From: a virus
Length of the DNA: 64,000 bases
Reading direction: 5' to 3' (one strand)
IMG/VR virus record: IMGVR_UViG_3300027244_000003
Shown in pieces: positions 1-64,000 of the stretch. Below the pieces are notes generated by a model, which was given only the letters and a program-made list of their open reading frames with translations, did no database searches and was not told the DNA's origin. Position numbers and translations under genes: made by a program. How positions within the stretch are numbered: position 1 is the first letter of the stretch; every line of letters begins with the position of its first letter.

Positions 1-41
1 ATTGTCTGAAACACAGTTGTTAGAATTTCTAAAGGTATAAT

Positions 42-1115
42 ATGGCAAGCATCTTAGACAAAATTAAAAAGAATTCCACAATCAAAGACTCTGCGATTCT
101 TTCTGAATCAAAGTTCTTTAAGAAGAAGGATATGATTCCTACTTCTGTTCCAATTATCAACGTAGCCTTATCAGGTCGCCTTGATGGTGGACTCACTCCA
201 GGTATTACAATGTGGGCTGGTCCATCGAAACACTTTAAAACTGCTTTCAGTTTACTGATGGCAAAATCTTATCTTGACAAATATCCAGATGCTGCTTTAC
301 TTTTTTACGATTCTGAGTTCGGTACTCCTCAGTCTTACTTTGATACTTTCGGAATCGACACGTCACGTGTTGTGCACACTCCCCTTACCGATGTAGAACA
401 ATTGAAGTTTGACATCATGCAACAACTATCTGAAGTTGAGCGTGGTGAGCATTTGATTATTGTAATTGACTCAATTGGTAATCTTGCTTCTAAGAAAGAA
501 GTTGAAGATGCTATGGAAGGTAAGTCTGTTGGTGATATGACTAGAGCAAAACAACTAAAGAGTTTGTTCCGTATGGTTACACCACATCTGAACTTAAAAG
601 ACATTCCACTGGTTGTTGTTAATCACACCTACATGGAAATTGGTATGTTCCCTAAAGCAATCGTTGGTGGTGGTACTGGTGCAATGTATTCCGCAGATAA
701 CGTATACATTCTTGGTCGTCAGCAAGAGAAAGAAGGCACAGAGATTGTAGGTTACAACTTTATCATCAACGTGGAGAAAAGTCGTTATGTCAAAGAAAAA
801 TCCAAAATCCCTGTTAGTGTATCTTTTGATGGTGGTCTATCTAAGTGGTCTGGTCTACTTGACGTGGCGCTTGAGTCAGGACATGTCATCAAGCCATCGA
901 ATGGTTGGTATCAAAAGGTAAACAAAGAAACTGGTGAGATCGATGACAAGAAATATCGCATCAAAGATACAGACTCAAAAGAGTTCTGGTTGCCAATTCT
1001 TACAAGTAAGTCGTTCTATGATTTTATCAAGAACAAATATTCAATCGGTCAGGGCGAAGTAATGATGCGTGATGAATTAGATACTGCACTAGAAGCATTA
1101 GAGTTCGATGAATAA
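42..1115 (+). CDS. uvsX: UvsX RecA-like recombinase
   Basis: Walker A GPSKHFKT, YDSEFG, IDSIGNLASKKE; precedes gp40/gp41 as in T4-like phages. Confidence 0.95.
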   Translation: MASILDKIKKNSTIKDSAILSESKFFKKKDMIPTSVPIINVALSGRLDGGLTPGITMWAGPSKHFKTAFSLLMAKSYLDKYPDAALLFYDSEFGTPQSYFDTFGIDTSRVVHTPLTDVEQLKFDIMQQLSEVERGEHLIIVIDSIGNLASKKEVEDAMEGKSVGDMTRAKQLKSLFRMVTPHLNLKDIPLVVVNHTYMEIGMFPKAIVGGGTGAMYSADNVYILGRQQEKEGTEIVGYNFIINVEKSRYVKEKSKIPVSVSFDGGLSKWSGLLDVALESGHVIKPSNGWYQKVNKETGEIDDKKYRIKDTDSKEFWLPILTSKSFYDFIKNKYSIGQGEVMMRDELDTALEALEFDE

Positions 1116-1443
1116 ACATCTTGCAGAACCGCCAGTTACAGTAGTCGAGAATAGGAAGACTGGTCTCGACGCATTACGTTTGACTGATGGACCATACAAA
1201 GGTATAATCTATACCTATGGAAAAGTTTCTTTTGATGAAGAAGGAACCGAGAAGGTTCATATGAAATTTGAATATGACATCCTAGAAGATTCAGGTGTTA
1301 GTTATGATGACGATGAATTTGAAATATACATTGGTCACATTCTCCAACACTTGATCACTAAGCAACTCCAAGAAAATAGCATTACATACACTGGTGGAAT
1401 TGATGAGAATAGAACAGAAGATCCTGAGCAGTCTGATACATGA
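1108..1443 (+). CDS. gp40-like head vertex assembly chaperone
   Basis: Small acidic ORF between uvsX and gp41 (T4 synteny). Confidence 0.6.
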   Translation: MNKHLAEPPVTVVENRKTGLDALRLTDGPYKGIIYTYGKVSFDEEGTEKVHMKFEYDILEDSGVSYDDDEFEIYIGHILQHLITKQLQENSITYTGGIDENRTEDPEQSDT

Positions 1444-2797
1444 TGAAAAGTATTGTCGTAAAGTTATCCCATTTATTAAAAAAGATTATTTCTCTGAACG
1501 AAACGAAGCTGTCCTTGCAACTGAAGTAATTAAATTCTTCACAACATATAACAAGCCAGCAACTAAAGAGATTTTATCAATTGAAGTAGGTAACAGGAAA
1601 GACTTAAACGATAAAGAACTGTCAGACATTAATGAATACATAAAAAACATCAGCAATGAACCAGTCAATGAAGACTGGTTGATGGAAAACACCGAGAAAT
1701 TTTGTAAAGACAGGGCTGTATATAATGCAATTCTTAAATCAATCCAAATTATTGATGGTCGGGATAAAACCCATACAAGTGATGCTCTTCCCTCTATTCT
1801 TAGTGATGCTCTTGCTGTGTCTTTCGATAACCATGTTGGTCATGATTACATCGATGACCATACAAGTCGTTATGAATTCTATCACAGGGTTGAAGAAAAA
1901 GTTCCTTTCGATTTGGATATTTTTAACAAAATCACCAAAGGTGGATTGAGTAAGAAAACTTTAAACATTGTATTGGCTGGTACTGGTGTTGGTAAGTCTC
2001 TGTTCATGTGTCACATGGCTGCAGGAGTATTGACTCAGGGTAGGAATGTTCTTTACATTACTATGGAGATGGCTGAAGAAAGAATCGCAGAACGTATCGA
2101 TGCAAACTTACTGAACCTTACTATGGATGAGTTGAAAGTTATCGATAAAGATATTTACGAGAATCGTATTGATAAGATTGCTAAAAAGACTAAAGGTAAG
2201 TTGATCATTAAAGAATATCCAACTGCTGGCGCACACTCTGGTCACTTCAGAGCATTGTTGGAAGAATTAAAGTTGAAGAGAGAATATGCGCCAGACATCA
2301 TATTCATTGACTATTTGAACATTTGTGCGTCTCAACGCATGAAGCAAGGTGGAAGTGTTAACTCTTATACATATATTAAGAGTATTGCAGAAGAGTTAAG
2401 GGGTCTTGCAGTTGAGTATAATGTTCCGATTGTATCGGCTACACAAACTACTCGATCTGGATTCACAAACTCTGATCCAGGACTCGAAGATACTTCAGAG
2501 TCATTCGGCTTACCAGCAACTGCTGACTTTATGGTTGCATTGATTAGCAATGAAGAATTAGAACAGTTGAATCAAATAATTGTCAAGCAATTAAAAAACA
2601 GGTATAATGATCCTAGTTACTTTAAAAGATTCGTAGTTGGGATTGATAGATCTAAAATGAGGTTGTATGATGTCGAAGCCTCTGCACAAATTGGATTGTC
2701 TGACTCTGGTCAAGAAGATGATGGTCCAGTTTTTGACAAAGGTACATTTGGTAAGAGAATGAATACTGAAGAAAAATTTAGCGGATTTAAGTTTTAG
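1403..2797 (+). CDS. 41: gp41 replicative DnaB-like helicase
   Basis: AGTGVGKS Walker A, IDYLNIC, SATQTTRSG, QLKNRY. Confidence 0.95.
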   Translation: MRIEQKILSSLIHDEKYCRKVIPFIKKDYFSERNEAVLATEVIKFFTTYNKPATKEILSIEVGNRKDLNDKELSDINEYIKNISNEPVNEDWLMENTEKFCKDRAVYNAILKSIQIIDGRDKTHTSDALPSILSDALAVSFDNHVGHDYIDDHTSRYEFYHRVEEKVPFDLDIFNKITKGGLSKKTLNIVLAGTGVGKSLFMCHMAAGVLTQGRNVLYITMEMAEERIAERIDANLLNLTMDELKVIDKDIYENRIDKIAKKTKGKLIIKEYPTAGAHSGHFRALLEELKLKREYAPDIIFIDYLNICASQRMKQGGSVNSYTYIKSIAEELRGLAVEYNVPIVSATQTTRSGFTNSDPGLEDTSESFGLPATADFMVALISNEELEQLNQIIVKQLKNRYNDPSYFKRFVVGIDRSKMRLYDVEASAQIGLSDSGQEDDGPVFDKGTFGKRMNTEEKFSGFKF

Positions 2798-2805
2798 GAG
2801 AGAAT

Positions 2806-4107
2806 ATGGTAAAAGTTATCGTAGCAAAAGAAAAGTTTGATTGTTCAAAGTTAGAAGGAACATTCGTAGACGAATCTCATTATGATCATCTCATCGAAGA
2901 AGATACTGATGTTTACATGCCATCATCAATTGATGGTGGAGATCCTTACAGTGAGAAGCGTATTGTTCTAAAGTTTCGTAAGAACTACTTCACACAAGAG
3001 CAACAAGATCAAGCATATCTTGGTCTGAAAGATGCAGCAACTGAAACTCAGAACAGAGGTAAAGCAGCTGGACCACGTGGCGACAAATTGGGTAATCGTG
3101 AGTGGGTTACTGAGTATGAATATGCCATCTTAGAATACTTTGAAGAAGCAAAGGCTATGCTTGGTGAAGATCCAGTTGAACAGATTCGTCAGAAATATAA
3201 AAACGCTGTTCAGAAACCATCCACACGAAATAATGTTTGGGGTATCCAAGCAGTTAAGAAAGATGGTTTTGATTTCGAGAAGTGGGTTGAAGCGACAAGC
3301 AAACTATCAGATACAGAACAACATTACGAATCCCTGCGCATTCAAAAGAAATATGTTTGTCCAACAACTTATGCTAATGGAGTTCTTTCTGGCATTGCTG
3401 GTTGGTTCGATCGTTACCCACGTATCCCTTATGGTCGTGCTACTTCTTATACTGCAAATAACTTTGAAAAGTTTAAGATGTCATATCCATTCCTTCAGCA
3501 ACTATCTAAAGGATTTAAGGAATATCTTCCAGAGCGTTTTGCAGCGCAGATGTCTGCAGCAAACAAACTTGATTCAGCATTCTTAGTTCCTGAAACTCCA
3601 TTCACAACTATCACTGTTAACAATACATTTAGAACTGCTGCTCACTACGATGCAGGTGACTTGAATGAAGGTTTGTCGAATCTATTGACATTGTCTAATG
3701 ATGGTAAGTATACTGGTGGATATCTGATTGCTCCTGAGTATCGTGTTGCAGTTAATCCACGTCCAGGTGATTTGCTTCTTATCAACAATCACGAAGTTAT
3801 GCATGGTAATACTCCGATTGTTTGTCCAGAAGGTTCAGAGCGTATTAGTCTTGTTGTTTACTTCAGAGAAAAGATGCTCGAGTTGGGTAGCAAAGCATAT
3901 GAAGATGCACGCTATGAATATGTAGAGGGACGCAGGTTAAATAAAGAACACCCAGAACATAAAGATCGCCATCTTTGGAATGGTGTTACTGCAGGTATGT
4001 GGGATGAGAAAGAGTGGTATGACTTCTTGAGTGCTAAACAGGGTGGTGAAGATATGCTTGCTAAATATCATCCTACAACCAAAGGTGCTCTTGAGGAGTT
4101 TTTCTAA
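2806..4107 (+). CDS. TET/JBP-family 2OG-Fe(II) nucleobase dioxygenase
   Basis: RTAAHYDAGD (HxD), HEVMHGNTPI (distal His), RISLVVYFREKM (2OG-binding Arg), the TET/JBP-type motif set. Confidence 0.8.
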   Translation: MVKVIVAKEKFDCSKLEGTFVDESHYDHLIEEDTDVYMPSSIDGGDPYSEKRIVLKFRKNYFTQEQQDQAYLGLKDAATETQNRGKAAGPRGDKLGNREWVTEYEYAILEYFEEAKAMLGEDPVEQIRQKYKNAVQKPSTRNNVWGIQAVKKDGFDFEKWVEATSKLSDTEQHYESLRIQKKYVCPTTYANGVLSGIAGWFDRYPRIPYGRATSYTANNFEKFKMSYPFLQQLSKGFKEYLPERFAAQMSAANKLDSAFLVPETPFTTITVNNTFRTAAHYDAGDLNEGLSNLLTLSNDGKYTGGYLIAPEYRVAVNPRPGDLLLINNHEVMHGNTPIVCPEGSERISLVVYFREKMLELGSKAYEDARYEYVEGRRLNKEHPEHKDRHLWNGVTAGMWDEKEWYDFLSAKQGGEDMLAKYHPTTKGALEEFF

Positions 4108-4109
4108 TA

Positions 4110-4805
4110 ATGTGTTCCATAATTGGTGCTGTGTTAAAGAATCCTCGTCATGAGGATTTTGAAATGATTCGTAGAGTATTCCTTGAGTCTAAGATTCGAG
4201 GAATGCATGCGACAGGTATATCTTTTTTACCGCATTGGAGTAAGTCAGTTGTAACTATCAAAGAAGCAATGCCATCTGATAGATTTATTGATACTCATAT
4301 GCATATTGATAATATGAAGGAGATGGTTAATGACGATGGTACTCTTTACCTTATTGGTCACTGTAGATATAGCACTAGCGATTTATCTTATAATCAACCG
4401 CTAGCAAATGAATTGAAGTCCATTGTTCATAATGGAGTTATTACACAAGAACTTCCTGAGAACTGGGGTAACATTTATCCTTACACATTTGAAACTAAGA
4501 ATGACTCTGAGTTAGTATTACATTCAGATGACCCACTCAGAGAGTTCCCAGATGCATCTATGGCAGTGTGTGAACTTTATGTAGATCGTAAGTTGCGATT
4601 CTATCGTAATGGTAAACGTCCATTATACTTGACAAGTATTGAATGTGGGAGTATAATTACCTCTACGGCAGATGTTCCAAAACGTGCTGAGGTTGCAGGG
4701 TTTCCAGTTAATGTTCTTATGAATCATTACAATACATTTGATGGTGACCTTGCATTGACGATTGAGCGAGTTGATATTAAAGATGCATTAGATTACCAAA
4801 AATGA
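4110..4805 (+). CDS. Class II (Ntn) glutamine amidotransferase domain protein
   Basis: N-terminal Cys2 (MCSIIG), RGMHATG, GHCRYST, HNGVI, NDSE. Confidence 0.85.
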   Translation: MCSIIGAVLKNPRHEDFEMIRRVFLESKIRGMHATGISFLPHWSKSVVTIKEAMPSDRFIDTHMHIDNMKEMVNDDGTLYLIGHCRYSTSDLSYNQPLANELKSIVHNGVITQELPENWGNIYPYTFETKNDSELVLHSDDPLREFPDASMAVCELYVDRKLRFYRNGKRPLYLTSIECGSIITSTADVPKRAEVAGFPVNVLMNHYNTFDGDLALTIERVDIKDALDYQK

Positions 4806-5440
4806 TATTAGTTGATTTAGCAAAAGTAGAAAACATTATTTCAAATAGTCCAGCTGGTAAGAATACAAAATTCTTATCGGCTGCACATTCATTATGGTAT
4901 CGGTTTCACAATTATGACAAAGCATTACCAATGGCTTATGAAGTTAATGGTGATGTTGTTTGTTTAATCTTTGCTACATTCAATCGTGATGGTTATGCCA
5001 ACCTGTATGAGATCGTAACACTCGAAGGAAAAGAAGGAAATGGATACGCATCAAAGTGTTGGGACGCATGGATTAAATACGCAGTCGAAGAACGAAAGTC
5101 TAAACGACTTAAAATCTCTTGCACACCTTCTTCAGTCACATGGCATTATCGCAATGGACTCATCTTCTGGGCAGTTGACCCGACTGGCTCGTTACGTTCT
5201 GACCAACCATTATTCTCAACTAGGCAAGAGCAAATTAGCTACAGAAATAATGCTATTATCAATCCATCCTCTGCTCTGCCACCAAGCAAAGCACAAGATC
5301 AGTTTAGGTTAGAAGGATTAGAATTATATAAATGGGGTGACAAGAAGAAAGAAAAAACTCAAACAGCAATTGATGCAGTTGGTACAGCATGGCTACGAGA
5401 TGCTCTTATGAATCAACCAACACTACAAGAATTTTTATAA
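4802..5440 (+). CDS. GNAT-like acetyltransferase
   Basis: Motif A-like LYEIVTLEGKEGNGYAS; stop/start coupled within the modification cassette. Confidence 0.6.
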   Translation: MILVDLAKVENIISNSPAGKNTKFLSAAHSLWYRFHNYDKALPMAYEVNGDVVCLIFATFNRDGYANLYEIVTLEGKEGNGYASKCWDAWIKYAVEERKSKRLKISCTPSSVTWHYRNGLIFWAVDPTGSLRSDQPLFSTRQEQISYRNNAIINPSSALPPSKAQDQFRLEGLELYKWGDKKKEKTQTAIDAVGTAWLRDALMNQPTLQEFL

Positions 5441-6456
5441 TGGATTATCGTTTACAAGAAAATCGTAAAGAAGCATTCATACGCTGGTACGCATGGTCAT
5501 TGAAGTATGATGATTGTGATCCAGCAGTATGGGCAACGAACTATCTTAATAAAAGATATGAACACAATGATGAACAGCGTCTTTGGTTTGCATGGCTTTA
5601 TGGTAATACATACCAGTTGCAAACTGCATGGGTACTAATGAATGAGTTTCCTGATTATGAATTAGCAACAGTTGATAGAATCACTCAATGGAATACAGCT
5701 AACTATAAGAGACTACGATATCAAACTGATACAAAGTGGAACAAAGGACATCTTCCTGCCATGTTCGAGTCTTACCAAAAATTTATAGGAAGTGGAACAC
5801 AACGTGATAGGATGGAAAGTTTTTATGCATCATCAGAGGAAGACACTTTTGATAGACTGTGGGATGGGGTTAAGTCGAGCCTGCATAAATTTGGTCGTTA
5901 TTCCACTTGGTTTTACTTACAGCATCTTAAACATACTGCTGGCATCTCTGTTAATCCTACTTCTCTCATGCTGGACGATTATGATGGTTCCCGTAGTCAT
6001 CGTAATGGACTTCTGTATGCCCTTGGACAAGAATCCGATTGTGATCGAAGACTCAGTAATATGGAGTATTCAAACCTCGAAGTACATGCAAAAGAAATTC
6101 TGGAAGAAAGTAAAAGACGATTCCCTGACTTAGCAGGACAGATTGATTTCTTTACCATGGAAACCTGCTTGTGTTCTTTTAAGAAACTATTCAGAGAACA
6201 CCATGGACGTTACCTTGGTTACTATCTAGATCGTCAGGCTGAAGAGATTGTTAAAGCAGAGAATGATAGTTGGTATGGTATTGATTGGGATGTTCTTTGG
6301 CAAGCACGTGAAGAAACAATTGATTTTAGATTAGACCATAAACGTGGTATCGATAAAGAAAGGTTTTCTTCTTTCCTGAATTCAGGTAAATTAGAAAATT
6401 TAGAATGGATGTTTAATGATGAAGAATCTATACTAATTGGATTGGAGAATTTTTAA
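5440..6456 (+). CDS. alpha-glutamyl/putrescinyl-thymine pyrophosphorylase (aGPT-PPlase; amino acid/amine:DNA transferase) family protein
   Basis: HhH-like KFGRYSTWFYLQ and C-terminal ETCLCSFKK...GRYLGYY motifs; neighbours a kinase and TET/JBP. Confidence 0.75.
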   Translation: MDYRLQENRKEAFIRWYAWSLKYDDCDPAVWATNYLNKRYEHNDEQRLWFAWLYGNTYQLQTAWVLMNEFPDYELATVDRITQWNTANYKRLRYQTDTKWNKGHLPAMFESYQKFIGSGTQRDRMESFYASSEEDTFDRLWDGVKSSLHKFGRYSTWFYLQHLKHTAGISVNPTSLMLDDYDGSRSHRNGLLYALGQESDCDRRLSNMEYSNLEVHAKEILEESKRRFPDLAGQIDFFTMETCLCSFKKLFREHHGRYLGYYLDRQAEEIVKAENDSWYGIDWDVLWQAREETIDFRLDHKRGIDKERFSSFLNSGKLENLEWMFNDEESILIGLENF

Positions 6457-6899
6457 TGGCTATTAATAAACCACAGCCCAACTGGGGTGATAATATGATT
6501 GTGACTGGTACAGGTTTACAACCATTTTCAAATGGTGGGACTCTCAGTATCAATACTGCAATGAATACAGGCACTGTTGCAGCAAGTGGATCTTATACTA
6601 CAAATACCATAAGTGTACAAAAACCTGTAGATGAAGTTTTAGATCAATTTGATATGAATGAAGTTGTCGTTGAACATAAAGTTACAACATTTGAACTTGC
6701 CAAATTGAAAGAAACTGTAGACTACCACGACATCATTAAACAAAATTTGTCTAAGAAGATTTCTGAAAGTATAATTAACAAAGCAAGATTCACGAAGAAG
6801 CAAGATCTTGACTCAGATACTATATCTTTTCGTGGAAGAGTATGGGTATTTAATAAAGAAGAATTGATGGATTTAATAAAGGAAGTCAGAAATGTTTGA
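6456..6899 (+). CDS. hypothetical protein
   Basis: Coupled ORF within the cassette, no recognisable motif. Confidence 0.7.
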   Translation: MAINKPQPNWGDNMIVTGTGLQPFSNGGTLSINTAMNTGTVAASGSYTTNTISVQKPVDEVLDQFDMNEVVVEHKVTTFELAKLKETVDYHDIIKQNLSKKISESIINKARFTKKQDLDSDTISFRGRVWVFNKEELMDLIKEVRNV

Positions 6900-7494
6900 T
6901 AAATTTGGAGTAGTTGACGAGATTAGTGTTCAGTTGATTAGAAACCCCACTAAGACTAGAAAGATTATCGCAGTTGGTGGGCAACCTGGAACTGGTAAGA
7001 CTACACTGTTTCGTAAATTTATGGAAAATAAACAGTGGATTGTAGGTGAACCAGCCAAGTTGGTATCAGCATCCTATAATACCGAACGAGATCTATACAT
7101 CCTTGGTAAATATGATGAGGGTGAAACCTTTGCTGGAACAGATCGGCTTTCGATGGCAGTCCAACCAAACCTCCAAGAGTGGGTTAAGTCTAATAACTGC
7201 AATATCCTTTTCGAGGGAGATCGAGTCTTCAACCAGTCATTCCTAGAGTTTTGTATGGAGTTACCTAATACCGAATTGCAAGTGGTCTATTTGGCAGTCC
7301 CGAAACCTATGTTAGAACAGAGATACAAAAATAGGGGTTCTGACCAGTCTGAAACTTTCCTAAAGGGTCGGGAGACTAAATATAGTAATCTATTGTCAAA
7401 CTTTGACTTGATGCCTTATATTACTGAGTTTGTAAACACTAACTTAGAGGAGCAGGGGAAAGTACTTGCGCACTTGGAGAAACAGTTTAGTTAA
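6892..7494 (+). CDS. P-loop nucleotide/DNA kinase of base-modification cassettes
   Basis: GGQPGTGKTT, GTDRLSM, FEGDR, RGS lid. Confidence 0.75.
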   Translation: MFDKFGVVDEISVQLIRNPTKTRKIIAVGGQPGTGKTTLFRKFMENKQWIVGEPAKLVSASYNTERDLYILGKYDEGETFAGTDRLSMAVQPNLQEWVKSNNCNILFEGDRVFNQSFLEFCMELPNTELQVVYLAVPKPMLEQRYKNRGSDQSETFLKGRETKYSNLLSNFDLMPYITEFVNTNLEEQGKVLAHLEKQFS

Positions 7495-7514
7495 GCAAGA
7501 ACTTTCTGGGAACT

Positions 7515-8210
7515 ATGAACTTCCTAGAAAAAGCCAATTACGACTGGATGGAACTGCTCAACTTTTATGAGCGTCCATTCAGAGCTAAACTCACACCCTC
7601 AAAAGTCTGGATTGATCTAGATCGTTATAAGAACGATTCTGTCGGTCTTGCCAACTATGCTAAGAAGTGGCGCACCAAAGTCGAATGGCGTAAGGAAAAG
7701 TCTAAAGCAAAGTGGACTGAAACCTATGTAGGAATTGGTGGTGAATATGCTCCAGATGAGAGACAGATAACCATACAAATCTATACTGATAGGTTCAATT
7801 CATTCTCCTTTACAAATAAGTCTTGGACAGCATTTAAGATGAGATTTATTCAAACTCTCATGCACGAATTGATACACTTCATGCAGTACGAGAGAAGAGA
7901 TGACTCATGGAGTAACTACGTTGTACCATATAAAAAGGTGGGTATAGCAAAGAAGGATGAACAGAGAGCATACCTCTCTGAGTTTGATGAGATACAAGCA
8001 TATGCGCATTGTGTGTATCTAGATTTTAAGATGCGTAGACCCAGAGTAGAAATCAACATCCTGTTGAATCGTTATAAAAAGAAACGAGATTCGTCTACTC
8101 TTCACTTCTTCTTAAAGACGTTTGATTACGATTTAAGAAACAACATGGCCACTCGAAAGATCATAGATCAAATCGGTAAATGGGATCGTAAATACAACCG
8201 AATGACTTGA
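7515..8210 (+). CDS. HExxH zincin-like hypothetical protein
   Basis: HELIHFMQ followed by YL..DEIQAYA. Confidence 0.55.
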   Translation: MNFLEKANYDWMELLNFYERPFRAKLTPSKVWIDLDRYKNDSVGLANYAKKWRTKVEWRKEKSKAKWTETYVGIGGEYAPDERQITIQIYTDRFNSFSFTNKSWTAFKMRFIQTLMHELIHFMQYERRDDSWSNYVVPYKKVGIAKKDEQRAYLSEFDEIQAYAHCVYLDFKMRRPRVEINILLNRYKKKRDSSTLHFFLKTFDYDLRNNMATRKIIDQIGKWDRKYNRMT

Positions 8211-8242
8211 CCTAAATAGTTGATTATTGTAAGATCAACTAT

Positions 8243-9622
8243 ATGGCATACAAATATCCTGAAATGGCTTTAACAGCCAAGAACATATCAGACTTTCTTA
8301 AGAAGAAAGGTGCTGGTGCTTCTGTAAAAACATCCAGATATCAGACTCAGATTAAGTCTGTAGAAGTAGCACATCCAGGAACTTTGGAAGATCTTCTAAA
8401 ATCTTCTGGTATAAAAGGTAAGTTAAGTGACATTAGCGCAACAGATGAGAAGGCGATCTCTGGTAAGTACAAAGCAAAGTTACTGACACTTACTACAGCA
8501 ATTGCTGATTGTAAGACTGGTGCCACTTGTTTCATTCTCAATACATTTACTGAGAAGGGTACTCTCAAGACTAAAGATCTAGCACCAGAGAAATTAAATT
8601 TAACTATTGCTTCTGGGTATACTGATATTGCTAAATTCGATAAGGCTGTGTATGCAGGTATCGATAATCTTAAAGTTGGAGCAGATATCAAAACTGTTTT
8701 AACAGAATTGTATAGATCTATTGTTGATAATAAAACCACTAAAGATAGTATCACAATGAATGCTGCTGCCAAGAAAGCAATGGTCTCAATTAAGCCACAA
8801 GATCGTCAAGCAATCGGTAAAGACTTTGGGGAAATTTTATCACTTCGTTGGTATCTAACCCAACCATTCGGTAAGGGTTATACAAAGTTTGGATTCTCTG
8901 TTATCAGTAATGAAGCATTGGTTGACTTTTATCTTGATAAAAAGGTTGGTAATAAATCTGTTCACGTAGATGTATCTGCTAAATTCGAAGCAGGTGCTGC
9001 TCCATCAATTGGTGCTATTGTTAATAACATCGGCAAAGTCTATAAGACACCAACAGCAGAAGAAAAGAAAGCCATCGGAGTTTTACAGGCTTTGGCTGGT
9101 GCTGATGATAATACTTCTACAAAAATTCTTAAAGCATTCGAGACTTTAAAGTTACCCTCTTACACTACTCTAAAATCTATAGTTGGTGCAAAGGGAGCAT
9201 TCACTATTGCAGATGTATCTGCAGCTATACAGAAAATAGCAACTGCAAGTAAAACTCCAGCCAACAGAATCAAGATGTTCAATACAGAATATGCTCCGAT
9301 GTACGAGTCCTTGGGTAAGAATGCTAGTCCAGATTCATTAGCTGTAGTCTTTAGCACTCCAACTTATAAAAAATACTATTCTTTAATCTTAGCCCCAATG
9401 GGATATGCTTTAGTCGAGTATATGAATAAGAATAAGATCTATCAAGAAATCTTAAATAACATTAGTAGAGAGATGAAGACTGAACAGGTCTATCTAAACT
9501 TCGTTGGCGACTCGATGACCTTCTCTAAGAAGTTGTTTTCTAACGCTGAATTTAAGTTTGCATATGGAGCCAATGCCAAGGATTCCGACAATACAGGTAT
9601 AAAGTTCTCGATGAAACATTGA
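8243..9622 (+). CDS. hypothetical protein, possible PD-(D/E)xK nuclease fold
   Basis: DFGE...LVDFY...VSAK pattern; CTAAATA late-promoter variant upstream. Confidence 0.45.
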   Translation: MAYKYPEMALTAKNISDFLKKKGAGASVKTSRYQTQIKSVEVAHPGTLEDLLKSSGIKGKLSDISATDEKAISGKYKAKLLTLTTAIADCKTGATCFILNTFTEKGTLKTKDLAPEKLNLTIASGYTDIAKFDKAVYAGIDNLKVGADIKTVLTELYRSIVDNKTTKDSITMNAAAKKAMVSIKPQDRQAIGKDFGEILSLRWYLTQPFGKGYTKFGFSVISNEALVDFYLDKKVGNKSVHVDVSAKFEAGAAPSIGAIVNNIGKVYKTPTAEEKKAIGVLQALAGADDNTSTKILKAFETLKLPSYTTLKSIVGAKGAFTIADVSAAIQKIATASKTPANRIKMFNTEYAPMYESLGKNASPDSLAVVFSTPTYKKYYSLILAPMGYALVEYMNKNKIYQEILNNISREMKTEQVYLNFVGDSMTFSKKLFSNAEFKFAYGANAKDSDNTGIKFSMKH

Positions 9623-9626
9623 GGAT

Positions 9627-9634
9627 TATAAATA
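9627..9634 (+). promoter_or_regulatory. T4-type late promoter (gp55)
   Basis: Exact TATAAATA 27 nt upstream of the ORF at 9662. Confidence 0.75.
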
Positions 9635-9661
9635 AGATATAATACTATACAGATGGATTAA

Positions 9662-10411
9662 ATGAAAGATTACAAACAATTATTAAAAGAACTCCCATCT
9701 AAAACGGTAGTTCTAGCCTGTGGTAAGTTTAACCCTCCAAACGTGGGTCATGAACTTATTGTAAAGGCTGTCAAAGCACTGGCTGAGCAACGTAGCGCAG
9801 ACCACGTAATCTATGCATCCACTGTTAGCGATGCGAAAAAGAATCCACTATTAGTAGAAAAGAAACTTCAGTATTTGAATCTGATTTTTCCTAAGACCAA
9901 CTTTGTCGAATCTGAAAAGAATTTGGTAGATATCGTTAAGAGTCTAAAAGAAAACTATTCAAATATTATTTTAGTGACTGGCGCAGAAGTTCCACGAGCA
10001 CTAAAGAAGTATAATGTTACTGTTATCAATACTGGAGAAAGCGATCCAGACGAATCTGAAACTATTCGTTCATTCGCTTCCAAGGGATTGTATGAACAGT
10101 TTAAGAAAGCACTACCATCATCTATTAGAGATCTTGATAGTCGTAGATTAATGAATGACATAAGAACTGGTCTTGGTTTAGATATAATCAAAGAGCAGAT
10201 CAATCTAGTTAAAGACGATATTCGTGAGATGTATCACTCAGGTGAAATCTTTAATGTCGGAGAAGTTGTTGAGTCTAATGGTAAGAAGTATGAGATTGTT
10301 AAGCGTGGTTCAAACCATCTACTATTAAAAGAAGACTCTGGTAAATTAGTATCTAAATGGATACAAGATGTTAAAATAATTACATTTAAAGAACATATAA
10401 AAAATGGATGA
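9662..10411 (+). CDS. Cytidylyltransferase-like (HIGH) domain virion protein
   Basis: GKFNPPNVGH, KKNPL; N-terminal MKDYKQLLKE. Confidence 0.65.
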   Translation: MKDYKQLLKELPSKTVVLACGKFNPPNVGHELIVKAVKALAEQRSADHVIYASTVSDAKKNPLLVEKKLQYLNLIFPKTNFVESEKNLVDIVKSLKENYSNIILVTGAEVPRALKKYNVTVINTGESDPDESETIRSFASKGLYEQFKKALPSSIRDLDSRRLMNDIRTGLGLDIIKEQINLVKDDIREMYHSGEIFNVGEVVESNGKKYEIVKRGSNHLLLKEDSGKLVSKWIQDVKIITFKEHIKNG

Positions 10412-10850
10412 ACTAAAAACAGCAATCAAAGTCCTGTTGGCAAATACAACAGTGATGTACTATAAGGCTCATCAATTTCATTGGAACATTGAGGGCATAG
10501 AGTTCACTCAATTCCACGAATTCTTTGGAGATCTGTATACTGATGTTTATAACTCAGTAGATCCAATTGGTGAACTGCTACGTAAGTTAGATGATTATGC
10601 TCCAGTCAGTTTAGATGACCTGTTTAAGTATAAAACATTACAGGAAGAGACTACCAGAGTAGAACTTCTTTCTGATATTCTGGCTAGTCTTATCAAGGCA
10701 AATGACGAAGTCTTGGCTAGCCTAAATAAAGTGTTCACTATTGCAAATGCAGACAAACAACAAGGTATTTGTAATTTTATTGCGGATAGAATAGATACAC
10801 ACCAGAAGCATGCATGGTTCTTACGTGCTTCTGCTAAGAAAATAGGATAA
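10404..10850 (+). CDS. dps: Dps family ferritin-like protein
   Basis: HQFHWNIEG..F..FHEFF, HQKHAWFL. Confidence 0.85.
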   Translation: MDELKTAIKVLLANTTVMYYKAHQFHWNIEGIEFTQFHEFFGDLYTDVYNSVDPIGELLRKLDDYAPVSLDDLFKYKTLQEETTRVELLSDILASLIKANDEVLASLNKVFTIANADKQQGICNFIADRIDTHQKHAWFLRASAKKIG

Positions 10851-10853
10851 AAA

Positions 10854-11681
10854 ATGTTTTCATTTAAACAGCTAATAGAAGAAGCAAAGAAATCAGGATG
10901 CACCTGCTGGACTGGATATAAAAGAGTTCCAGGAACTAAACCATGCTCTGCTGATTCATGTATCAAAGAAAGCCAGCGTGGATTGTGGGACAACATCCAT
11001 GCCAAACAAAAACGAATTAAAGCTGGTTCTGGCGAAAAGATGCGCAAGCCTGGAAGCGAAGGTGCTCCAACTGCAGCAGCATTGAAAGCATCGCAAACGA
11101 ATGAAGCAAAAGATAATAAAGAGTATGGTTACGAAGGTGACATGGCACTAAATCAATTGGCAACGCTAACACGTTGTGCTGATATGATTAAAGATCTACT
11201 AAAGCCAGACACTGATTTGCCAGAGTGGGTTCAATCTAAGATTACTCTTGCAACTGATTATATTCAGACTGCAGCTGACTATTTGTACTCTGAGATGAAA
11301 GAAGATGTTGAAGCACAATTTGACCTTATTGAAGAGATGGTAAGTGATCTCGCTACTCAACATAACTTAGATCCAGAAATGGTTTGGGAAAAGTTTGAGG
11401 AAGTTTCTGATGAAGAACTTTTCGAAGCTGCAGTTGATGCCAAAGGTCATAAATCTTCCACTGGTGGTTTGACTCAAAAAGGTCGTGATGCATACAATGC
11501 CAAGGGTGCTAATTTACAAGCACCCGTGACAACACCTCCATCAGAATTAAAAGCTGGTAGCAAAGCAGCTAATCGTCGTAAGTCTTTCTGTGCTAGAATG
11601 GGTGGCATGGAAGGCGCAATGAAGAAACCAAATGGCGAGCCTACTCGTAAGGCACTCGCACTAAGAAAGTGGAACTGCTAA
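10854..11681 (+). CDS. Modular probable internal head protein
   Basis: Phage modules CWTGYKRV, GLWDNIHAK, LPEWVQSKIT, RRKSFCARM...LRKWNC. Confidence 0.6.
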   Translation: MFSFKQLIEEAKKSGCTCWTGYKRVPGTKPCSADSCIKESQRGLWDNIHAKQKRIKAGSGEKMRKPGSEGAPTAAALKASQTNEAKDNKEYGYEGDMALNQLATLTRCADMIKDLLKPDTDLPEWVQSKITLATDYIQTAADYLYSEMKEDVEAQFDLIEEMVSDLATQHNLDPEMVWEKFEEVSDEELFEAAVDAKGHKSSTGGLTQKGRDAYNAKGANLQAPVTTPPSELKAGSKAANRRKSFCARMGGMEGAMKKPNGEPTRKALALRKWNC

Positions 11682-12919
11682 TGAAATCATTTTTAACATA
11701 TTTAAAAGAAGAAAAAGATGCACTTGGCCATGGCTCAGATGCTGGTGATAAACTAAAGCACATTACTCATGCTGAGGATCGTCCATTGATGCATGGGCAT
11801 GAAGGTTTTGAGCATGCACATGGTGCATTAATGTCTGCTCATGAGCACACAAAGGCTGGAAATAATAGTAGTAAATTAACGATGAAGTTTGATGGTTCAC
11901 CTTCAGTTGTTTTTGGACATCACCCAAGTAATGGTAAATTCTTTGTTGGAACAAAAGGTGCTTTCAATAAAGATCCAAAGATTAATCATACAGAAGCTGA
12001 CATCGATAAGAATCATGGTCATGCTCCAGGTCTAGCCACTAAACTAAAAGCAGCACTACAACATCTACCAAAAGTGACACCAAAGAAAGGTGTTTACCAA
12101 GGTGACATCATGCATTCTGAGGGTGATGTTGAACATGATAAAAAAGCAGGCACTGCTAAGTTTACTCCAAATACAATCTCTTATACTGCTAAAGGCGATG
12201 AAGCAAAGAAAGCAGCTGAATCTAAATTCGGTGTTGCTGTTCATCAAAAGTATGAACACAAAGAAGGTGCTGATAAGAAATCTTTAGAATCAATGCATGT
12301 AACTCCACATCCTGATAATCATAACTTCGGTGATCATAAAGACGTGCATCTTAAGACTGCTAATCATGATACTTCTAAAGTAGATTACCCTAAAGAAGCG
12401 CAAGACCAATTTCACAAACACATGGCTGCTGCCAAAGAAATTCATGATACTCATGGTCACAAGATGTATGATGCTGTTCATCCTGCTCATAGTGGTGATT
12501 CTGGTCATTTGGCTTCTTACATTAATCATACAGTTAAAACAGATACAGTTCCAACTGCTGAAGGTTTACAAGCCCATGTTACTGCTCACTACGAAAAGAA
12601 AGCAGCTGGTGTTAAGTCTGATGCTGCAAAGGCAAAACATACAGGCGAAGGTGCTGCACAAGTAGCGCATATCGAAAAGAATAAGTCTCACTACGATAAT
12701 CTATTGAATATGCATATTCACTTGGCAAAAGCAAAAGATACATTAGTTAAAAGTTTAAATACTCATACTGGTGGATTAGATCATCACATTGGTGATAACA
12801 AAACAGATCCAGAAGGATTTGTTATTAATCATGAGCACAATGGAAAAGAAGAGCCAACTAAATTAGTTAATCGTAAAGAGTTTAGTAAAGCCAACCTATT
12901 AAAAGTATACAAAAAATGA
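11681..12919 (+). CDS. His-rich conserved T4-like protein (DUF6267-like)
   Basis: HITHAED, TMKFDGSPS, QGDIM, PEGFV, KLVNRKEFSKAN (ligase-like nucleotidyltransferase motifs). Confidence 0.6.
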   Translation: MKSFLTYLKEEKDALGHGSDAGDKLKHITHAEDRPLMHGHEGFEHAHGALMSAHEHTKAGNNSSKLTMKFDGSPSVVFGHHPSNGKFFVGTKGAFNKDPKINHTEADIDKNHGHAPGLATKLKAALQHLPKVTPKKGVYQGDIMHSEGDVEHDKKAGTAKFTPNTISYTAKGDEAKKAAESKFGVAVHQKYEHKEGADKKSLESMHVTPHPDNHNFGDHKDVHLKTANHDTSKVDYPKEAQDQFHKHMAAAKEIHDTHGHKMYDAVHPAHSGDSGHLASYINHTVKTDTVPTAEGLQAHVTAHYEKKAAGVKSDAAKAKHTGEGAAQVAHIEKNKSHYDNLLNMHIHLAKAKDTLVKSLNTHTGGLDHHIGDNKTDPEGFVINHEHNGKEEPTKLVNRKEFSKANLLKVYKK

Positions 12920-15900
12920 TTACATTTAAAGAAGCCAAAGATGCGGGTGGCCATGGGTCTGAAAAGCACCATGCCATGGTATTCGGTCGCATGAATCCAG
13001 TAACTTCTGGTCATGAAGCTGTTGTTAAAAAGATGCATGATGTTGCCAAAGAACATGGTGCTGGTCATTCTTTAATTGTTTCTCACAGTCAAGATGCTAA
13101 AAAGAATCCTCTTTCAGCAGATCAAAAAGTTAATCATGCAAAGAATGCATTTCCAGGAACTAATGTATCTTCTTCTAGCAAAGAAAAACCAACTATCTTA
13201 CATCATGCTGCAGAGTTACACAAACAAGGTGTGACACACCTGCATGTAGTTGCTGGTTCTGATCGTCATAAAGATATGCATGATCTACTACATAAGTATA
13301 ATGGTCAAGATTCTGGTCATGGTCATTACAATTTTAAAAAGATAACAGTACATTCTTCTGGTGAGAGAGATCCAGATGCCGAAGGTACTGAAGGAATGTC
13401 GGCAAGTAAAATGCGTGAGCATGCAGCATCTGGTAATAAAGCAGAGTTTCATAAAGGAACTCCTTCATCAATGAAACCAGAACATAAAGATGCTATGTAC
13501 AATGATGTGCGTAAAGGTATGGGTATTAAAGAAGAACTTAAAACATACAAAGAACTTATGGAAGACAGTTATCTAACTAAACTTATTTCTCGTCATAGAC
13601 GTGGAGAGAAACTAGCAGCAAATGAACAAGAATTAGTTGCATCTTCTTTAAAGAGAAGTAAGATTTATGGTAAGTCTAAAAATGCAATTAGTTCTGAAGT
13701 TAAAGAAGAGCTAGAAGAGTCTGTTTCTGAGTTAAACAAACATATCTCTGATTTCTCTAAAGGTGTTAAATCTTCATCTGCAAAACAAAGCACATACAAA
13801 CGTGATAATAAAGCAATTCATAATATGAAGCATGTTGAAACAGATTCAGATCACCAAGCAGTCTTTAAACATCTACAAAAGATGGGTTACAAAAAGACTT
13901 CTGGTTACGATTCAAAACCAAATGAGTTTGACATGCATCACAATCGTGAAGAGATGACATCAAAGAGTGATCCAGTTCATCATTCATCTGGTGTTTCAGC
14001 TCATGTCGAAAAAGAACATGGTGGTAAGACTAAAGTTCACTTCACGCATCGTCATATTAAAGAAGAAGTTGAACAGATCGATGAACTATCCACAGATCTA
14101 TTAGCAAGATATAAAAAAGCTGCAGGTGCTTCTGCTAAAGCAGCAGATGCTTCTGGTAACTATGCCAAGGGCGACAAGCGTTTTAAAGGCATAAACAAAG
14201 CAACAAACAAACAGTTTGACAATGATCTAAAGAAACATAATCAAGTCAAAGAAGAAACTCTCGATCAACAAGCTGATCGTGTAAAACAATTGAAGAAGTT
14301 TAAAGACATGATGGCTGGTATGAAGTTAGACGAAGTGAAGACTGGTAATCCAGGATATGGTTATCATGGCCAACACCAAACAACACATAATGGTGATGAG
14401 GCATATGAAAAGATTCATGCTCATGTTAAAAGTTTAACTGATAGTGATGACAAAACTGTAAAGCATTATCTTGATTCTGCACATGGTCGCCATCTAGTTG
14501 GACATGAAGATGATCATGAACACATTAAAAAAGACTTTAAGAAATTTAGTAAATATTATCGTCCAGCGATGCATGAAGAACTTGAATTAGAAGAATCATT
14601 CGAAGACGCTGATAAACATCTTGCATTAGCAGACAAAGCCCAACGCAATAAGGATATGTTCTCTCACCATATGCACATGGCAGACTATCATGGATCATTG
14701 GCTGATTGGCATGATTCGAAGGGTAGAAGTAGTGCTGGTGATCGTCATTTGGATAAAGCAGCAGACCATGAAGAACTAGCACATGCTATAAAGAAAAAGT
14801 CTGTTAGTGAAGGAACTCTGCAACCATCAGGTACAGATAAAATAGAAACGGCTGGCAGTCCAGTGTCAGATATTGGAACACAAAAATTAAAGGTAACCAA
14901 AGTGAAATCATTTAAATTTTTTACAGCTGAACAAGTTCAGCCAATTCAAGAAGCATCAGTCAAATCTGAGAAACATAGCTGGGGTAAAATGATGACTGTT
15001 CATCATGGAGCCAGCCATTCATATCCTTTACATCCAGAACATCAAGAAGCAATCAGAAATTTGAAACATGGTGAAAAAACTTCTTTCAAAGATGAAACTG
15101 GTGCTAAAGTAAATGTACATCGTGATGTTCAAGATGTTCACTTCACTTCTAACAAGACAGCTACTAAGACTACAGTTCCTCATAGTCATTTTAGCGAAGA
15201 AAATGAATTAGATGAAAAACTAATTGGTAAACAAAAGAACATAGACAAGAACAAGAATGGTAAAGTCGATGCTCAAGATTTTAAGATTCTACAAAAAGAA
15301 AATGCACCAGTCGCTCCAGTTCCAGATAAGAAATACATCAAAGGTACTCCAGAGAACAAAGCATTGAAAGCATCACGTAAACCAATCAATGGTATGCCAA
15401 CGAATGTAAAAGAAGAAGTTACAGAAGCACTCAATGATAATTTACATCCAGCAGGTGCTGCATTACTAAAACATATTAAACCAGAACACCATAATAAATA
15501 TAAAGAACATCTAACTACTGATGTATTTACTGGATCATATAAAGATCGTTCAGATGTTTTAACTACTGCTAAAAATGCTGGCCATCTAAAAGAAAACTCT
15601 AAACAAGAAGATCCTCCTTTTGATGGTCCATACAAATCTACTTTCAAGAAACCAAATAATCCAAGTCGTTCAGGTATGGATTCAGCACGTGCATTAGCAC
15701 AACGTGCCATGGGTAAGGTTAAAGAAAAAGCCATTAAAGAAGATAACGAACAACTCGATGAAGTTAATCATCGTGATTTTGCTTCACAAGGTAAGATGCA
15801 CCCAGACATGGCCAAGCATATGAAGACTGGCCAAGAGATGGACTTCTATCATTCTAAGACTGGTGACAAGATCTCTGGAATTGTTAAACACAACAGCGGA

Positions 15901-16317
15901 TCTGAAGTGCACGTTAAAGCACATAAAGATGGTAAAGTTGGTGCAGGTGAAGTCCACAAATTTAATGTTACATCTAAATTAGATGAAGCAGCACCACTTA
16001 AAAAGATTGATCATGTAAACCTTCCAGGTGAAGCACCACATGAAGAAAAATGGGAACCAGCTAAGAAGAAAATGGTTAAGAAAGAATCATTATCATTCTC
16101 TGATTTCTTAAATCGTATAGATGAAATTAAAATGGCAGATCTGCCATCTCGTAAAGTTCAAGGTCGTTCTTATGGTGCAGACTATGAAGATCCAGCTGGA
16201 GCATTCGAGACAAAAGACGATATGAAAAAAGCAGAGCCAAAAAAGGCTGGGCGAAAAGTGGGGCAAAAGGTTGGTGCAAGAGCCAATCTCGGAAATTCTA
16301 AATTGCATCAAGCATAA
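12916..16317 (+). CDS. Large His-rich virion protein: N-terminal cytidylyltransferase-like domain plus modules separated by E-rich linkers
   Basis: FGRMNPVTSGH, VAGSDR, MSASKMR; recurring IKEE/LDE/IDE; EF-hand-like DKNKNGKVDAQDF. Confidence 0.7.
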   Translation: MITFKEAKDAGGHGSEKHHAMVFGRMNPVTSGHEAVVKKMHDVAKEHGAGHSLIVSHSQDAKKNPLSADQKVNHAKNAFPGTNVSSSSKEKPTILHHAAELHKQGVTHLHVVAGSDRHKDMHDLLHKYNGQDSGHGHYNFKKITVHSSGERDPDAEGTEGMSASKMREHAASGNKAEFHKGTPSSMKPEHKDAMYNDVRKGMGIKEELKTYKELMEDSYLTKLISRHRRGEKLAANEQELVASSLKRSKIYGKSKNAISSEVKEELEESVSELNKHISDFSKGVKSSSAKQSTYKRDNKAIHNMKHVETDSDHQAVFKHLQKMGYKKTSGYDSKPNEFDMHHNREEMTSKSDPVHHSSGVSAHVEKEHGGKTKVHFTHRHIKEEVEQIDELSTDLLARYKKAAGASAKAADASGNYAKGDKRFKGINKATNKQFDNDLKKHNQVKEETLDQQADRVKQLKKFKDMMAGMKLDEVKTGNPGYGYHGQHQTTHNGDEAYEKIHAHVKSLTDSDDKTVKHYLDSAHGRHLVGHEDDHEHIKKDFKKFSKYYRPAMHEELELEESFEDADKHLALADKAQRNKDMFSHHMHMADYHGSLADWHDSKGRSSAGDRHLDKAADHEELAHAIKKKSVSEGTLQPSGTDKIETAGSPVSDIGTQKLKVTKVKSFKFFTAEQVQPIQEASVKSEKHSWGKMMTVHHGASHSYPLHPEHQEAIRNLKHGEKTSFKDETGAKVNVHRDVQDVHFTSNKTATKTTVPHSHFSEENELDEKLIGKQKNIDKNKNGKVDAQDFKILQKENAPVAPVPDKKYIKGTPENKALKASRKPINGMPTNVKEEVTEALNDNLHPAGAALLKHIKPEHHNKYKEHLTTDVFTGSYKDRSDVLTTAKNAGHLKENSKQEDPPFDGPYKSTFKKPNNPSRSGMDSARALAQRAMGKVKEKAIKEDNEQLDEVNHRDFASQGKMHPDMAKHMKTGQEMDFYHSKTGDKISGIVKHNSGSEVHVKAHKDGKVGAGEVHKFNVTSKLDEAAPLKKIDHVNLPGEAPHEEKWEPAKKKMVKKESLSFSDFLNRIDEIKMADLPSRKVQGRSYGADYEDPAGAFETKDDMKKAEPKKAGRKVGQKVGARANLGNSKLHQA

Positions 16318-16347
16318 ATAATAATAGTCCAATCTAAGGAGAACAAC

Positions 16348-16872
16348 ATGGCACTATGGGGAAATATCGATTCGGCAGCACCATCTGCTGGTACAACAGT
16401 TAGCGTAACAAATGCTAGCACTGCTGTTACTGGTGTTAGCACTGCATTCTTAACAGACTTATCAGTGGGTGATGTTCTTATGATCACTTCTGGTACTACT
16501 ACTAAAAATCGTGTTGCAGCTATCGCTTCCGACACAGCATTGACTTTGGCTGATAACTTTACTGGCACTACTGCAGCAACTCTAGCAATTGCTAACGTAA
16601 AGATTCAGAAAGCACCTAAGTTTGTTTATCAAGATTCTAACCAAACTAGTGGTAAGACTTCTTTGGATCAAACATTCTTTGTTGACTCTACTGAAGCAAC
16701 TATCGCTTCTAACAAAGCGAAAGGTATTACACATTCAGGCTGGTGGAGAGTTAAAACATATACTGACTCTGCAAGCGCAACACGTTATAAAGCAGTTTGC
16801 TTAGTTGCTATGGGAACTGCGGTTGGTGTATCATCTGATGCTGCTGACGATGCGACTGTAGCAGACGCATAA
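16348..16872 (+). CDS. Ala/Thr-rich virion structural protein
   Basis: MALWG start, GITHSGW; strong SD and CATAAATA upstream. Confidence 0.6.
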   Translation: MALWGNIDSAAPSAGTTVSVTNASTAVTGVSTAFLTDLSVGDVLMITSGTTTKNRVAAIASDTALTLADNFTGTTAATLAIANVKIQKAPKFVYQDSNQTSGKTSLDQTFFVDSTEATIASNKAKGITHSGWWRVKTYTDSASATRYKAVCLVAMGTAVGVSSDAADDATVADA

Positions 16873-16891
16873 TAAATACATTATGTATGTA

Positions 16892-16924
16892 AGATGGGGA
16901 GGTTTTCTCCCCATCTCTTTCTTG
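16892..16924 (+). terminator. Intrinsic terminator-like hairpin
   Basis: AGATGGGGAG / CTCCCCATCT stem followed by CTTTCTT. Confidence 0.55.
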
Positions 16925-16937
16925 AAGGTATTATGGT

Positions 16938-17315
16938 GTGAATGAAAAATTAACTGAAGCGAATTTCTTAGTATATGCAATGCATCATTATGACAATCCA
17001 CAATGTCACAGTCTGCAAGAATTTGAAGAAGATTTAAAAAAGATCCTCTATCTTAAAAAATTATTATCTCGTTATAAGAATAATAATGAATTGAGAGAAC
17101 GATTGATATTAAACCATATTATTGTTCTTTACAATATTTTTGGCGAAGCAACAATAAAGATGTTGTTTTTTAAGATAGAAGAATCTTGCTGGGATTCACT
17201 GATTACATTTTTAGTATATCTTGATCGTATGCCTGAAACTATTCCAGAATATGGAATCATACTTTCTGATGTTACATTAGATGAGTATATCATCGCAAAT
17301 TTAAGGAAACTCTAA
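16938..17315 (+). CDS. Conserved T4-like hypothetical protein
   Basis: YDNPQC...F.EDL...LILNHII.LYN.FG. Confidence 0.7.
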   Translation: MNEKLTEANFLVYAMHHYDNPQCHSLQEFEEDLKKILYLKKLLSRYKNNNELRERLILNHIIVLYNIFGEATIKMLFFKIEESCWDSLITFLVYLDRMPETIPEYGIILSDVTLDEYIIANLRKL

Positions 17316-17836
17316 TGAGTCGCATTGTAGACAACATGATTGCTTATAGAATTGTTCGCATGCTTGTGACAGATTTCCCACAAACAGATGCGTTCAGACT
17401 AGGCATTATCGATGCCCATGGCAATGCAATTAAGCGTTCAAGTATGCTTAATACAGATCAAGAGAAAAACTCTTATACTTATTTGCATCGTTTAGTTTTC
17501 AATATGAAGAAGTTGATCAATAGACTTGGTGGAGAGAATAAGTTAAAGAGTATGGCTGCAGCATTGTGGTTGATCAGAGAGTATTATGAAAGTGGTTCTA
17601 GAACTACATCTAATATGGAAACCAAGTATAAGAATTTGATCGAAACATTAAACCACAATGTTATTCTTGTTGAAGAAGAAATTCTTATCAAGAAAGTTTT
17701 AGCAGAAGATGCGCCAGCTAATGCAACTGGTGCTGCAGTTTCTACAAATGAACCAAAGATTGAACCAAAGAGCAAAAAGAAACCTATCATGGGTATGGCT
17801 CGCAGACCAGCACTAGCAGTTAAAGAGGTTTGTTAA
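17315..17836 (+). CDS. Conserved T4-like hypothetical protein
   Basis: AF.LGIID..G, YT.LHRLVFN.K. Confidence 0.7.
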   Translation: MSRIVDNMIAYRIVRMLVTDFPQTDAFRLGIIDAHGNAIKRSSMLNTDQEKNSYTYLHRLVFNMKKLINRLGGENKLKSMAAALWLIREYYESGSRTTSNMETKYKNLIETLNHNVILVEEEILIKKVLAEDAPANATGAAVSTNEPKIEPKSKKKPIMGMARRPALAVKEVC

Positions 17837-18280
17837 ATGTGGATGCTGTCATTTGTACCTGATGCGGTACTCCATTTAGTTGTCTTTGGTATTATGATTA
17901 CGGGCATAGGCATCTATGCCCTTAGTTTTTTTACAAGATTTATTCCACCACTAATTCCATATTCTGGAATTGCTAGAATTGTTGGAACTATTCTTATGAT
18001 TAGCGGTGTTTATTTCTATGGAAGTTACGCCACTGAAATGTCATGGAGAAATAAAGTATCTGAGTTAGAGACTAAAGTTGCTGCTTCTGAAGCCGAATCT
18101 AAGAAGACCAATATTCAAATACAAAAAGTATACATAGACAAAGTTAAGATAGTAAAAGAAACGCAAGTAGTAATACAAGAACGAATTAAAGAAGTTGAGA
18201 AGCGCATTGACTCACAATGTACTGTTGATACTGAAGTTATTAATATCCTCAATGAAGCTGCAAAGAGGAAAGCGAAATGA
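17837..18280 (+). CDS. i-spanin (Rz-like)
   Basis: N-terminal TM helices, periplasmic coiled coil with Cys; overlaps a lipoprotein gene. Confidence 0.65.
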   Translation: MWMLSFVPDAVLHLVVFGIMITGIGIYALSFFTRFIPPLIPYSGIARIVGTILMISGVYFYGSYATEMSWRNKVSELETKVAASEAESKKTNIQIQKVYIDKVKIVKETQVVIQERIKEVEKRIDSQCTVDTEVINILNEAAKRKAK

Positions 18281-18537
18281 AACTGTTATTGATTGTTCCT
18301 GTATTATTATTAACTGGGTGTTTAGCGACACCAGTACAGAGAAGTTTTCCTGATGTTCCTGAAGAACTAAAGGTAGCTTGTCCAGATTTGATGTTACTCG
18401 AGCCGACAACGAAACTAAGTGAAGTAGTTTCTGTTGTTTCCAAAAACTACGGTCAGTATCAAGAATGTCAGATTAAAGTAGACACTTGGATTGAATGGTA
18501 TAAAACACAAAAACAAATATTCGAGAGTGTCAAATAA
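18277..18537 (+). CDS. o-spanin (Rz1-like lipoprotein)
   Basis: Lipobox LLTGC, Pro-rich segment, CPDL...NY..Y.EC. Confidence 0.7.
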   Translation: MKLLLIVPVLLLTGCLATPVQRSFPDVPEELKVACPDLMLLEPTTKLSEVVSVVSKNYGQYQECQIKVDTWIEWYKTQKQIFESVK

Positions 18538-18538
18538 C

Positions 18539-18973
18539 ATGGAAAATCTACCACAGGAAAGAATAGCCAAATTGGAAGCACAAGTTGAAGGTATTAAGAG
18601 TGATGTTGCTGATGTAAAGCAAGACATCAAAGAACTACACTCACGTGTTACAACAGTAACTAGAGAGATAACAGATCACGTTGATACTAAGTTCGATAAT
18701 CTAATTGCACGCTCTAATACACATGAAATTAAGGATGTAAAAATTGAGCAAAAACTAGATGCAATGATTGTCTGCATTGAGTCGATCAAAGCTGGAGTTG
18801 CCGAAGTGCATGAATGTTTAGATCGCACTGGCACCAGTCTAGATGACAAGTTAGAAAAGTTAAAAGAACGCATAGGGATACTTGAGAAATGGCGTTACAT
18901 GATTGTGGGTGGCGCAATTGCACTTGGTTATCTAGTAGGTCATCTGGATTTCTTTGCAAAATTCCTGAACTAA
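18539..18973 (+). CDS. Coiled-coil protein with C-terminal TM helix
   Basis: ERIAKLEAQV coiled coil; LEKWRYMIVGGAIALG. Confidence 0.6.
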   Translation: MENLPQERIAKLEAQVEGIKSDVADVKQDIKELHSRVTTVTREITDHVDTKFDNLIARSNTHEIKDVKIEQKLDAMIVCIESIKAGVAEVHECLDRTGTSLDDKLEKLKERIGILEKWRYMIVGGAIALGYLVGHLDFFAKFLN

Positions 18974-18976
18974 TAT

Positions 18977-19005
18977 TTGCTTTGCAAGAGCATATGGGGT
19001 ATAAT
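18977..19005 (+). promoter_or_regulatory. sigma70-type promoter for primase
   Basis: TTGCTT-17-TATAAT; ATG 8 nt after the -10 box, no SD. Confidence 0.6.
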
Positions 19006-19013
19006 TACTCTAT

Positions 19014-20045
19014 ATGCTCTATATTGACAACAAATATGCACAAATCCTTGGCGGTCGTCTAAGGAACTTCACAAAGAAGAAAGACTATCTCTGGAACTTT
19101 TCATGTCCAGTGTGCGGAGATAGTTCAACCAACAAACTAAAAGCACGTGGTTACATCTTTCGTGCCAAAGCAGATCTTTTCGTAAAATGTCACAACTGTG
19201 GTTACAGTACCAATCTCGGTAACTTAATCAAGTATGTCGATACTAAGTTATATGATGAATATGTTCTTGAACGCTACAAAGGTGGCGCAACAAGATACAA
19301 TGATCACAAAGACATTGCTGATACCAGTGTCACTCTAGAAACTCCCACAGAAGATTTACTCGAAGATGATATCTTATCATCTCTCTCAAGAATTGATAAA
19401 CTACCACTGACACACCCAGCAGTTAAGTATGTTATCGAACGAAAGATTCCACGTGAAAACTGGAGTCTTTTGTACTTTGCTCCGAAGTTTAAAGCATTCA
19501 CCAATTCAGTGACTGCTAAATTCCAAGAGCCAATTAAGGATGAACATCCTCGTATGATCATTCCTTTCTTTACACCAGCAGGTAAGTGTTTTGCTTTTCA
19601 AGGCAGAGCATACGGTAAAGAAGAACCTAAGTATTATACCATTAAGGTTGATGAAACACAGGAGAAAATTTATGGACTCGATCGCTTGGATTATAGCAAA
19701 CGCATTTACGTGGTCGAAGGACCAATTGACTCGCTTTTCATACCGAATTGTGTGGCTGTGTCAGGAAGCAGTTTTGATACCCCTACTATCAGGCAGTTAC
19801 TTACTAATGCAACTTTAATAATGGATAATGAGCCAAGAAGTAAAGAGATTGTAAAACTTCTTGACAAAAATATAAAGGCAGGTTATTCTGTTTGTATGTT
19901 TCCAGAACATATCCAACAAAAAGATATAAATGATATATTTTTACATAGCGGAATGACCATAGATGAGATTTTAGAGACGATAAATACAAATACCTTCACA
20001 GGTATTGAAGCGAGTCTTAAATTTAGTACATGGAAAAAAATATGA
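19014..20045 (+). CDS. 61: gp61 DNA primase
   Basis: CPVCGDS...CHNC zinc finger; TOPRIM VEGPIDSLF, DNEPR, KDIND. Confidence 0.95.
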   Translation: MLYIDNKYAQILGGRLRNFTKKKDYLWNFSCPVCGDSSTNKLKARGYIFRAKADLFVKCHNCGYSTNLGNLIKYVDTKLYDEYVLERYKGGATRYNDHKDIADTSVTLETPTEDLLEDDILSSLSRIDKLPLTHPAVKYVIERKIPRENWSLLYFAPKFKAFTNSVTAKFQEPIKDEHPRMIIPFFTPAGKCFAFQGRAYGKEEPKYYTIKVDETQEKIYGLDRLDYSKRIYVVEGPIDSLFIPNCVAVSGSSFDTPTIRQLLTNATLIMDNEPRSKEIVKLLDKNIKAGYSVCMFPEHIQQKDINDIFLHSGMTIDEILETINTNTFTGIEASLKFSTWKKI

Positions 20046-20710
20046 ATGTTAGAATGATTAGTTATAGTAAACCCTCTCGAGAGATGTATGATGAGGGTTT
20101 GTTAGATGTACAGGAGTTGGTTGCGTTCTGTGCACGTGTGAGCAATCCAAGTAACCAATTCAACACAGAGACATCAGAGAAGTTAATTAAGTATTTAATT
20201 AAACATCAACACTGGTCACCACTAGAGATGGTTAGTGCATGTTTAGAAATTGAAACTACTCGTGATATAGCAAGACAAATGCTACGTCATCGATCTTTCT
20301 CTTTCCAAGAATTTAGCCAACGATATGCAGATCCAACCAAAGACTTATCTTTCGTTCTTAGAGAAGCCCGACTCCAAGATACGAAGAATCGTCAAAATAG
20401 CGTTGAGAATAATAATCTAGCATTGGCTGCATGGTGGGAAGAAAGGCAGAAGCGAGTTATTGAAGAAGCAAGAAATGCTTATGACTGGGCAATTACCAAC
20501 GGTATTGCCAAAGAACAAGCAAGAGCAGTACTACCAGAAGGACTGACTGTTTCTCGTTTGTACATGAATGGTACGTTGCGTAGCTGGATTCATTTTATCG
20601 AACTCCGATCTGCAAATGGTACACAAAAAGAACACCAAGAAGTCGCACGTGAGTGCGCAAAGGTAATTGCTGAGGTATTTCCTCTAGCAAATGAATTAGT
20701 AAAACTATAA
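20042..20710 (+). CDS. thyX: Flavin-dependent thymidylate synthase
   Basis: RHRSFSFQEFSQRY ThyX motif, HWSPLE. Confidence 0.95.
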   Translation: MNVRMISYSKPSREMYDEGLLDVQELVAFCARVSNPSNQFNTETSEKLIKYLIKHQHWSPLEMVSACLEIETTRDIARQMLRHRSFSFQEFSQRYADPTKDLSFVLREARLQDTKNRQNSVENNNLALAAWWEERQKRVIEEARNAYDWAITNGIAKEQARAVLPEGLTVSRLYMNGTLRSWIHFIELRSANGTQKEHQEVARECAKVIAEVFPLANELVKL

Positions 20711-20728
20711 AGAATAACAGGGCAAGAT

Positions 20729-22522
20729 ATGGAAATTGTGCATGGCATAAAGGTTGACTACAACCGAGATAGTTTGTTTGACGAGTTGGGTAGAATTAGA
20801 TTAAAAGAAAGTTACATGAAGGATGATGAGGTAAGTCCACAAGAGAGATTTGCTTTTGTCAGTAAAACATTTGGGAGCAATGAAGAACATGCGCAGAGAT
20901 TATACGACTACAGTAGCAATCATTGGCTCAGTTATTCTACTCCCATTCTTTCTTTTGGTCGCAGTAAGCGTGGTCTGCCTATATCATGTTTCCTTAATTA
21001 TATTGAAGATACAGCGGAGGGTCTAGTTGATAATCTATCTGAAACAAATTGGCTTAGTATGTTGGGCGGTGGTGTTGGGATTGGCTTTGGTATTCGTTCG
21101 GCTGACGATAAAAGTACTGGCGTTATGCCTCACCTCAAAATGTATGACGCATCTAGTTTGGCATACCGTCAGGGTCGCACCCGTCGTGGCAGTTATGCTG
21201 CTTACTTATCTATTGACCATCCAGATATCATCAGTTTTTTAGAGATGCGCAAGCCTACAGGCGACCAAAACATGCGTACTCTAAACATGCACCATGGGAT
21301 TAATATCCCAGATGCATTCATGGAAATCGTTGAAAAGTCAATGCTTGATTCTGATTTTGATGATTCTTGGAAATTGGTTGATCCAGCGTCAAATGAAGTT
21401 CGTGAAACAGTTTCTGCAAAAGAACTTTGGCAACGCATTCTTGAAATGCGTATGATGACTGGTGAACCATATCTACACTTCATTGATGAGTCTAATCGTA
21501 AGATGCCTCAACACTTGAAAGATCTTGGATTAAAAATCAACCAGTCCAATCTCTGTTCGGAAATTATTCTTCCAACTAATGAGAAGCGAACAGCTGTTTG
21601 TTGTTTGTCATCATTGAATTTGGAATACTATGATGAATGGAAAGATCATCCTTTATTCTTAAAAGATGTAGCTGAGATGCTTGATAATGTTCTTCAATAT
21701 TTTATTGACCATGCACCATCTTCTATTAAACGTGCTAAGTATTCTGCACAGCGTGAACGCAGCATTGGTATTGGTGCATTAGGTTGGCATGCTTATCTTC
21801 AAAAGAATAATTTGCCATGGGAATCTCCGATGTCTGTTGGTAGAAACAAACAGATTTTCAAAACAATTAGGGAGAAATTAAATGAAGCGAATATTGAATT
21901 GGGTAAAGAGCGTGGAGAAGCACCAGATTGTGTGGGCACTGGATATAGGTTTAGTCATCTTATGGCTATTGCTCCCAATGCTTCTTCTTCCATTCTTATG
22001 GGGAATACTAGTCCTAGCATTGAACCTTATCGTGCCAATGCGTATCGACAAGATACTCTCTCAGGTTCTCACTTAAACAAGAATCGTTACCTTGATGTGG
22101 TTATTCAGAATGAATCAAAAACTCATAAAGAAGGTTGGGCAGACGAAGTATGGTCTAGTATCATTGCGAATGATGGTTCAGTTCAGCACCTCGATTGGAT
22201 GGAAGACTGGACAAAAGATGTTTTCAAGACTTCTATGGAAATCGACCAGCGTTGGGTCGTTCAACATGCGTCCGACAGACAAGAATATATTGACCAAGCA
22301 CAATCGTTGAATGTGTTCTTTAGACCAGACAGTCATATCAAATACATCCATGCTGTGCATTTCCAAGCATGGAAACAAGGATTAAAGACTATGTACTACT
22401 GTCGCAGTGATAAGATCGCCAAAGCAGATAAAGTATCTAAGCGTATCGAACGTGAGGTTATCAAAGAGATTGATCTTCATGCACTAACAGAAGGTAATGA
22501 TTGTCTGGCATGTGAGGGTTAA
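20729..22522 (+). CDS. nrdA: Class I ribonucleotide reductase alpha subunit
   Basis: ISCFL, SNLCSEI, APNASSS, TMYY, C-terminal CLACEG. Confidence 0.95.
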   Translation: MEIVHGIKVDYNRDSLFDELGRIRLKESYMKDDEVSPQERFAFVSKTFGSNEEHAQRLYDYSSNHWLSYSTPILSFGRSKRGLPISCFLNYIEDTAEGLVDNLSETNWLSMLGGGVGIGFGIRSADDKSTGVMPHLKMYDASSLAYRQGRTRRGSYAAYLSIDHPDIISFLEMRKPTGDQNMRTLNMHHGINIPDAFMEIVEKSMLDSDFDDSWKLVDPASNEVRETVSAKELWQRILEMRMMTGEPYLHFIDESNRKMPQHLKDLGLKINQSNLCSEIILPTNEKRTAVCCLSSLNLEYYDEWKDHPLFLKDVAEMLDNVLQYFIDHAPSSIKRAKYSAQRERSIGIGALGWHAYLQKNNLPWESPMSVGRNKQIFKTIREKLNEANIELGKERGEAPDCVGTGYRFSHLMAIAPNASSSILMGNTSPSIEPYRANAYRQDTLSGSHLNKNRYLDVVIQNESKTHKEGWADEVWSSIIANDGSVQHLDWMEDWTKDVFKTSMEIDQRWVVQHASDRQEYIDQAQSLNVFFRPDSHIKYIHAVHFQAWKQGLKTMYYCRSDKIAKADKVSKRIEREVIKEIDLHALTEGNDCLACEG

Positions 22523-22524
22523 TA

Positions 22525-23064
22525 ATGTTAGAAGGTATAAATCAGTGGGACTCTTTCTTCACAAAAGAAGAATATGATAATGTTGACAAAGAACTATTAA
22601 ATCATGAGTGGGTTTTTGGTGCCAGTCCCAATAATAATTTACTTGAAGGTAATAAGGTAAGACAATTCTGGTATAAAGACTTGATGGAGTCTGAATATAT
22701 TAAAGAGTTGTTTAGATTCAGAACAGAAGATTATCTAAATGCAAAAGTAGAGACAATGCGTCTCTACGCAAATGGACAATCACATGGAATGGCAGGACAT
22801 ATACATGAGGATGTTCCACCAGATGAACCTGGAATTTGTGGTAGTATAGTATATTTCTTTCAGGCTGACTGGAAACCAGAATATGGTGGGCATTTAATCT
22901 TCTTGTCACCAGAAGATCCAAACAGAGTGATGTTGTCAGTATTCCCGAGATCAAACTCCGCAGTTATATTCAACTCAAAGTTATCTCACATGGCATTCGA
23001 TCCATCAGTATACTGTACAAATCAAAGAATAAGCATAGCATATAAATTTAGGGTAAAAGAATGA
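22525..23064 (+). CDS. 2OG-Fe(II) oxygenase
   Basis: HED...W..EYGG.L...H...RISIAYK. Confidence 0.75.
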   Translation: MLEGINQWDSFFTKEEYDNVDKELLNHEWVFGASPNNNLLEGNKVRQFWYKDLMESEYIKELFRFRTEDYLNAKVETMRLYANGQSHGMAGHIHEDVPPDEPGICGSIVYFFQADWKPEYGGHLIFLSPEDPNRVMLSVFPRSNSAVIFNSKLSHMAFDPSVYCTNQRISIAYKFRVKE

Positions 23065-24053
23065 TAGCAAAAACAAAATCAAATCTAACAGATCAACGAA
23101 CATATTTCAAACCATTTAATTATCCATGGGCTTATGACGCATGGTTAAAACATGAACAAAGTCATTGGCTTCATACAGAAGTTCCAATGGCTGAAGACGT
23201 TAAAGATTGGAAGAAAAAACTAACTAATGAAGAAAAACACTTCCTCACAAATATCTTTCGATTCTTTACACAGGGTGATATCGACGTGGCTGGTGGCTAT
23301 GTTAACAATTATCTACCTTACTTCCCTCAGCCTGAGATTCGTATGATGCTTATGGGGTTTGCTGCACGTGAAGCACTTCACATTGCTGCTTACTCACATC
23401 TGATTGAAACTCTCGGCATGCCTGAATCCACTTACAATGAATTTCTTGAATATCAAGAGATGCGTGACAAGCATGATTACGTTACAGAATTAAGTTCCAA
23501 GAATGGAACACTCTCTTCAACTGCAACCCACATTGCCGTGTTCAGTGCTTTCACTGAAGGGATGCAGTTGTTCTCTTCGTTCATCATGCTTCTTAACTTT
23601 CCTCGTCATGGTATGATGAAGGGAATGGGACAAATCGTTACTTGGTCTATCGTTGATGAAACAATGCACTCCGAGAATATGATTCGTCTGTTCAAAGAGT
23701 TTATTAAAGAAAATAATGAAATCTGGAATGATGAACTAAAAGGAAAGATTTATACCATTGCTGAGAAGATGGTTGAACTTGAAGATAAATTCATCGATCT
23801 CTGTTATGCCAATGGTGATATGCGTGAACTTTCTGCAGCTGATGTCAAACAATATATTCGTTATATTGCTGATCGTAGATTGATCAGTCTCGGCATGAAA
23901 GGTATCTACAAAGTCAAACGCAATCCATTACCATGGGTTGAAGAAATGATCAATGCGCCAGTGCATGGTAACTTCTTTGAGAATCGTGTGACAGATTATG
24001 CTAAAGGTGCTTTGTCTGGTAGCTGGAATGATGTATGGGGGAAAGCAGCATGA
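23061..24053 (+). CDS. nrdB: Ribonucleotide reductase beta subunit
   Basis: REALHIAAY, EGMQLFSSF, DETMH, NFFE. Confidence 0.95.
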   Translation: MIAKTKSNLTDQRTYFKPFNYPWAYDAWLKHEQSHWLHTEVPMAEDVKDWKKKLTNEEKHFLTNIFRFFTQGDIDVAGGYVNNYLPYFPQPEIRMMLMGFAAREALHIAAYSHLIETLGMPESTYNEFLEYQEMRDKHDYVTELSSKNGTLSSTATHIAVFSAFTEGMQLFSSFIMLLNFPRHGMMKGMGQIVTWSIVDETMHSENMIRLFKEFIKENNEIWNDELKGKIYTIAEKMVELEDKFIDLCYANGDMRELSAADVKQYIRYIADRRLISLGMKGIYKVKRNPLPWVEEMINAPVHGNFFENRVTDYAKGALSGSWNDVWGKAA

Positions 24054-24199
24054 TAGTAAAACAATTTAATTGCAATCATTGCGATGCAGAAGGAAAGATA
24101 ACAATAAAGGGTGATGACTTTAATTTCGAAGATATCGTTCATTGCCCACTATGTGGTTCTGACATTTATGAAGAAGAAGGGTTAGACGAGGATGAATAA
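24050..24199 (+). CDS. Small zinc-ribbon protein with acidic tail (49 aa, not in ORF track)
   Basis: MIVKQFNCNHCDAEG...HCPLCGSDIYEEEGLDEDE; ATGA overlap with the nrdB stop. Confidence 0.7.
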   Translation: MIVKQFNCNHCDAEGKITIKGDDFNFEDIVHCPLCGSDIYEEEGLDEDE

Positions 24200-24208
24200 A
24201 TATGTCTT

Positions 24209-24631
24209 ATGTGGACATATCAAAATATCATTGTTGAAGAATTACCCGAATGTGTTGGCTTTGTTTATTTAATTACGAACAAAGCCAACAGTCGTATGTA
24301 TGTGGGGAAGAAACTATCAAAGTTTTCTAAAACATCCTACAAAATGGTCACATTAAAAAATGGGACTAAGAAACGAAAGAAAATCAAATCTAAGATAGAT
24401 TCTGATTGGTTAGATTATTATGGTTCCAGCGAAGAACTAAATAAAGATATACAGTCTCTGGGTAAGGAATCCTTTACTCGAGAGATTTTATTCTTTTGTA
24501 AATCAAAGGCTGAGTGTTCTTATATCGAGGCACGAGAGCAATTTGCAAGGAAAGTACTAGAGTCCGATGCATACTATAATGGACAGATATCTGTTCGAGT
24601 GCATGGATCTCATATAAAAAATAAACTATGA
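24209..24631 (+). CDS. GIY-YIG endonuclease-like protein
   Basis: GFVYLITN...MYVGKK, YYGSS, YYN. Confidence 0.8.
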   Translation: MWTYQNIIVEELPECVGFVYLITNKANSRMYVGKKLSKFSKTSYKMVTLKNGTKKRKKIKSKIDSDWLDYYGSSEELNKDIQSLGKESFTREILFFCKSKAECSYIEAREQFARKVLESDAYYNGQISVRVHGSHIKNKL

Positions 24632-25779
24632 CATATCTACTATTCGCAGTAGCATTATCCCTTTCAGCTGTTGCAGCATGGTACGCCATTGCTGGACTTT
24701 GCGCAATTTTTGCTGCAGCAGTGATACCGATTGCCATTATGGGTTCTCTGTTAGAAGCAGCAAAACTTGTAGTTGCATCATGGCTTTATAGAAACTGGAA
24801 TGAAATTCCAAAACTTATGAAGTCATATTTCACAGTATCATTAGTAATTTTGATGTTGTTAACTTCTATGGGTATCTTTGGTTTCTTATCAAAAGCCCAC
24901 TTAGATCAAGCAATACCAACAGGTGATGTTCAATCAAAGTTAGCTCTCATAGATGAAAAGATAAAAACCGAAAAGGAGAATATCAATGCAAGCCGTAAAG
25001 AACTTACTCAACTCGATGCTCAAGTGGATCAAACCCTCAGCAGAACAACCGAAGCCAGTGGAGCCGATCGTTCCATCTCCATCCGCAGAGGACAGCAAAA
25101 AGACAGAGCCAGAATCCTTACCGAAATCGGTGCAGCGCAAACCAAGATCGCCAAGTACAACGAAGAACGTGCCCCGATCGCCAGCGAAGTCCGTAAAGTC
25201 GAAGCCGAAGTCGGTCCAATAAAATACATTGCTGCAGTATTGTATGGTGATAATCCAGAAACAGACATATTAGAAAAAGCTGTTCGTTTCGTTACAATGC
25301 TTATCGTAGTAGTGTTTGATCCACTGGCTGTACTATTATTGATAGCAGCAAACTGGAATCTTTCACGTAGTAATAAAAAAGAAATAATTGATGCTGGAAC
25401 TTTACCTGCTGAAGAACCACCAAAAGATCATATTTTAAATATAGAAGATAATATCGAGTCTGAAGATAAAGTTACACCTATTCAGACCGATACTATAACA
25501 GAAGAAGATCTTGCTGTAACAGAACAGACTCATACGAAAGATTGGGAGCCAGAGTTATTTAATACTCTCCCGAATACCTACGTGACTCCTAAAGCAAATC
25601 ACTTTATGACAAGCGTAAGAGAATTTCTTAAACCGAACAGAGATACTGCTCCAGGAGTTTCAGTTAAGACTATTGAGTATGATTCTGCAGGAAGAAGGAT
25701 TACTCCTACAACTGAAGAAGAACGAGCTAAAACTATAGAAAAAGAAGTGGAAGATTTGCAAGACAAAAAACCTAAATAG
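24628..25779 (+). CDS. Multi-TM membrane protein with coiled coil
   Basis: Three N-terminal TMs, GIFGFLSKAH, EVGPIKYIA, FDPLAV. Confidence 0.7.
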   Translation: MTYLLFAVALSLSAVAAWYAIAGLCAIFAAAVIPIAIMGSLLEAAKLVVASWLYRNWNEIPKLMKSYFTVSLVILMLLTSMGIFGFLSKAHLDQAIPTGDVQSKLALIDEKIKTEKENINASRKELTQLDAQVDQTLSRTTEASGADRSISIRRGQQKDRARILTEIGAAQTKIAKYNEERAPIASEVRKVEAEVGPIKYIAAVLYGDNPETDILEKAVRFVTMLIVVVFDPLAVLLLIAANWNLSRSNKKEIIDAGTLPAEEPPKDHILNIEDNIESEDKVTPIQTDTITEEDLAVTEQTHTKDWEPELFNTLPNTYVTPKANHFMTSVREFLKPNRDTAPGVSVKTIEYDSAGRRITPTTEEERAKTIEKEVEDLQDKKPK

Positions 25780-25809
25780 ATCATAAGAATAACTATATGG
25801 GTTTAGCAA

Positions 25810-26367
25810 ATGGCAGAAATCAAAGTAGAAGCAAAACCTCTTTCTCGTTCTGAGAAAGAAGCACAAATCAAAGACAAAGCGGGGATGGTAATCTGCATTT
25901 TAGCAGCATTACTAGCCATCAACACACTTGTTGGTGGATCAAACTCAAGCAAAATCCTAAACAACACAATCGAAGCCAACAACACTTGGGCATTTTATCA
26001 AGCAAAGTCTATTAAGCAGACTTTAGCAGAAATGGCATATGACGATGCAGTTCGTGCCAATGATAAGAAAAAGTCAGAAGTACTAAAAAGCAAAATTGAC
26101 AGATATGAAACCGATCCAAAAACTGGAGAGGGTAAAGTTGAATTGATGGCAAAGGCTAGAGGATTAGAAGCTGAACGATCAGTAGCTAAACAGCGCAGTC
26201 CTTTCTATACTTACGCAGGCAGTTTACTACAAATAGCAATTGTTTTATTGACAGCTAGTATTCTAGCAGTTAATCAAAATATGTTTAAAGCCAGTGTTGC
26301 AGTCGGAGCACTTGGAGCCTTTATTATGTCTCAGGCAGTTTGGTTATGGATTCCATTGATGATTTAA
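25810..26367 (+). CDS. DUF4337-like membrane protein
   Basis: WAFYQAKSIK, LQIAIVL. Confidence 0.65.
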   Translation: MAEIKVEAKPLSRSEKEAQIKDKAGMVICILAALLAINTLVGGSNSSKILNNTIEANNTWAFYQAKSIKQTLAEMAYDDAVRANDKKKSEVLKSKIDRYETDPKTGEGKVELMAKARGLEAERSVAKQRSPFYTYAGSLLQIAIVLLTASILAVNQNMFKASVAVGALGAFIMSQAVWLWIPLMI

Positions 26368-26385
26368 CATAATCAGGAGAATGTT

Positions 26386-27000
26386 GTGGATCCGATTACT
26401 ATTGGGTTGGCTTTTACTGCAGCCCAATCAGCAGTTGGTTACATCAAGCAAGCCATTGCATTGGGTAAGGACATAAACAGTCTATCAGGACAGTTTAGTA
26501 AGTTCTTCGAATCTTCAGATGCTATACATCGTGAACGAGCAAAGGTAAAAGCAAAGGCTAGTCGACTCGGCAAGACTGATGCTGAGTTGGGTCATGAAGC
26601 CTTGCAAATCGCTATGCATAGCGATGCTCTACGTCAAGCAGAGCGTGATCTTAAAGATATGATTCTTTGGCAATTGGGTAAGCCTGAACTGTGGGAACAC
26701 ATGATCAAGGAACGTACTAGATTGTTCAAGGAACGTGCAGAAGCAGAGCGTGAAGAAGCTGAGCGTGTATTAGCCCACAAAAAGAAAATGGCTGATATGT
26801 TTATTTTTGGCATGTATTTTCTAGCGGTATCTGCTATTGTATTTGCATTTATTATGGGTGGTGTTGGTATTTATGCTCAAGCAGAAGAAAAAAGAATTTA
26901 TGAACAAAAGCTGGCACAAAGAAATCTAGTTCTGCGCCAGCAACAAAAAGAACGTGAAGCACGTGAAAAGAAAGAACGTGAAGATTATGCTAAAAATTAA
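26386..27000 (+). CDS. Membrane-anchored coiled-coil protein (paralog of 27274)
   Basis: MDPIT N-terminus, helical body, one TM. Confidence 0.65.
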   Translation: MDPITIGLAFTAAQSAVGYIKQAIALGKDINSLSGQFSKFFESSDAIHRERAKVKAKASRLGKTDAELGHEALQIAMHSDALRQAERDLKDMILWQLGKPELWEHMIKERTRLFKERAEAEREEAERVLAHKKKMADMFIFGMYFLAVSAIVFAFIMGGVGIYAQAEEKRIYEQKLAQRNLVLRQQQKEREAREKKEREDYAKN

Positions 27001-27132
27001 AGGATATGAAGTATGCACTTCAACATAATTATTACAACGAACGATTTAATATTCCTTTTATCTACGATACCCTTATTGATGGTTTTTACTGTAATGTTTA
27101 AAGACTGGCTTAAAGATCGGAAATAGAGTAAG

Positions 27133-27273
27133 ATGTATGAATGGATCTTAGCGTTAGCACTTGCGCAAGAACCTGTTAAAAAATGGCCAGAATGGGAATG
27201 TGTGCGATGGACATGGACTGGTGATGTTTATGAACGTCGTGTAGTTTGTTTAGAGTGGAGAAGGAGGAAATAG
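27133..27273 (+). CDS. Small Trp/Cys-rich protein (not in ORF track)
   Basis: MYEWILALALAQ...ECVRWTWTGDVYERRVVCLEWRRRK; stop abuts the next ATG. Confidence 0.55.
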   Translation: MYEWILALALAQEPVKKWPEWECVRWTWTGDVYERRVVCLEWRRRK

Positions 27274-28044
27274 ATGGATCCTCTAACACTCTTTGCACTG
27301 GCCAATGGAGCAGTTTCTGCGATCAAGGCTGGGTGTAAATTATACAAAGATATCAAAGGTGCAGCTGGAGATATAAAGGATGTGCTCAAAGATCTGGATG
27401 AGCAGTTTCATGGTAACTATGCAGCAAAGGGAAAGAAACCACCACCCGAAGCAATTAAACAGTTTAATGAAGAAAAATCTAGAATAAAAGATTTAAACAA
27501 GAAAGACACTGGTGACATTTATTTTGAACTTGGTCAACATCTTGGTGCTTTCTTTGACAACCAAGCAAAGTGTATAGCAGTATTTGAGGCAGAAGAAAAA
27601 CGATCATATGATTTATATACAGGTGATGATTCTCTAGGAAATCGTGCTCTTCAAAGAGTTTTGATGAAAAAGAAACTTGAGCAGATGGAAGTTGAGTTGC
27701 GTGAGATAATGATTTATCAAAGCCCACCTGAATTGGGTGCATTATGGACTGAGGTGTTACAACAATCTAAGGTATTAAATGCAAGACAGTCTGCGGCACT
27801 CAAGCGTCATATTCAGATGCAAATGCAGCATGATAGAGAACATGCAGAATTGATGAGAAAGATAAAAACATTTTTTAAATGGTTTGCTATTTTTATGGGT
27901 GTGATTTTTCTTACAATGTCTGTAATGTGGTTTGTGGTACAAGACAGGATACAAAAGTATCCACAGTTGGGGACTGATTGGGTTCCTAAAACTGATCAAC
28001 AAAGAAGACAAGAAGCCATGCCCAAACAATATATTGGACGCTAA
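27274..28044 (+). CDS. Membrane-anchored coiled-coil protein (paralog of 26386)
   Basis: MDPLT N-terminus, FF...E.ELRE.MI...LW pattern shared with 26386, one TM. Confidence 0.65.
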   Translation: MDPLTLFALANGAVSAIKAGCKLYKDIKGAAGDIKDVLKDLDEQFHGNYAAKGKKPPPEAIKQFNEEKSRIKDLNKKDTGDIYFELGQHLGAFFDNQAKCIAVFEAEEKRSYDLYTGDDSLGNRALQRVLMKKKLEQMEVELREIMIYQSPPELGALWTEVLQQSKVLNARQSAALKRHIQMQMQHDREHAELMRKIKTFFKWFAIFMGVIFLTMSVMWFVVQDRIQKYPQLGTDWVPKTDQQRRQEAMPKQYIGR

Positions 28045-28046
28045 AT

Positions 28047-28322
28047 ATGAAGACAATAGGATTATTACTGTTTGCTTTTTCACTGAATGTATATGCAAAC
28101 CCATTTACATACAACTATCAAGTAACCTGTGGTCCAATGGTGCCAATAATAAAATTTCTTTCTGAAAATCAACAAGAAAAATTAACATGGACAGGTTTAG
28201 ATATAGCAGATGGTTCAGTATATTCTTTGTGGGAAGATAAAGATGGTAACTGGACGCTACTAAAAAAGAGTAAAGAAATTGCTTGCATTATAGGTTCTGG
28301 CACAAAGCCAAAGATTATATAA
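28047..28322 (+). CDS. Small exported protein
   Basis: Signal peptide, two Cys. Confidence 0.6.
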   Translation: MKTIGLLLFAFSLNVYANPFTYNYQVTCGPMVPIIKFLSENQQEKLTWTGLDIADGSVYSLWEDKDGNWTLLKKSKEIACIIGSGTKPKII

Positions 28323-28332
28323 AGGGATATGA

Positions 28333-29148
28333 ATGAAGTACTTACTATCGTTATTCTTAGTAATAACAACTTTAACTGCAAATGCTTGGACTCAACGTCC
28401 ACCAGAGCCAGTTGCTAACTGTGCCACTCATAGTCCTTATGGCTGGCCAGTTGCTAATCCTGCTGTTCAGCCAATCTGTCGTCAGGCATATCTCGTTGGC
28501 TATGATGCACCAGCAAAACTTCCACGCTACGTAACTTATACACTACTACCTCAAAATGCTTTGGGGTGTGTAGCACGCACTAATGCATTCACATCAGATC
28601 AATCTATTCAAAATGGTCCAAGACCAGATGACTACGCTGGTACAGGTTACGACAAAGGACACATGAGTCCTGATGGTGACTTGTCTTGGGATCAGCAGGT
28701 GGAATATGAATCATTCCTTATGACTAATATGTCTCCACAGGCAGGTTCTCTTAATCGTGGTATCTGGAAATTATTAGAAACTGCAGTTCGTGGTTGGACT
28801 GTTCAACGCAATCAGTCGTATACAATATTCGTTGGAGGTATCTACAATGAACAAAACAAGAAAATCGGCAGTGGTGTTATTGTTCCGCATAGTTTTTACA
28901 AAATTGTTATCAATAATCAAACAGGTGAAGTTGCTGGTTGGCAATTCCCGCATGTAGCACCTTATCCTAATTTGGGTAATGATCTAACTGCTTTCCGTAA
29001 GCCAGTTGCACAAATTCAATCAGAAGCAAATGTTGCTTATTCATTCCCAGCTGGTGCAAAAGAACTAGCACCTGGAACTGAATGGCCAGTTAGTTATGGT
29101 GATTTAACTAAAGCAAAACGTGCCAAATGTGGTGGGAGTGGAGATTAA
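28333..29148 (+). CDS. Exported DNA/RNA non-specific endonuclease (NucA/EndoG family)
   Basis: Signal peptide; YDKGHM, TNMSPQ...LNRGIWK.LE. Confidence 0.9.
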   Translation: MKYLLSLFLVITTLTANAWTQRPPEPVANCATHSPYGWPVANPAVQPICRQAYLVGYDAPAKLPRYVTYTLLPQNALGCVARTNAFTSDQSIQNGPRPDDYAGTGYDKGHMSPDGDLSWDQQVEYESFLMTNMSPQAGSLNRGIWKLLETAVRGWTVQRNQSYTIFVGGIYNEQNKKIGSGVIVPHSFYKIVINNQTGEVAGWQFPHVAPYPNLGNDLTAFRKPVAQIQSEANVAYSFPAGAKELAPGTEWPVSYGDLTKAKRAKCGGSGD

Positions 29149-29538
29149 ATGGCTTACTCAGACAAAGTTATTGATCATTATGAAAATCCACGTAACGTGG
29201 GTTCTCTAGACAAAAACGATCCAACAGTTGGTACTGGTATGGTTGGTGCACCAGCATGTGGTGATGTGATGAAATTACAAATACAGGTAGATGAAGATGG
29301 TATTATTAGAGATGCTAAGTTCAAGACATATGGCTGTGGTTCAGCAATCGCCAGTTCGTCGCTGGTTACAGAGTGGGTTAAGGGTATGCATATTGATGAT
29401 GCTGTTAACTTACGCAACTCTCAGATTGCCGAAGAACTAGCATTACCTCCAGTTAAGATTCACTGCTCTATACTTGCGGAAGATGCAATCAAAGCAGCAG
29501 TAAACGACTATAAAGAAAAACATGATCTCGTTAACTGA
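29149..29538 (+). CDS. iscU: Fe-S cluster scaffold IscU
   Basis: HYENPRNVG, APACGD, GCGSA, LPPVKIHCS. Confidence 0.95.
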   Translation: MAYSDKVIDHYENPRNVGSLDKNDPTVGTGMVGAPACGDVMKLQIQVDEDGIIRDAKFKTYGCGSAIASSSLVTEWVKGMHIDDAVNLRNSQIAEELALPPVKIHCSILAEDAIKAAVNDYKEKHDLVN

Positions 29539-29848
29539 AAAAGCATACGAGAAAGTTAAATCCCAACTTCAGAAACGTGGTAAGGGTATTGGCATTCGAC
29601 TCGGTGTAAGGACTACTGGTTGCAGTGGTCTAGCATATACCATGGAATATGTTGACAAGTATGAGGCTGAAGTTGGTGTGACTAACTACGCTCAAAAAGA
29701 TTTTGCAGTTCTTGTAGATATAAAGAGTGATGCTTATCTAAATGGATTAACCATGGATTGGGTACGTAATGGGCTCAATGAAGGATTTGATTTTAGTAAT
29801 CCAAACGAAAGAGACCGCTGTGGTTGCGGAGAAAGTTTCAGAATATGA
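29522..29848 (+). CDS. iscA: A-type Fe-S carrier IscA
   Basis: [16 protein letters not shown]. Confidence 0.9.
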
Positions 29849-30168
29849 TAACAATAACAGAGTCAGCAAAGACAAAAATTCTAGATCTTTTCGCAGAGGA
29901 AGGTAATCCTGACTTATGTTTAAGAACATTCGTACAAGGTGGTGGCTGCAGCGGAATGAGTTATGGATTTACATTCGATGAGGTAATGAACGAAGATGAT
30001 TTTGAAATACCTCTTGAGAAAACTAAAATACTAATAGACTCAATGAGCATGCAATATCTAACAGGAGCAACTGTGGATTACAAAGAAGATATACAAGGCT
30101 CACAATTTGTCATAACCAATCCAAATGCTCAATCAACCTGCGGATGTGGAAGTTCGTTTAGCGTATGA
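29845..30168 (+). CDS. erpA: A-type Fe-S carrier ErpA
   Basis: [25 protein letters not shown]. Confidence 0.85.
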
Positions 30169-30515
30169 AAAAACTTATACTACTATCACTGGTTCTGTGT
30201 TTAAATGGTTGCTCTGTTATTGCGCTATGGCCAAAACCACACGATCCAGTTATGTTTGATAATCTAGTTTCTACAAAGATTGCAGTTGAGAAGTTAAATT
30301 GTGACGACAAGAACTGGACAGATGCTGAAACTAAACTTCAACATCTTAAGGTTTATACTGAGTTGAGAAAAGATCCTCAGGCTATATCAATTGCTCAGCT
30401 ACAAGAAGCAATTAGTAAAGCCAAAGCATCTGATAAAAAATTGTTCTGTGAATCAATCCTTAAAATTAATAAAACAAGAATAGACGTCATAGTTGACGCA
30501 TGGAGAGGAAGATAA
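30165..30515 (+). CDS. Putative lipoprotein
   Basis: Lipobox LNGC. Confidence 0.6.
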
Positions 30516-30516
30516 A

Positions 30517-30894
30517 ATGGAATTAGACCAAATCAAAGAAAAGATGAGTGCTGGCGAAGCCAAGGGCGCACTGATCGAAAAGGTAACATTTGCTGTGCTA
30601 CCCATCATGTTTACCTGTGTGGTATACTTGATGAATGCGCTGAGTAATGTTAATCATCAACTCACCATTCTCGAAAGCAAGATGCAGTTGGTTGTGACAT
30701 CAGACAACAAACAAGCACCAAACATGGGTGCTGAACTGGCTCGTGAAAAACTACGCCAAGACTTTATGCAGGCTAACACAGAAGCACTATCCCGAAGCAG
30801 CTCCAACAAAGCTGTGCTGGACACTTTAGTATGGCGTGTGCAAGAGTTGGAAAAGCACAAAGAGAAACAATCCAACAATAGTGGGAAGAAGTAA
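30517..30894 (+). CDS. Single-TM coiled-coil protein
   Basis: TM at residues ~22-42. Confidence 0.6.
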   Translation: MELDQIKEKMSAGEAKGALIEKVTFAVLPIMFTCVVYLMNALSNVNHQLTILESKMQLVVTSDNKQAPNMGAELAREKLRQDFMQANTEALSRSSSNKAVLDTLVWRVQELEKHKEKQSNNSGKK

Positions 30895-31124
30895 TGTTGG
30901 AACAACTAAGAGAAGTAGCTGGTCTTGGTGGTCCAGCTGCAGTGTTAGCAAACGAACTTTTAGTTCTACGTGAACAATATGAATCACAACAACTAACACT
31001 GGAAGAGTTTCAGTTCTTAGTTCAACAAGTTGCAGAAGTAAAAGCAGCCCAAGAATTATCAACTGATGAACAAGCACTTCGTTACATTGTTTCTGCTGCT
31101 ACTGCGATATCTATGGTGGTATGA
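30894..31124 (+). CDS. hypothetical protein
   Basis: Coupled small ORF. Confidence 0.6.
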   Translation: MLEQLREVAGLGGPAAVLANELLVLREQYESQQLTLEEFQFLVQQVAEVKAAQELSTDEQALRYIVSAATAISMVV

Positions 31125-31879
31125 AATACCGCACGATATTTATAAGTGATGTTCACTTAGGTACTCGTGATTGTCAAGCAGGTAAGTTAAATAATTTTCT
31201 TAAACACAATACATGCGACACACTGTATTTGGTTGGAGATATTATTGATGCATGGAAGATACAGCAGAACAAGTGGCGTTGGAAACAATCTCATACTAAC
31301 GTAGTTCGTAGAATCCTTGGCCATGCCAAACGTGGCACAAGGGTTATATACGTTGCAGGCAACCATGATGAGTTTTTAAGACCAATGATACCATATGGTT
31401 TCAGTTTTGGTCTAGTAGAAATACATAATCAAATAGAACATATCGGTGCTGATGGTAAGCATTACTTAGTTACACATGGTGATCTGTTCGATGGCATAAC
31501 ACGATTAGCACCTTGGATATCATTTTTAGGAGATAAATCATATGACTTCGTTCTTTCGCTCAATAGCAAGTTCAATTGGATACGTCATCGTATGGGTTTT
31601 GGGTACTTTAGCCTTAGCAAGTTCCTTAAACACAAAGTAAAAAAAGCTGTGGACTTTATGTTCCAGTTTGAAAAGAATCTAGCTGGATACTGTAAAAAAC
31701 GTGGCTTTGATGGAGTTATCTGCGGTCATATACACCACGCTGAAATCAAAGAGATCGATGGTGTGATATATATGAATGATGGGGATTGGGTTGAGTCATG
31801 TACTGCTTTAGTTGAGCATTACGATGGCAAGTGGGAAATTATTACATGGACCAAGGAAAAAGATGATGTTACAGGATAA
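31121..31879 (+). CDS. LpxH/PlcP-like metallophosphoesterase
   Basis: ISDVHLG, GDIID.W, GNHD, HGD, CGHIH, NDGDWVESCTAL. Confidence 0.85.
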   Translation: MKYRTIFISDVHLGTRDCQAGKLNNFLKHNTCDTLYLVGDIIDAWKIQQNKWRWKQSHTNVVRRILGHAKRGTRVIYVAGNHDEFLRPMIPYGFSFGLVEIHNQIEHIGADGKHYLVTHGDLFDGITRLAPWISFLGDKSYDFVLSLNSKFNWIRHRMGFGYFSLSKFLKHKVKKAVDFMFQFEKNLAGYCKKRGFDGVICGHIHHAEIKEIDGVIYMNDGDWVESCTALVEHYDGKWEIITWTKEKDDVTG

Positions 31880-32573
31880 AATTACCATAGTAGTTCCATG
31901 TAAGAATGAAGAGAACTACATTGCGCATTTGTTAATGCACTTGAGTCAACAACAAATAGGCAATACAAGAATTATTATTGCAGACTGCTCCACTGACAAT
32001 ACACGAGAAGTCATTCAAAAAATGAAGGGTGATCTTAATGTTGAGGTCATCGATGGTGGTCCAGTTTCCTTTGCCAAGAACAGTGGCGCTAAACTAGCAA
32101 CAACACCATACTTGCTGTTTATAGATAGTGATGTAAGATTTTTTGAAGATACAGTTATAACTGATTGTGTTAACATAATCGAAGAATGTCAATTAGATTT
32201 AGTTGGGTTGTATGTAAAATGTTATGATCGAGATAAAAGAGCACACATAGGCTTCATGATGTTTAATTTTGTAAACAGATTAATGCAGTATAAAGTACCT
32301 TTCGCAGTTGGTGCGTTTATGCTAACTCGTCGCGATAAATTTGAACAGCTTGGTGGGTTCTCTGAGAAGTATGGAACCAGTGAAGACTTCTTCTTATCTA
32401 AACAGTACGATGTTAACAAATTTAAATTAGTGGACCATTTCTTCGGGCAGGACAGCAGAAGGTTTCAGATTATGGGGTACTTTGGTATGGCATGGTATCT
32501 GATTAAAAATTTCTGGAACAGAAACAACGAAAACTATTGGAATAAAGTAGACTATTCGAAATATTGGAAATAA
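31863..32573 (+). CDS. Glycosyltransferase family 2
   Basis: IVVPCKNEE, D..STDNT, FIDSD, GGF...ED. Confidence 0.85.
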   Translation: MMLQDKITIVVPCKNEENYIAHLLMHLSQQQIGNTRIIIADCSTDNTREVIQKMKGDLNVEVIDGGPVSFAKNSGAKLATTPYLLFIDSDVRFFEDTVITDCVNIIEECQLDLVGLYVKCYDRDKRAHIGFMMFNFVNRLMQYKVPFAVGAFMLTRRDKFEQLGGFSEKYGTSEDFFLSKQYDVNKFKLVDHFFGQDSRRFQIMGYFGMAWYLIKNFWNRNNENYWNKVDYSKYWK

Positions 32574-33224
32574 ATGAAAACCCTTGCTTTGTTTATGCGA
32601 CATCCAGAATGTTCTACGGATTGCGCATATGCAATGGTGCATGCATTATCCTCTGAGTACCAAATTCGTATATTCGAAGAGAAGGAGTTGGATGATGATA
32701 ATTTCTTTGAGCATCTTGATGTTATTGCTTTTCCTGGTGGTATCGGGAATAGTGACTCTTATCCTAATTTCTTCACTCGAACAAGAGCGAATCGAATCGC
32801 CAGATTCTTGGAATGTGGTGGTCACTATCTTGGCATTTGCATGGGTGCTTATTGGGCTGGAAGCCGTTATTTCGATATACTTGATGATGTCAACCCTGTT
32901 CAATATATAAAGCAACTAAATGCAGATGTAAAAAGAAGCTACGGAACAGTAGCTTCAGTCACATGGAAAGACCAAAAAGAAGAAATGTACTTCTATGATG
33001 GTTGTGCACTAATTGGCGATGAAACTAAATTTAAAACTATTGCAAGATATAGCAATGGTGATCCGATGGCAATCATCCAAGGTAGAATCGGTATCATTGG
33101 TTGCCATCCAGAAGCACCACTTTATTGGTACGAGAAACCTTGGTATTACATAAATAAACACTACCATGGTGGAAAACATCATGAACTATTGCTAGACTTT
33201 GTGAACGAACTTACAGAGAAATAG
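32574..33224 (+). CDS. BPL-N-like class I glutamine amidotransferase-fold protein
   Basis: FPGG, YLGICMGAY, HPE. Confidence 0.75.
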   Translation: MKTLALFMRHPECSTDCAYAMVHALSSEYQIRIFEEKELDDDNFFEHLDVIAFPGGIGNSDSYPNFFTRTRANRIARFLECGGHYLGICMGAYWAGSRYFDILDDVNPVQYIKQLNADVKRSYGTVASVTWKDQKEEMYFYDGCALIGDETKFKTIARYSNGDPMAIIQGRIGIIGCHPEAPLYWYEKPWYYINKHYHGGKHHELLLDFVNELTEK

Positions 33225-33236
33225 TTATTAGAAAAT

Positions 33237-33341
33237 AACCCTACTGTCTGTAAGGTTTTAAACCCCTGTAAGTTGTTGATACCACAGGGGTTTTTTGTCC
33301 TCCAAAAATGTATTGACTTTTATTTGACTTTAGAGCATAAT
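33237..33341 (+). promoter_or_regulatory. Early promoter module: 21-bp palindrome, terminator hairpin containing an IHF consensus, sigma70 promoter
   Basis: AACCCTAC-N5-GTAAGGTT (33237-57); AACCCCTGT/ACAGGGGTT hairpin plus T-tract (33261-96); TTGACT-17-CATAAT (33313-41). Confidence 0.7.
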
Positions 33342-33377
33342 AACTGTGTTAGGGTTGATTAAGGAAAAGGAATTGTG

Positions 33378-33551
33378 ATGACTATAAATGAATTGAATGT
33401 TGAATTGAATGATCTTGCAGAGCAAGAAAGAAACGCTGTTGCTGAGGCTGATTATGAATCATACATGGATCGAATGATGGCTGAACACAACATGCGACAG
33501 TTTGAAGCATCATCTTATGATGAAGATGCAGTATCATATGGAGAAATGTAA
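33378..33551 (+). CDS. Small acidic early protein (57 aa, not in ORF track)
   Basis: AAGGA SD; first ORF after the promoter; TAATG coupling to the next gene. Confidence 0.6.
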   Translation: MTINELNVELNDLAEQERNAVAEADYESYMDRMMAEHNMRQFEASSYDEDAVSYGEM

Positions 33552-33778
33552 TGAGTGACTTGCAATTAGAAATTGTTGATCTTTATGAAGAAGGGATGAA
33601 ACCCATCTCAATCGCTGGGTTGTTAAAGATCCCATTGGAAATGGTGTACGACGCCATTCAGGCATTTGAAGAAGGGTTCGATGTTGACGAATCCATGGAT
33701 GGTGACCATGAATCTGCATTGGCATCAGCAGGGTTTGGAACAGATGAAGATTATGGATATTATGGAGATAATGAGTGA
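33551..33778 (+). CDS. Small acidic early protein
   Basis: HTH-like N-terminus; DGDHESALASAGFGTDEDYG tail. Confidence 0.6.
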   Translation: MSDLQLEIVDLYEEGMKPISIAGLLKIPLEMVYDAIQAFEEGFDVDESMDGDHESALASAGFGTDEDYGYYGDNE

Positions 33779-34077
33779 ATAAATTTGCAATGATGAAACA
33801 AAAGAATGCAATCGACAGTGAGATTCTGTTGATTACGCAAGAAGAATGTGCTGAGGTAACTCAGGCTATCAGTAAGGTATTTCGATTCGGTATGGATGAT
33901 GAACACAATGGGCAAACCAACCGAGAACATCTTGAAGAAGAAATCGGTGACCTCATGTGTATGATTGATCTACTGATCGAAAATGGAATTGTTAGCGAGT
34001 CTGCAGTAATGACTGCAAAGAATGAGAAGTTGAATAAACTGATGACATGGTCTAGTATTTTTAAGGAAACTGTATGA
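33775..34077 (+). CDS. MazG-like NTP pyrophosphohydrolase
   Basis: QEECAEV...EEEIGDL. Confidence 0.75.
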   Translation: MNKFAMMKQKNAIDSEILLITQEECAEVTQAISKVFRFGMDDEHNGQTNREHLEEEIGDLMCMIDLLIENGIVSESAVMTAKNEKLNKLMTWSSIFKETV

Positions 34078-34301
34078 ACGAAGTTACAATCCATGGCGTA
34101 AGTAAGCGTCAGAAGCGTATGTTGAACATCATGTGGAATCTTGACTCGGAGGAAGATTACTTTGAGTGGTACAATTCTCTAGATGAGAATCTACAGAAAG
34201 AAGCTGAGTTGTTGCAACGTCTGATCATCATGGCAGAACTGGACAACGAAGTACTTAATACATCTGGTGCCAAGGAACTATTAAAGAAATTTGCTTTGTA
34301 A
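34074..34301 (+). CDS. hypothetical protein
   Basis: Coupled small ORF. Confidence 0.6.
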   Translation: MNEVTIHGVSKRQKRMLNIMWNLDSEEDYFEWYNSLDENLQKEAELLQRLIIMAELDNEVLNTSGAKELLKKFAL

Positions 34302-34310
34302 GAGGATATC

Positions 34311-34454
34311 GTGTATAATAAACCATTGAAACCTAGAAATCTTGTAGCAAAAGATTTGCGTACTCCGAAATACCGCATGCGTGTAGTAGAGAGTAAGGTT
34401 CAGTACATTCGACAACCAAAGCACAGAAAGGCAGACCATGGACTTGGAGTATGA
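34311..34454 (+). CDS. Small basic ArfA-like protein (47 aa, not in ORF track)
   Basis: GAGGA SD then GTG; NLVAKDLRTPKYRMRVVESKVQYIRQPKH. Confidence 0.5.
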   Translation: MYNKPLKPRNLVAKDLRTPKYRMRVVESKVQYIRQPKHRKADHGLGV

Positions 34455-34683
34455 GATTCATCGAGAAGGTTTAACACGAACAGTTAAAATTAAGAGTCAT
34501 GCATATGATTTGATTGAGTTTACTATTCGTCAGAAACTTATTACCGAAACAGGGAAAGAATTATGCAATAGTGGTCATACATCTTTCTTTGAGACTAAAG
34601 AATTCGTTGAATTCTTTGGACCAATTATTAATGAAATGAAAGTGAGATTAGACAATGGCATTCCAAACAGTATTCAAGAATGA
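34438..34683 (+). CDS. hypothetical protein
   Basis: ORF in early cluster. Confidence 0.55.
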   Translation: MDLEYEIHREGLTRTVKIKSHAYDLIEFTIRQKLITETGKELCNSGHTSFFETKEFVEFFGPIINEMKVRLDNGIPNSIQE

Positions 34684-34963
34684 AAAAGAGTTTGAAGAAT
34701 TTAAAACATGGACAATTGGAGTTCTCCACGATGAACACATCAAAGATCTGTGCGTTACTTTTACCAAAAAAGATGGTACCGAAAGAGCAATGCGTTGCAC
34801 CCTTGTCGAAGGAAACATTCCAGCAGACAAGAAACCAACATCCGAAGCCAGCACTGCAGGTCGCAAGACTAATGGATCCGCAATGGCAGTCTTCGATACA
34901 GAAAAGTCTGAGTGGAGATCTTTCCGCTGGGATTCAGTAACTAAAGTGGAGTTTACATTATGA
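34655..34963 (+). CDS. SH3/WYL_2-like (DUF2693-like) protein
   Basis: VTFTKKDGTER.M.CT...FD.EK..WRSFR. Confidence 0.7.
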   Translation: MAFQTVFKNEKEFEEFKTWTIGVLHDEHIKDLCVTFTKKDGTERAMRCTLVEGNIPADKKPTSEASTAGRKTNGSAMAVFDTEKSEWRSFRWDSVTKVEFTL

Positions 34964-35151
34964 AATCTAGTATTTTTGTTTGGCTTGGTGTCATTCTCGT
35001 TCTTATTGTTCTTGCACCACTTGCAACAATCTGGTCACTGAACACATTGTTCCCGATTCTCAACATTCCAATGGGATTCGATACGTGGCTTGCATCCCTA
35101 ATCCTAGCTGGAGTAGTGGGTGGAACAACTGGGGTTTCGTTTAAGAAATAA
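34960..35151 (+). CDS. Small membrane protein
   Basis: Two hydrophobic segments, IWSLNTLFP. Confidence 0.6.
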   Translation: MKSSIFVWLGVILVLIVLAPLATIWSLNTLFPILNIPMGFDTWLASLILAGVVGGTTGVSFKK

Positions 35152-35204
35152 CCCTACACTGTTGAGGGTTATTGTTTGACACTAATCGTGCTTTGAGGTA
35201 TAAT
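35150..35204 (+). promoter_or_regulatory. Palindrome plus consensus sigma70 promoter
   Basis: AACCCTAC-N5-TGAGGGTT (35150-70); TTGACA-17-TATAAT (35176-204). Confidence 0.8.
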
Positions 35205-35232
35205 AAATACTTATTATGGAGGTTCCAAACCT

Positions 35233-36336
35233 ATGAATGCAAATGCCGCAAAACGAAGAGCGAAGAACAATGCGATCCTCAACAAGATCGTTGATGAGCC
35301 AGTGCTCACAGAAGAAAATTATAATTCAGATCTTAACCATGCACTTGGCTGGTACAATATAAACTTTGACGAGAAGAAACGTCGTAAGAGTGCACTTGAA
35401 TACTTTGCCAAGGCTGGACAAAAAGCTGAAGTCATTGCAATCAATCGTGCCACTGATTTTGAAGTCAGATCTCTTGGAGTAGTCTGTCGTCTTGCATCAC
35501 GTGATCAACCACTTAGCGAAAAGCACCAGAATTTTATTTCTGACACAGCATCAGAATTGGTTCGTAAGTACAAACTAATCAAAGAAGTTAAAAAAGCAGA
35601 AGTTGTTTCAACTCCAGTCGTTTCTATACAAGAACGAATGGAAGAATTAGCACGTAAACATGCAGCAGAATTCGATGGAGCAATAGATGACTTTATCACA
35701 ACGAAGACAACGCAGTTCTCGGCAAAGAATTATCTACTTTCAAATGAAGTATCAGCACCAGTTGCAAAACGAATTGGAGAATTTTATGTACCACAACTCC
35801 AAGAAATCGAAGACGCAATTGCAGGAAACGACGATCAACTTGTCGAAGGATATTCATTCTTAACGAAAAAAGAATTGAAGAAGTATGCTGAGTTTTTGCG
35901 TGGCATTGTAGCTGACTGCCAACAACAGGTTCAGACTGCTAAAGCAAACAGGTCTCCACGTAAACGCAAAGCACCACCACCATCTAAGGTTGTGGCACGT
36001 ATGAAATTCATGCGTGAGTTTGTTGAACTAAAACTCAAGTCTTGCAAGCCAGAAGATATACTTGCCTCAAATGAACTTTGGGTGTATAATACTAAGTATC
36101 GTAAGGTTACTGTATACAAAGCAGAGGGTGGAACACTTTCTGTTAAAGGAACTACGATCCTTGGCTTTGATGTCAAGAATTCCAAGACACTTATGTTACG
36201 TAAGCCAGAAGAATTCTTTAAAGGACTTGCGATGGGCAAGCGTGCATTGAATGGTGCAATGAAAACAATAACAACAAAACCGACTGTACCAAATGGTCGC
36301 ATCAATGAAGAGTGTATTCTTCTCGGAGCATTTTAA
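35233..36336 (+). CDS. Conserved T4-like hypothetical protein
   Basis: LVEGYS, WVYNTKYRK, SVKGTTI, LRKP, NGRIN. Confidence 0.75.
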   Translation: MNANAAKRRAKNNAILNKIVDEPVLTEENYNSDLNHALGWYNINFDEKKRRKSALEYFAKAGQKAEVIAINRATDFEVRSLGVVCRLASRDQPLSEKHQNFISDTASELVRKYKLIKEVKKAEVVSTPVVSIQERMEELARKHAAEFDGAIDDFITTKTTQFSAKNYLLSNEVSAPVAKRIGEFYVPQLQEIEDAIAGNDDQLVEGYSFLTKKELKKYAEFLRGIVADCQQQVQTAKANRSPRKRKAPPPSKVVARMKFMREFVELKLKSCKPEDILASNELWVYNTKYRKVTVYKAEGGTLSVKGTTILGFDVKNSKTLMLRKPEEFFKGLAMGKRALNGAMKTITTKPTVPNGRINEECILLGAF

Positions 36337-37055
36337 TGGATTTTACATATATTGATGAAGGCATCAATGCTGTCGTCATCGATAATTTCTTTAATGAAAA
36401 TCAACTTAAAGAAATTATGACTGAGTTAAAATGGTTGACTAAAGAAAGTGTATTAGTTGGAGAGAAACAACTCGATACTGCAGAGAATGAGTATGGTGCA
36501 TTGGCTTCCAAAAGTGGAGTGTTTTTAGAATCTGTTTTCAATAACTGGAGACACTCAGCATTAATTTCTTCATCAGTACATCAGATGAATTCAAAAGAAT
36601 TTCATAATGGATTGATGTCTCACAATGAATTATATAAAACTTTATTTTATTGTAATCATCGATCTCATCTTCTTTCTTACTACCAGAATGCAGATTACTA
36701 TGGTGCGCATTGTGATGCGTCATTCTATACAATGTTAAGTTACTTTCATACCGAACCTAAGAAGTTTAAGGGTGGCGAAATAATTTTGAGTTCTTATACT
36801 CAAGAAAAGAAAGCCACTATTGAAATTAAACCAAATAGGATTGTATTGATTACATCCAACACATGGCACGAAGTAGCAAAATTAGAGTCTGATGCCAACA
36901 TGCCAAAGTATAGTGGTGATGGAAGATATTGTAATGCTATATTCTTGACTAGAATTGATGATAAACAATGGGTACAAGATCCAAATGGTGGTGGTAAATA
37001 TATTGATAACCCAGAAGTTGGTAAATATTCTGCAGATAAAGTGAGAAAGAAATGA
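36336..37055 (+). CDS. 2OG-Fe(II) oxygenase (prolyl-hydroxylase-like)
   Basis: YY..HCD, FKGGE, HEV, GRY. Confidence 0.75.
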   Translation: MDFTYIDEGINAVVIDNFFNENQLKEIMTELKWLTKESVLVGEKQLDTAENEYGALASKSGVFLESVFNNWRHSALISSSVHQMNSKEFHNGLMSHNELYKTLFYCNHRSHLLSYYQNADYYGAHCDASFYTMLSYFHTEPKKFKGGEIILSSYTQEKKATIEIKPNRIVLITSNTWHEVAKLESDANMPKYSGDGRYCNAIFLTRIDDKQWVQDPNGGGKYIDNPEVGKYSADKVRKK

Positions 37056-37945
37056 TATTAATTGATTATTCGCAGGTTGCCCTCAGTGCTATCTTAACCT
37101 TCCAGCGAGAGTTGAAGGGTACAGAAAGCGAGATTAAGAATTTGATTCGCCATGTAACACTATCCACAATCAAATCATACAAGAAAAAGTATGGTAAAGA
37201 ATATGGAGAAGTCATTGTATGTTGTGATGGTCGTAAGTACTGGCGCAGGGAATTCTTTCAATACTATAAAGATGGTAGAAAGAAAACACGTGAAGCATCT
37301 GACTTAGATTGGCACTTGATCTTTGATACACTTAATGAGATGCGTCAGGATATCGCACAGCACTTTCCGTATCGTGTAATGCATCTAGATCGGTGCGAAG
37401 CAGATGACATCATTGCAGTACTCACAGAGTGGGCTCAAAACAATCAACTAGTACAAGAAGGATTGGTTGAGGATCCACAAAAGATTCTTATCCTTTCTTC
37501 TGACAAAGACTTCAAACAGTTGCAGTTATATCCTACTGTGAAGCAATGGTCACCGATGCAAAAGAAATACATTACTGCATCTCAGAGAGAAATCATCGAG
37601 TATAAAATCGAACACATTGTTAAAGGTGATGCTGGTGATGGTGTTCCAAATATCCTAAGCAAAGACGATGTATTCTCTTCTGGCGATAGACAAAAACCAG
37701 TCAGTGCAAAACGACTACAAGAATTCTTTGATAATGGATTTATTGCATGTAAGAATGACGAAGAACGTCGTAACTGGCATAGGAATTCTACTCTGGTTGA
37801 CTTCAAATTTATTCCAGAGCAGATTAAATCTGACATTATCGCAGAGTACCTAAGTAATAAACCTACTGGTGACAAAATGTCGATCATGAACTACCTCATG
37901 GAACATCGTTGCCGATTTTTGTTAGATGAGATTGAGGACTTTTAA
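37052..37945 (+). CDS. rnh: T4-type RNase H (5'-3' exonuclease)
   Basis: ILIDYSQ, YWRR...YK..RK, EADDII, SSDKDF.QL, GDAGDGVPN. Confidence 0.95.
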   Translation: MILIDYSQVALSAILTFQRELKGTESEIKNLIRHVTLSTIKSYKKKYGKEYGEVIVCCDGRKYWRREFFQYYKDGRKKTREASDLDWHLIFDTLNEMRQDIAQHFPYRVMHLDRCEADDIIAVLTEWAQNNQLVQEGLVEDPQKILILSSDKDFKQLQLYPTVKQWSPMQKKYITASQREIIEYKIEHIVKGDAGDGVPNILSKDDVFSSGDRQKPVSAKRLQEFFDNGFIACKNDEERRNWHRNSTLVDFKFIPEQIKSDIIAEYLSNKPTGDKMSIMNYLMEHRCRFLLDEIEDF

Positions 37946-38377
37946 ATGAGAAAATATATTGTACAGATCCTTCAGGAAATCCAAGATAATCCTAAGGTAA
38001 TTGAAACCTATAAAGATGATGTTCCATTAAGGATTCTTTTCGAGTACGCATTCCTTTCAGAAAAGAAAATGATTCTTCCTGAAGGTGAACCACCATACAA
38101 ACCTGCCGATGAACCATTGGGTATGACACCAACCAATTTGTTCAGTGAGATGAAGAAACTTTATATTTTCTGCCGTGCAGATCTTACACCACTAAAGCGT
38201 GAGAGTTTATTCATTTCTTTCATCGAAGGATTGAAGAAAGAAGAAGCCAGTATTATCATTGCAGCCAAAGACCAGACTTTACATAAATTGTATCCTAAAA
38301 TTACTAGGAAATTAGTCAGTGACGCTGGATTTATTCCTCCACTCCCTAAGAAAGTCAAAGAAAGTGCAACATCTTAA
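37946..38377 (+). CDS. Conserved T4-like hypothetical protein
   Basis: LPEGEPPY, KRE.LFI..IEGL. Confidence 0.7.
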   Translation: MRKYIVQILQEIQDNPKVIETYKDDVPLRILFEYAFLSEKKMILPEGEPPYKPADEPLGMTPTNLFSEMKKLYIFCRADLTPLKRESLFISFIEGLKKEEASIIIAAKDQTLHKLYPKITRKLVSDAGFIPPLPKKVKESATS

Positions 38378-38594
38378 ACCCGAGGATAGAGATTTTCTAT
38401 TGTTTTTGATGTCATTAAAGGATGACGAATTTACGATGTTATTAAATAGTATGTCTGCCGATGATTGTATGAGAGTCGCTGTCATGATTCAAGAAGCAAA
38501 AGATGAATTCTATGATGACGTAATGGAAGCAGAAGGTATGCCTGATGCATTTGAGTTAATGAGAAAGATCAAGGCTAACATAGCCGATAACTGA
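38364..38594 (+). CDS. hypothetical protein
   Basis: ORF; start codon uncertain. Confidence 0.5.
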   Translation: MQHLKPEDRDFLLFLMSLKDDEFTMLLNSMSADDCMRVAVMIQEAKDEFYDDVMEAEGMPDAFELMRKIKANIADN

Positions 38595-38608
38595 GAGGAA
38601 AATATATT

Positions 38609-39328
38609 ATGCCTAATTGGTGTTACAATACTGTGACTCTGTCACATGAAGATAAAACTAAAATTGATGCCTTCGAAGAAGAACTTCAAAAAGAAAAATC
38701 TGAGCCACTGAATCATCTGCGTCCAAATCCAGATGGCGCATGGGACTATGGTTGGTCAGTTGAAAACTGGGGTACAAAGTGGGATGTTTCCATGCAAGAT
38801 TGGGAACGAGAAGATGATAATACTATCGTAATGCATTTTGATTCTGCATGGGCTCCTCCAACCACACTTTACGAATTTCTTTTCGGAGAAGGATGGGATG
38901 TTCGTGCATTATATCATGAACCTGGAATGGGGTTCATTGGTAAGTATGAAGATGGATGTGATGAATACTATGACTATGATATTAGCGATCGTGATTCAAT
39001 TGAAGATCTGCCAGAAGATCTAATTGATTTTGGTGGCTTAATGGATGAAGTTGAGCGTTACGAAGAAGAACAAGAAGAAGAACGTCTTTCTGAATTAGAA
39101 CGTACTGATTGGTTCAATGCATCAGTAAATCCTGTTCATATTGGTCGCTACGAAGTTCAAACTGATGCTTGGCCATATCCACAATATTGTAATTGGGATG
39201 GTAAAACATGGAGTCGCTGGGATGGTGATGATGTAGTAGTTACTCTATGGCGTGGATGGGTTGGCGAAGAATGGGATGCTGCAAAGGCATTGGATGATAT
39301 TCTATTCGAACAAGCAGAAACTAAATGA
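38609..39328 (+). CDS. DUF1281/YubB-like protein
   Basis: MPNWC.N, NWGTKWD, FDSAWAPP, YHEPGMGF. Confidence 0.75.
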   Translation: MPNWCYNTVTLSHEDKTKIDAFEEELQKEKSEPLNHLRPNPDGAWDYGWSVENWGTKWDVSMQDWEREDDNTIVMHFDSAWAPPTTLYEFLFGEGWDVRALYHEPGMGFIGKYEDGCDEYYDYDISDRDSIEDLPEDLIDFGGLMDEVERYEEEQEEERLSELERTDWFNASVNPVHIGRYEVQTDAWPYPQYCNWDGKTWSRWDGDDVVVTLWRGWVGEEWDAAKALDDILFEQAETK

Positions 39329-40125
39329 TATTCAATTTTAAAAAGAGTACGATAACTGTTGATTGTTTCACACACAGTAGAGCAGCATATGAGTTGTATA
39401 CAATTCGTAAGGCTGTTCGATACTATCCAGAAACAATTAAAAAGATGGAACCATCTATCCCAATTATTGATAGAGAAAGTGGCATCACAATACAAACACC
39501 AACACTAAAGAAGTGCACTGGACTAAATGGTTTGTATACTAAAGGTGCTATAATTCCACTGTGGATGGATTTTATTTGTGAACCAAAAACACATGGACAA
39601 GATAAGTCTAGATTGGGACTAACTGATCAGAATAAAGTTCATAGTCTTCAAACTCATAGTCATGATCAGTTTCCAGGAATGTTTAATGACTACTATCATA
39701 TGAAATTCGGTGGAGTTTGGAACATCGTAGAAAATACTGGAATCAAATTTATATGGACTCCTGCTATCTGGAACTTAGAAGAACATGATCTAAACGATAA
39801 GATTATCATTCCATATGGACTAACATATTATGATGAACAACCACAAACTAATCTTAATATTTTTGTCAAAAAGGATGCGCCAAACTTTATCTTGAAGGCA
39901 GGTACTCCAATGATTCATATCATTCCTTTGACCGAAAGGGAAGTAGAATATAAATGTCATCTTGTAGATTTCGAGACATGGGTTACTAAAAATAAAATCC
40001 CACCAGATTTACCAATGGTTTATGAAGGTACTCGTAATGCAAGATATAGAAAAGAAAAAGCATTTCAAGATAATATCGAGAAAGAAGAAAAGAAAGCCAA
40101 GTGTCCATTCGGGTTCGGAAGATGA
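39325..40125 (+). CDS. hypothetical protein (dUTPase-like beta fold possible)
   Basis: TLKKC.G...IPLW.D, I..GTPMIHIIPL, C-terminal KCPF. Confidence 0.55.
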   Translation: MIFNFKKSTITVDCFTHSRAAYELYTIRKAVRYYPETIKKMEPSIPIIDRESGITIQTPTLKKCTGLNGLYTKGAIIPLWMDFICEPKTHGQDKSRLGLTDQNKVHSLQTHSHDQFPGMFNDYYHMKFGGVWNIVENTGIKFIWTPAIWNLEEHDLNDKIIIPYGLTYYDEQPQTNLNIFVKKDAPNFILKAGTPMIHIIPLTEREVEYKCHLVDFETWVTKNKIPPDLPMVYEGTRNARYRKEKAFQDNIEKEEKKAKCPFGFGR

Positions 40126-40553
40126 AACAAAAATGGATTGATGCATTTATGGACACAGCTGATCGATTTGCTCAGCTGTCGAGTTCAAGACGTTTGCATG
40201 TTGGTGCGGTAGTCGTAAAAGATAATCGTATCATATCAATTGGTTATAATGGAACACCTGCTGGTTGGGATAACAACTGTGAAAATGAATTTGGATTAGA
40301 TTTTAATGGTAATCCAACTTTGGTAACGAAAGATGAGGTAATACATGCTGAAGCAAATGCGATCTCTAAGTTGGCAAGATCGAACGACTCTGGGCTTGGT
40401 GGTGCTATGTTTATTACTCATGCTCCTTGTGTGGATTGTGCCAAGTTAATTTATGGAGCAGGTATAAATACAGTGTATTATCGAAATTCATATCGAGATA
40501 CAAGTGGATTAGATTTTTTAATTAAATGTAATATAGGAGTTGAACAAGTATGA
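40122..40553 (+). CDS. cd: dCMP deaminase
   Basis: GYNG, HAEANAI, PCVDCAK. Confidence 0.9.
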   Translation: MKQKWIDAFMDTADRFAQLSSSRRLHVGAVVVKDNRIISIGYNGTPAGWDNNCENEFGLDFNGNPTLVTKDEVIHAEANAISKLARSNDSGLGGAMFITHAPCVDCAKLIYGAGINTVYYRNSYRDTSGLDFLIKCNIGVEQV

Positions 40554-40783
40554 AATTTTATGAGAAAGCACTACGTAGTTTGGGTAAGGTTGTCACATGG
40601 CGTATTCTAGTGACCATCACTAACTTTATCGGTGGTTACATAGCATCTGGATCTTGGATGGTTGGTCTTGGTGTTGTTTCGTTTGCGCTAGTGGTGAACA
40701 GTATCCTATACTTCTTCCACGAACGTGCATGGAACAAAATTGATGCGGGTAAGGAAATTAAAGAAGATGGAACCAATTCTTAA
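40550..40783 (+). CDS. DUF2061 membrane protein
   Basis: RSL.K..TWR...YFFHERAW. Confidence 0.75.
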   Translation: MKFYEKALRSLGKVVTWRILVTITNFIGGYIASGSWMVGLGVVSFALVVNSILYFFHERAWNKIDAGKEIKEDGTNS

Positions 40784-41084
40784 AGGATGGGTGTGGAACA
40801 TTCCATTTTATCCATGTTCGCTTAATGGATGTAGAACTGTAAAAAGTATTTTCTGGTATGATTCTTCAAATGATTTAGAGTTTACCAAACATACTACAGA
40901 GTATCAGATTGTAGTTCCTGAGTCAGAGATAATTATATCTCCTGTTGATCTTTTATATGTTCGTAAAAATTTAGATAGAATATCAAGAGAAAATATACAG
41001 ATAATCACTCCAATAAATGGTAAGTGGGTTGTTTGTGATATTCCATGGCAGGAATCTAGTAAATCGTTTTTGTCTTTAGGTTAA
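40767..41084 (+). CDS. hypothetical protein
   Basis: Coupled ORF. Confidence 0.5.
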   Translation: MEPILKGWVWNIPFYPCSLNGCRTVKSIFWYDSSNDLEFTKHTTEYQIVVPESEIIISPVDLLYVRKNLDRISRENIQIITPINGKWVVCDIPWQESSKSFLSLG

Positions 41085-41087
41085 AGC

Positions 41088-42113
41088 ATGATTCATAATT
41101 TTTTAATACATCGTCTCAAAGATGTAATTGATCTACCGAAATTTCAAAAATTCAAAGCAGATAACTTCGATGAAATCTTTCCATACTACATGGAGTTGGA
41201 GTTAGAAAATTGGTATAACAAAGACAATAATTTTATAAATGGAAACATGAGTGGTTTTCAGGATAGAACTAGAACACTACCACACTATCTTAAGATGACT
41301 GGTTGGGAACCACTCCCAGAAAAAGATAGCAGTTTTGATAAAACATTTAAGCAGATAACTCTAGAAACAGCCAAGTCAATTGTTGATCGTGCCAATGGCC
41401 AGCAGATTGCTATTTCTTGGAGTGGTGGGCTTGATAGTACTACAGTATTGTTTGCACTAATGCAGTATGCTGATCCAAAACAATTACACGTTTTCTGTAA
41501 CTGGTACTCTATCATTGAATCTGGATCTTTGTTTGATCGTTTCATTCGTGGTAGAGGAATTCGATATTCTTTAAATACATCAGTCACTAATCCAGAATTT
41601 GCAGAAGGATTAATTGTTACTGGTTATCTTGGTGACCAATTGTTTGGTAAACTTCAAACATTAGATTACGATCAGTGGAAACTGAATTGGAGAATTGGTA
41701 TGACAAACAAACAAGTAGAGTGTATGGAAAGTATGTTAGAGAACTACCCCAGTGCTCATCGTGTTCATAACAAGAAACATTTTTCTAGATTCATCGAGTT
41801 GAATTGTAAGTGGCAGATGGGTAAGACCAATCGTATGCGTAACATGCCAAAGGAAATTGCTTCTCGTATGATTAACTTTTATGAGACTGTGGACTATCAG
41901 AAATGGTCACTTGGTTCATATGAGGAATGGCACATAGATTCGAATCCACTGACATACAAATTACCACTAAGAAAGTTTCTAAGAGAGATGATGGAGACTG
42001 ATTACTACACTGCAAACAAAGTTGTCCAGACTTCTCACTATCATATTTTAGATCATAATTGGGTCATGCTTTTAGAGGATGGTACTAACTTACATGTAAA
42101 GGATTTTAAATGA
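41088..42113 (+). CDS. Adenine-nucleotide alpha-hydrolase (asparagine synthetase/QueC-like) ATP pyrophosphatase
   Basis: SWSGGLDST PP-loop, TG..GDQLFG, YK..LR. Confidence 0.7.
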   Translation: MIHNFLIHRLKDVIDLPKFQKFKADNFDEIFPYYMELELENWYNKDNNFINGNMSGFQDRTRTLPHYLKMTGWEPLPEKDSSFDKTFKQITLETAKSIVDRANGQQIAISWSGGLDSTTVLFALMQYADPKQLHVFCNWYSIIESGSLFDRFIRGRGIRYSLNTSVTNPEFAEGLIVTGYLGDQLFGKLQTLDYDQWKLNWRIGMTNKQVECMESMLENYPSAHRVHNKKHFSRFIELNCKWQMGKTNRMRNMPKEIASRMINFYETVDYQKWSLGSYEEWHIDSNPLTYKLPLRKFLREMMETDYYTANKVVQTSHYHILDHNWVMLLEDGTNLHVKDFK

Positions 42114-42196
42114 TAGAGAAGATTAAACAATTTTTTTTAGAGTTGAATGAACTTAGAAAAATATATGATTGTCCAACAAATACTGGATTAAATTGA

Positions 42197-42204
42197 TATA
42201 AATA
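42197..42204 (+). promoter_or_regulatory. T4-type late promoter
   Basis: TATAAATA upstream of the Bug gene. Confidence 0.7.
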
Positions 42205-42274
42205 AAGACAGAATCCCAGCGTGATGATACCCAGCGATTAGTCTAAAACACTAAACAAATTATAGAGGAAAAAT

Positions 42275-43246
42275 ATGAAGAAGATTTTAGTTACATTATT
42301 GCTGGCAGTTTCTGCATCTGCCTTTGCTCAGTGGCAACCAACAAAACCTATTGAAGCGATTATGGCATGGACTCCAGGAAGTGTCAATGAATTGTCATTC
42401 CGTATCTTAGCTAAACAGGTTGAGCAAAATACTGGTGCAAAATTTATTATTATGAATCGTGCTGGAGCAGGTGGTGTGATTGGTACAGAAGAGTTGAGTA
42501 AGAAACCAGCTGATGGATATTCAGTTACCAACGTATCAGTTCCAGGTATTGCAGCAATGGACAAAGTTCAAGTCCAAGGTAATGGTCGTAGTTATACTAC
42601 TGACAGTTTTGTTTACCCAACACACATTGCATCTAGTCCATTCGTGATTGCGTCACATCCAAATGATCCAGCCAAAACTCCGAAACAATTTTTAGATTCT
42701 TTAAAGAATGATAAGGTTTCCATTGCTGCGTCTGGTGGTGCACGTTTAGTCTATGAAGGTATCTCTGCTCGTGTTAAATTTCCAGAAGGTAAAGATGGAG
42801 TAGTTCGAGTTGACCACAAAGGTCCAGTCGATGCACTGGTAGATGTTGCTAGTGGTAATGTTCGTTATGCGATTGTTCCATCTCTAGTTGCAAATGCTCT
42901 TTACAAAGATGGGCGCATTAACATTATTGCTCTAAGTGCTCCACCTCCAATGCGTCAATTCCCAGGAATTCCATTGTTGGATACTGCTTTACCAAATTTC
43001 AACATCACAGGTATGTGGGCTCTTATGCTTCCAGCTGGAACTCCAAACGATGTAGTTGAATGGTATACCAGAGAGTTCACAAAGGCTATGAAGTCGGATG
43101 AAGCAAAGGCTATCTTCTATGATAATCTACTCTTAGAAAGAACAGACTTACAGAATCCTAAATCAATGGGAGAGTGGGTGAAGTCTCGTGAAAAACAGTG
43201 GCAACCTCTGGTTGATACAGTTTTAATCAAAAATAATCAAAAATAA
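42275..43246 (+). CDS. Bug/TctC tripartite tricarboxylate transporter substrate-binding protein
   Basis: Signal peptide, P.KPI..I..W.PG, NRAGAGG.IG, ADGY, HKG...A..DV..G, PAGTP. Confidence 0.85.
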   Translation: MKKILVTLLLAVSASAFAQWQPTKPIEAIMAWTPGSVNELSFRILAKQVEQNTGAKFIIMNRAGAGGVIGTEELSKKPADGYSVTNVSVPGIAAMDKVQVQGNGRSYTTDSFVYPTHIASSPFVIASHPNDPAKTPKQFLDSLKNDKVSIAASGGARLVYEGISARVKFPEGKDGVVRVDHKGPVDALVDVASGNVRYAIVPSLVANALYKDGRINIIALSAPPPMRQFPGIPLLDTALPNFNITGMWALMLPAGTPNDVVEWYTREFTKAMKSDEAKAIFYDNLLLERTDLQNPKSMGEWVKSREKQWQPLVDTVLIKNNQK

Positions 43247-43268
43247 TCAAACTCTAACTTAAAAAAGT

Positions 43269-43276
43269 TATAAATA
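43269..43276 (+). promoter_or_regulatory. T4-type late promoter
   Basis: TATAAATA upstream of the ferritin-like gene. Confidence 0.7.
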
Positions 43277-43342
43277 GAATCGTGTGATGTGCCAATTTTT
43301 GGATCACCGTTAACTTGTAAACAACTTAAAGGAATTACAAAA

Positions 43343-44122
43343 ATGACAGCTACTACAGTTAAACCAGCAAAAGAATTTTTAGACGATCTATGGGAATCTT
43401 TCATGCCCTTACATAAAGTTGCCGAGATCCAAACTCGTCAGTTCTTTGCAGAAAAAGGTAAAGATAAAGAAGCCCTAGAAAACTTCTTCCATATTCGTCT
43501 CTCTAACGAGCGCATGAACATGATTGAACTTTCTAAGAAAGTTTCTGAACTACCAGCCCTAACAGATCCAGAAGAGTGCCGTTTGCTTTCTAAGCAAGCA
43601 TGGGACGAAGCTGAGCACTTCCGTATTGTATACGAAGTTCTTGAGCATCTAACTGGTGAAAAGCCAAACCTAGAAAAAATCTGGGAAACTTATGGTAAAG
43701 TTGATGTCCGTATGGGCGCATCTTTGATCCAGAAGTATGAGGCTCATGGTAATCCAATCATGATGCACTTGTATCAGTACATGGCTGAAGGTCGTGCCTC
43801 TCACGTTTGGAACACAATGGCACAATGTGCTGGCGATGAGTTCATTCAGAAGCGTTATGATCGTGTTGCTCGTGACGAAAAGTTCCATAGCAATATCGGT
43901 CGTTTGATGCTTGAGAAAATTGTTACTACTCCAGAAGCACAAGCCGAATGTTTGTCTTTGGTTAAAGAAATGGTTTGGGATCTATTTGAGTGTTCATGCA
44001 CTTCATTGGGTGATTTCAAGACTGCTTCTCCAGAAGTTCAACAAATCATGGTAGAAGGATATGGTCAACCACATCGTGATCTATGTGTTGAGTTCAATGG
44101 TAAGGAAGCACTCGCTGCTTAA
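43343..44122 (+). CDS. Ferritin-like di-iron carboxylate protein
   Basis: NE...DEAEH...AEG...DEKFH: paired E/ExxH ligands. Confidence 0.75.
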   Translation: MTATTVKPAKEFLDDLWESFMPLHKVAEIQTRQFFAEKGKDKEALENFFHIRLSNERMNMIELSKKVSELPALTDPEECRLLSKQAWDEAEHFRIVYEVLEHLTGEKPNLEKIWETYGKVDVRMGASLIQKYEAHGNPIMMHLYQYMAEGRASHVWNTMAQCAGDEFIQKRYDRVARDEKFHSNIGRLMLEKIVTTPEAQAECLSLVKEMVWDLFECSCTSLGDFKTASPEVQQIMVEGYGQPHRDLCVEFNGKEALAA

Positions 44123-44138
44123 TTAACCTTTCTTTGTT

Positions 44139-44702
44139 ATGAGAATTTTGATCTCAATGAGGGATTTTCGGATCCCTCCTAATAATTTTTTATTCGATTG
44201 CCTAGAAAGAAGCTGGTATTCTTTCCTAGGCAATCATCATTTAATCCCCCATGCAAATACAAGAACAGTTGATGAAACTATCGACTTTGATTGTTTAGTG
44301 TTGTCTGGTGGATCTGATAGTGTAGCAAGAAATGTTACAGAGAATCTTTTATTTCTCCATGCAATCAAACGCAAGAAACCTATCCTTGGTATATGCCATG
44401 GAGCATTTGTTGTCAATGAGTTGAGTGGTGGAAAAAATCAGATTGATTGGAACAATGTACCAACGCATGAGAACAGTGAACATGAAGTAACAATGGATGG
44501 CAAGAAAGTTCTTGTCAATAGTTATCATGGACAGACCATCACACAACTTGGTCCACAAATGATTCCACTTGCCATACATGAACCAGACAAAACAATCGAA
44601 GCATTCAAACATCAAGCACTGCCAATTTATGGCATTGTGTGGCATCCAGAGAGAATGGATGTACCAGTCCTACCAGAAGAAGTTGCAATTCTTTTAAAAT
44701 AA
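44139..44702 (+). CDS. Class I glutamine amidotransferase (peptidase C26/PuuD-like)
   Basis: LSGG, LGICHG, VNSYH, WHPE. Confidence 0.85.
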   Translation: MRILISMRDFRIPPNNFLFDCLERSWYSFLGNHHLIPHANTRTVDETIDFDCLVLSGGSDSVARNVTENLLFLHAIKRKKPILGICHGAFVVNELSGGKNQIDWNNVPTHENSEHEVTMDGKKVLVNSYHGQTITQLGPQMIPLAIHEPDKTIEAFKHQALPIYGIVWHPERMDVPVLPEEVAILLK

Positions 44703-44705
44703 TTG

Positions 44706-44834
44706 TTGACTTTCATCAAATAGTACTGTATAATAGGTGCTGTAGTGATGAAAAACTCCTATATAAATAATAACCCTACGAAATGTAAGGTTGTTAAAAG
44801 TAAGTTTGACTTTAATCCGAAAGAAGAATATAAT
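44706..44834 (+). promoter_or_regulatory. Promoter cluster for the tRNA array
   Basis: TTGACT-17-TATAAT (44706-34); late TATAAATA (44762-69); palindrome AACCCTAC-N5-GTAAGGTT (44772-92); TTGACT-17-TATAAT (44806-34). Confidence 0.8.
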
Positions 44835-44840
44835 TCTACC

Positions 44841-44966
44841 ATGAACTCGAAAATGATATCCTCGTTAAGCAGAAAGCATCTACCGCTAGTTAATAGTGGT
44901 TGGACATGCTCACGCCCACAGTATACATTTGCGATTGAGTTGGACAGTGGGGTTTTTGGAAAGTAA
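44841..44966 (+). CDS. Putative attenuator leader peptide MNSKMISSLSRKHLPLVNSGWTCSRPQYTFAIELDSGVFGK
   Basis: ATG 6 nt after the -10 box (predicted +1, leaderless); all 20 amino acids in 41 codons; stop lies inside the antiterminator arm. Confidence 0.65.
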   Translation: MNSKMISSLSRKHLPLVNSGWTCSRPQYTFAIELDSGVFGK

Positions 44967-45030
44967 AGTAAACAGACAAAGTTTATTTCCCAAAACCCTC
45001 TACCTGAAAAGTTAGAGGGTTTTTTGTTTT
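44949..45030 (+). terminator. Mutually exclusive antiterminator/terminator pair
   Basis: Terminator AAAACCCTCTA (44992-45002) / TAGAGGGTTTT (45013-23) plus T-tract; antiterminator GGGGTTTTTGGAAAGTAAA (44949-67) pairs with TTTATTTCCCAAAACCCT (44982-99). Confidence 0.75.
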
Positions 45031-45071
45031 AGGGGTTGACGATAGTGTCAACATGAGATAAGATCTCGCCC

Positions 45072-45087
45072 TGTTCTTTAAAAATTT
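45072..45087 (+). promoter_or_regulatory. rrn-type boxA antitermination element
   Basis: TGTTCTTTAAAAATTT versus rrn boxA TGCTCTTTAACAATTT; hairpins upstream, first tRNA 13 nt downstream. Confidence 0.6.
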
Positions 45088-45100
45088 GCGTACCAAATGT

Positions 45101-45174
45101 TCCCGAGTGGTGTAGTGGTAGCACAGCAGACTTTGACTCTGCTAGTATAAGTTCGATTCTTATTTCGGGTGCCA
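45101..45174 (+). tRNA. tRNA-Gln(TTG)
   Basis: Cloverleaf, GCAGA-CTTTGAC-TCTGC, CCA. Confidence 0.9.
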
Positions 45175-45266
45175 AACAAAAACACATTGATCATCTAATT
45201 GGTCAGGATGGTGTTCGTAAGGCATTAAATGTAGGTTCGAATCCTACTCAATGTGTTTTTGTTTGG
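45172..45266 (+). ncRNA. tRNA-like element with a 19-bp extended acceptor helix and no CCA
   Basis: D arm and T arm GTAGG-TTCGAAT-CCTAC; weak anticodon arm with loop TCGTAAG; perfect 19-bp terminal inverted repeat. Confidence 0.6.
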
Positions 45267-45275
45267 TAAGTTTTT

Positions 45276-45349
45276 GGGGGTATAACTTAGTGGTAAAGTA
45301 GTAGGCTTTTAACCTATTAACCAGAGTTCAATTCTCTGTGCCCCTACCA
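45276..45349 (+). tRNA. tRNA-Lys(TTT)
   Basis: GTAGG-CTTTTAA-CCTAT, CCA. Confidence 0.9.
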
Positions 45350-45354
45350 ATTAT

Positions 45355-45429
45355 GGTGTCGTTAGTTTAGTGGTAAAACTACGGGTTGTGATTCCGTCAT
45401 CATGAGTTCAATTCTCATACGATACCCCA
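45355..45429 (+). tRNA. tRNA-His(GTG)
   Basis: ACGGG-TTGTGAT-TCCGT, G-1/C73, CCA. Confidence 0.9.
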
Positions 45430-45437
45430 ATTTTTAT

Positions 45438-45513
45438 GCCGAGATAGCTCAGTTGGTAGAGCACTTGTTTGAAGCACAAGGTGTGGGCGGTTCGATCCCG
45501 TCTCTCGGTACCA
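45438..45513 (+). tRNA. tRNA-Phe(GAA)
   Basis: CTTGT-TTGAAGC-ACAAG, CCA. Confidence 0.9.
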
Positions 45514-45518
45514 GTTAT

Positions 45519-45593
45519 TCCCGATTAGCTCAGAGGTAGAGCAATCGCTTGATAAGCGATAGGCGAGTGGATCGTTACCACTATCGGGAACCA
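45519..45593 (+). tRNA. tRNA-Ile(GAT)
   Basis: ATCGC-TTGATAA-GCGAT; atypical T loop ATCGTTA; CCA. Confidence 0.85.
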
Positions 45594-45599
45594 AGTTTC

Positions 45600-45673
45600 G
45601 CCCTATTAGTATAATGGCATTACACCTGTTTTGTAATCAGGTTACGGCAGTTCGATTCTGTCATGGGGCACCA
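45600..45673 (+). tRNA. tRNA-Thr(TGT)
   Basis: CCTGT-TTTGTAA-TCAGG, CCA. Confidence 0.9.
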
Positions 45674-45681
45674 AGTTTTTA

Positions 45682-45755
45682 CTCCGATTGGTGAAATGGT
45701 ATCACTCATGGTTTGGGACCATGGAGCGCAAGTTCGATTCTTGCATCGGAGACCA
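45682..45755 (+). tRNA. tRNA-Pro(TGG)
   Basis: CATGG-TTTGGGA-CCATG, CCA. Confidence 0.9.
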
Positions 45756-45762
45756 AAGTTTT

Positions 45763-45837
45763 GCATCGTTAGCTCAGTGGTAGAGCGTCTCGTTTACACC
45801 GAGAGGGTCGGCAGTTCGAAACTGTCACGATGTACCA
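45763..45837 (+). tRNA. tRNA-Val(TAC)
   Basis: TCTCG-TTTACAC-CGAGA, CCA. Confidence 0.9.
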
Positions 45838-45843
45838 AGTTAA

Positions 45844-45935
45844 GGAAGATAATGCAGCGGGGTTGGTCCTGCGACCAGCCTTGAAAACTGGGTTCTGAGA
45901 AATCGGATGGGGTTCGACTCCTCTGTCTTCCGCCA
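45844..45935 (+). tRNA. tRNA-Ser(TGA)
   Basis: Loop CTTGAAA, long variable arm, GCCA. Confidence 0.85.
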
Positions 45936-45941
45936 GATTAT

Positions 45942-46016
45942 GCGTCTTTAGTAAAATGAATATTACACATCGCTACGAACGATGAAGTGGGAGTTTGATT
46001 CTCTCAGGACGCACCA
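45942..46016 (+). tRNA. tRNA-Arg(ACG)
   Basis: CATCG-CTACGAA-CGATG, CCA. Confidence 0.85.
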
Positions 46017-46023
46017 AGAGTTA

Positions 46024-46113
46024 GGAAGATGGGCAGGACGGTAATGCAGCAGTTTGCTAAACTGTAGATTATAGGAATATGGTCACAGGGTTCGACTCCC
46101 TGATCTTCCACCA
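46024..46113 (+). tRNA. tRNA-Ser(GCT)
   Basis: GCAGT-TTGCTAA-ACTGT, long variable arm, CCA. Confidence 0.85.
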
Positions 46114-46119
46114 GAGTTT

Positions 46120-46196
46120 GCGGATATGATGGAATTGGTATACATATCAGACTTAAAATCTGAGTTCTCCGAGTTCGACTCTCGGTATCCGCACCA
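46120..46196 (+). tRNA. tRNA-Leu(TAA)
   Basis: TCAGA-CTTAAAA-TCTGA; short variable region; CCA. Confidence 0.85.
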
Positions 46197-46203
46197 AGTT
46201 TAT

Positions 46204-46278
46204 ACGGCATTAGTATAATGGATAATACAGTAGGCTTCTACCCTACGAATGTGGGTTCGATTCCTGCATGCCGTACCA
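46204..46278 (+). tRNA. tRNA-Arg(TCT)
   Basis: GTAGG-CTTCTAC-CCTAC, CCA. Confidence 0.9.
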
Positions 46279-46284
46279 GAGTTT

Positions 46285-46359
46285 GGGCAGGTAGCTTAAT
46301 GGTAAAGCAGTGAACTCATAATTCATTGAGTCTGTGTTCAATTCACAGTCTGCCCACCA
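46285..46359 (+). tRNA. tRNA-CAT (probably Ile2, possibly Met)
   Basis: GTGAA-CTCATAA-TTCAT; GGGC acceptor; CCA. Confidence 0.8.
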
Positions 46360-46362
46360 AGT

Positions 46363-46467
46363 TTTGTAGTCATAGCCTGGAGCTAGGGTAAGGGGTGTTG
46401 CGGAACCACAGCGTGGCGTTAAATATCGAGGCGCAACTTAATCAGATTGTGTTCGACCTGCTACAAA
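46363..46467 (+). ncRNA. Unassigned structured RNA
   Basis: Terminal stem TTTGTAGT/GCTACAAA, GC-rich interior, no ORF. Confidence 0.4.
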
Positions 46468-46475
46468 TTCATTAT

Positions 46476-46553
46476 GCCCCGATGGACAAATTGGCAAAGT
46501 CGTCTCTCTCAAAAGGAGAAATGTTGTGAGTTCAAATCTCACTCGGGGTACCA
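46476..46553 (+). tRNA. tRNA-Leu(CAA)
   Basis: TCTCT-CTCAAAA-GGAGA; short variable region; CCA. Confidence 0.85.
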
Positions 46554-46559
46554 AGTTAT

Positions 46560-46633
46560 GTAGGTGGAGCCAGTTGGACAGGCACTGGATTGCAAACCCA
46601 TGGAAGTGAGTTCGATTCTCACCATCTACTCCA
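46560..46633 (+). tRNA. tRNA-Cys(GCA)
   Basis: Loop TTGCAAA, U73, CCA; weak anticodon stem. Confidence 0.8.
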
Positions 46634-46659
46634 AAGTTGCAAGTTAGTTAAAATACTTG

Positions 46660-46688
46660 TTGACACCAATGCCTAGATGGTGTATAAT
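46660..46688 (+). promoter_or_regulatory. Consensus sigma70 promoter inside the tRNA array
   Basis: TTGACA-17-TATAAT. Confidence 0.8.
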
Positions 46689-46835
46689 ATAGTCTAGTTG
46701 GTTAGGAATTCAAAAGTCCCTTCTGAGTCTTTGTTGCGAAACAAAGCGTAGGGCAAAGTGGTCTGAATGTTGCAACTCGCTTACATTCTCCCACTCAGTG
46801 CTTTGATAGTTTCCACTTCAAGAAACTATCACCAT

Positions 46836-46910
46836 GCTCGGTTCGTCTATCGGTTAGGACACTGCCCTTTCACGGCAGGAAGAGGGGTTCGATTCCCCTA
46901 CCGAGTACCA
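46836..46910 (+). tRNA. tRNA-Glu(TTC)
   Basis: CTGCC-CTTTCAC-GGCAG, CCA. Confidence 0.9.
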
Positions 46911-46911
46911 G

Positions 46912-47132
46912 ATTTAATTGTATTGGGTTGCCAATACCAGTAGGTGATTTATGCAGAGAACTAAATCCTAGTGACGGCTAGGCTCTGCTGAGTTACACGA
47001 AACCTTGAGATCATATCAGGAGGACGCTGGATAAAGTTGGAACGTAATGTGGTTGACAAACAAGTCCATGGACGGCATGGTAGGGCAGGTTCAAAACTGT
47101 TATTTTTGTCAAACATCCCAGTATAATTAAAT
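46912..47132 (+). ncRNA. Unassigned structured RNA (~220 nt)
   Basis: 16-bp terminal helix ATTTAATTGTATTGGG/CCCAGTATAATTAAAT with G-U pairs; internal hairpins. Confidence 0.55.
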
Positions 47133-47133
47133 G

Positions 47134-47288
47134 TGGTATTAGTTTAGTATTATCAAGGTATCGTGTATGGACGCATGCACTACTCGACAGTTAGGGTGCG
47201 ACTGACACTGTCTGATATAACTGCCACTCGCTCGCCAGAGGAAGCACCTTTATTGGCAAATGGGCACGATAATACTAAACTAATATCA
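47134..47288 (+). ncRNA. Unassigned structured RNA (~155 nt)
   Basis: 21-bp terminal helix TGGTATTAGTTTAGTATTATC/GATAATACTAAACTAATATCA. Confidence 0.55.
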
Positions 47289-47289
47289 T

Positions 47290-47382
47290 GGAGCAATTGA
47301 TGCTATGGCGTGTGCATCCTCAGACTGTAAATCTGATCCCTCTGGGTAAACAATCTTGGTTCGACTCCAAGTTGCTCCACCA
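47290..47382 (+). tRNA. tRNA-Tyr(GTA)
   Basis: TCAGA-CTGTAAA-TCTGA, long variable arm, CCA. Confidence 0.85.
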
Positions 47383-47581
47383 GTTCTCGTTACTACTTTC
47401 GTTAAAGTAGCGTTTGACTAGCGATAGAGGTTCGGTGGCAGAAAACCGTAAGCGAGGTGAAAACCCTCAGACTCTGATAGGCAGAATCTCAACTGCACAC
47501 AGACTAAAGAATAAATGGAGATGGACAGAGTAACTGCTCGATTAGGGGCTGGGTTGGAAACCAGTAGCCTATACTTATTTT

Positions 47582-47656
47582 GGCTCGTTCGTATAATGGT
47601 CATTACGTCGGATTGTCTATCCGATCACGGGAGTTCGATTCTCCCACGAGTCGCCA
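47582..47656 (+). tRNA. tRNA-Asp(GTC)
   Basis: TCGGA-TTGTCTA-TCCGA, GCCA. Confidence 0.9.
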
Positions 47657-47747
47657 GTTTTGTGGTAAGGAAAGTAAAAGGAGAATGGGCAACGAATAGG
47701 GGTTTGAACCCTGAGTAGTAGATACCTCACCTGCCACAAATTAGTTT

Positions 47748-47863
47748 TGTAAATGCTGTTTACAGCAACCGAGTTACAAGTTTAGAGTTGAGGCTCTAAT
47801 ATCGAAAGATAATTAGTTCACTAATACCGTGTTACAAGTGAAGGGTTGAGGCTCTTCTTTACA
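47748..47863 (+). ncRNA. Structured RNA with two covarying repeat modules
   Basis: ACCGNGTTACAAGT-[6-bp stem, TTGAGG loop] twice, at 47768-99 and 47826-57. Confidence 0.55.
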
Positions 47864-47875
47864 TATTTTTATTAT

Positions 47876-47950
47876 TCCAGTGTAGCACAGCGGTAGTGCA
47901 GTTGACTGTTAATCAATTGGTCGTAGGTTCGATCCCTGCCACTGGAGCCA
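47876..47950 (+). tRNA. tRNA-Asn(GTT)
   Basis: GTTGA-CTGTTAA-TCAAT, GCCA. Confidence 0.9.
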
Positions 47951-47985
47951 GTTTTTGTTGTTTGTTATTATTTGAAAGGTTTGAT

Positions 47986-48573
47986 ATGGAAATGATTAAT
48001 CTACGCAAAGCAAATGCGTTGCAAAGCGAGATCCGTAAAGCGATCTCTAGTTCTGGTGTTAGCGATACTGCTACCATCACTGAGTACACCAAAGATATTG
48101 CTGGTGGTCTTGAGAAAGCAATGGCAGATTATGCCACTGATGTTACTCGTAAGGTAGCATTGAACACTGCGTTGTTTAACATTCGTAAAAGTGTTGCTCA
48201 AGCAAATGCCAACAATGGTATTAGCGATATCCTCGCTGATGTTGAGTTGATCGATGCCAAGATCACAGTTTATAGCGCAGTTGCTACCAAAGCAGTTGCC
48301 AAAACTCTTGATGAGATCAATGCTCGTATCGAGAAGATGAAAACTGCACCAACTGATGCTACTGGTCGCAGTGCTATCTATGGCGATCGTTACAACACAG
48401 TGGAAACATCTGTTGTTGAGCAAAGCACTATTGATGCTGCCAAACAAATCGTAAAGCAATTGAAGCGTGAGAAACAAACTCTTCAAGATAAGTTGTTGGC
48501 TCTGAATGTCAACAGCATGATTGGTATCGATAATGTTGACGAGATGGTATTGAAGATAGAAGGTATTCTGTAA
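47986..48573 (+). CDS. Helical coiled-coil protein within the tRNA array (DIP1984/DUF6847-like, tentative)
   Basis: GAAAGG SD then ATG 47986; INLRKANALQ...LKREKQTLQDKLLALN. Confidence 0.7.
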   Translation: MEMINLRKANALQSEIRKAISSSGVSDTATITEYTKDIAGGLEKAMADYATDVTRKVALNTALFNIRKSVAQANANNGISDILADVELIDAKITVYSAVATKAVAKTLDEINARIEKMKTAPTDATGRSAIYGDRYNTVETSVVEQSTIDAAKQIVKQLKREKQTLQDKLLALNVNSMIGIDNVDEMVLKIEGIL

Positions 48574-48579
48574 AGTTTA

Positions 48580-48831
48580 GAGGGACAATGCGAATACGAG
48601 AGCAGATGGATAGTTGCAAAAACTAATATCCTACAAAGATATTGGATCAGGTCTTGAAAACCCTATTCCGAACATCGTGCCCAAACTTATAGTGTTATGC
48701 TCCACGTTTATACTTGACTGTTATAGTCGCTGCTTGTTGCTACGTGGATAAACTCTTGTGGGCTGTTTTTTGAATGTTGCGTGTTGCATATTGCATCGCG
48801 ACTATTCGCTTGAATTGAAACATTGTTCCTC
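48580..48831 (+). ncRNA. Unassigned structured RNA (~250 nt) directly after the coiled-coil gene
   Basis: Terminal helix GAGGGACAATG/CATTGTTCCTC, then GCGAATA/TATTCGC; heptamer repeats TGTTGCG-TGTTGCA-TATTGCA. Confidence 0.55.
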
Positions 48832-48853
48832 GCCTTATTATAAGTAGTTCTGT

Positions 48854-48929
48854 TGCGGGAAGGGTCTGGTCACCAGCGAGGTCTCATAAGCCTTTGCCAT
48901 CCTTGGTTCGAATCCAAGTCCCGCTACCA
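48854..48929 (+). tRNA. tRNA-CAT, probably initiator fMet
   Basis: Loop CTCATAA, unpaired 1:72, GCGGG acceptor, shortened D arm, CCA. Confidence 0.7.
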
Positions 48930-48933
48930 AAAT

Positions 48934-49010
48934 GCCCCGATGACGGAATTGGTATACGTGTTGGTCTTAGAAGCCAAATTTTGCGAGTTCGAGTCTCGCT
49001 TGGGGCACCA
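48934..49010 (+). tRNA. tRNA-Leu(TAG)
   Basis: TTGGT-CTTAGAA-GCCAA; short variable region; CCA. Confidence 0.85.
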
Positions 49011-49016
49011 AATTTC

Positions 49017-49091
49017 GGTGATGTAGCACAACGGTAGTGCAACTCCTTCATACGGAGTAGGTTAGTGGCTCGATTCCACTCATCACCACCA
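49017..49091 (+). tRNA. tRNA-Met(CAT), probably elongator
   Basis: ACTCC-TTCATAC-GGAGT, CCA. Confidence 0.8.
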
Positions 49092-49108
49092 CATAAGTAG
49101 TTAAGTTC

Positions 49109-49182
49109 GGGGGATTAGTATAATGGGATTACGGCAGCTTTGCAAGCTGTTTATGAGAGTTCGATTCTCTCATCCTCCACCA
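49109..49182 (+). tRNA. tRNA-Ala(TGC)
   Basis: GCAGC-TTTGCAA-GCTGT, G3:U70, CCA. Confidence 0.9.
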
Positions 49183-49186
49183 ATGT

Positions 49187-49260
49187 ATCTCGATGGTGTA
49201 ATGGCAGCATAGCAGTCTCCAAAACTGTTGGTTGGGGTTCGAGTCCCTATCGGGATGCCA
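49187..49260 (+). tRNA. tRNA-Trp(CCA)
   Basis: GCAGT-CTCCAAA-ACTGT, GCCA. Confidence 0.9.
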
Positions 49261-49267
49261 AGTTTTT

Positions 49268-49341
49268 GCAGGGTTAGTTTAATGGTAAAACAGCAGATTT
49301 CCAATCTTCGGTTGAGAGTTCGATTCTCTCACTCTGCTCCA
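49268..49341 (+). tRNA. tRNA-Gly(TCC)
   Basis: Loop TTTCCAA, U73, CCA. Confidence 0.9.
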
Positions 49342-49372
49342 AGTTTTTAATGAGGTAAGAAAAGAGGTAGTT

Positions 49373-49846
49373 ATGCGTAAAGCAATCAACATAGATGAAG
49401 TCAGAGATTTCATCTTGGCACAGACTCCAGAAACCAAGATCTATATTGGTGGTGACTCTGAAAGATTCTTAATAGGAAAAGATTGGTACGCAGATTACAT
49501 TATGGTTGTTGTTGTTCACATCAATGGAAACAATGGCTGTAAGATTTTTGGTGAAGTACAACGTGAACGTGACTGGGATAAGAAACGAGACAAGCCACGT
49601 ATGCGTTTAATGAACGAAGTTTATAAAATTGCAGAGTTGTATCTAAAGTTGCATGATATATTAGAAGATCGTGAAGTGCAAGTTCATCTGGACATCAATC
49701 CAAATGAAATGCATGGTTCTTCTTGTGTTATCAATGAAGCAGTTGGTTACATCAAAGGTATGTGTAACGTAGTACCAATGGTAAAGCCAAGAGCATTTGC
49801 TGCTTCATACGCTGCAGATAGATATAAGTCGTACATGGCTGCATAG
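49373..49846 (+). CDS. RNase H-like YkuK/DUF458 family protein
   Basis: IYIGGDS, RLMNEV, VHLDIN, VKP.AFAASYAADR. Confidence 0.8.
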   Translation: MRKAINIDEVRDFILAQTPETKIYIGGDSERFLIGKDWYADYIMVVVVHINGNNGCKIFGEVQRERDWDKKRDKPRMRLMNEVYKIAELYLKLHDILEDREVQVHLDINPNEMHGSSCVINEAVGYIKGMCNVVPMVKPRAFAASYAADRYKSYMAA

Positions 49847-49847
49847 T

Positions 49848-49922
49848 GCAGGATTAATTCAGTGGTAGAATGTCACGTTGCCAACGTGAATGTCATCGGT
49901 TCGAATCCGATATCCTGCTCCA
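49848..49922 (+). tRNA. tRNA-Gly(GCC)
   Basis: TCACG-TTGCCAA-CGTGA, U73, CCA. Confidence 0.9.
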
Positions 49923-49944
49923 AGAGCACATAAGTAGTTATATC

Positions 49945-50020
49945 GCCCTCATAGCTCATTTGGTAGAGCATCTGTTTAGTAATCAGAAGGTGGTCAGTTC
50001 GAAACCGACTGAGGGCACCA
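49945..50020 (+). tRNA. tRNA-Thr(AGT)
   Basis: TCTGT-TTAGTAA-TCAGA; GCC acceptor like the Thr(TGT) copy; CCA. Confidence 0.8.
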
Positions 50021-50033
50021 AATTGAATAGATT

Positions 50034-50216
50034 ATGTTATTTCCAAAAAAAAATAAACGCAGTAGATGGTTTGTGCTTTTAGCCAAAGCACTCGGAGAAA
50101 AGATAGGCAATACAGATGAGGAAGCTGATCGTGTTGCCTACATTCGTATTTGCATTGTTGCTATTTACATAATTGCAAACATCTTTATTATAGCAGGTGT
50201 GATCAGACATTGGTAA
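50034..50216 (+). CDS. Small membrane protein
   Basis: AKALGEK...EADRVA.IR...IIAGVIRHW. Confidence 0.6.
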   Translation: MLFPKKNKRSRWFVLLAKALGEKIGNTDEEADRVAYIRICIVAIYIIANIFIIAGVIRHW

Positions 50217-50221
50217 ATAAT

Positions 50222-50779
50222 ATGAGTATTTTCTTAGGCATAACCATATACCAATCTACTATATCTGATGACTTCTATAGTTTTTTGTTGAAGGAATATG
50301 ACAACTTACAATCATACGAGAAACTGTATCAGAATGAGAATTTCTGGGGTGGATCTGATTATAGATTCGTTAAAGATTCTACAAGAGATTACATACAGAG
50401 TAATCTAATTACTCATGTAAAACATTATATTAATACAATTAATGTTTCTTTGCGTGATCAATGGATCAACATTCAAGCACATGACGGATACCTACCAACA
50501 CATAATCATACTGGTAATATTTCATATGTAATATACCTGAAAGTTCCAGATTACCTCAAAAACTATAAAGATAAACTACCCAACGATATAGGATATTCAG
50601 AAGGTGCGATACAATTTAATTATGGACATGAGACTTCTTTATTTCCCTGTAATACTATGATAAAACCAGAAGAGAAAATGATTCTTATGTTTCCTTCTGA
50701 GTTGCAGCATTATGTTTATCCATTTAGAGATAGAGAAAGTTTACGTGTATCTATTTCAGGAAATTTAGATTTATTATAA
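50222..50779 (+). CDS. 2OG-Fe(II) oxygenase-like (HxH type)
   Basis: WIN...P.HNH, SYVIYL, FPS.L.H.V.P, RVSISGN. Confidence 0.75.
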   Translation: MSIFLGITIYQSTISDDFYSFLLKEYDNLQSYEKLYQNENFWGGSDYRFVKDSTRDYIQSNLITHVKHYINTINVSLRDQWINIQAHDGYLPTHNHTGNISYVIYLKVPDYLKNYKDKLPNDIGYSEGAIQFNYGHETSLFPCNTMIKPEEKMILMFPSELQHYVYPFRDRESLRVSISGNLDLL

Positions 50780-51369
50780 TGGATATAGTAGAAAACTTTA
50801 TCTACACTGAAATGTTAGATCATGATTTGCATACGCAGAGGAAGACTGCACACTACATGCAAAATTATATAAACAATGAGTTTAGTGATGGAAGAGAATT
50901 CAATGGGCAAGTAACCCTATCAACAAAGTTGTTCGACAAGTACAACTATCTAATGTATCCACTTCCAGGTATATACCAACTCTACAGTTCTATTAAAAAC
51001 GTATTCCATAAAGTAAATGATGGATTGTACGAGGACTATTTCATTCAGTGTTGGTTAAATTTTTACTACAAAGGTGACTTCATTGATTGGCATGGACATT
51101 GGCCAACTGAAGCAGAATCATGGCATGGATTCTATTGTTTAGATGTAGAGCCAGAATCATACACAGAATATAAGTTAGAAGATAAACTTATTAAAGTTCC
51201 AAGTAAAGATAACCTACTCGTTATAAGTAGAAGTGGAAGAGATGTCCACAAATCATCCGAATGGACTGAAGATCGACCAAGAATAACAATAGCATTTGAC
51301 ATAGTACCAGCAGAGAAATTGTTTGACGTTGGTGCATATCGCAATCCGAATCACTGGATACCGATTTGA
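50779..51369 (+). CDS. 2OG-Fe(II) oxygenase-like
   Basis: WLN...WHGH...H...RITIAFD. Confidence 0.7.
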   Translation: MDIVENFIYTEMLDHDLHTQRKTAHYMQNYINNEFSDGREFNGQVTLSTKLFDKYNYLMYPLPGIYQLYSSIKNVFHKVNDGLYEDYFIQCWLNFYYKGDFIDWHGHWPTEAESWHGFYCLDVEPESYTEYKLEDKLIKVPSKDNLLVISRSGRDVHKSSEWTEDRPRITIAFDIVPAEKLFDVGAYRNPNHWIPI

Positions 51370-51971
51370 TTAAAATTTTAGATAATTTTTATAGTAACGT
51401 AGACTATGTTCTTTCTCTTTCTACTGATGCATGTAGAAAGAGAGGATGTGGTGCAGGACTAAGAAGTGAATCTTTAGAAACTCTTGACAAACATTTATAC
51501 GATACATTTTGTAGTGCAATATACTCTATGCATGGTATAGATGGCAGAAAAGTTATGATGACTACTTATTTTACTGAGCATGTTTACAATCCAGAAAAGA
51601 ATGCAGGTTTAATTCATATAGATGGTAGAAACCCCAATGCATGCGATGTAACATTACGTGATTATAGATTGATTTTAGGTGGACAGATTTTCTTAACTCC
51701 TACGAATGATTTAGATACAGGTATAAAATTCTATAATGTCAATCAATCAGCTGGTTGGACTGAAGAAGAAGAATTTGATATGACATTGAATAAGTGTTAT
51801 ACATTTGACAAACAACAATTAGAAGAGTATAATAGAAATTTCTACGAGATAGCAGAAGCCAAGAATATACAAAATAGAATGGTTTCTTGGACTGCTGGAA
51901 TTAAATACAGATCTAAGATGACAGAGAAACAACAAAATAGAATTATTCAGAATTTTTATATTTCTACATGA
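51366..51971 (+). CDS. 2OG-Fe(II) oxygenase-like (distal His apparently lost)
   Basis: ILDNFY, IHID, IFLTP, GIKFY, NRMV, RIIQNF. Confidence 0.55.
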   Translation: MIKILDNFYSNVDYVLSLSTDACRKRGCGAGLRSESLETLDKHLYDTFCSAIYSMHGIDGRKVMMTTYFTEHVYNPEKNAGLIHIDGRNPNACDVTLRDYRLILGGQIFLTPTNDLDTGIKFYNVNQSAGWTEEEEFDMTLNKCYTFDKQQLEEYNRNFYEIAEAKNIQNRMVSWTAGIKYRSKMTEKQQNRIIQNFYIST

Positions 51972-52441
51972 ACAAAGAGTACATAACTGCTGCATTGTAT
52001 AAATGGATAGAGTCTTTCTTAGAAAAACCAAATTCATTATTAGACAATTGGTCTCCATGTCCATATGCACGCAAGGCTAGGTTAGATAAAAAGATCTATA
52101 TCGATTTTGAAGTTCCAAATATTTACAAGATTGTCTCTCTCTTAGATACGTATGATGTTTTAGTTATTTGTTACGATCATACTAAGATAACTTCTTCTCA
52201 ATTTAACAGTTATGCTAAAAACCTTAATACAGAATTGATACCAAAAAATTATGTAGTGTTGGAAGATCACCCAGACGCAGTAGAAATTATCAATGGTGTG
52301 ACGATGAATTTTGGAGAATGTGCTTTATTATTGATACAGAAACGAGATGCACTGAAGATCGCATCGGATAAGTTGAAGAGTAAAGGATATTACAAACTCT
52401 GGAGTCCCGAAGATTTAAATGAAGTGGTTAACTGGCGATGA
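51968..52441 (+). CDS. DUF1415-like protein
   Basis: WI..F...PCPYARKA, EDHP. Confidence 0.55.
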   Translation: MNKEYITAALYKWIESFLEKPNSLLDNWSPCPYARKARLDKKIYIDFEVPNIYKIVSLLDTYDVLVICYDHTKITSSQFNSYAKNLNTELIPKNYVVLEDHPDAVEIINGVTMNFGECALLLIQKRDALKIASDKLKSKGYYKLWSPEDLNEVVNWR

Positions 52442-52857
52442 AATTTTGTAGAATTGATTTAGATAAAACCAATTATTTAAAACTTGATAACTGGTATATG
52501 CATAGTGAATCGATTGCTGAGTATAATAGAATATACAAAGAATATTGCACCCACAAGAATTTTGCTAGCGTGTGGCGAATATTCGATAGTCAGTATAATG
52601 ATGCTAATATTGAAATGATATGTTACTATGATAGTGGAAAGTTTGTCGCATGGGATATGATTCGATTGCACGATAGGGATAACGCTGAAACAATTGAATT
52701 TGCATGGGACTATAAAAATCCAGATCTTAAACTAGGAATAGAAAGTTTAAAGAATGCATGTGCCATGTATAAAGAGAGAGGATACAAATATCTTTATCTT
52801 GGTGAAGCAGCAAAGTATAAACAAATAGATGGCTATGAAGAACTAGGGAAATTATAA
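52438..52857 (+). CDS. GNAT-fold protein resembling the C-terminal domain of arginyl/leucyl-tRNA-protein transferase
   Basis: YY..GK.VA...WDY..P.LKLG..SL......K..GYKYLYLG. Confidence 0.5.
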   Translation: MKFCRIDLDKTNYLKLDNWYMHSESIAEYNRIYKEYCTHKNFASVWRIFDSQYNDANIEMICYYDSGKFVAWDMIRLHDRDNAETIEFAWDYKNPDLKLGIESLKNACAMYKERGYKYLYLGEAAKYKQIDGYEELGKL

Positions 52858-53978
52858 TGTATTCTGTGTATCAACATTGGGATCCACTGCGCACCTGTTT
52901 GGTTGGCAGATCTTATTCACCACAATTCTATTCCTTCATCAAGAATCCTCGAGTGCGAACAGTGATGGAGCGTATTGCTGAAGAGACTGAAGAAGATTAT
53001 CAATCACTGATATATTTGTTAGAGAAATTTGGTGTTAAAGTTATTCGCCCAAACCTAAGCGATGACTATAGAACATATATGCATAATGGTAAAATATTAC
53101 CACCACCAATGTGTCCAAGAGATTGGACTATCATGCTTGGCGATAAGTTCTATTACAAATCTCAATTCATCCAATCAACGCATGAAGATGGATTTAATAA
53201 AAATTACTTTAGTGCCACTGATATAATGTGGGATGAAGCATTAACTCACATTAATCAGCAAGGCAACAAAATTATTAATGACATCAGAGTTGTCAATCCT
53301 CCGAAAGATCCTTCGTTATTGTATTGGTTTAACTCAGCATCTACTACACGTATTGGTAAAGATCTATACTTTGGAACGAATGGTGGATGGTGGAATAAAG
53401 ACAAAGTACTTGATAGATTTAAAGATCAAGCACTTGATACACTAAAGAAAAACTACCAAGACCAATTTCCAGATTATCGTTGCCATGTTATTGATACCGA
53501 AGGACATGCCGATGGAACATTCTGTCCTGTAGTCCCTGGACTTATCGTTAGTCTCTGCGATATACCAACATACAAAGATACATTCCCTGATTGGGAAGTT
53601 ATCTATCTCAAAGATCAAGGATGGAATAAAATAAAACCATTTCTGGAGTTGAAGAATAAGAATAGAGGTAAGTGGTGGGTTCCAGGAGAAGAATTAAACG
53701 ATGAGTTTACAGAGTTTGTAGAATCATGGCTTGGTCATTGGGTTGGCTACGTAGAAGAAAGTATGTTCGATGTTAACATGCTTGTTATTGATGAAAAAAA
53801 TGTTGCATGCTCTGGATATAGTGATGAAGTATTCAATGCATTTAGCAAACGTGGTATCACTCCACATCTTGTTAACTTCAGACATCGTTACTTCTGGGAT
53901 GGTGGACTTCACTGTATCACTTCAGACATAAGTAGAGAAGGAACACTAAAAGATTATTTCCCTGAGAGATCGTTATGA
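52857..53978 (+). CDS. Amidinotransferase (glycine/inosamine-phosphate type)
   Basis: WDPL....VG, PRD, GHADG, DVNML, GGLHCIT. Confidence 0.8.
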   Translation: MYSVYQHWDPLRTCLVGRSYSPQFYSFIKNPRVRTVMERIAEETEEDYQSLIYLLEKFGVKVIRPNLSDDYRTYMHNGKILPPPMCPRDWTIMLGDKFYYKSQFIQSTHEDGFNKNYFSATDIMWDEALTHINQQGNKIINDIRVVNPPKDPSLLYWFNSASTTRIGKDLYFGTNGGWWNKDKVLDRFKDQALDTLKKNYQDQFPDYRCHVIDTEGHADGTFCPVVPGLIVSLCDIPTYKDTFPDWEVIYLKDQGWNKIKPFLELKNKNRGKWWVPGEELNDEFTEFVESWLGHWVGYVEESMFDVNMLVIDEKNVACSGYSDEVFNAFSKRGITPHLVNFRHRYFWDGGLHCITSDISREGTLKDYFPERSL

Positions 53979-54703
53979 AAACATATTCAGTTGAATCGTA
54001 TGATGATTTAATACCAGATGACATTCGTTGGAGAGTCTGGGATTACATACAAAATCAAACCTTCCATGCTACTCGCAAGGATGTCAGTTATCCAGACGTT
54101 GGTTCTGTGATATACTACAAACCAATAGACAACAAAAAAGAATACATGGATGAGAGTGTTCCATCAGTGAACAATCAGTATATGCATCGTTGCGTATTTG
54201 GACTACGTGGTGAAGGACATCCAGTCATTCAAGAATTGTGGGCTAGTATAAATTCCAACTTTGGTAATCAGTTCGTTATCGATGGTGATACAGAAGGAAT
54301 GGCTGATCCAAAGTTGAGACCGAATGCATACTCACTATGCTATGTGAACGCACAACCATCAGAGACAATCAAACGATCTCATGCAATACATAGAGATACA
54401 ATTGACCTGCAACAAGAAAAACACTATACTATACTCTACATGGCCAATCTGCAATGGTATCCAACATGGATGGCAGAGAATGTATTCTATGCAGATGACG
54501 AGAGCACTGGTGACACACAACAGTTCCAAAGAGGATTCGGACAATCCAGAGAATTCAATGTCGGTTATCCATATGCAATAGTGTCACCAGTCGCAGGACG
54601 TGTGGTAATATATGATGGAAGAGCAATGCATACAACAAAACCAACTGCACCATGGGCAGAACAAATGCGTTACGCAGTAGTATTCAGAGTGAGAAAGAAA
54701 TGA
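53975..54703 (+). CDS. 2OG-Fe(II) oxygenase
   Basis: IHRD, TILY.AN..W, GRVVIYDG...H, RYAVVF. Confidence 0.75.
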   Translation: MKTYSVESYDDLIPDDIRWRVWDYIQNQTFHATRKDVSYPDVGSVIYYKPIDNKKEYMDESVPSVNNQYMHRCVFGLRGEGHPVIQELWASINSNFGNQFVIDGDTEGMADPKLRPNAYSLCYVNAQPSETIKRSHAIHRDTIDLQQEKHYTILYMANLQWYPTWMAENVFYADDESTGDTQQFQRGFGQSREFNVGYPYAIVSPVAGRVVIYDGRAMHTTKPTAPWAEQMRYAVVFRVRKK

Positions 54704-55392
54704 ACGAAGATCAAATGTCACCAGTCAAAAAGACTGTCCTACAATGTGATGGTCAAGAAACTATCCATGAGTTGTGGTCAACACCAATTGGTGTATCACG
54801 TCCATTTACACAAGACTTCATTGAGAAATTAAAAGAAGATGTATTCAAGTATGTCCTTCCACGTGCTCAGAAGAATAGTGTAAACGTCTGGGATCTACCA
54901 GACCTACCAGATACGATGATGGAAGTGCAGAAAAAGAAATTAGAGTTGGCAGAGAAAACTCTGACATTACATTCTGAGATGCCACTACCACCTATGCGCA
55001 TTGCCAAGGGTTACTTCAGACACATTCTTCCGAATGCAGAATATCGTATTACTCCACACCAGCATGGTTCAACTCTTGGTGTTGGTGTATTCTATATTAA
55101 ATTACAAAATGCAAATCCAGGTAATATGGTATTCATTGATCCACGTGGTGGAGTCAATTGGTCAAATCAGTTTAGCCCATTTAAACGTCTAAGATTAGAA
55201 GAAGGTATGATGGTGGTGAGTCCAGGATATCTAATTCATTACATTGAACCAACTGACTATCAAAAACCAGTCTATCAAGAGCGAGTGCTGATTGTATCAA
55301 ACATACATAGAATGTATGAGGACTGGATCAAGATTCTTGAGAATCAAGATAACGAGAAAATGATTAAGTTTATGGCAGGTAACGAAGGCTAA
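54700..55392 (+). CDS. 2OG-Fe(II) oxygenase-like (HxH type)
   Basis: PHQH, GVFY, GNMVF.DPR, HY.EP, R. Confidence 0.7.
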   Translation: MNEDQMSPVKKTVLQCDGQETIHELWSTPIGVSRPFTQDFIEKLKEDVFKYVLPRAQKNSVNVWDLPDLPDTMMEVQKKKLELAEKTLTLHSEMPLPPMRIAKGYFRHILPNAEYRITPHQHGSTLGVGVFYIKLQNANPGNMVFIDPRGGVNWSNQFSPFKRLRLEEGMMVVSPGYLIHYIEPTDYQKPVYQERVLIVSNIHRMYEDWIKILENQDNEKMIKFMAGNEG

Positions 55393-55395
55393 GAA

Positions 55396-55986
55396 ATGAA
55401 TGTTATAAAATATCCTGTGGGTGCATTTTATTTTAAAGTTTCTGTTGATGAACATCTTCAATACAAGCAAAGTTTTCTTTCTATGTTAGATAAACATCCT
55501 GAACCAACCGATATGGAAAAACAATTTTTTAGTAAAATAGATTGGATTTATAAAAACGATGAGCGAGAGTGGGCTACACTTATAGGTGGATTAATTAATA
55601 AGTATAATACACTTATTGGAGAAACTGTTGGATATTGTTGTCCAGAAATACATAATATATGGTTTCAACAATATAAAAAAAATAATATACACCCATGGCA
55701 TGTACATAGTGGACAGTTTGTTGGAGTTTATTATGTTGAATTACCAGATGATTGTCCAAAAACAGAGTTAGTGTGTCCTTGGGATAATAAAGTTATATCT
55801 GTTGATGTCAAAGAAGGAGATATTTTGATCTTTCCTTCTATGATCATACACAGAGCACCAGAAGTTATTAATGATTCTAGAAAAACTATTATATCTTGGA
55901 ATTTAGTTTACAACGAAATTATACCACCATTCACAGAAAAATTTAATGTTACACAAATAAAGATAAAGGATCCGATATATGACTGA
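55396..55986 (+). CDS. 2OG-Fe(II) oxygenase-like (HxH type)
   Basis: WFQQY...WHVH, EGD..IFPS...H, KTIISWN. Confidence 0.7.
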   Translation: MNVIKYPVGAFYFKVSVDEHLQYKQSFLSMLDKHPEPTDMEKQFFSKIDWIYKNDEREWATLIGGLINKYNTLIGETVGYCCPEIHNIWFQQYKKNNIHPWHVHSGQFVGVYYVELPDDCPKTELVCPWDNKVISVDVKEGDILIFPSMIIHRAPEVINDSRKTIISWNLVYNEIIPPFTEKFNVTQIKIKDPIYD

Positions 55987-56176
55987 TGAAATTAAACCAA
56001 TGACATTCGCAGATAAATGGCATGCAGAGAAACTCTTAAAGCGAGCGAAGAAAAAAGCCAGAAAACAACTTGAATCTAAAGGATTCAGCAAAAGCGAAGC
56101 GAATCGAGCAGTAAAAGGTGCTGTCAACAATATTGCCAACAAACCTGTTAAACGTGGATCTGGTCGTGGTGGATGA
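55979..56176 (+). CDS. Small basic protein
   Basis: Lys/Arg-rich, C-terminal RGSGRGG. Confidence 0.6.
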   Translation: MTDEIKPMTFADKWHAEKLLKRAKKKARKQLESKGFSKSEANRAVKGAVNNIANKPVKRGSGRGG

Positions 56177-56198
56177 TAGAAAATTATAGGGAATTAAC

Positions 56199-56786
56199 AT
56201 GATATTAGTGCTAGATGATGTGATGTCTAAAGAATATTCTGATAGTTTAGATAATTTTCCATATTGGTTAAAATTTTTCTATACTGAAAAGACAGTTTAT
56301 GCTGGTAATGAATATGAGATTTACCATGATGAGAACATTTTAGATTCTGGGCAATTATCAACACCACTTTATGTACTAAATGAGTATAAAGAAACCACTT
56401 ATGATATCATAACTCCAATACTCTATGTGATTAAACAAAAGGTTCCACAAATTAAATTTAATCATGAAGTTAGAGTGAAATATAATATAATACCTAAAAA
56501 CACAGATTTTACTCCATCTAATTACAATATACCACATCATGATGCTGTTAGCAATGCATATACTATAGTTTACTATTGTAATGATAGTGATGGTGATACA
56601 TTCCTGTTCAATGAATTCTACGATGGAAAGAATCCAGATAAACTCACCATCGCCAAGAGAATTGCACCGAAGAAAAACAGATGTGTTATATTTGAATCAA
56701 ATAGAATGCATGCATCATCCAGTCCAGTATACAGTAAAGACAGAAGAGTTATAAATTTTGTTATAGATGCCCATGCAAGTAATTGA
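56199..56786 (+). CDS. 2OG-Fe(II) oxygenase
   Basis: PHHD, YYCNDSDGDT, PKKNR..IF....HASS.P, RRVINF. Confidence 0.75.
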   Translation: MILVLDDVMSKEYSDSLDNFPYWLKFFYTEKTVYAGNEYEIYHDENILDSGQLSTPLYVLNEYKETTYDIITPILYVIKQKVPQIKFNHEVRVKYNIIPKNTDFTPSNYNIPHHDAVSNAYTIVYYCNDSDGDTFLFNEFYDGKNPDKLTIAKRIAPKKNRCVIFESNRMHASSSPVYSKDRRVINFVIDAHASN

Positions 56787-57435
56787 TGATTTCTTTCCAG
56801 AAGGACAGTTCAAAGAACTACAGACAAAAATCCTTAGTCAGAGCATGCCATGGTACTACATATCGAATATATCAGTACCACCATATCTAATGGTGAATGA
56901 TCCTCTGGCTATTGAATCATCTGCAGTCCAGACTAAATTATATGATAGACAATTAAATGTAGAAACAGAAGAGTATGTTAATCTGAAGCAATATTTCACT
57001 TACATGATGCATAAACTTGGTTATACGAATGATAATTTATTAAGAATCCGAGCAGTCACAACATGGCCACAGAAAGGCATTACTGCAGAGAATTATAACA
57101 TACCACATGTGGATCAGCCTAGTCCTCACAAATCGATAGTTTTCTATTTAAATGATGCTGATGGAGACACAAGGTTATTCCATCAAAAACAGAAAGTGCT
57201 CCCATCATCAGTCAAAAGATTAGACGATGATGCTTCTGATGAGGAGAAAGAAGAATATGCATCTTTCTTTATTCGAAGTGGTTTTACTGTTGAGCACACA
57301 GTGACACCAAAAGCCAATCGTCTATTAATATTCGATGGATTACAATATCATACATCTGGTCATCCAATCGACTGTGAAAGACGAGTGATTTTTAACATTA
57401 ACATAGGTGAAACAACTCAAAGAGTTTATGATTAA
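56773..57435 (+). CDS. 2OG-Fe(II) oxygenase (paralog of 56199)
   Basis: PHVD, FYLNDADGDT, PKANR..IFDG..YH, RRVIFN. Confidence 0.75.
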   Translation: MQVIDDFFPEGQFKELQTKILSQSMPWYYISNISVPPYLMVNDPLAIESSAVQTKLYDRQLNVETEEYVNLKQYFTYMMHKLGYTNDNLLRIRAVTTWPQKGITAENYNIPHVDQPSPHKSIVFYLNDADGDTRLFHQKQKVLPSSVKRLDDDASDEEKEEYASFFIRSGFTVEHTVTPKANRLLIFDGLQYHTSGHPIDCERRVIFNINIGETTQRVYD

Positions 57436-57925
57436 TGTAACAAATAATTTTCTGATAGATGATGAAAGTCAATCAATATGTTCAATTGATGTTACAACCT
57501 ATGGTAAACGAGTTTGGGATGTGCAAGAACAATGTAGTGATGTTAAGGTTAAAAGATCAAACATCAAACCATTTGTAGTAGAATTGATCAATAAACATAA
57601 CATACCTTACTCTTGTGCTGTTGAACTATTAAAATATCCAATGCATGCTATGTCGAGTCCACATCAAGATGTAAAAGGATCGCACTTTGATTCTTCCAGC
57701 AATCATAGGATAGCTGAGTGGAGTAAAACAGGTATTGTGCTACTCAATGATGATTTCGAAGGTGGTGATTTATATTTCCCTAATCTTGGAGTCACATTCA
57801 ACAAAGAATATAAAAATTGTTTAATCGAGTTTCCAGCTGGAGAGAACGAACTTTATACACATGGAGTTACACCAGTTACATTAGGTACAAGATATACTTT
57901 AATTTTTAGATGGGAGAAACTATGA
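57428..57925 (+). CDS. 2OG-Fe(II) oxygenase (prolyl-4-hydroxylase-like)
   Basis: PHQD, LNDDFEGGDL.F, HGV.PV..GTRY. Confidence 0.75.
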   Translation: MINVTNNFLIDDESQSICSIDVTTYGKRVWDVQEQCSDVKVKRSNIKPFVVELINKHNIPYSCAVELLKYPMHAMSSPHQDVKGSHFDSSSNHRIAEWSKTGIVLLNDDFEGGDLYFPNLGVTFNKEYKNCLIEFPAGENELYTHGVTPVTLGTRYTLIFRWEKL

Positions 57926-58335
57926 TTGATTGCATGGTTGTTGGAGATTCAATAGCAGTTGGAGTTGCAATGTATCGCCCAGAGTGCGTGAGTTATTCAC
58001 GTGGTGGATGGAATAGTTGGCAGTGGAACAAAGATTATCTTGGAATGGCATCAACCAAGCAGACAAAGACCACAATCATATCACTTGGTGCCAACGATCA
58101 TCCAGGAGTGAAGACTGAAGCTGAATTACGTAAAATGCGTGCGCAATTGCTCACTGAGCGAGTATATTGGATCAGTCCTGGGATGGAGAGAAAACCGAAA
58201 CAACAAGAAGCCATTGAGAAGATTGCGAAAGAATACGGAGACGTAGTCTTACCTAGACCAGAGAAACAGATGAGTCCCGATGGAGTCCACCCGAATCCCG
58301 CTGGATATAAAACGCTGGCAAGCCAGACCAAATAA
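57922..58335 (+). CDS. SGNH/GDSL hydrolase
   Basis: GDSIA, LGAND, DGVHP...GY. Confidence 0.8.
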   Translation: MIDCMVVGDSIAVGVAMYRPECVSYSRGGWNSWQWNKDYLGMASTKQTKTTIISLGANDHPGVKTEAELRKMRAQLLTERVYWISPGMERKPKQQEAIEKIAKEYGDVVLPRPEKQMSPDGVHPNPAGYKTLASQTK

Positions 58336-58387
58336 CCCCACCTAGAGTGGGGTTTTTATTGTCTGTAGTGGAGAGACGAGATATAAT
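58334..58387 (+). promoter_or_regulatory. Palindrome (also terminator-like) plus sigma70 promoter
   Basis: AACCCCAC-N5-GTGGGGTT followed by Ts; TTGTCT-17-TATAAT (58359-87). Confidence 0.65.
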
Positions 58388-58407
58388 CGAATCTTTAAGG
58401 GGAATCT

Positions 58408-58554
58408 ATGTTTGAAGTCACAGACGAGTCGGGTAATACTTTCGTTTTCGAATCTTTCGAAGAAATTTCACACTTTTTTAACGAGTGCGTGTGGGCGGTA
58501 GGGGCTGTAGACGCACAAATCACAGTGAAATTCGCTAATCCCCGCAACGATTGA
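58408..58554 (+). CDS. Small early protein (48 aa, not in ORF track)
   Basis: AAGGGG SD after the promoter; MFEVTDESGNTFVFESFEEI... Confidence 0.5.
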   Translation: MFEVTDESGNTFVFESFEEISHFFNECVWAVGAVDAQITVKFANPRND

Positions 58555-58634
58555 GGGGAATTAATCCCTGTGAAATCAACAACTTACGAGTGGAGAAAAA
58601 AGTGGTTGTCGGTAATGCTGGGCTGGAATAAGAT
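58539..58634 (+). promoter_or_regulatory. Early promoter with degenerate palindrome and IHF consensus
   Basis: TCCCCGCA-N5-TGAGGGGA; AATCAACAACTTA (58574-86); TTGTCG-17-TAAGAT. Confidence 0.6.
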
Positions 58635-58667
58635 TACTCTATCGTTGAAATTATGGAGAAAAGTGAA

Positions 58668-59561
58668 ATGAAAAACGTAACAGCTATCACCTTCGATGGA
58701 ACTAACTACATCGCTAAAGTTGGCACCAAGACTATCAAGTCTTATTCTAAAAAATATGTGGAGCGTCAAGTGACAAAAATGGTCGGTGACATGGATGTGC
58801 ACATCGCTGCAGTGGCTGAAAAGCAGTCTCGTTTCGACATCAATACACGATTCGGTTTCGTGGAAAAGTTGGTGAACATGGTTGCTTCTGGTGTTCAGCC
58901 ATCCGCTGTTATCACTGGTGAAGGTGGTCTCGGCAAAACTTATACCGTAATCAAGACTCTTGAATCCAATGGTCTCAAGGATATCTCTGATCTTGCTGAC
59001 TTCCAAGTTGGTGATGTGCTCAATGCACGCAAGTGTTTCACCATGGTTAAGGGTTACTCCACTGCCAAGGGTTTGTATCGTACCCTGTTCGAGAATCAGA
59101 AATCAGTTATCGTGTTTGATGACTGTGATGCAGTGCTGAAGGATCCAGTTGCCCTAAACCTGCTCAAAGGTGCATTGGATTCTTACGGTAAGCGTATCAT
59201 TTCTTGGAATGCTGACATGAAGGACGACGATCTGCCACGCAGTTTCGAATTTACTGGTCGTGTGATTTTCATCTCCAACATGGATCAAGACAAGATTGAC
59301 CAAGCCATCCGTAGTCGTTCAATGATGATCGACCTGTCGATGAGCACTGATCAAAAGATCGATCGTATGGAATTCATCGCTGGTTTGGCTGAGTTCTTGC
59401 CTGAGTACGATGCAAAGATCAAGTCTGATGCATTGGCTTTGATTCGTGAGATCAAAGACGAAGTGAAAGAAATTTCTCTGCGTACCCTGATCGCTGTGTC
59501 TAAGGTTCGTGCTTCCAACAAAGATTGGAAAGATCTGGCTACTTACATGTTAACTGCTTAA
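58668..59561 (+). CDS. AAA+-like P-loop ATPase
   Basis: GEGGLGKT, IVFDDCD, NLLKGALDS, FISN, AIRSRS. Confidence 0.8.
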   Translation: MKNVTAITFDGTNYIAKVGTKTIKSYSKKYVERQVTKMVGDMDVHIAAVAEKQSRFDINTRFGFVEKLVNMVASGVQPSAVITGEGGLGKTYTVIKTLESNGLKDISDLADFQVGDVLNARKCFTMVKGYSTAKGLYRTLFENQKSVIVFDDCDAVLKDPVALNLLKGALDSYGKRIISWNADMKDDDLPRSFEFTGRVIFISNMDQDKIDQAIRSRSMMIDLSMSTDQKIDRMEFIAGLAEFLPEYDAKIKSDALALIREIKDEVKEISLRTLIAVSKVRASNKDWKDLATYMLTA

Positions 59562-59572
59562 TCGGAGGATTT

Positions 59573-59809
59573 ATGATGACTTACAAAGATGCCCAAGTGG
59601 CAACCGAAATGTTTGACAAGACTCATGGATCGTACTTTGATCGTGGTGCTTCTGATTCTTACTATCATCGTCCACGTGACCCACATCGTGGTGGAGTTGG
59701 TGGTGCTTCTGGTCCAAGAATCGAAGCAACGAATCCAGCAACGATCAATGAGTACAATGCTGGCTATGATTACAATGAGCAGTTTGGTGACAAGAAAGAT
59801 TGGAATTAA
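59573..59809 (+). CDS. Small early hypothetical protein
   Basis: GGAGG SD; HGS.FDRG..DSYY.R..DPH...YNAGY. Confidence 0.65.
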   Translation: MMTYKDAQVATEMFDKTHGSYFDRGASDSYYHRPRDPHRGGVGGASGPRIEATNPATINEYNAGYDYNEQFGDKKDWN

Positions 59810-59810
59810 T

Positions 59811-60041
59811 ATGATTGATAGCCTTGGAAAAGAAGTGGTGTTTGTTCTGCATGAGGTCAACGATGATGGTGAATCCATCCTTGGAGTGTATCGTGAGTAT
59901 GCCGATGCCTTGAAGGATAAGTATAACATAATTCGTGATTATTATGACATTCCCGAAGATGAGGTGGCAGACGAAAATCTCGATGATGAAATCGAACCCA
60001 ATGGTGCTTACTACACCATTTTAAAAAGACAACTACTATGA
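59811..60041 (+). CDS. Small acidic hypothetical protein
   Basis: Coupled ORF; start probably ATG 59811. Confidence 0.55.
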   Translation: MIDSLGKEVVFVLHEVNDDGESILGVYREYADALKDKYNIIRDYYDIPEDEVADENLDDEIEPNGAYYTILKRQLL

Positions 60042-60496
60042 TTAATTGCAAATTGACCACTAGTGAAGACGATGTAAAGATTAAAGCAGTCCTTACTATG
60101 TTAGAGGAAACTGGTCTAATTAAAAAGTATCTTGGAGCATGTACATCTGCTTCCAAGGTGCTTTACTCATTGTTACTTCAGAATGGAATACGTTCCAAAG
60201 TGGTGATTTGCAATGCACTTCTTCGAGTCCACGTACCAGATAAACCGCAACAACTATTACTGATAGGTTTCGCTGAGACTGTTAAACTAGAAGCCCATTT
60301 GGAAGACCTACATGCAGTGGTGATAACCGAAACGAATCCAAGATGGCTAATTGACACCAGTATTGGTCTACACTTACCAACTGAGCACAAGATAATCTGT
60401 GAAGTTGCCGATGAGCATGACATACATCTGGGTAACTATAGCAATCCACTTTACTCGATTACTTACACTAAACGTAAGTTAACCAAGCATGATTGA
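60038..60496 (+). CDS. Transglutaminase/papain-like fold protein (tentative)
   Basis: GAC...LHAVV...WLID Cys-His-Asp spacing. Confidence 0.4.
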   Translation: MINCKLTTSEDDVKIKAVLTMLEETGLIKKYLGACTSASKVLYSLLLQNGIRSKVVICNALLRVHVPDKPQQLLLIGFAETVKLEAHLEDLHAVVITETNPRWLIDTSIGLHLPTEHKIICEVADEHDIHLGNYSNPLYSITYTKRKLTKHD

Positions 60497-62363
60497 ATCA
60501 ATTAAGCGTCTCAAAGCCTATCATGAAGCGATAGAAATTCGTCATATTCAGGACAGGCGAGCACAACGACAACAGGAAATTCGTCAGATAGATATACGTC
60601 TACAAGCCGAAAGAATACGTATAGAAAGAAACAGGGAGTTAAATCAAAATGGTCAAAACATCGATAAACTTGCATAGTAAAATCAAACAAGGTTGCGCTA
60701 TCGCAATCGTTCTCAGTAGTGCCCTAACATTGTACTTTAATTGGGGAAATGACATTGGACTCATGGCCATGGTGGCAATCGTTGGCTGGATGGACAAGGT
60801 GTTTGGTGATGAATAAAATACTAAGTGATATAGCCAAAGAAGCACTAGTGGAGCACTGCATCTCTCATGTAAGACTCCAAGCATTTGCTGAGTTGATTGT
60901 GCGGGAATGTGCTCAAATATGTCAAGACCAGCCTAATCATTATGCTTTGAAAACAGACAGAGATAATTGTGCCGTTGCAATTAAAGAACACTTTGGACTC
61001 GGGAAAGACATGAATCTACTCAACATCGCTGCTGGGGATGCTATCATTGGCGTAGATAAGGAATATAAACTCGCTCCACTGGCAGACGCTGATGCATTTG
61101 CTCATCAACGTAAATATACCTATATCGTAGATGAAGACTCTAGTAATAGCAGGTAATGCGCATGAGGCAAAGTACTGGATCATAAACGATCTGGGGAAGA
61201 AATATCCCACCAATAACTCACTAAGCATGTTGGATTATATCATAGTTAGCAACCCAGACCAACTACGAGGAATGCGAGATCCTACAGGTATATTCGTAGG
61301 AACTTGGAAGCAACGACCAGATATATTCGAATTGCTTAATCGGCTACTGGTGAATATGATCGAGCCAAGCAAGCATAAGATAATCCAAGACTTACTGGTA
61401 GAACATATAATGAAAGAAACCCAATGAAGTACTACACAATCGTTTTTCCTGGAGAATGCGGACAACATGTGCAAGAAACATGGCGCACTGACCAGATCTT
61501 ACAGTCTTACTACACTTATTGGGTAACGAAAATGATCCAAAACAATAATTACTTGGACATATCTGAAGAACGCTGTATAGACGACTGGTGCGTTGTTCAC
61601 TGGGCAATAGAAACTGATGAATGTGGAAACAAAGTATGAACGAAGAAGATTACGATGTAGTAATCGACACACTACAAAAGAAAATCGATGCCCTATGGAA
61701 GATGACTAAGTCTAATATGGATAATGATATGATGAATATTATGGATGATATTCGGTTAAAACAGATAGATGAGTTGAAGAAAGCAATAGAACTATGGTTA
61801 TGGAAGGAAAGAAAATGAACGAAGAATTCATCTATGAAGGTAAACGCTATAGATATGATCCAGACTATGATACCTTTCGTAGAGTGGACGATGAACAAGA
61901 AACAAGACTGTCGAAGTATGGATGGATCGTGCTTGTGGTAATTATTGTTTTGATTCCACTATGGTTATCGTAATGAAAAAAGCCAAGACAGACAAGGGAT
62001 GGGCTGGTCACAAGTTATTCGGTTATACGTATAGCGATAGAGACATAAGAACCAATGAGGACAAGTATCAAGACGCTGTTCTGGATAACCTAGAGAATCG
62101 TGCTAAAAAGTCTAAGAAGAAACAATTAAGGAGAAAGACAAATGTTTTATAAGGATGAATTCGTTGGTAATTGGGAAGATATGATATACGGTGATATCAC
62201 TCAAGCAAAATCACACTTAGAACTAGAAAGTCTTATCAACAAATTGCAGAATAATCTTGGTACATTCTACGAGCACACCGCACCTGATATCATAAAACAA
62301 ACGCATCAAAAACGTCTAGAAGAAGTGTTGTTGTATTATCAGCGTATGGGTGGATCGTGCTAG
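60489..62363 (+). other. Run of small hypothetical early ORFs (60489-60677, ~60809-61156, 61131-61427, 61424-61639, 61636-61818, 62142-62363 and others)
   Basis: Tightly packed, overlapping start/stop + strand ORFs typical of T4-like hypervariable regions. Confidence 0.55.
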
Positions 62364-62420
62364 TGGTTATCGTAGTGGGCAAATTTCGTACTTTACGTGA
62401 TCATAGCCCAGTGAGATACG

Positions 62421-62702
62421 ATGGCGTATAAACCAAAGCCCTGCCCTAAATGCGGCACAGTGCACACCAAGCGTGGCTTATTCTGCTCTCGCTCATGCGG
62501 TAACTCACGTGCGATGCCAGACAAGCAAAAAGCCACGATGTCCAAGGTGAAGAAGGAATGGATGAACACGACTGATGGTGGTGAAGTGGCACGATGGCGC
62601 ATCAACAATCACGATAGTCCTGAGCCGATTGCACCAATGAAATCAATTGATCTTGGTGCTGGAAAATTTGTGGAGGATGGCGACCTGTGGAGCGAAGTGT
62701 GA
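62421..62702 (+). CDS. Small zinc-finger protein
   Basis: CPKC...FCSRSC. Confidence 0.6.
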   Translation: MAYKPKPCPKCGTVHTKRGLFCSRSCGNSRAMPDKQKATMSKVKKEWMNTTDGGEVARWRINNHDSPEPIAPMKSIDLGAGKFVEDGDLWSEV

Positions 62703-62724
62703 TTCTGCAAGTTGCAATTTAAAG

Positions 62725-62873
62725 TTGCCTAGACACTTGACTTAGGGCATAATAACAGTGTTAGGGTTCATCGAGATAACCCTTTGAATAGTATGGTCTA
62801 TTTTCCCTGTAATATCAACAACTTACGAATGGTGCATATAGTGCTTGTCTCTAATGGTGTATGGCTGTAGAAT
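62725..62873 (+). promoter_or_regulatory. Tandem early promoters with degenerate palindrome and IHF consensus
   Basis: TTGCCT-17-CATAAT (62725-53); AACCCTTT-N5-GTATGGTC; TATCAACAACTTA (62813-25); TTGTCT-17-TAGAAT (62845-73). Confidence 0.6.
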
Positions 62874-62904
62874 ATACCTTATGAACTCGAGAAAAGGACT
62901 AGAA

Positions 62905-63162
62905 ATGAAACAGTTGAATGCGTATGTAGCCAAGAAGAATCAGTGGAATGCTATCTTCAAAAGCACTCAGTACTCTTTGGAAAACCCAGTCGATCGCCAG
63001 CGTCTTGCTGATTGCATCGATTCTGACCTCAGCCCTGAAAACCTTACCTGTGATGGTGAACTTCCACGCAGTCAGGTGCAAGCGAAGTATCGTGAACTGA
63101 CCACTGTGGCACGTCAACTCAAGCAGCTGGATCCCTCAGTTAAATTTTACGAATTTGAATAA
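62905..63162 (+). CDS. Early hypothetical protein
   Basis: AAGGA SD; LSPENLTCDGE motif. Confidence 0.65.
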   Translation: MKQLNAYVAKKNQWNAIFKSTQYSLENPVDRQRLADCIDSDLSPENLTCDGELPRSQVQAKYRELTTVARQLKQLDPSVKFYEFE

Positions 63163-63171
63163 GGACTGAAA

Positions 63172-63408
63172 ATGACTGAATTTGAAAAGAACTGCTACGG
63201 AATGACTCAAGAAGCCATTCGTAGTGAATATATGAATTCCATCACTGCTCGCCTGAGTGGTCTGGAAATGGTTGCGATGGGGGTTCTCTCTGATGCGCAA
63301 GAACTGATGACATTTGGTCATGACCAAGCAATCGATCAAGCACGCAAGAACATCAATATTGCCAAATTCATCTTGTCTGAGATGATGGAAGCAAGGATGC
63401 CTGCCTGA
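63172..63408 (+). CDS. Early hypothetical protein
   Basis: AAGGA SD; LSDAQE...AR..INIAK. Confidence 0.65.
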   Translation: MTEFEKNCYGMTQEAIRSEYMNSITARLSGLEMVAMGVLSDAQELMTFGHDQAIDQARKNINIAKFILSEMMEARMPA

Positions 63409-63619
63409 GAGGGGTTCCACTCTAGGGAGGGGTTCTCTAGAGGGGTATCTCTATACACTACAGTATAGGACTATATTATGATTAGAGTGATTGTTGGTTT
63501 GTTTATTGTGTTTGGTGCTGTTGGTGGCATGGACAATGCTACAGATAGTGAATTGTTACCACTGTTGGCACTTGCTGTGCTTGGATTGACATCGATGTAC
63601 TACGGAGTAAGGAAAATCA

Positions 63620-63835
63620 ATGGCTAAGATACGTGTGATTGTTAATGGTGTTTCCTACAAGACCACCACGACTGCGATCAAGAATCGTAGTAGCAGTGAT
63701 TTTACTATGCAAAATGATGCATTGTTCTATGTGTTAGAGTGTATGGGCAATCATGCTGGATTTGGCACGACTGTTAGATATTACGACTATAAAATGGTAC
63801 AACACAAGTATGATGTGCAGCTAACACGACTGTGA
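63620..63835 (+). CDS. Small hypothetical protein
   Basis: AAGGA SD. Confidence 0.55.
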   Translation: MAKIRVIVNGVSYKTTTTAIKNRSSSDFTMQNDALFYVLECMGNHAGFGTTVRYYDYKMVQHKYDVQLTRL

Positions 63836-64000
63836 GAGGAGGGGTATCCCTTTTGCAAAATCTGTATTTGCAAGGGACTCCTACTCATCCCGAGAGCGCA
63901 ATCTAGCCCCACCCTATAATATTATCATTCGTTACTATGACAACTGTAATCCTTTTCCTAATCGCTATGACACTAATCTTCACAGGAAGTTATTGGTGGG

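Follow-up and report, generated by a model that had tools for sequence, protein, structure and literature searches.

A T4-like phage gene cassette linking a Tet/JBP dioxygenase to a predicted glutaminase-transferase complex, with a candidate role in thymidine hypermodification

The 64,000-nucleotide stretch of viral DNA analysed here (the window) encodes a six-gene cassette that may specify a post-replicative thymidine hypermodification pathway comprising oxidation, phosphorylation, glutamine-derived amination and acylation, a reading to which we give an even chance of being correct. The source virus is a T4-like freshwater phage, a myovirus with a genome of ~160 kb. The identities of the genes, their intact motifs, their synteny, the lack of alternative sources of 5hmU or 5mC, and a predicted interface between the cassette's glutaminase and its DNA transferase are demonstrated computationally. 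We suggest more tentatively, at slightly less than even confidence, that these last two proteins form a two-subunit glutamine:5-phosphomethyl-dU-DNA amidotransferase, with 5-aminomethyl-dU serving as a platform for interchangeable caps and an ~85-aa insertion in the dioxygenase taking the place of a ParB protein. The features are as follows.

2806-7494, + strand: six-gene cassette, same-strand ORFs directly 3' of the gp41 helicase gene
2806..4107, + strand: Tet/JBP-family 5-methylpyrimidine dioxygenase (5mYOX), 433 aa (PF12851)
4110..4805, + strand: stand-alone class II (Ntn) glutamine amidotransferase (GATase), 231 aa (PF13522)
4802..5440, + strand: acyltransferase-like protein with GNAT fold (Foldseek), 212 aa; basic C-terminal extension conserved
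5440..6456, + strand: amino acid:DNA transferase (AADT, formerly aGPT-Pplase2) homologue, 338 aa (PF18724)
6456..6899, + strand: 147-aa protein whose N-terminus is variable and rich in Gly/Ser/Thr and whose C-terminal domain (~90 aa) is conserved
6892..7494, + strand: P-loop kinase of the 5-hmdU DNA kinase type, 200 aa (PF18751)
7515..8210, + strand: 231-aa protein with HExxH, of uncertain membership in the pathway, flanking every cassette version

The first-pass annotation described six tightly coupled genes after the gp41 helicase, and the ORFs and their junctions bear this out. The helicase and dioxygenase genes are separated by 8 nt, and the dioxygenase and GATase genes by 2 nt. The GATase and GNAT genes overlap by 4 nt (4802/4805), the GNAT and AADT genes by 1 nt at 5440 (TAATG), the AADT and 147-aa genes by 1 nt at 6456, and the 147-aa and kinase genes by 8 nt (6892/6899). 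The six genes are translationally coupled. No + strand terminator was found within the cassette, which is located amid replication genes, and the first late-type TATAAATA lies downstream of it at 9627, a layout consistent with the cassette being expressed early or in the middle phase alongside the replication genes. The window also holds 27 tRNA genes.

The order helicase, dioxygenase, GATase, GNAT, AADT, 147-aa protein, kinase recurs in 33 of the 43 related IMG/VR contigs that span the whole cassette interval, at protein identities of 40-85%, and this recurrence exceeds chance. Each of the five cassette enzymes has intact catalytic motifs, with catalytic residues that do not vary in many diverged relatives. 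GATase, AADT and kinase always co-occur among the related contigs. In five other relatives, the GNAT and 147-aa pair is replaced by an Amidoligase_2 and a LMW phosphatase, which points to a constant amine-making core (GATase, AADT, kinase) and a variable capping enzyme. The 7515..8210 protein adjoins all three cassette types, and its HExxH (M116-H117-E118-x-x-H121) is invariant in an alignment of 15 homologues; its only leads are weak and SprT-like (Pfam E 0.16; Atlas 0.85).

Every gene identity proposed in the first pass was upheld, by Pfam matches or, for the GNAT, by a Foldseek fold match. The dioxygenase matches Tet_JBP (PF12851) over residues 220-355 with 82.2 bits against a cut-off of 34.9 (E 3.2e-23) and PHROG 24024 at 9e-155. 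Its HxD...H iron triad (H280, D282, H333) and the 2-oxoglutarate-binding R346 are invariant in 22 homologues, cultured phages included. In phages, Tet/JBP enzymes have been proven to act as dioxygenases on T after replication, and their genes are linked to those for GATase, kinase and AADT (PMC13229309); the present enzyme is predicted to hydroxylate thymine in DNA, yielding 5-hmdU.

Thymine is also the likely substrate by elimination. The first-pass annotation had noted an ordinary ThyX and no hydroxymethylase; ThyX is indeed encoded at 20030-20710, a dCMP deaminase is present in the window, and among the 90 window ORFs (25 of 28 matched families listed) no ThyA-family (hydroxymethylase-type) protein, C5-methyltransferase (PF00145) or ParB was detected at E<=1e-5. 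It had recommended a check of the rest of the genome for a methyltransferase or hydroxymethylase; in a complete 161.7-kb relative, no ThyA-family protein, C5-methyltransferase or ParB_N was found. Four related records, that complete genome included, have no match to the ParB activator (PF02195). Compared with the ParB-linked HTVC112P gp18, the dioxygenase has an extra ~85 aa (residues ~97-185) and a C-terminal extension. In one E. coli screen, clade C1 enzymes without ParB reportedly showed no activity (PMC13229309), and it is therefore not certain that this dioxygenase would work unaided.

The kinase matches Ploopntkinase3 (PF18751) with 37.4 bits against a cut-off of 27 (E 2.4e-9) and has GQPGTGKT as its Walker A motif. 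Its homology to PaMx11 gp49, which has been proven to be a 5-hmdU DNA kinase, is detectable (BLASTP E 3e-6, 24% identity over 161 aa), and the kinase matches PHROG 800, whose 'terminase small subunit' label gp49 also bears.

The AADT matches ADDT (PF18724) with 76.1 bits against a cut-off of 26.2 (E 4.4e-21) and PHROG 3271 at 5e-54, and all 120 of its database relatives among the matches listed carry PF18724. The longest ORF would begin at 5389, a start we reject; in relatives the 17 codons it would add are interrupted by stops and the protein measures 338-339 aa, so the true start is the ATG at 5440, as first annotated. Its E241-T242-x-x-C245-x-x-K248 motif (locally E241-T242-C243-L244-C245) corresponds to the metal ligands E243/T244 and catalytic Cys247 of PaMx11 gp46, and E241, C245 and K248 are invariant across seven distant AADTs, gp46 included. 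Earlier work established the chemistry of the kinase and AADT as well as the Cys-C6 mechanism (PMC8989533, PMC11472151), and this AADT is predicted to exchange the phosphate of 5-PmdU for nitrogen. Its nucleophile is not readable from the sequence. MAFFT places Y154 and F158 at amino-acid-binding positions of gp46 (W146, K150, D24), in a comparison with gp46 that is not significant by profile, and the glycine-binding residues W146 and K150 of gp46 have no confident alignment to this AADT.

The GATase matches GATase_6 (PF13522) with 30.2 bits against a cut-off of 27 (E 5e-7) and is without a fused acceptor (synthase) domain. The sequence starts MC, placing Cys2 at the N-terminal nucleophile position, and the NCBIfam asn_synth and purF N-terminal matches begin at residue 2. 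All 26 homologues retain C2 together with R30-G31, R86/T89, N108-G109 and D132, which cover the Arg, Asn-Gly and Asp of the class II glutamine site. Structure prediction of a GATase-AADT complex gave ipSAE values of 0.90, 0.92 and 0.91, against 0.00 for the best of three controls; the ipSAE mark is reached by 58 of 80 solved complexes and by 2 of 110 mismatched pairs. The runs share at least 97% of contacts, with partner pLDDT of at least 91. These scores express the model's confidence, from alignments built for this analysis, and are no proof of binding. The predicted interface comprises the catalytic face of the GATase (residues 1, 28-33, 87-89 and 109-115) and three invariant segments of the AADT (39-46, 67-83 and 279-285), the last of which aligns, at low identity, to a gp46 stretch with the pocket residues K261/D262. 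The GATase is thus modelled as an ammonia donor docked on the AADT, and this placement of its catalytic face favours glutamine-dependent amination to 5-aminomethyl-dU. Ammonia from glutamine was one of two options in the first-pass annotation, and the controlled prediction lends it support.

Alternatively, the same route to 5-PmdU could end with the AADT installing a free amino acid or amine, as in M6, ViI, SP10 and PhiW-14, and with the GATase and GNAT as tailoring enzymes. The Ntn enzyme would then trim a gamma-glutamyl-type adduct (EgtC-like) or amidate a carboxylate, and the GNAT would acetylate the remaining amine. We consider this unlikely, though a serious contender. Every characterised AADT uses amino acids or polyamines (PMC8989533; PMC13458397), and the Gln-binding residues of the GATase would equally suit a gamma-glutamyl amide substrate. 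Further, the nearest cultured-phage GATase homologues (in PaP3-like phages, phiM6 and StenR_269) adjoin Amidoligase_2, ATP-grasp and GGCT genes, not AADTs, in clusters handling gamma-glutamyl-type chemistry, and the sister cassette itself pairs the GATase with Amidoligase_2; the ancestral partner of the GATase may therefore have been an amidoligase instead of an AADT. However, in the predicted interface the AADT covers the catalytic face of the GATase, an arrangement suited to ammonia transfer but not to reaching a base in duplex DNA. The window's cassette also lacks an ATP-dependent ligase able to amidate a carboxylate using ammonia, and what stays constant between cassettes is the core of GATase, AADT and kinase, the variation falling on the putative tailoring enzymes.

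The 4802..5440 protein scores 18.9 bits against GNAT (PF00583), below the cut-off of 20.7 (E 0.0019), and a profile search against the PDB reached a GNAT at E 0.69. Its AF2 model has a pLDDT of 54.6 overall and ~70 for residues 1-110. Foldseek returned at least 361 matches at E<=0.001, all those listed being GNAT or related N-acetyltransferases; the best in the PDB are SpeG and RimI-like proteins (E 3.9e-6; TM by target up to 0.65). The GNAT assignment accordingly draws on a sub-threshold Pfam match and a model of that pLDDT. A motif-A-like KEGNGYASK is conserved, and this is the best-conserved protein of the cassette (78-85% identity). It is predicted to N-acylate the newly made amine. The 147-aa protein is found only with the GNAT version of the cassette and has no Pfam, PHROG or Atlas match. 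Its C-terminal domain is conserved in 22 homologues; its AF2 model is poor (pLDDT 53), with a top structural Z of 3.6.

From these data we infer each chemical step of the following scheme, together with its nucleophile, acyl group and biological role. The Tet/JBP dioxygenase (Fe(II), 2-oxoglutarate, O2), apparently acting without a ParB activator, would form 5-hmdU in phage DNA by adding a hydroxyl to the methyl group of selected thymines, and the P-loop kinase would phosphorylate the new hydroxyl to form 5-PmdU. Cys245 of the AADT would then attack C6, expelling the phosphate, and the exocyclic methylene would be captured by ammonia to form 5-aminomethyl-dU. By PurF-like logic, this ammonia would come from glutamine via the Ntn glutaminase, whose active site would face the AADT to which it is bound. 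The GNAT-fold protein would acylate the primary amine, most simply from acetyl-CoA, giving 5-acetamidomethyl-dU; in sister phages, Amidoligase_2 would cap it using ATP and a free acid. DNA modified in this way would presumably resist host nucleases. If correct, amination of a base within polymeric DNA by an amidotransferase would here have its first known case, and the GNAT and 147-aa or Amidoligase_2 and phosphatase modules would diversify the product into a family of N-acyl-aminomethyl-uracils across T4-like phages that are abundant in fresh water.

It is improbable that the dioxygenase is inactive alone or stops at 5-hmdU (or 5-fdU) and that the downstream genes act on tRNA or a small molecule. 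This would accord with the inactivity of ParB-less clade C1 enzymes in the earlier screen, with the 27 tRNA genes in the window and with the chemical resemblance of Nalpha-GlyT to tRNA cmnm5U, but it sits poorly with the invariant catalytic residues of the five enzymes, with the location of the cassette among replication genes, and with the action of AADTs and this kinase family on duplex DNA in every tested case. Less credible still, and very improbable, is oxidation of 5-methylcytosine instead of thymine to build a cytosine hypermodification: clade A and B phage Tet enzymes oxidise 5mC and Burke 2021 also raised kinase-linked 5hmC routes (PMC8256090), but neither the complete relative genome nor the window ORFs include a C5-methyltransferase, among cultured homologues with a known partner the nearest is the ParB-linked HTVC112P enzyme, of T-dioxygenase type, and all characterisation of the kinase and AADT families concerns 5-hmdU.

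The proposed sequence of Tet/JBP conversion of T to 5hmU, phosphorylation, AADT-type substitution and acylation, already outlined in the first-pass annotation, agrees with the published cluster scheme (PMC8989533, PMC13229309). The novelty implied there was overstated, as Tet/JBP clusters with GATase, kinase and AADT were described by Lee 2021 (PMC8989533) and O'Toole 2026 (PMC13229309), and 5-acetamidomethyl-dU is a known PaMx11 product. Neither study gave the GATase a function. New here are the controlled prediction of a GATase-AADT complex, in which the modelled catalytic face lies on the AADT, and the variation of the acylating module among relatives (GNAT versus Amidoligase_2 and phosphatase). 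As in the clade C1 metavirome clusters (PMC13229309; PMC8989533 Fig. 2 sequences 22-25), a Tet/JBP dioxygenase replaces the dUMP hydroxymethylase and adjoins GATase, P-loop kinase and AADT genes, and thymine is the predicted substrate since no C5-MT is nearby. Unlike those clusters, neither the cassette nor the complete relative genome has a ParB activator, the dioxygenase carries the ~85-aa insertion and C-terminal extension, a GNAT and a 147-aa protein are added, and the virus is a T4-like myovirus of ~160 kb.

PaMx11 makes 5-AcNmdU using the AADT gp46, the amine-unmasking FAD lyase gp47, the acetyltransferase gp48 and the kinase gp49. The cassette shares this four-part logic of kinase, AADT, free-aminomethyl-yielding enzyme and GNAT-type acetyltransferase, with a homologous kinase and a common ETxxC catalytic motif in the AADT, although the GNATs and AADTs of the two systems are not alignable by profile comparison. 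In PaMx11, 5-hmdU arises pre-replicatively from a dUMP hydroxymethylase, whereas here a dioxygenase is present; and the PaMx11 amine results from glycine transfer followed by FAD-dependent cleavage, whereas here a glutaminase stands in place of the FAD enzyme. Counterparts of the PaMx11 dUMP hydroxymethylase and FAD-dependent glycinyl-thymine lyase were not found: no ThyA-family protein was detected among the window ORFs or in the complete relative, and the cassette has no FAD enzyme.

Mycobacteriophages such as Prince have a ParB, thymidine hydroxylase, 'DNA glycosylase' (AADT) and 'adenylate kinase' block that likewise combines dioxygenase, AADT and kinase, and their AADT is 25% identical to this one over nearly its full length. 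That block includes ParB, is without GATase and GNAT, and lies at the genome end, adjoining terminase. The phage Amidoligase_2 clusters (PaP3-like, phiM6, StenR_269) hold the nearest cultured-phage GATase homologues at 25-29% identity and resemble the sister cassette in pairing GATase with Amidoligase_2, but their GAT domain is fused in a longer protein and they have no dioxygenase, AADT or kinase. Phage clusters of Amidoligase_2, GAT-II, ATP-grasp and GGCT genes were reportedly described by Iyer et al. in 2009. Finally, the GATase shares with PurF (glutamine PRPP amidotransferase) an Ntn glutaminase with Cys1, Arg, Asn-Gly and Asp, and in both the channelled ammonia, as proposed here, would displace a phosphate-type leaving group on carbon. 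Where PurF has a fused PRTase domain, the cassette would use a separate HhH-type transferase subunit to hold the acceptor, a base in polymeric DNA.

The window derives from a T4-like myovirus encoding UvsX, a gp41-type helicase, RNR, ThyX, a dCMP deaminase, RNase H, and 27 tRNAs, the last forming a + strand array (45101-50020) that covers most amino acids. The helicases of freshwater Synechococcus phages and of Methylophilales phage Melnitz are ~65% identical to this one. The cassette DNA had no match among 50,697 phage records; no cultured phage is alike at the DNA level. Directly 3' of the helicase gene lie six + strand genes with overlapping or almost abutting junctions, confirming the arrangement described in the first-pass annotation:

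2806-4107, + strand, Tet/JBP dioxygenase (433 aa; above the Pfam curated cut-off)
4110-4805, + strand, class II glutamine amidotransferase, GATase (231 aa; above the Pfam curated cut-off)
4802-5440, + strand, GNAT-like protein (212 aa; below the Pfam cut-off, assigned from an AF2 model and Foldseek)
5440-6456, + strand, amino acid:DNA transferase, AADT, formerly aGPT-Pplase2 (above the Pfam curated cut-off)
6456-6899, + strand, 147-aa protein (no recognisable family)
6892-7494, + strand, P-loop kinase (200 aa; above the Pfam curated cut-off)

Four of the five enzyme assignments thus pass Pfam curated cut-offs, among them the Tet/JBP, AADT, and P-loop kinase families for which profile searches had been suggested; the GNAT is the exception. 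The AADT start was placed at 5440 from a TAATG overlap with the preceding gene; the ATG farther upstream that opens the longest ORF was ruled out, as relatives carry stop codons in that stretch. Scans for sigma-70 promoter-like sites and terminators did not exceed shuffled expectation. One perfect TTGACA-17-TATAAT lies at 4629-4657, within the GATase gene and 5' of the GNAT gene.

Residues H280, D282, H333, and R346 of the dioxygenase are invariant across 22 aligned homologues. PDB searches with the dioxygenase, GATase, or AADT, run both by single sequence and by profile, returned nothing useful, and the solved AADT of phage PaMx11, gp46, was not reached. With ThyX (20030-20710) and dCMP deaminase encoded in the window, the phage makes ordinary dTMP. 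ThyX is also present in a complete relative (161.7 kb, with terminal repeats and a cassette ~70% identical), in which no ThyA-family enzyme, C5-methyltransferase, or ParB_N domain was found. Likewise, no ThyA-family enzyme, C5-methyltransferase, or ParB was detected at E<=1e-5 among the window's 90 other ORFs (for one search, among the matches listed, 25 of 28 families). The first-pass reading of an ordinary ThyX without a hydroxymethylase therefore holds for the window, and the search for a C5 methyltransferase or dNMP hydroxymethylase elsewhere was negative in the complete relative and the window ORFs, from which genome-wide absence is judged. On this gene content, 5-hydroxymethyl-dU (5-hmdU) would not be supplied by the nucleotide pool and 5mC would have no source; the substrate is likely thymine in DNA.

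The same searches revealed no detectable ParB in the dioxygenase's lineage (window ORFs at E<=1e-5 and the complete 161.7-kb relative). Among cultured relatives whose partner is visible, the closest is gp18 of Pelagibacter phage HTVC112P (302 aa, 45% identical), encoded directly 3' of a ParB-like gene. Aligned with gp18, the T4-like dioxygenases are longer by an internal insertion (~85 residues) and a C-terminal tail (~70 residues). A fused ParB in the N-terminal 220 aa was considered and rejected: Pfam is blank there and this N-terminus aligns with that of the HTVC112P dioxygenase, the extra length being the internal insertion and the tail. ParB dependence is lost when a dependent enzyme receives the variable insertion of a ParB-independent one (O'Toole et al. 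2026, PMC13229309), which makes it plausible, by analogy, that the T4-like dioxygenase is self-sufficient. Such enzymes, natural relatives of a ParB-linked dioxygenase but themselves ParB-less, could help probe how the activator is bypassed. The cultured, T4-like Caulobacter phage Cr30 encodes a homologous dioxygenase (L002:10027-11256, 46% identity) and, 1.7 kb 3' of it, an AADT-like gene (28% identity). Their annotations go no further than 'SNF2 DNA repair protein' and 'hypothetical protein'. For Tet/JBP-started hypermodification, Cr30 could serve as a culturable model. Iron-handling genes share the window with this Fe(II) dioxygenase: within 7515-40125 are genes for NifU_N, a pair of Fe-S_biosyn (IscA-like) proteins, and a ferritin-like protein. 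A family 2 glycosyltransferase and additional 2OG-Fe(II) oxygenases are encoded there too.

The kinase carries a Walker A motif and is similar (E 3e-6) to PaMx11 gp49, for which 5-hmdU DNA kinase activity has been proven biochemically. The AADT contains the motif E241-T242-x-x-C245-x-x-K248, of which E241, C245, and K248 do not vary among seven very distant AADTs. E241, T242, and C245 correspond to residues of gp46 whose roles are known from crystal structures: Glu243 and Thr244 bind metal and Cys247 attacks C6 (PMC11472151). Profile comparison of the AADT with gp46 was not significant. A hand alignment of the AADT DxDP motif and W157/Q161 with gp46 D22/D24 and W146/K150 was dropped because MAFFT did not reproduce it.

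The GATase starts Met-Cys, and its class II glutamine-site residues (R30/G31, R86/T89, N108/G109, and D132) are invariant in 26 homologues, which together with the Pfam result upholds the identity first proposed. Predicted complexes of the GATase and AADT scored 0.90, 0.92, and 0.91, the best of three controls scoring 0.00; of solved complexes, 58 of 80 attained the mark for such scores, as did 2 of 110 mismatched pairs, counts that are rough because our own alignments were used. The runs share at least 97% of contacts, with partner pLDDT of at least 91. No like complex has been solved, so the prediction is unlikely to echo a known structure. On the GATase side the predicted interface comprises residue 1, 28-33, 87-89, and 109-115, the catalytic face, an orientation like that in amidotransferases fused to the acceptor domain that receives their ammonia. 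On the AADT side it comprises the invariant segments 39-46, 67-83, and 279-285. The last of these aligns, tentatively given 20% identity, with the gp46 stretch holding Lys261 and Asp262, which line a pocket beside the C5 methyl group (PMC11472151). The GATase is thus predicted to bind the AADT with its catalytic face inward.

The GNAT-like protein falls short of the Pfam cut-off (18.9 versus 20.7 bits). Its predicted fold supports the first-pass GNAT assignment: an AF2 model of modest confidence gave at least 361 Foldseek matches at E<=0.001, those listed all being GNAT-type N-acetyltransferases, and a motif-A-like KEGNGYASK is conserved. Profile comparison with the PaMx11 acetyltransferase gp48 was not significant.

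A protein-guided scan of IMG/VR found dioxygenase relatives on 343 contigs. Eighty loci were fetched, of which 43 span the entire interval to the next conserved gene. GATase-GNAT-AADT-147aa-kinase occurs in 33 of these 43 and GATase-Amidoligase_2-LMW phosphatase-AADT-kinase in five; another five of the 43 carry an unrelated pair of unknown proteins without GATase, AADT, or kinase, one with a SulP-like permease. GATase, AADT, and kinase therefore travel together, while the GNAT and 147-aa pair is exchangeable with amidoligase and phosphatase. In the sister cassette (L016:11299-14916; also L013-L015 and L018), Amidoligase_2 (PF12224) and LMW phosphatase (PF01451) replace the GNAT and 147-aa genes between GATase and AADT. 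The third module (L060:11679-13562; L068:3563-6112) consists of proteins of ~335 and ~150 aa between the dioxygenase and the HExxH gene, with a SulP-family permease-like gene added in L068, and may represent a different fate for 5-hmdU. The cassette lineage is abundant in metagenomes: at E<=1e-10 the AADT matches upwards of 1,400 database clusters (90% identity), the best 120 listed being 78-96% identical and several of these lying on 145-175 kb contigs.

In the fully covered loci the 147-aa protein accompanies only the GNAT version of the cassette. Its N-terminus is hypervariable and rich in Gly, Ser, and Thr, and its C-terminal ~90 residues form a conserved domain. Pfam, PHROG, and Atlas searches found nothing, NCBIfam gave only a YmfL match far below cut-off, and the best structural match of a poor AF2 model had Z 3.6. 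The HExxH gene (7515-8210, 231 aa) directly follows all three cassette types, including those without AADT and kinase. Its product has an invariant, zincin-like M-H-E-x-x-H-x-M-Q and weak SprT-like leads; a putative role as a DNA-protein crosslink protease is conceivable.

We propose as the most likely mechanism that the dioxygenase converts T to 5-hmdU and the kinase forms 5-phosphomethyl-dU. Cys245 of the AADT would then form an adduct at C6, expelling phosphate, and ammonia from the docked glutaminase would attack the exocyclic methylene to give 5-aminomethyl-dU. The GNAT would finally cap the amine as N-acyl-aminomethyl-dU, acetyl being the simplest option; in the sister cassette Amidoligase_2 would do so. 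This scheme would explain the constant GATase, AADT, and kinase core and the variable acylating enzyme, and the first-pass interpretation of hydroxylation, phosphorylation, glutaminase-fed amination, and N-acylation is supported as far as computation goes.

In the main rival reading, the AADT would instead attach an entire amino acid, and the Ntn enzyme would trim or amidate the adduct. Every characterised AADT uses amino acids or polyamines, and the AADT nucleophile site is not readable from sequence. In addition, the nearest cultured-phage GATase homologues (PaP3, phiM6, and StenR_269) are N-terminal domains of longer proteins in Amidoligase_2, ATP-grasp, and gamma-glutamyl cyclotransferase clusters adjoining replication genes. 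In the phiM6 cluster a Peptidase_C26 gene adjoins the GAT-II gene; the window likewise encodes one class I GATase/Peptidase_C26 (gamma-glutamyl hydrolase-like) protein, within 40101-63835.

Thymidine hypermodifications decide whether phage DNA is cut by restriction enzymes, CRISPR nucleases, and other defences, and there is demand for the enzymes as tools to derivatise DNA at specific sites and to sequence modified bases. For the GATases and amidoligases that earlier surveys repeatedly recorded beside AADT and kinase genes but left unexplained, the cassette offers a concrete proposal: glutamine-derived ammonia as nucleophile, followed by swappable N-acylation.

On metavirome contigs described by Lee et al. 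2021, a Tet/JBP gene stands in for dUMP hydroxymethylase beside kinase and aGPT-Pplase2 genes; amidoligase and glutaminotransferase genes were also noted and left unexplained (PMC8989533). Phage Tet/JBP enzymes have been proven to be post-replicative T-dioxygenases; in the ParB-associated clade C1, some members of which lack ParB, linkage to GATases, P-loop kinases, and AADTs is consistent (O'Toole et al. 2026, PMC13229309). Mycobacteriophage Prince is annotated with ParB, thymidine hydroxylase, 'DNA glycosylase' (an AADT), and kinase in succession. In PaMx11, glycine is transferred, FAD-dependent cleavage then leaves 5-aminomethyl-dU, and acetylation of this yields 5-acetamidomethyl-dU (PMC8989533). 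Systems of this kind, and one candidate product, were therefore already known; the literature gives no GATase role and no product of any Tet/JBP-started pathway. To this are added a lineage without detectable ParB and the predicted GATase-AADT docking. The proposed AADT-GATase step resembles that of PurF, in which ammonia displaces pyrophosphate, with phosphate as the leaving group, and the cassette would mirror the four-part logic of PaMx11 with a glutaminase in place of the FAD lyase.

Follow-up and report, generated by a model that had tools for sequence, protein, structure and literature searches.

A leader ORF containing all 20 amino acids heads a phage tRNA array and has the anatomy of a ribosome-mediated attenuator

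The tRNA array of an uncultured phage is preceded by a small leader ORF, an RNA helix formed by its last codons and an intrinsic terminator, an arrangement that we interpret, with moderate confidence, as a ribosome-mediated attenuator answering to the decoding of the leader and heading the phage tRNA operon. We establish the anatomy of this element, its conservation, the selection on amino-acid completeness of its peptide, the covariation of helix and terminator, its constant link to tRNA arrays and the thermodynamic consistency of the switch, and from these we infer that read-through depends on the position of the ribosome. The phage probably raises its tRNA production in this way when ribosomes decode slowly, tRNA supply being an inferred sensed variable.

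The element was analyzed in a 64,000-nucleotide stretch of DNA (the window) from IMG/VR virus record IMGVR_UViG_3300027244_000003. A 1133-aa protein encoded in the window matches cytidylyltransferase-annotated genes of T4-like Synechococcus and Prochlorococcus phages, as well as of Stenotrophomonas and Methylophilales phages, and the window is a portion of an uncultured, distantly T4-like phage. The parts of the locus are the following:

44706 to 44734, + strand: promoter P1, sigma70-type, TTGACT-17-TATAAT, further upstream of the leader
44772 to 44792, + strand: conserved hairpin of the CCTAC...GTAGG type between P1 and P2
44806 to 44834, + strand: promoter P2, TTGACT-17-TATAAT, with the end of its -10 element 6 nt from ATG 44841
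44841 to 44966, + strand: leader ORF of 41 codons and a TAA stop, encoding all 20 amino acids with 33 different codons
44949 to 44967, + strand: Region 2, the 5' arm of the antiterminator (last six codons and stop codon)
44982 to 44999, + strand: Region 3, the 3' arm of the antiterminator, whose last 4-5 nt (44995/6-44999) double as the base of the terminator 5' arm
44996 to 45030, + strand: intrinsic terminator, hairpin 44996-45019 and U-tract 45020-45030
45036 to 45064, + strand: weaker post-terminator promoter TTGACG-17-TAAGAT, 9/12 consensus matches
45072 to 45084, + strand: boxA-like element directly before the first tRNA
45101 to 50020, + strand: array of about 29 tRNA genes that together serve all 20 amino acids, tRNA-Gln first, the presumed regulated target

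The start arrangement claimed in the original prediction, which had been made without database searches, was present as stated: P2 places +1 at or next to ATG 44841, and no Shine-Dalgarno (SD) site precedes this ATG in the window copy. Since the -10 element of P2 ends 6 nt before the ATG, transcription would start on or beside the A of this codon and the window leader mRNA is inferred to be leaderless. The two other promoters that had been named, that at 45036-45064 and a perfect one at 46660 within the tRNA array, were also found in the sequence. P1 is the sole leader promoter in relatives devoid of P2. Hairpins resembling the one at 44772-44792 were seen in front of other promoters in relatives. 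A 73-codon extension of the ORF from GTG 44745 was rejected, as relatives have 1-nt indels there.

More than 100 phage contigs of IMG/VR have a tRNA array that opens with the leader element. The neighbouring GATase gene, used as bait, retrieved 8 contigs with the same layout; a DNA pattern derived from the helix matched 103 stretches in IMG/VR, and a second DNA pattern, made of Trp-Arg-Pro codons and independent of the helix, recovered further members. Matches of the helix pattern on the opposite strand were discarded, since the helix and terminator are palindromic and had merely been read in reverse. Wherever a locus extends far enough downstream, a tRNA array lies on the same strand 109-630 nt past the leader stop codon and begins with tRNA-Gln (tRNA-Arg in two loci), and no tRNA is present upstream of the leader in these loci. 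The nearest upstream ORF falls into 19 unrelated clusters, GATase being the upstream neighbour in just 14 of 102 loci. As the upstream neighbour varies whereas the array is constant, we infer that the leader element belongs to the array or travels with it. A short and diverse ORF of divergent sequence with covarying helices had been anticipated upstream of related arrays, and all of these features were indeed encountered.

The peptide is recognisable family-wide by the motif LP, GW, R, AIE, D and GFGK. Pfam contained no match to it, profile searches of 5.8 billion proteins returned members of the same leader family alone, all of them unnamed, and profile searches of 1.8 billion representative proteins gave no homologues beyond this family. 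No leader copy was present in 50,697 records of cultured phages searched with both DNA and tblastn, which yielded tRNA-Gln matches only, and an Rfam search of positions 44000-51000 with E up to 1 had no leader match, returning only tRNAs and overlapping weak sub-threshold matches. A full-text literature search found no description of such a leader element.

The leader ORF is open in all loci (>100), with 36-46 codons. Indels inside it are in frame, and the stretch 5' of the ATG shows 1-nt indels. Among 79 distinct 5' regions, 53 have a -10 element ending 6-7 nt before the ATG and 14 have one ending 10 nt before it, while nine carry an AAGGA-type SD 8-12 nt upstream without an adjacent promoter and are for that reason inferred to be transcribed from P1. 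That two different solutions, leaderless or SD, provide for initiation at the same codon implies that the ORF is translated, and we regard the retention of both start mechanisms as a strong, if sequence-based, argument for leader translation. A short ORF equipped with start signals between promoter and tRNA genes, as an attenuator demands, is thus in place.

The composition ascribed to the window leader in the original prediction could be reproduced: all 20 amino acids, 33 codons and 19 different amino acids within codons 12-35 alone. Its sampling of isoacceptor boxes (AGA and CGC; TTA, TTG and CTA; ATA and ATT; TCN and AGY) was verified against the tRNA list, matching tRNAs existing in the array, and the codons that had appeared scarce, TCG, CCG, GCG and GGG, each account for 5-6% of the phage's codons for the amino acid concerned. 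The codon adaptation index of the leader was 0.50, against 0.715 ± 0.073 for phage gene windows, of which 0.6% were equally low. We compared the diversity of the leader with that of same-length windows. A full set of 20 amino acids in 41 residues turned up in 0.5% of windows drawn from the phage's own proteins, in 0.3% of open windows taken from all six frames and in 0.8% of random strings of codons; 19 or more amino acids within 24 residues were present in fewer than 0.1% of windows. Completeness is therefore rare (0.3-0.8%) and modest evidence when taken alone. Because the window holds 216 ATG ORFs of 30-60 codons, rarity within the window is only suggestive; it is the comparative data that render a chance origin of the leader diversity untenable.

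We collected 78 distinct leader peptides of 36-46 aa. The full set of 20 amino acids is present in 64 of them, and the remaining 14 lack a single one, namely Val, Cys or Gln; one further leader variant is devoid of Trp. For the first 63 peptides, a column shuffle gave 8.1 ± 2.4 complete peptides (maximum 20 in 5000 shuffles) as compared to 51 observed. Trp, Tyr and Asp occur exactly once in each of these 63, and Cys and His are single-copy in 58 and 61 of them respectively. Tyr and Cys each occupy 6 alignment positions and His 7, and on a tree of 75 loci the position changed at least 18 times for Tyr, 16 times for Cys and 14 times for His. When phylogenetically independent pairs differing at the commonest site were examined, the opposite change was found elsewhere in the peptide in 6 of 6 pairs for Tyr, 6 of 7 for His and about 5 of 9 for Cys; with the independent pairs of Cys, His and Tyr combined, a compensating change went in the opposite direction 17 times and in the same direction not once. 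Outside the helix dN/dS is about 0.6-0.7, with 36/25/39% of the differences at the three codon positions. Weak dN/dS constraint together with maintained completeness indicates that the composition is selected and not the exact sequence. We conclude from these comparisons that the amino-acid completeness of the leader is under selection.

Split codon boxes were scored in 67 distinct ORFs. AGY and TCN serine codons both occur in 67/67; for arginine AGR is found in 63 and CGN in 66, for isoleucine ATA in 63 and ATY in 67, for leucine TTA in 65 and CTN in 67, and for glycine GGY in 67 and GGR in 59. One property of an attenuator, the cluster of control codons, is absent: the 20 amino acids are present, and the rare ones mostly once.

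The helix over the leader stop codon and the terminator, both proposed originally, appeared together in the MFE fold of the window, as a helix of 44955-67 with 44982-94 and a hairpin at 44996-45019 (7+2 bp, GAAA loop, -11.3 kcal/mol). Further pairing, GGGG(44949-52):CCCU(44996-99), competes with the terminator base. The antiterminator helix amounts to about 17-19 bp, with the last codons and the stop codon as its 5' arm, and in the MFE structure of the window leader a shortened helix coexists with the whole terminator. RNAalifold analysis of 62 leaders revealed one conserved structure, the pairing of the last codons with a stretch ending in CCC(U), and detected none in the first 100 nt of the leader.

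Over 82 distinct sequences the helix was 95.1% paired and six pairs had changed on both sides; the observed covariation score was reached in 0 of 500 shuffles, and pairing fell to 65% or less when the partner was slid. In one group of members, paired 1-nt deletions in the helix arms GGGUUUGG:CCAAACCC (one U 5', one A 3') shifted the frame of the peptide tail and abolished GFGK with retention of the helix, and in two more groups UUUUGG:CCAAAA became UUCUGU:ACAGAA or UUUAAG:CUUAAA. The deletion and double-change members were recovered without the helix as bait. Since the tail was rewritten and the helix nevertheless kept, we infer that selection at the 3' end of the ORF acts on the RNA helix. 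The leader stop codon always lies within or just past the 5' arm of the helix.

The terminator exists in 28 sequence variants, all of which pair, with energies of -10 to -18 kcal/mol, and the 12 nt after each hairpin include 9 T or more. An intrinsic terminator is thus located, as attenuation requires, between the leader ORF and the tRNA genes. A further requirement is also satisfied, in that the full antiterminator and the terminator exclude each other and a ribosome can cover the 5' arm of the former, with the caveat that the shortened helix can coexist. The two structures overlap by only 3-5 nt, an invariant CCC plus U or C, and as these nucleotides never vary, covariation cannot assign the shared CCC(U) to the helix; no sequence has an outermost pair (G/A:U or G:C) at odds with the helix. 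The 1:2 (anti-antiterminator) pairing CCCAC/GUGGG was 72% paired, which is not above shuffled or slid controls.

To model the switch, either the terminator base or the antiterminator CCC pairing was forced in 82 full leaders, and the ribosome was represented by 30 masked nt around the stop codon in the A site; all folding figures are equilibrium models. The two states are nearly isoenergetic (median ddG -1.0 kcal/mol, range -6.2 to +3.7), and in the naked leader the mean probability was 0.38 for the terminator-base pair and 0.61 for the antiterminator pair. With the ribosome at the stop codon, the terminator-base pair reached a probability of 1.00 in all 82 leaders, and with the ribosome 12 codons upstream the antiterminator pair had a mean probability of 0.84. 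A scan of stall positions in 25 leaders predicted termination with the A site in the last 8 codons, an antiterminator probability of 0.6-0.86 at codons -10 to -21 and of about 0.5 at earlier codons. The thermodynamic model thus reproduces the switch that had been proposed, with the terminator formed at the stop codon and the antiterminator upon an earlier stall, in the absence of any read-through measurement. In the cell the helix should be favoured further, as it is made before the 3' arm of the terminator. The scan also bears out the earlier caveat that stalls on the last codons would still mask the antiterminator. As stalls in the last 8-9 codons are predicted to terminate, the single Asp codon of most members, and in some members Tyr or Glu as well, is predicted to lie outside the sensed zone and to escape detection. 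The window copy reached a modelled antiterminator probability of 0.53 at most, a weakness attributable to T at 44953 in place of the family G; related RNA contigs have G at the matching position.

In the array itself, ARAGORN identified 27 tRNAs, and an Rfam search added two that ARAGORN had missed, read as tRNA-Cys(GCA) at 46560-46630 and tRNA-Ser(UGA) at 45844-45931; with these additions the window array (about 29 tRNAs) spans all 20 amino acids. Most full arrays of relatives also contain tRNAs for all 20 amino acids. Comparison of leaders with 19 amino acids and the tRNAs missing from their arrays gave no pattern, few loci being informative. A second mini-ORF attenuator behind the promoter at 46660, as potential cover for Asp, Glu and Gly, was looked for and not found. 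Of 77 distinct spacers, 63 have a boxA-like TCTTTAA[AC]AA before the first tRNA, and this motif suggests processive antitermination of the rrn style for the untranslated tRNA array.

How much of the array is under leader control differs between members. In 25 of 77 distinct spacers there is no promoter-like site and the first tRNA follows 28-49 nt past the terminator, so that transcription can get to the first tRNAs only by passing the terminator. The other 52, the window included, have a sigma70-like promoter after the terminator, often with 11-12/12 matches (9/12 in the window, where the promoter at 45036-45064 could allow attenuator-independent expression of the array). With such a promoter in 52 of 77 spacers, the leader modulates the array and is not its sole gate. 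The proposal that the leader gates the array is supported, with the qualification that its control is not exclusive. In most members control is partial, the leader adding regulated read-through from the strong P1/P2 to the output of a separate promoter.

In three freshwater metatranscriptome runs, contig depths of the leader and of the upstream gene were 14.9 and 2.2, 11 and 4.7, and 149 and about 6, and one RNA contig covers 44685-45106, that is, crosses the terminator. It is to be noted that metatranscriptome contigs show neither 5'/3' ends nor strand and may include DNA, and that uncovered parts are uninformative. We take these depths as weak support for leader expression.

These observations can be assembled into the following putative mechanism. 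Transcription from P2 (and P1) would yield an mRNA on which translation begins immediately at the 5' AUG. The 5' arm of the helix would consist of the last codons and the stop, and its 3' arm ends in CCC(U), the base of the terminator stem. A ribosome standing at the stop codon while the terminator is made would hold the 5' arm, leave CCC(U) free and cause termination. If the ribosome is delayed earlier or was never loaded, the helix would form first, CCC(U) would be held and transcription would partially read through into the tRNAs; the delay might be caused by a tRNA that is scarce, uncharged or cleaved. Polymerases that read through would pass the boxA-like site into the tRNA genes, closing a feedback loop in which slow decoding leads to more phage tRNA synthesis and fast decoding to less.

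A stronger version of this attenuator, that the loss of any tRNA species delays the ribosome and turns on the complete tRNA set of the phage, is a serious possibility to which we give somewhat less than even credence. It follows from the make-up of the leader, whose codons cover every amino acid and most split boxes, so that any lost tRNA could be sensed. Host anticodon nucleases, starvation or the turnover of tRNAs that follows host shut-off might bring about such a loss, and once the phage tRNAs had restored decoding the array would be turned down.

Classical enterobacterial attenuators with leader peptides include trpL, hisL, leuL, pheL and thrL, as well as the multivalent ilvL, which senses Ile, Leu and Val. 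Like these, the phage element has a translated short ORF between promoter and regulated genes followed by an intrinsic terminator, and an alternative helix that shares nucleotides with the 5' arm of the terminator, the position of the leading ribosome deciding between the structures; the distance from stop codon to terminator, about 55-65 nt, is as in trp. In contrast to the trpL type, the phage leader does not repeat the codons of a single amino acid but includes all 20, mostly once or twice each; most of the mRNAs are leaderless, helix and terminator overlap by no more than 3-5 nt, and a conserved 1:2 hairpin is absent. Without translation, the default state seems to be about evenly balanced and not terminated; the genes under control encode tRNAs instead of biosynthetic enzymes, and the element belongs to a phage. 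The pheM leader of E. coli pheST (phenylalanyl-tRNA synthetase) is similar in that a component of the translation apparatus is attenuated according to the supply of charged tRNA, but it is a cellular system that senses Phe codons alone and acts on a synthetase, not on tRNA genes. T-box riboswitches also switch between terminator and antiterminator in answer to the tRNA pool and have translation-related targets. Translation plays no part in a T-box, which itself binds a single specific uncharged tRNA, whereas the phage leader has no T-box sequence and the tRNA pool would be read by the ribosome. The leader does not qualify as a T-box, no Rfam match falling on it (44000-51000, E up to 1).

The anatomy and the folding results would fit equally well with a leader that reports ribosome initiation and the pace of translation relative to RNA polymerase, rather than individual tRNAs, and that would depend on the availability of ribosomes and initiation factors and on the global elongation rate. 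The dominance of leaderless starts, the lack of runs of one codon and the merely ~50% antiterminator modelled for early stalls all agree with such coupling. We nonetheless consider it unlikely, since it explains neither why the full set of 20 amino acids is retained while Cys, His and Tyr move in a compensated manner, nor why split boxes are sampled, nor why rare codons are preferred, and in nine distinct 5' regions an SD takes the place of the leaderless start.

Somewhat less credible still is a stand-alone small gene, whose peptide of about 40 aa would act in trans, the helix being a 3' stabiliser and the position before the array inherited synteny. The family-wide peptide motif, the separate post-terminator promoter of the array in most relatives and the high representation of the unit in RNA contigs could all be accommodated by it. 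The peptide, however, evolves with a dN/dS of only about 0.6-0.7, has codon usage among the worst 0.6% of gene windows, lacks a Pfam match and has no homologue outside the family in 1.8 billion representative proteins. Its C-terminal tail was rewritten by frameshifting deletions with the RNA helix restored, and completeness with moving residues remains unexplained; nor would a gene acting in trans account for tRNAs without a promoter of their own in 25 of 77 distinct spacers, or for an upstream neighbour that varies next to an array that never does.

Finally, an untranslated RNA with an incidental ORF, either a structured 5' leader or a small RNA ending at the terminator, is highly improbable: the whole window leader folds somewhat better than shuffles (z = -2.5), synonymous positions are conserved in places such as CACGCCCA and rare codons are used, but more than 100 loci keep the frame open despite numerous indels, none of which shifts it, initiation is secured in two different ways, complete peptides far outnumber those obtained by shuffling, Rfam has no match, and RNAalifold finds the first 100 nt without conserved structure. 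Each of the three alternatives leaves the selected completeness of the peptide unexplained.

Phage tRNA arrays have been thought to match codon usage, to replace a degraded host pool or to escape anticodon nucleases. If the interpretation as an all-20 attenuator is correct, expression of the array is coupled to decoding performance, and these would be, as far as the literature search showed, the first tRNA genes under leader-peptide attenuation, a mode of control that would extend from the sensing of one amino acid to the auditing of the whole tRNA pool. Selection that keeps each amino acid represented at least once leaves an unusual evolutionary trace, which can be looked for elsewhere. Should the leader indeed sense the loss of any tRNA, it would constitute a phage-encoded homeostat and counter-defence circuit for the tRNA pool.

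Two short elements lie in the intergenic region 5' of the 41-codon leader of the window, whose nearest sigma70-type promoter (P2) is preceded by a second one further upstream (P1):

44762-44769, perfect T4-type late-promoter motif, TATAAATA, between P1 and P2
44772-44792, hairpin of the CCTAC-loop-GTAGG type, 5' of P2

The perfect late motif of the window, together with a TAAATA core found again right after the P1 -10 element in many of the relatives carrying the same leader family, raises the possibility, on sequence grounds, of late transcription of the leader as well. Hairpins of the CCTAC-loop-GTAGG type were observed 10-20 nt upstream of sigma70-like promoters in the window and in relatives L006 (at about 4960-5140), L039, L107, L125 and L131; they precede both P2 and, in the terminator-to-tRNA spacers of the latter four loci, extra promoters 3' of the terminator, and hairpin plus promoter look like a recurring cassette. 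Further 5' are three unusual auxiliary genes (42275-43246, 43289-44122 and 44139-44702), which encode a periplasmic binding protein of the TctC family whose N-terminus resembles a signal sequence, a 277-aa protein for which a Pfam search gave no match and a class-I glutamine amidotransferase/peptidase C26 protein.

Within the leader, position 44953 is a T in the window and a G in the relatives and RNA contigs; this T changes Gly37 of the peptide to Val and lowers the predicted strength of the modelled antiterminator.

Three features were mapped 3' of the terminator:

45072-45084, boxA-like element, TGTTCTTTAAAAA
45844-45931, long-arm tRNA-Ser, anticodon UGA
46560-46630, tRNA-Cys, anticodon GCA

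Both tRNAs were matched by Rfam without an ARAGORN call, their identities being read by eye from the fold, and they bring the coverage of the array to all 20 amino acids. The 31-tRNA array that follows the leader of relative L088 (leader stop at 2841) includes a tRNA-Ile with anticodon UAU and a tRNA with anticodon CUA, labelled Pyl by ARAGORN and possibly an amber suppressor.

The core of the boxA-like element, TCTTTAA[AC]AA, stands directly 5' of the first tRNA, tRNA-Gln, in 63 of the 77 distinct spacers compared (window and L002-L203), a placement that suggests, from sequence alone, rrn-style Nus-factor antitermination of the untranslated tRNA operon.
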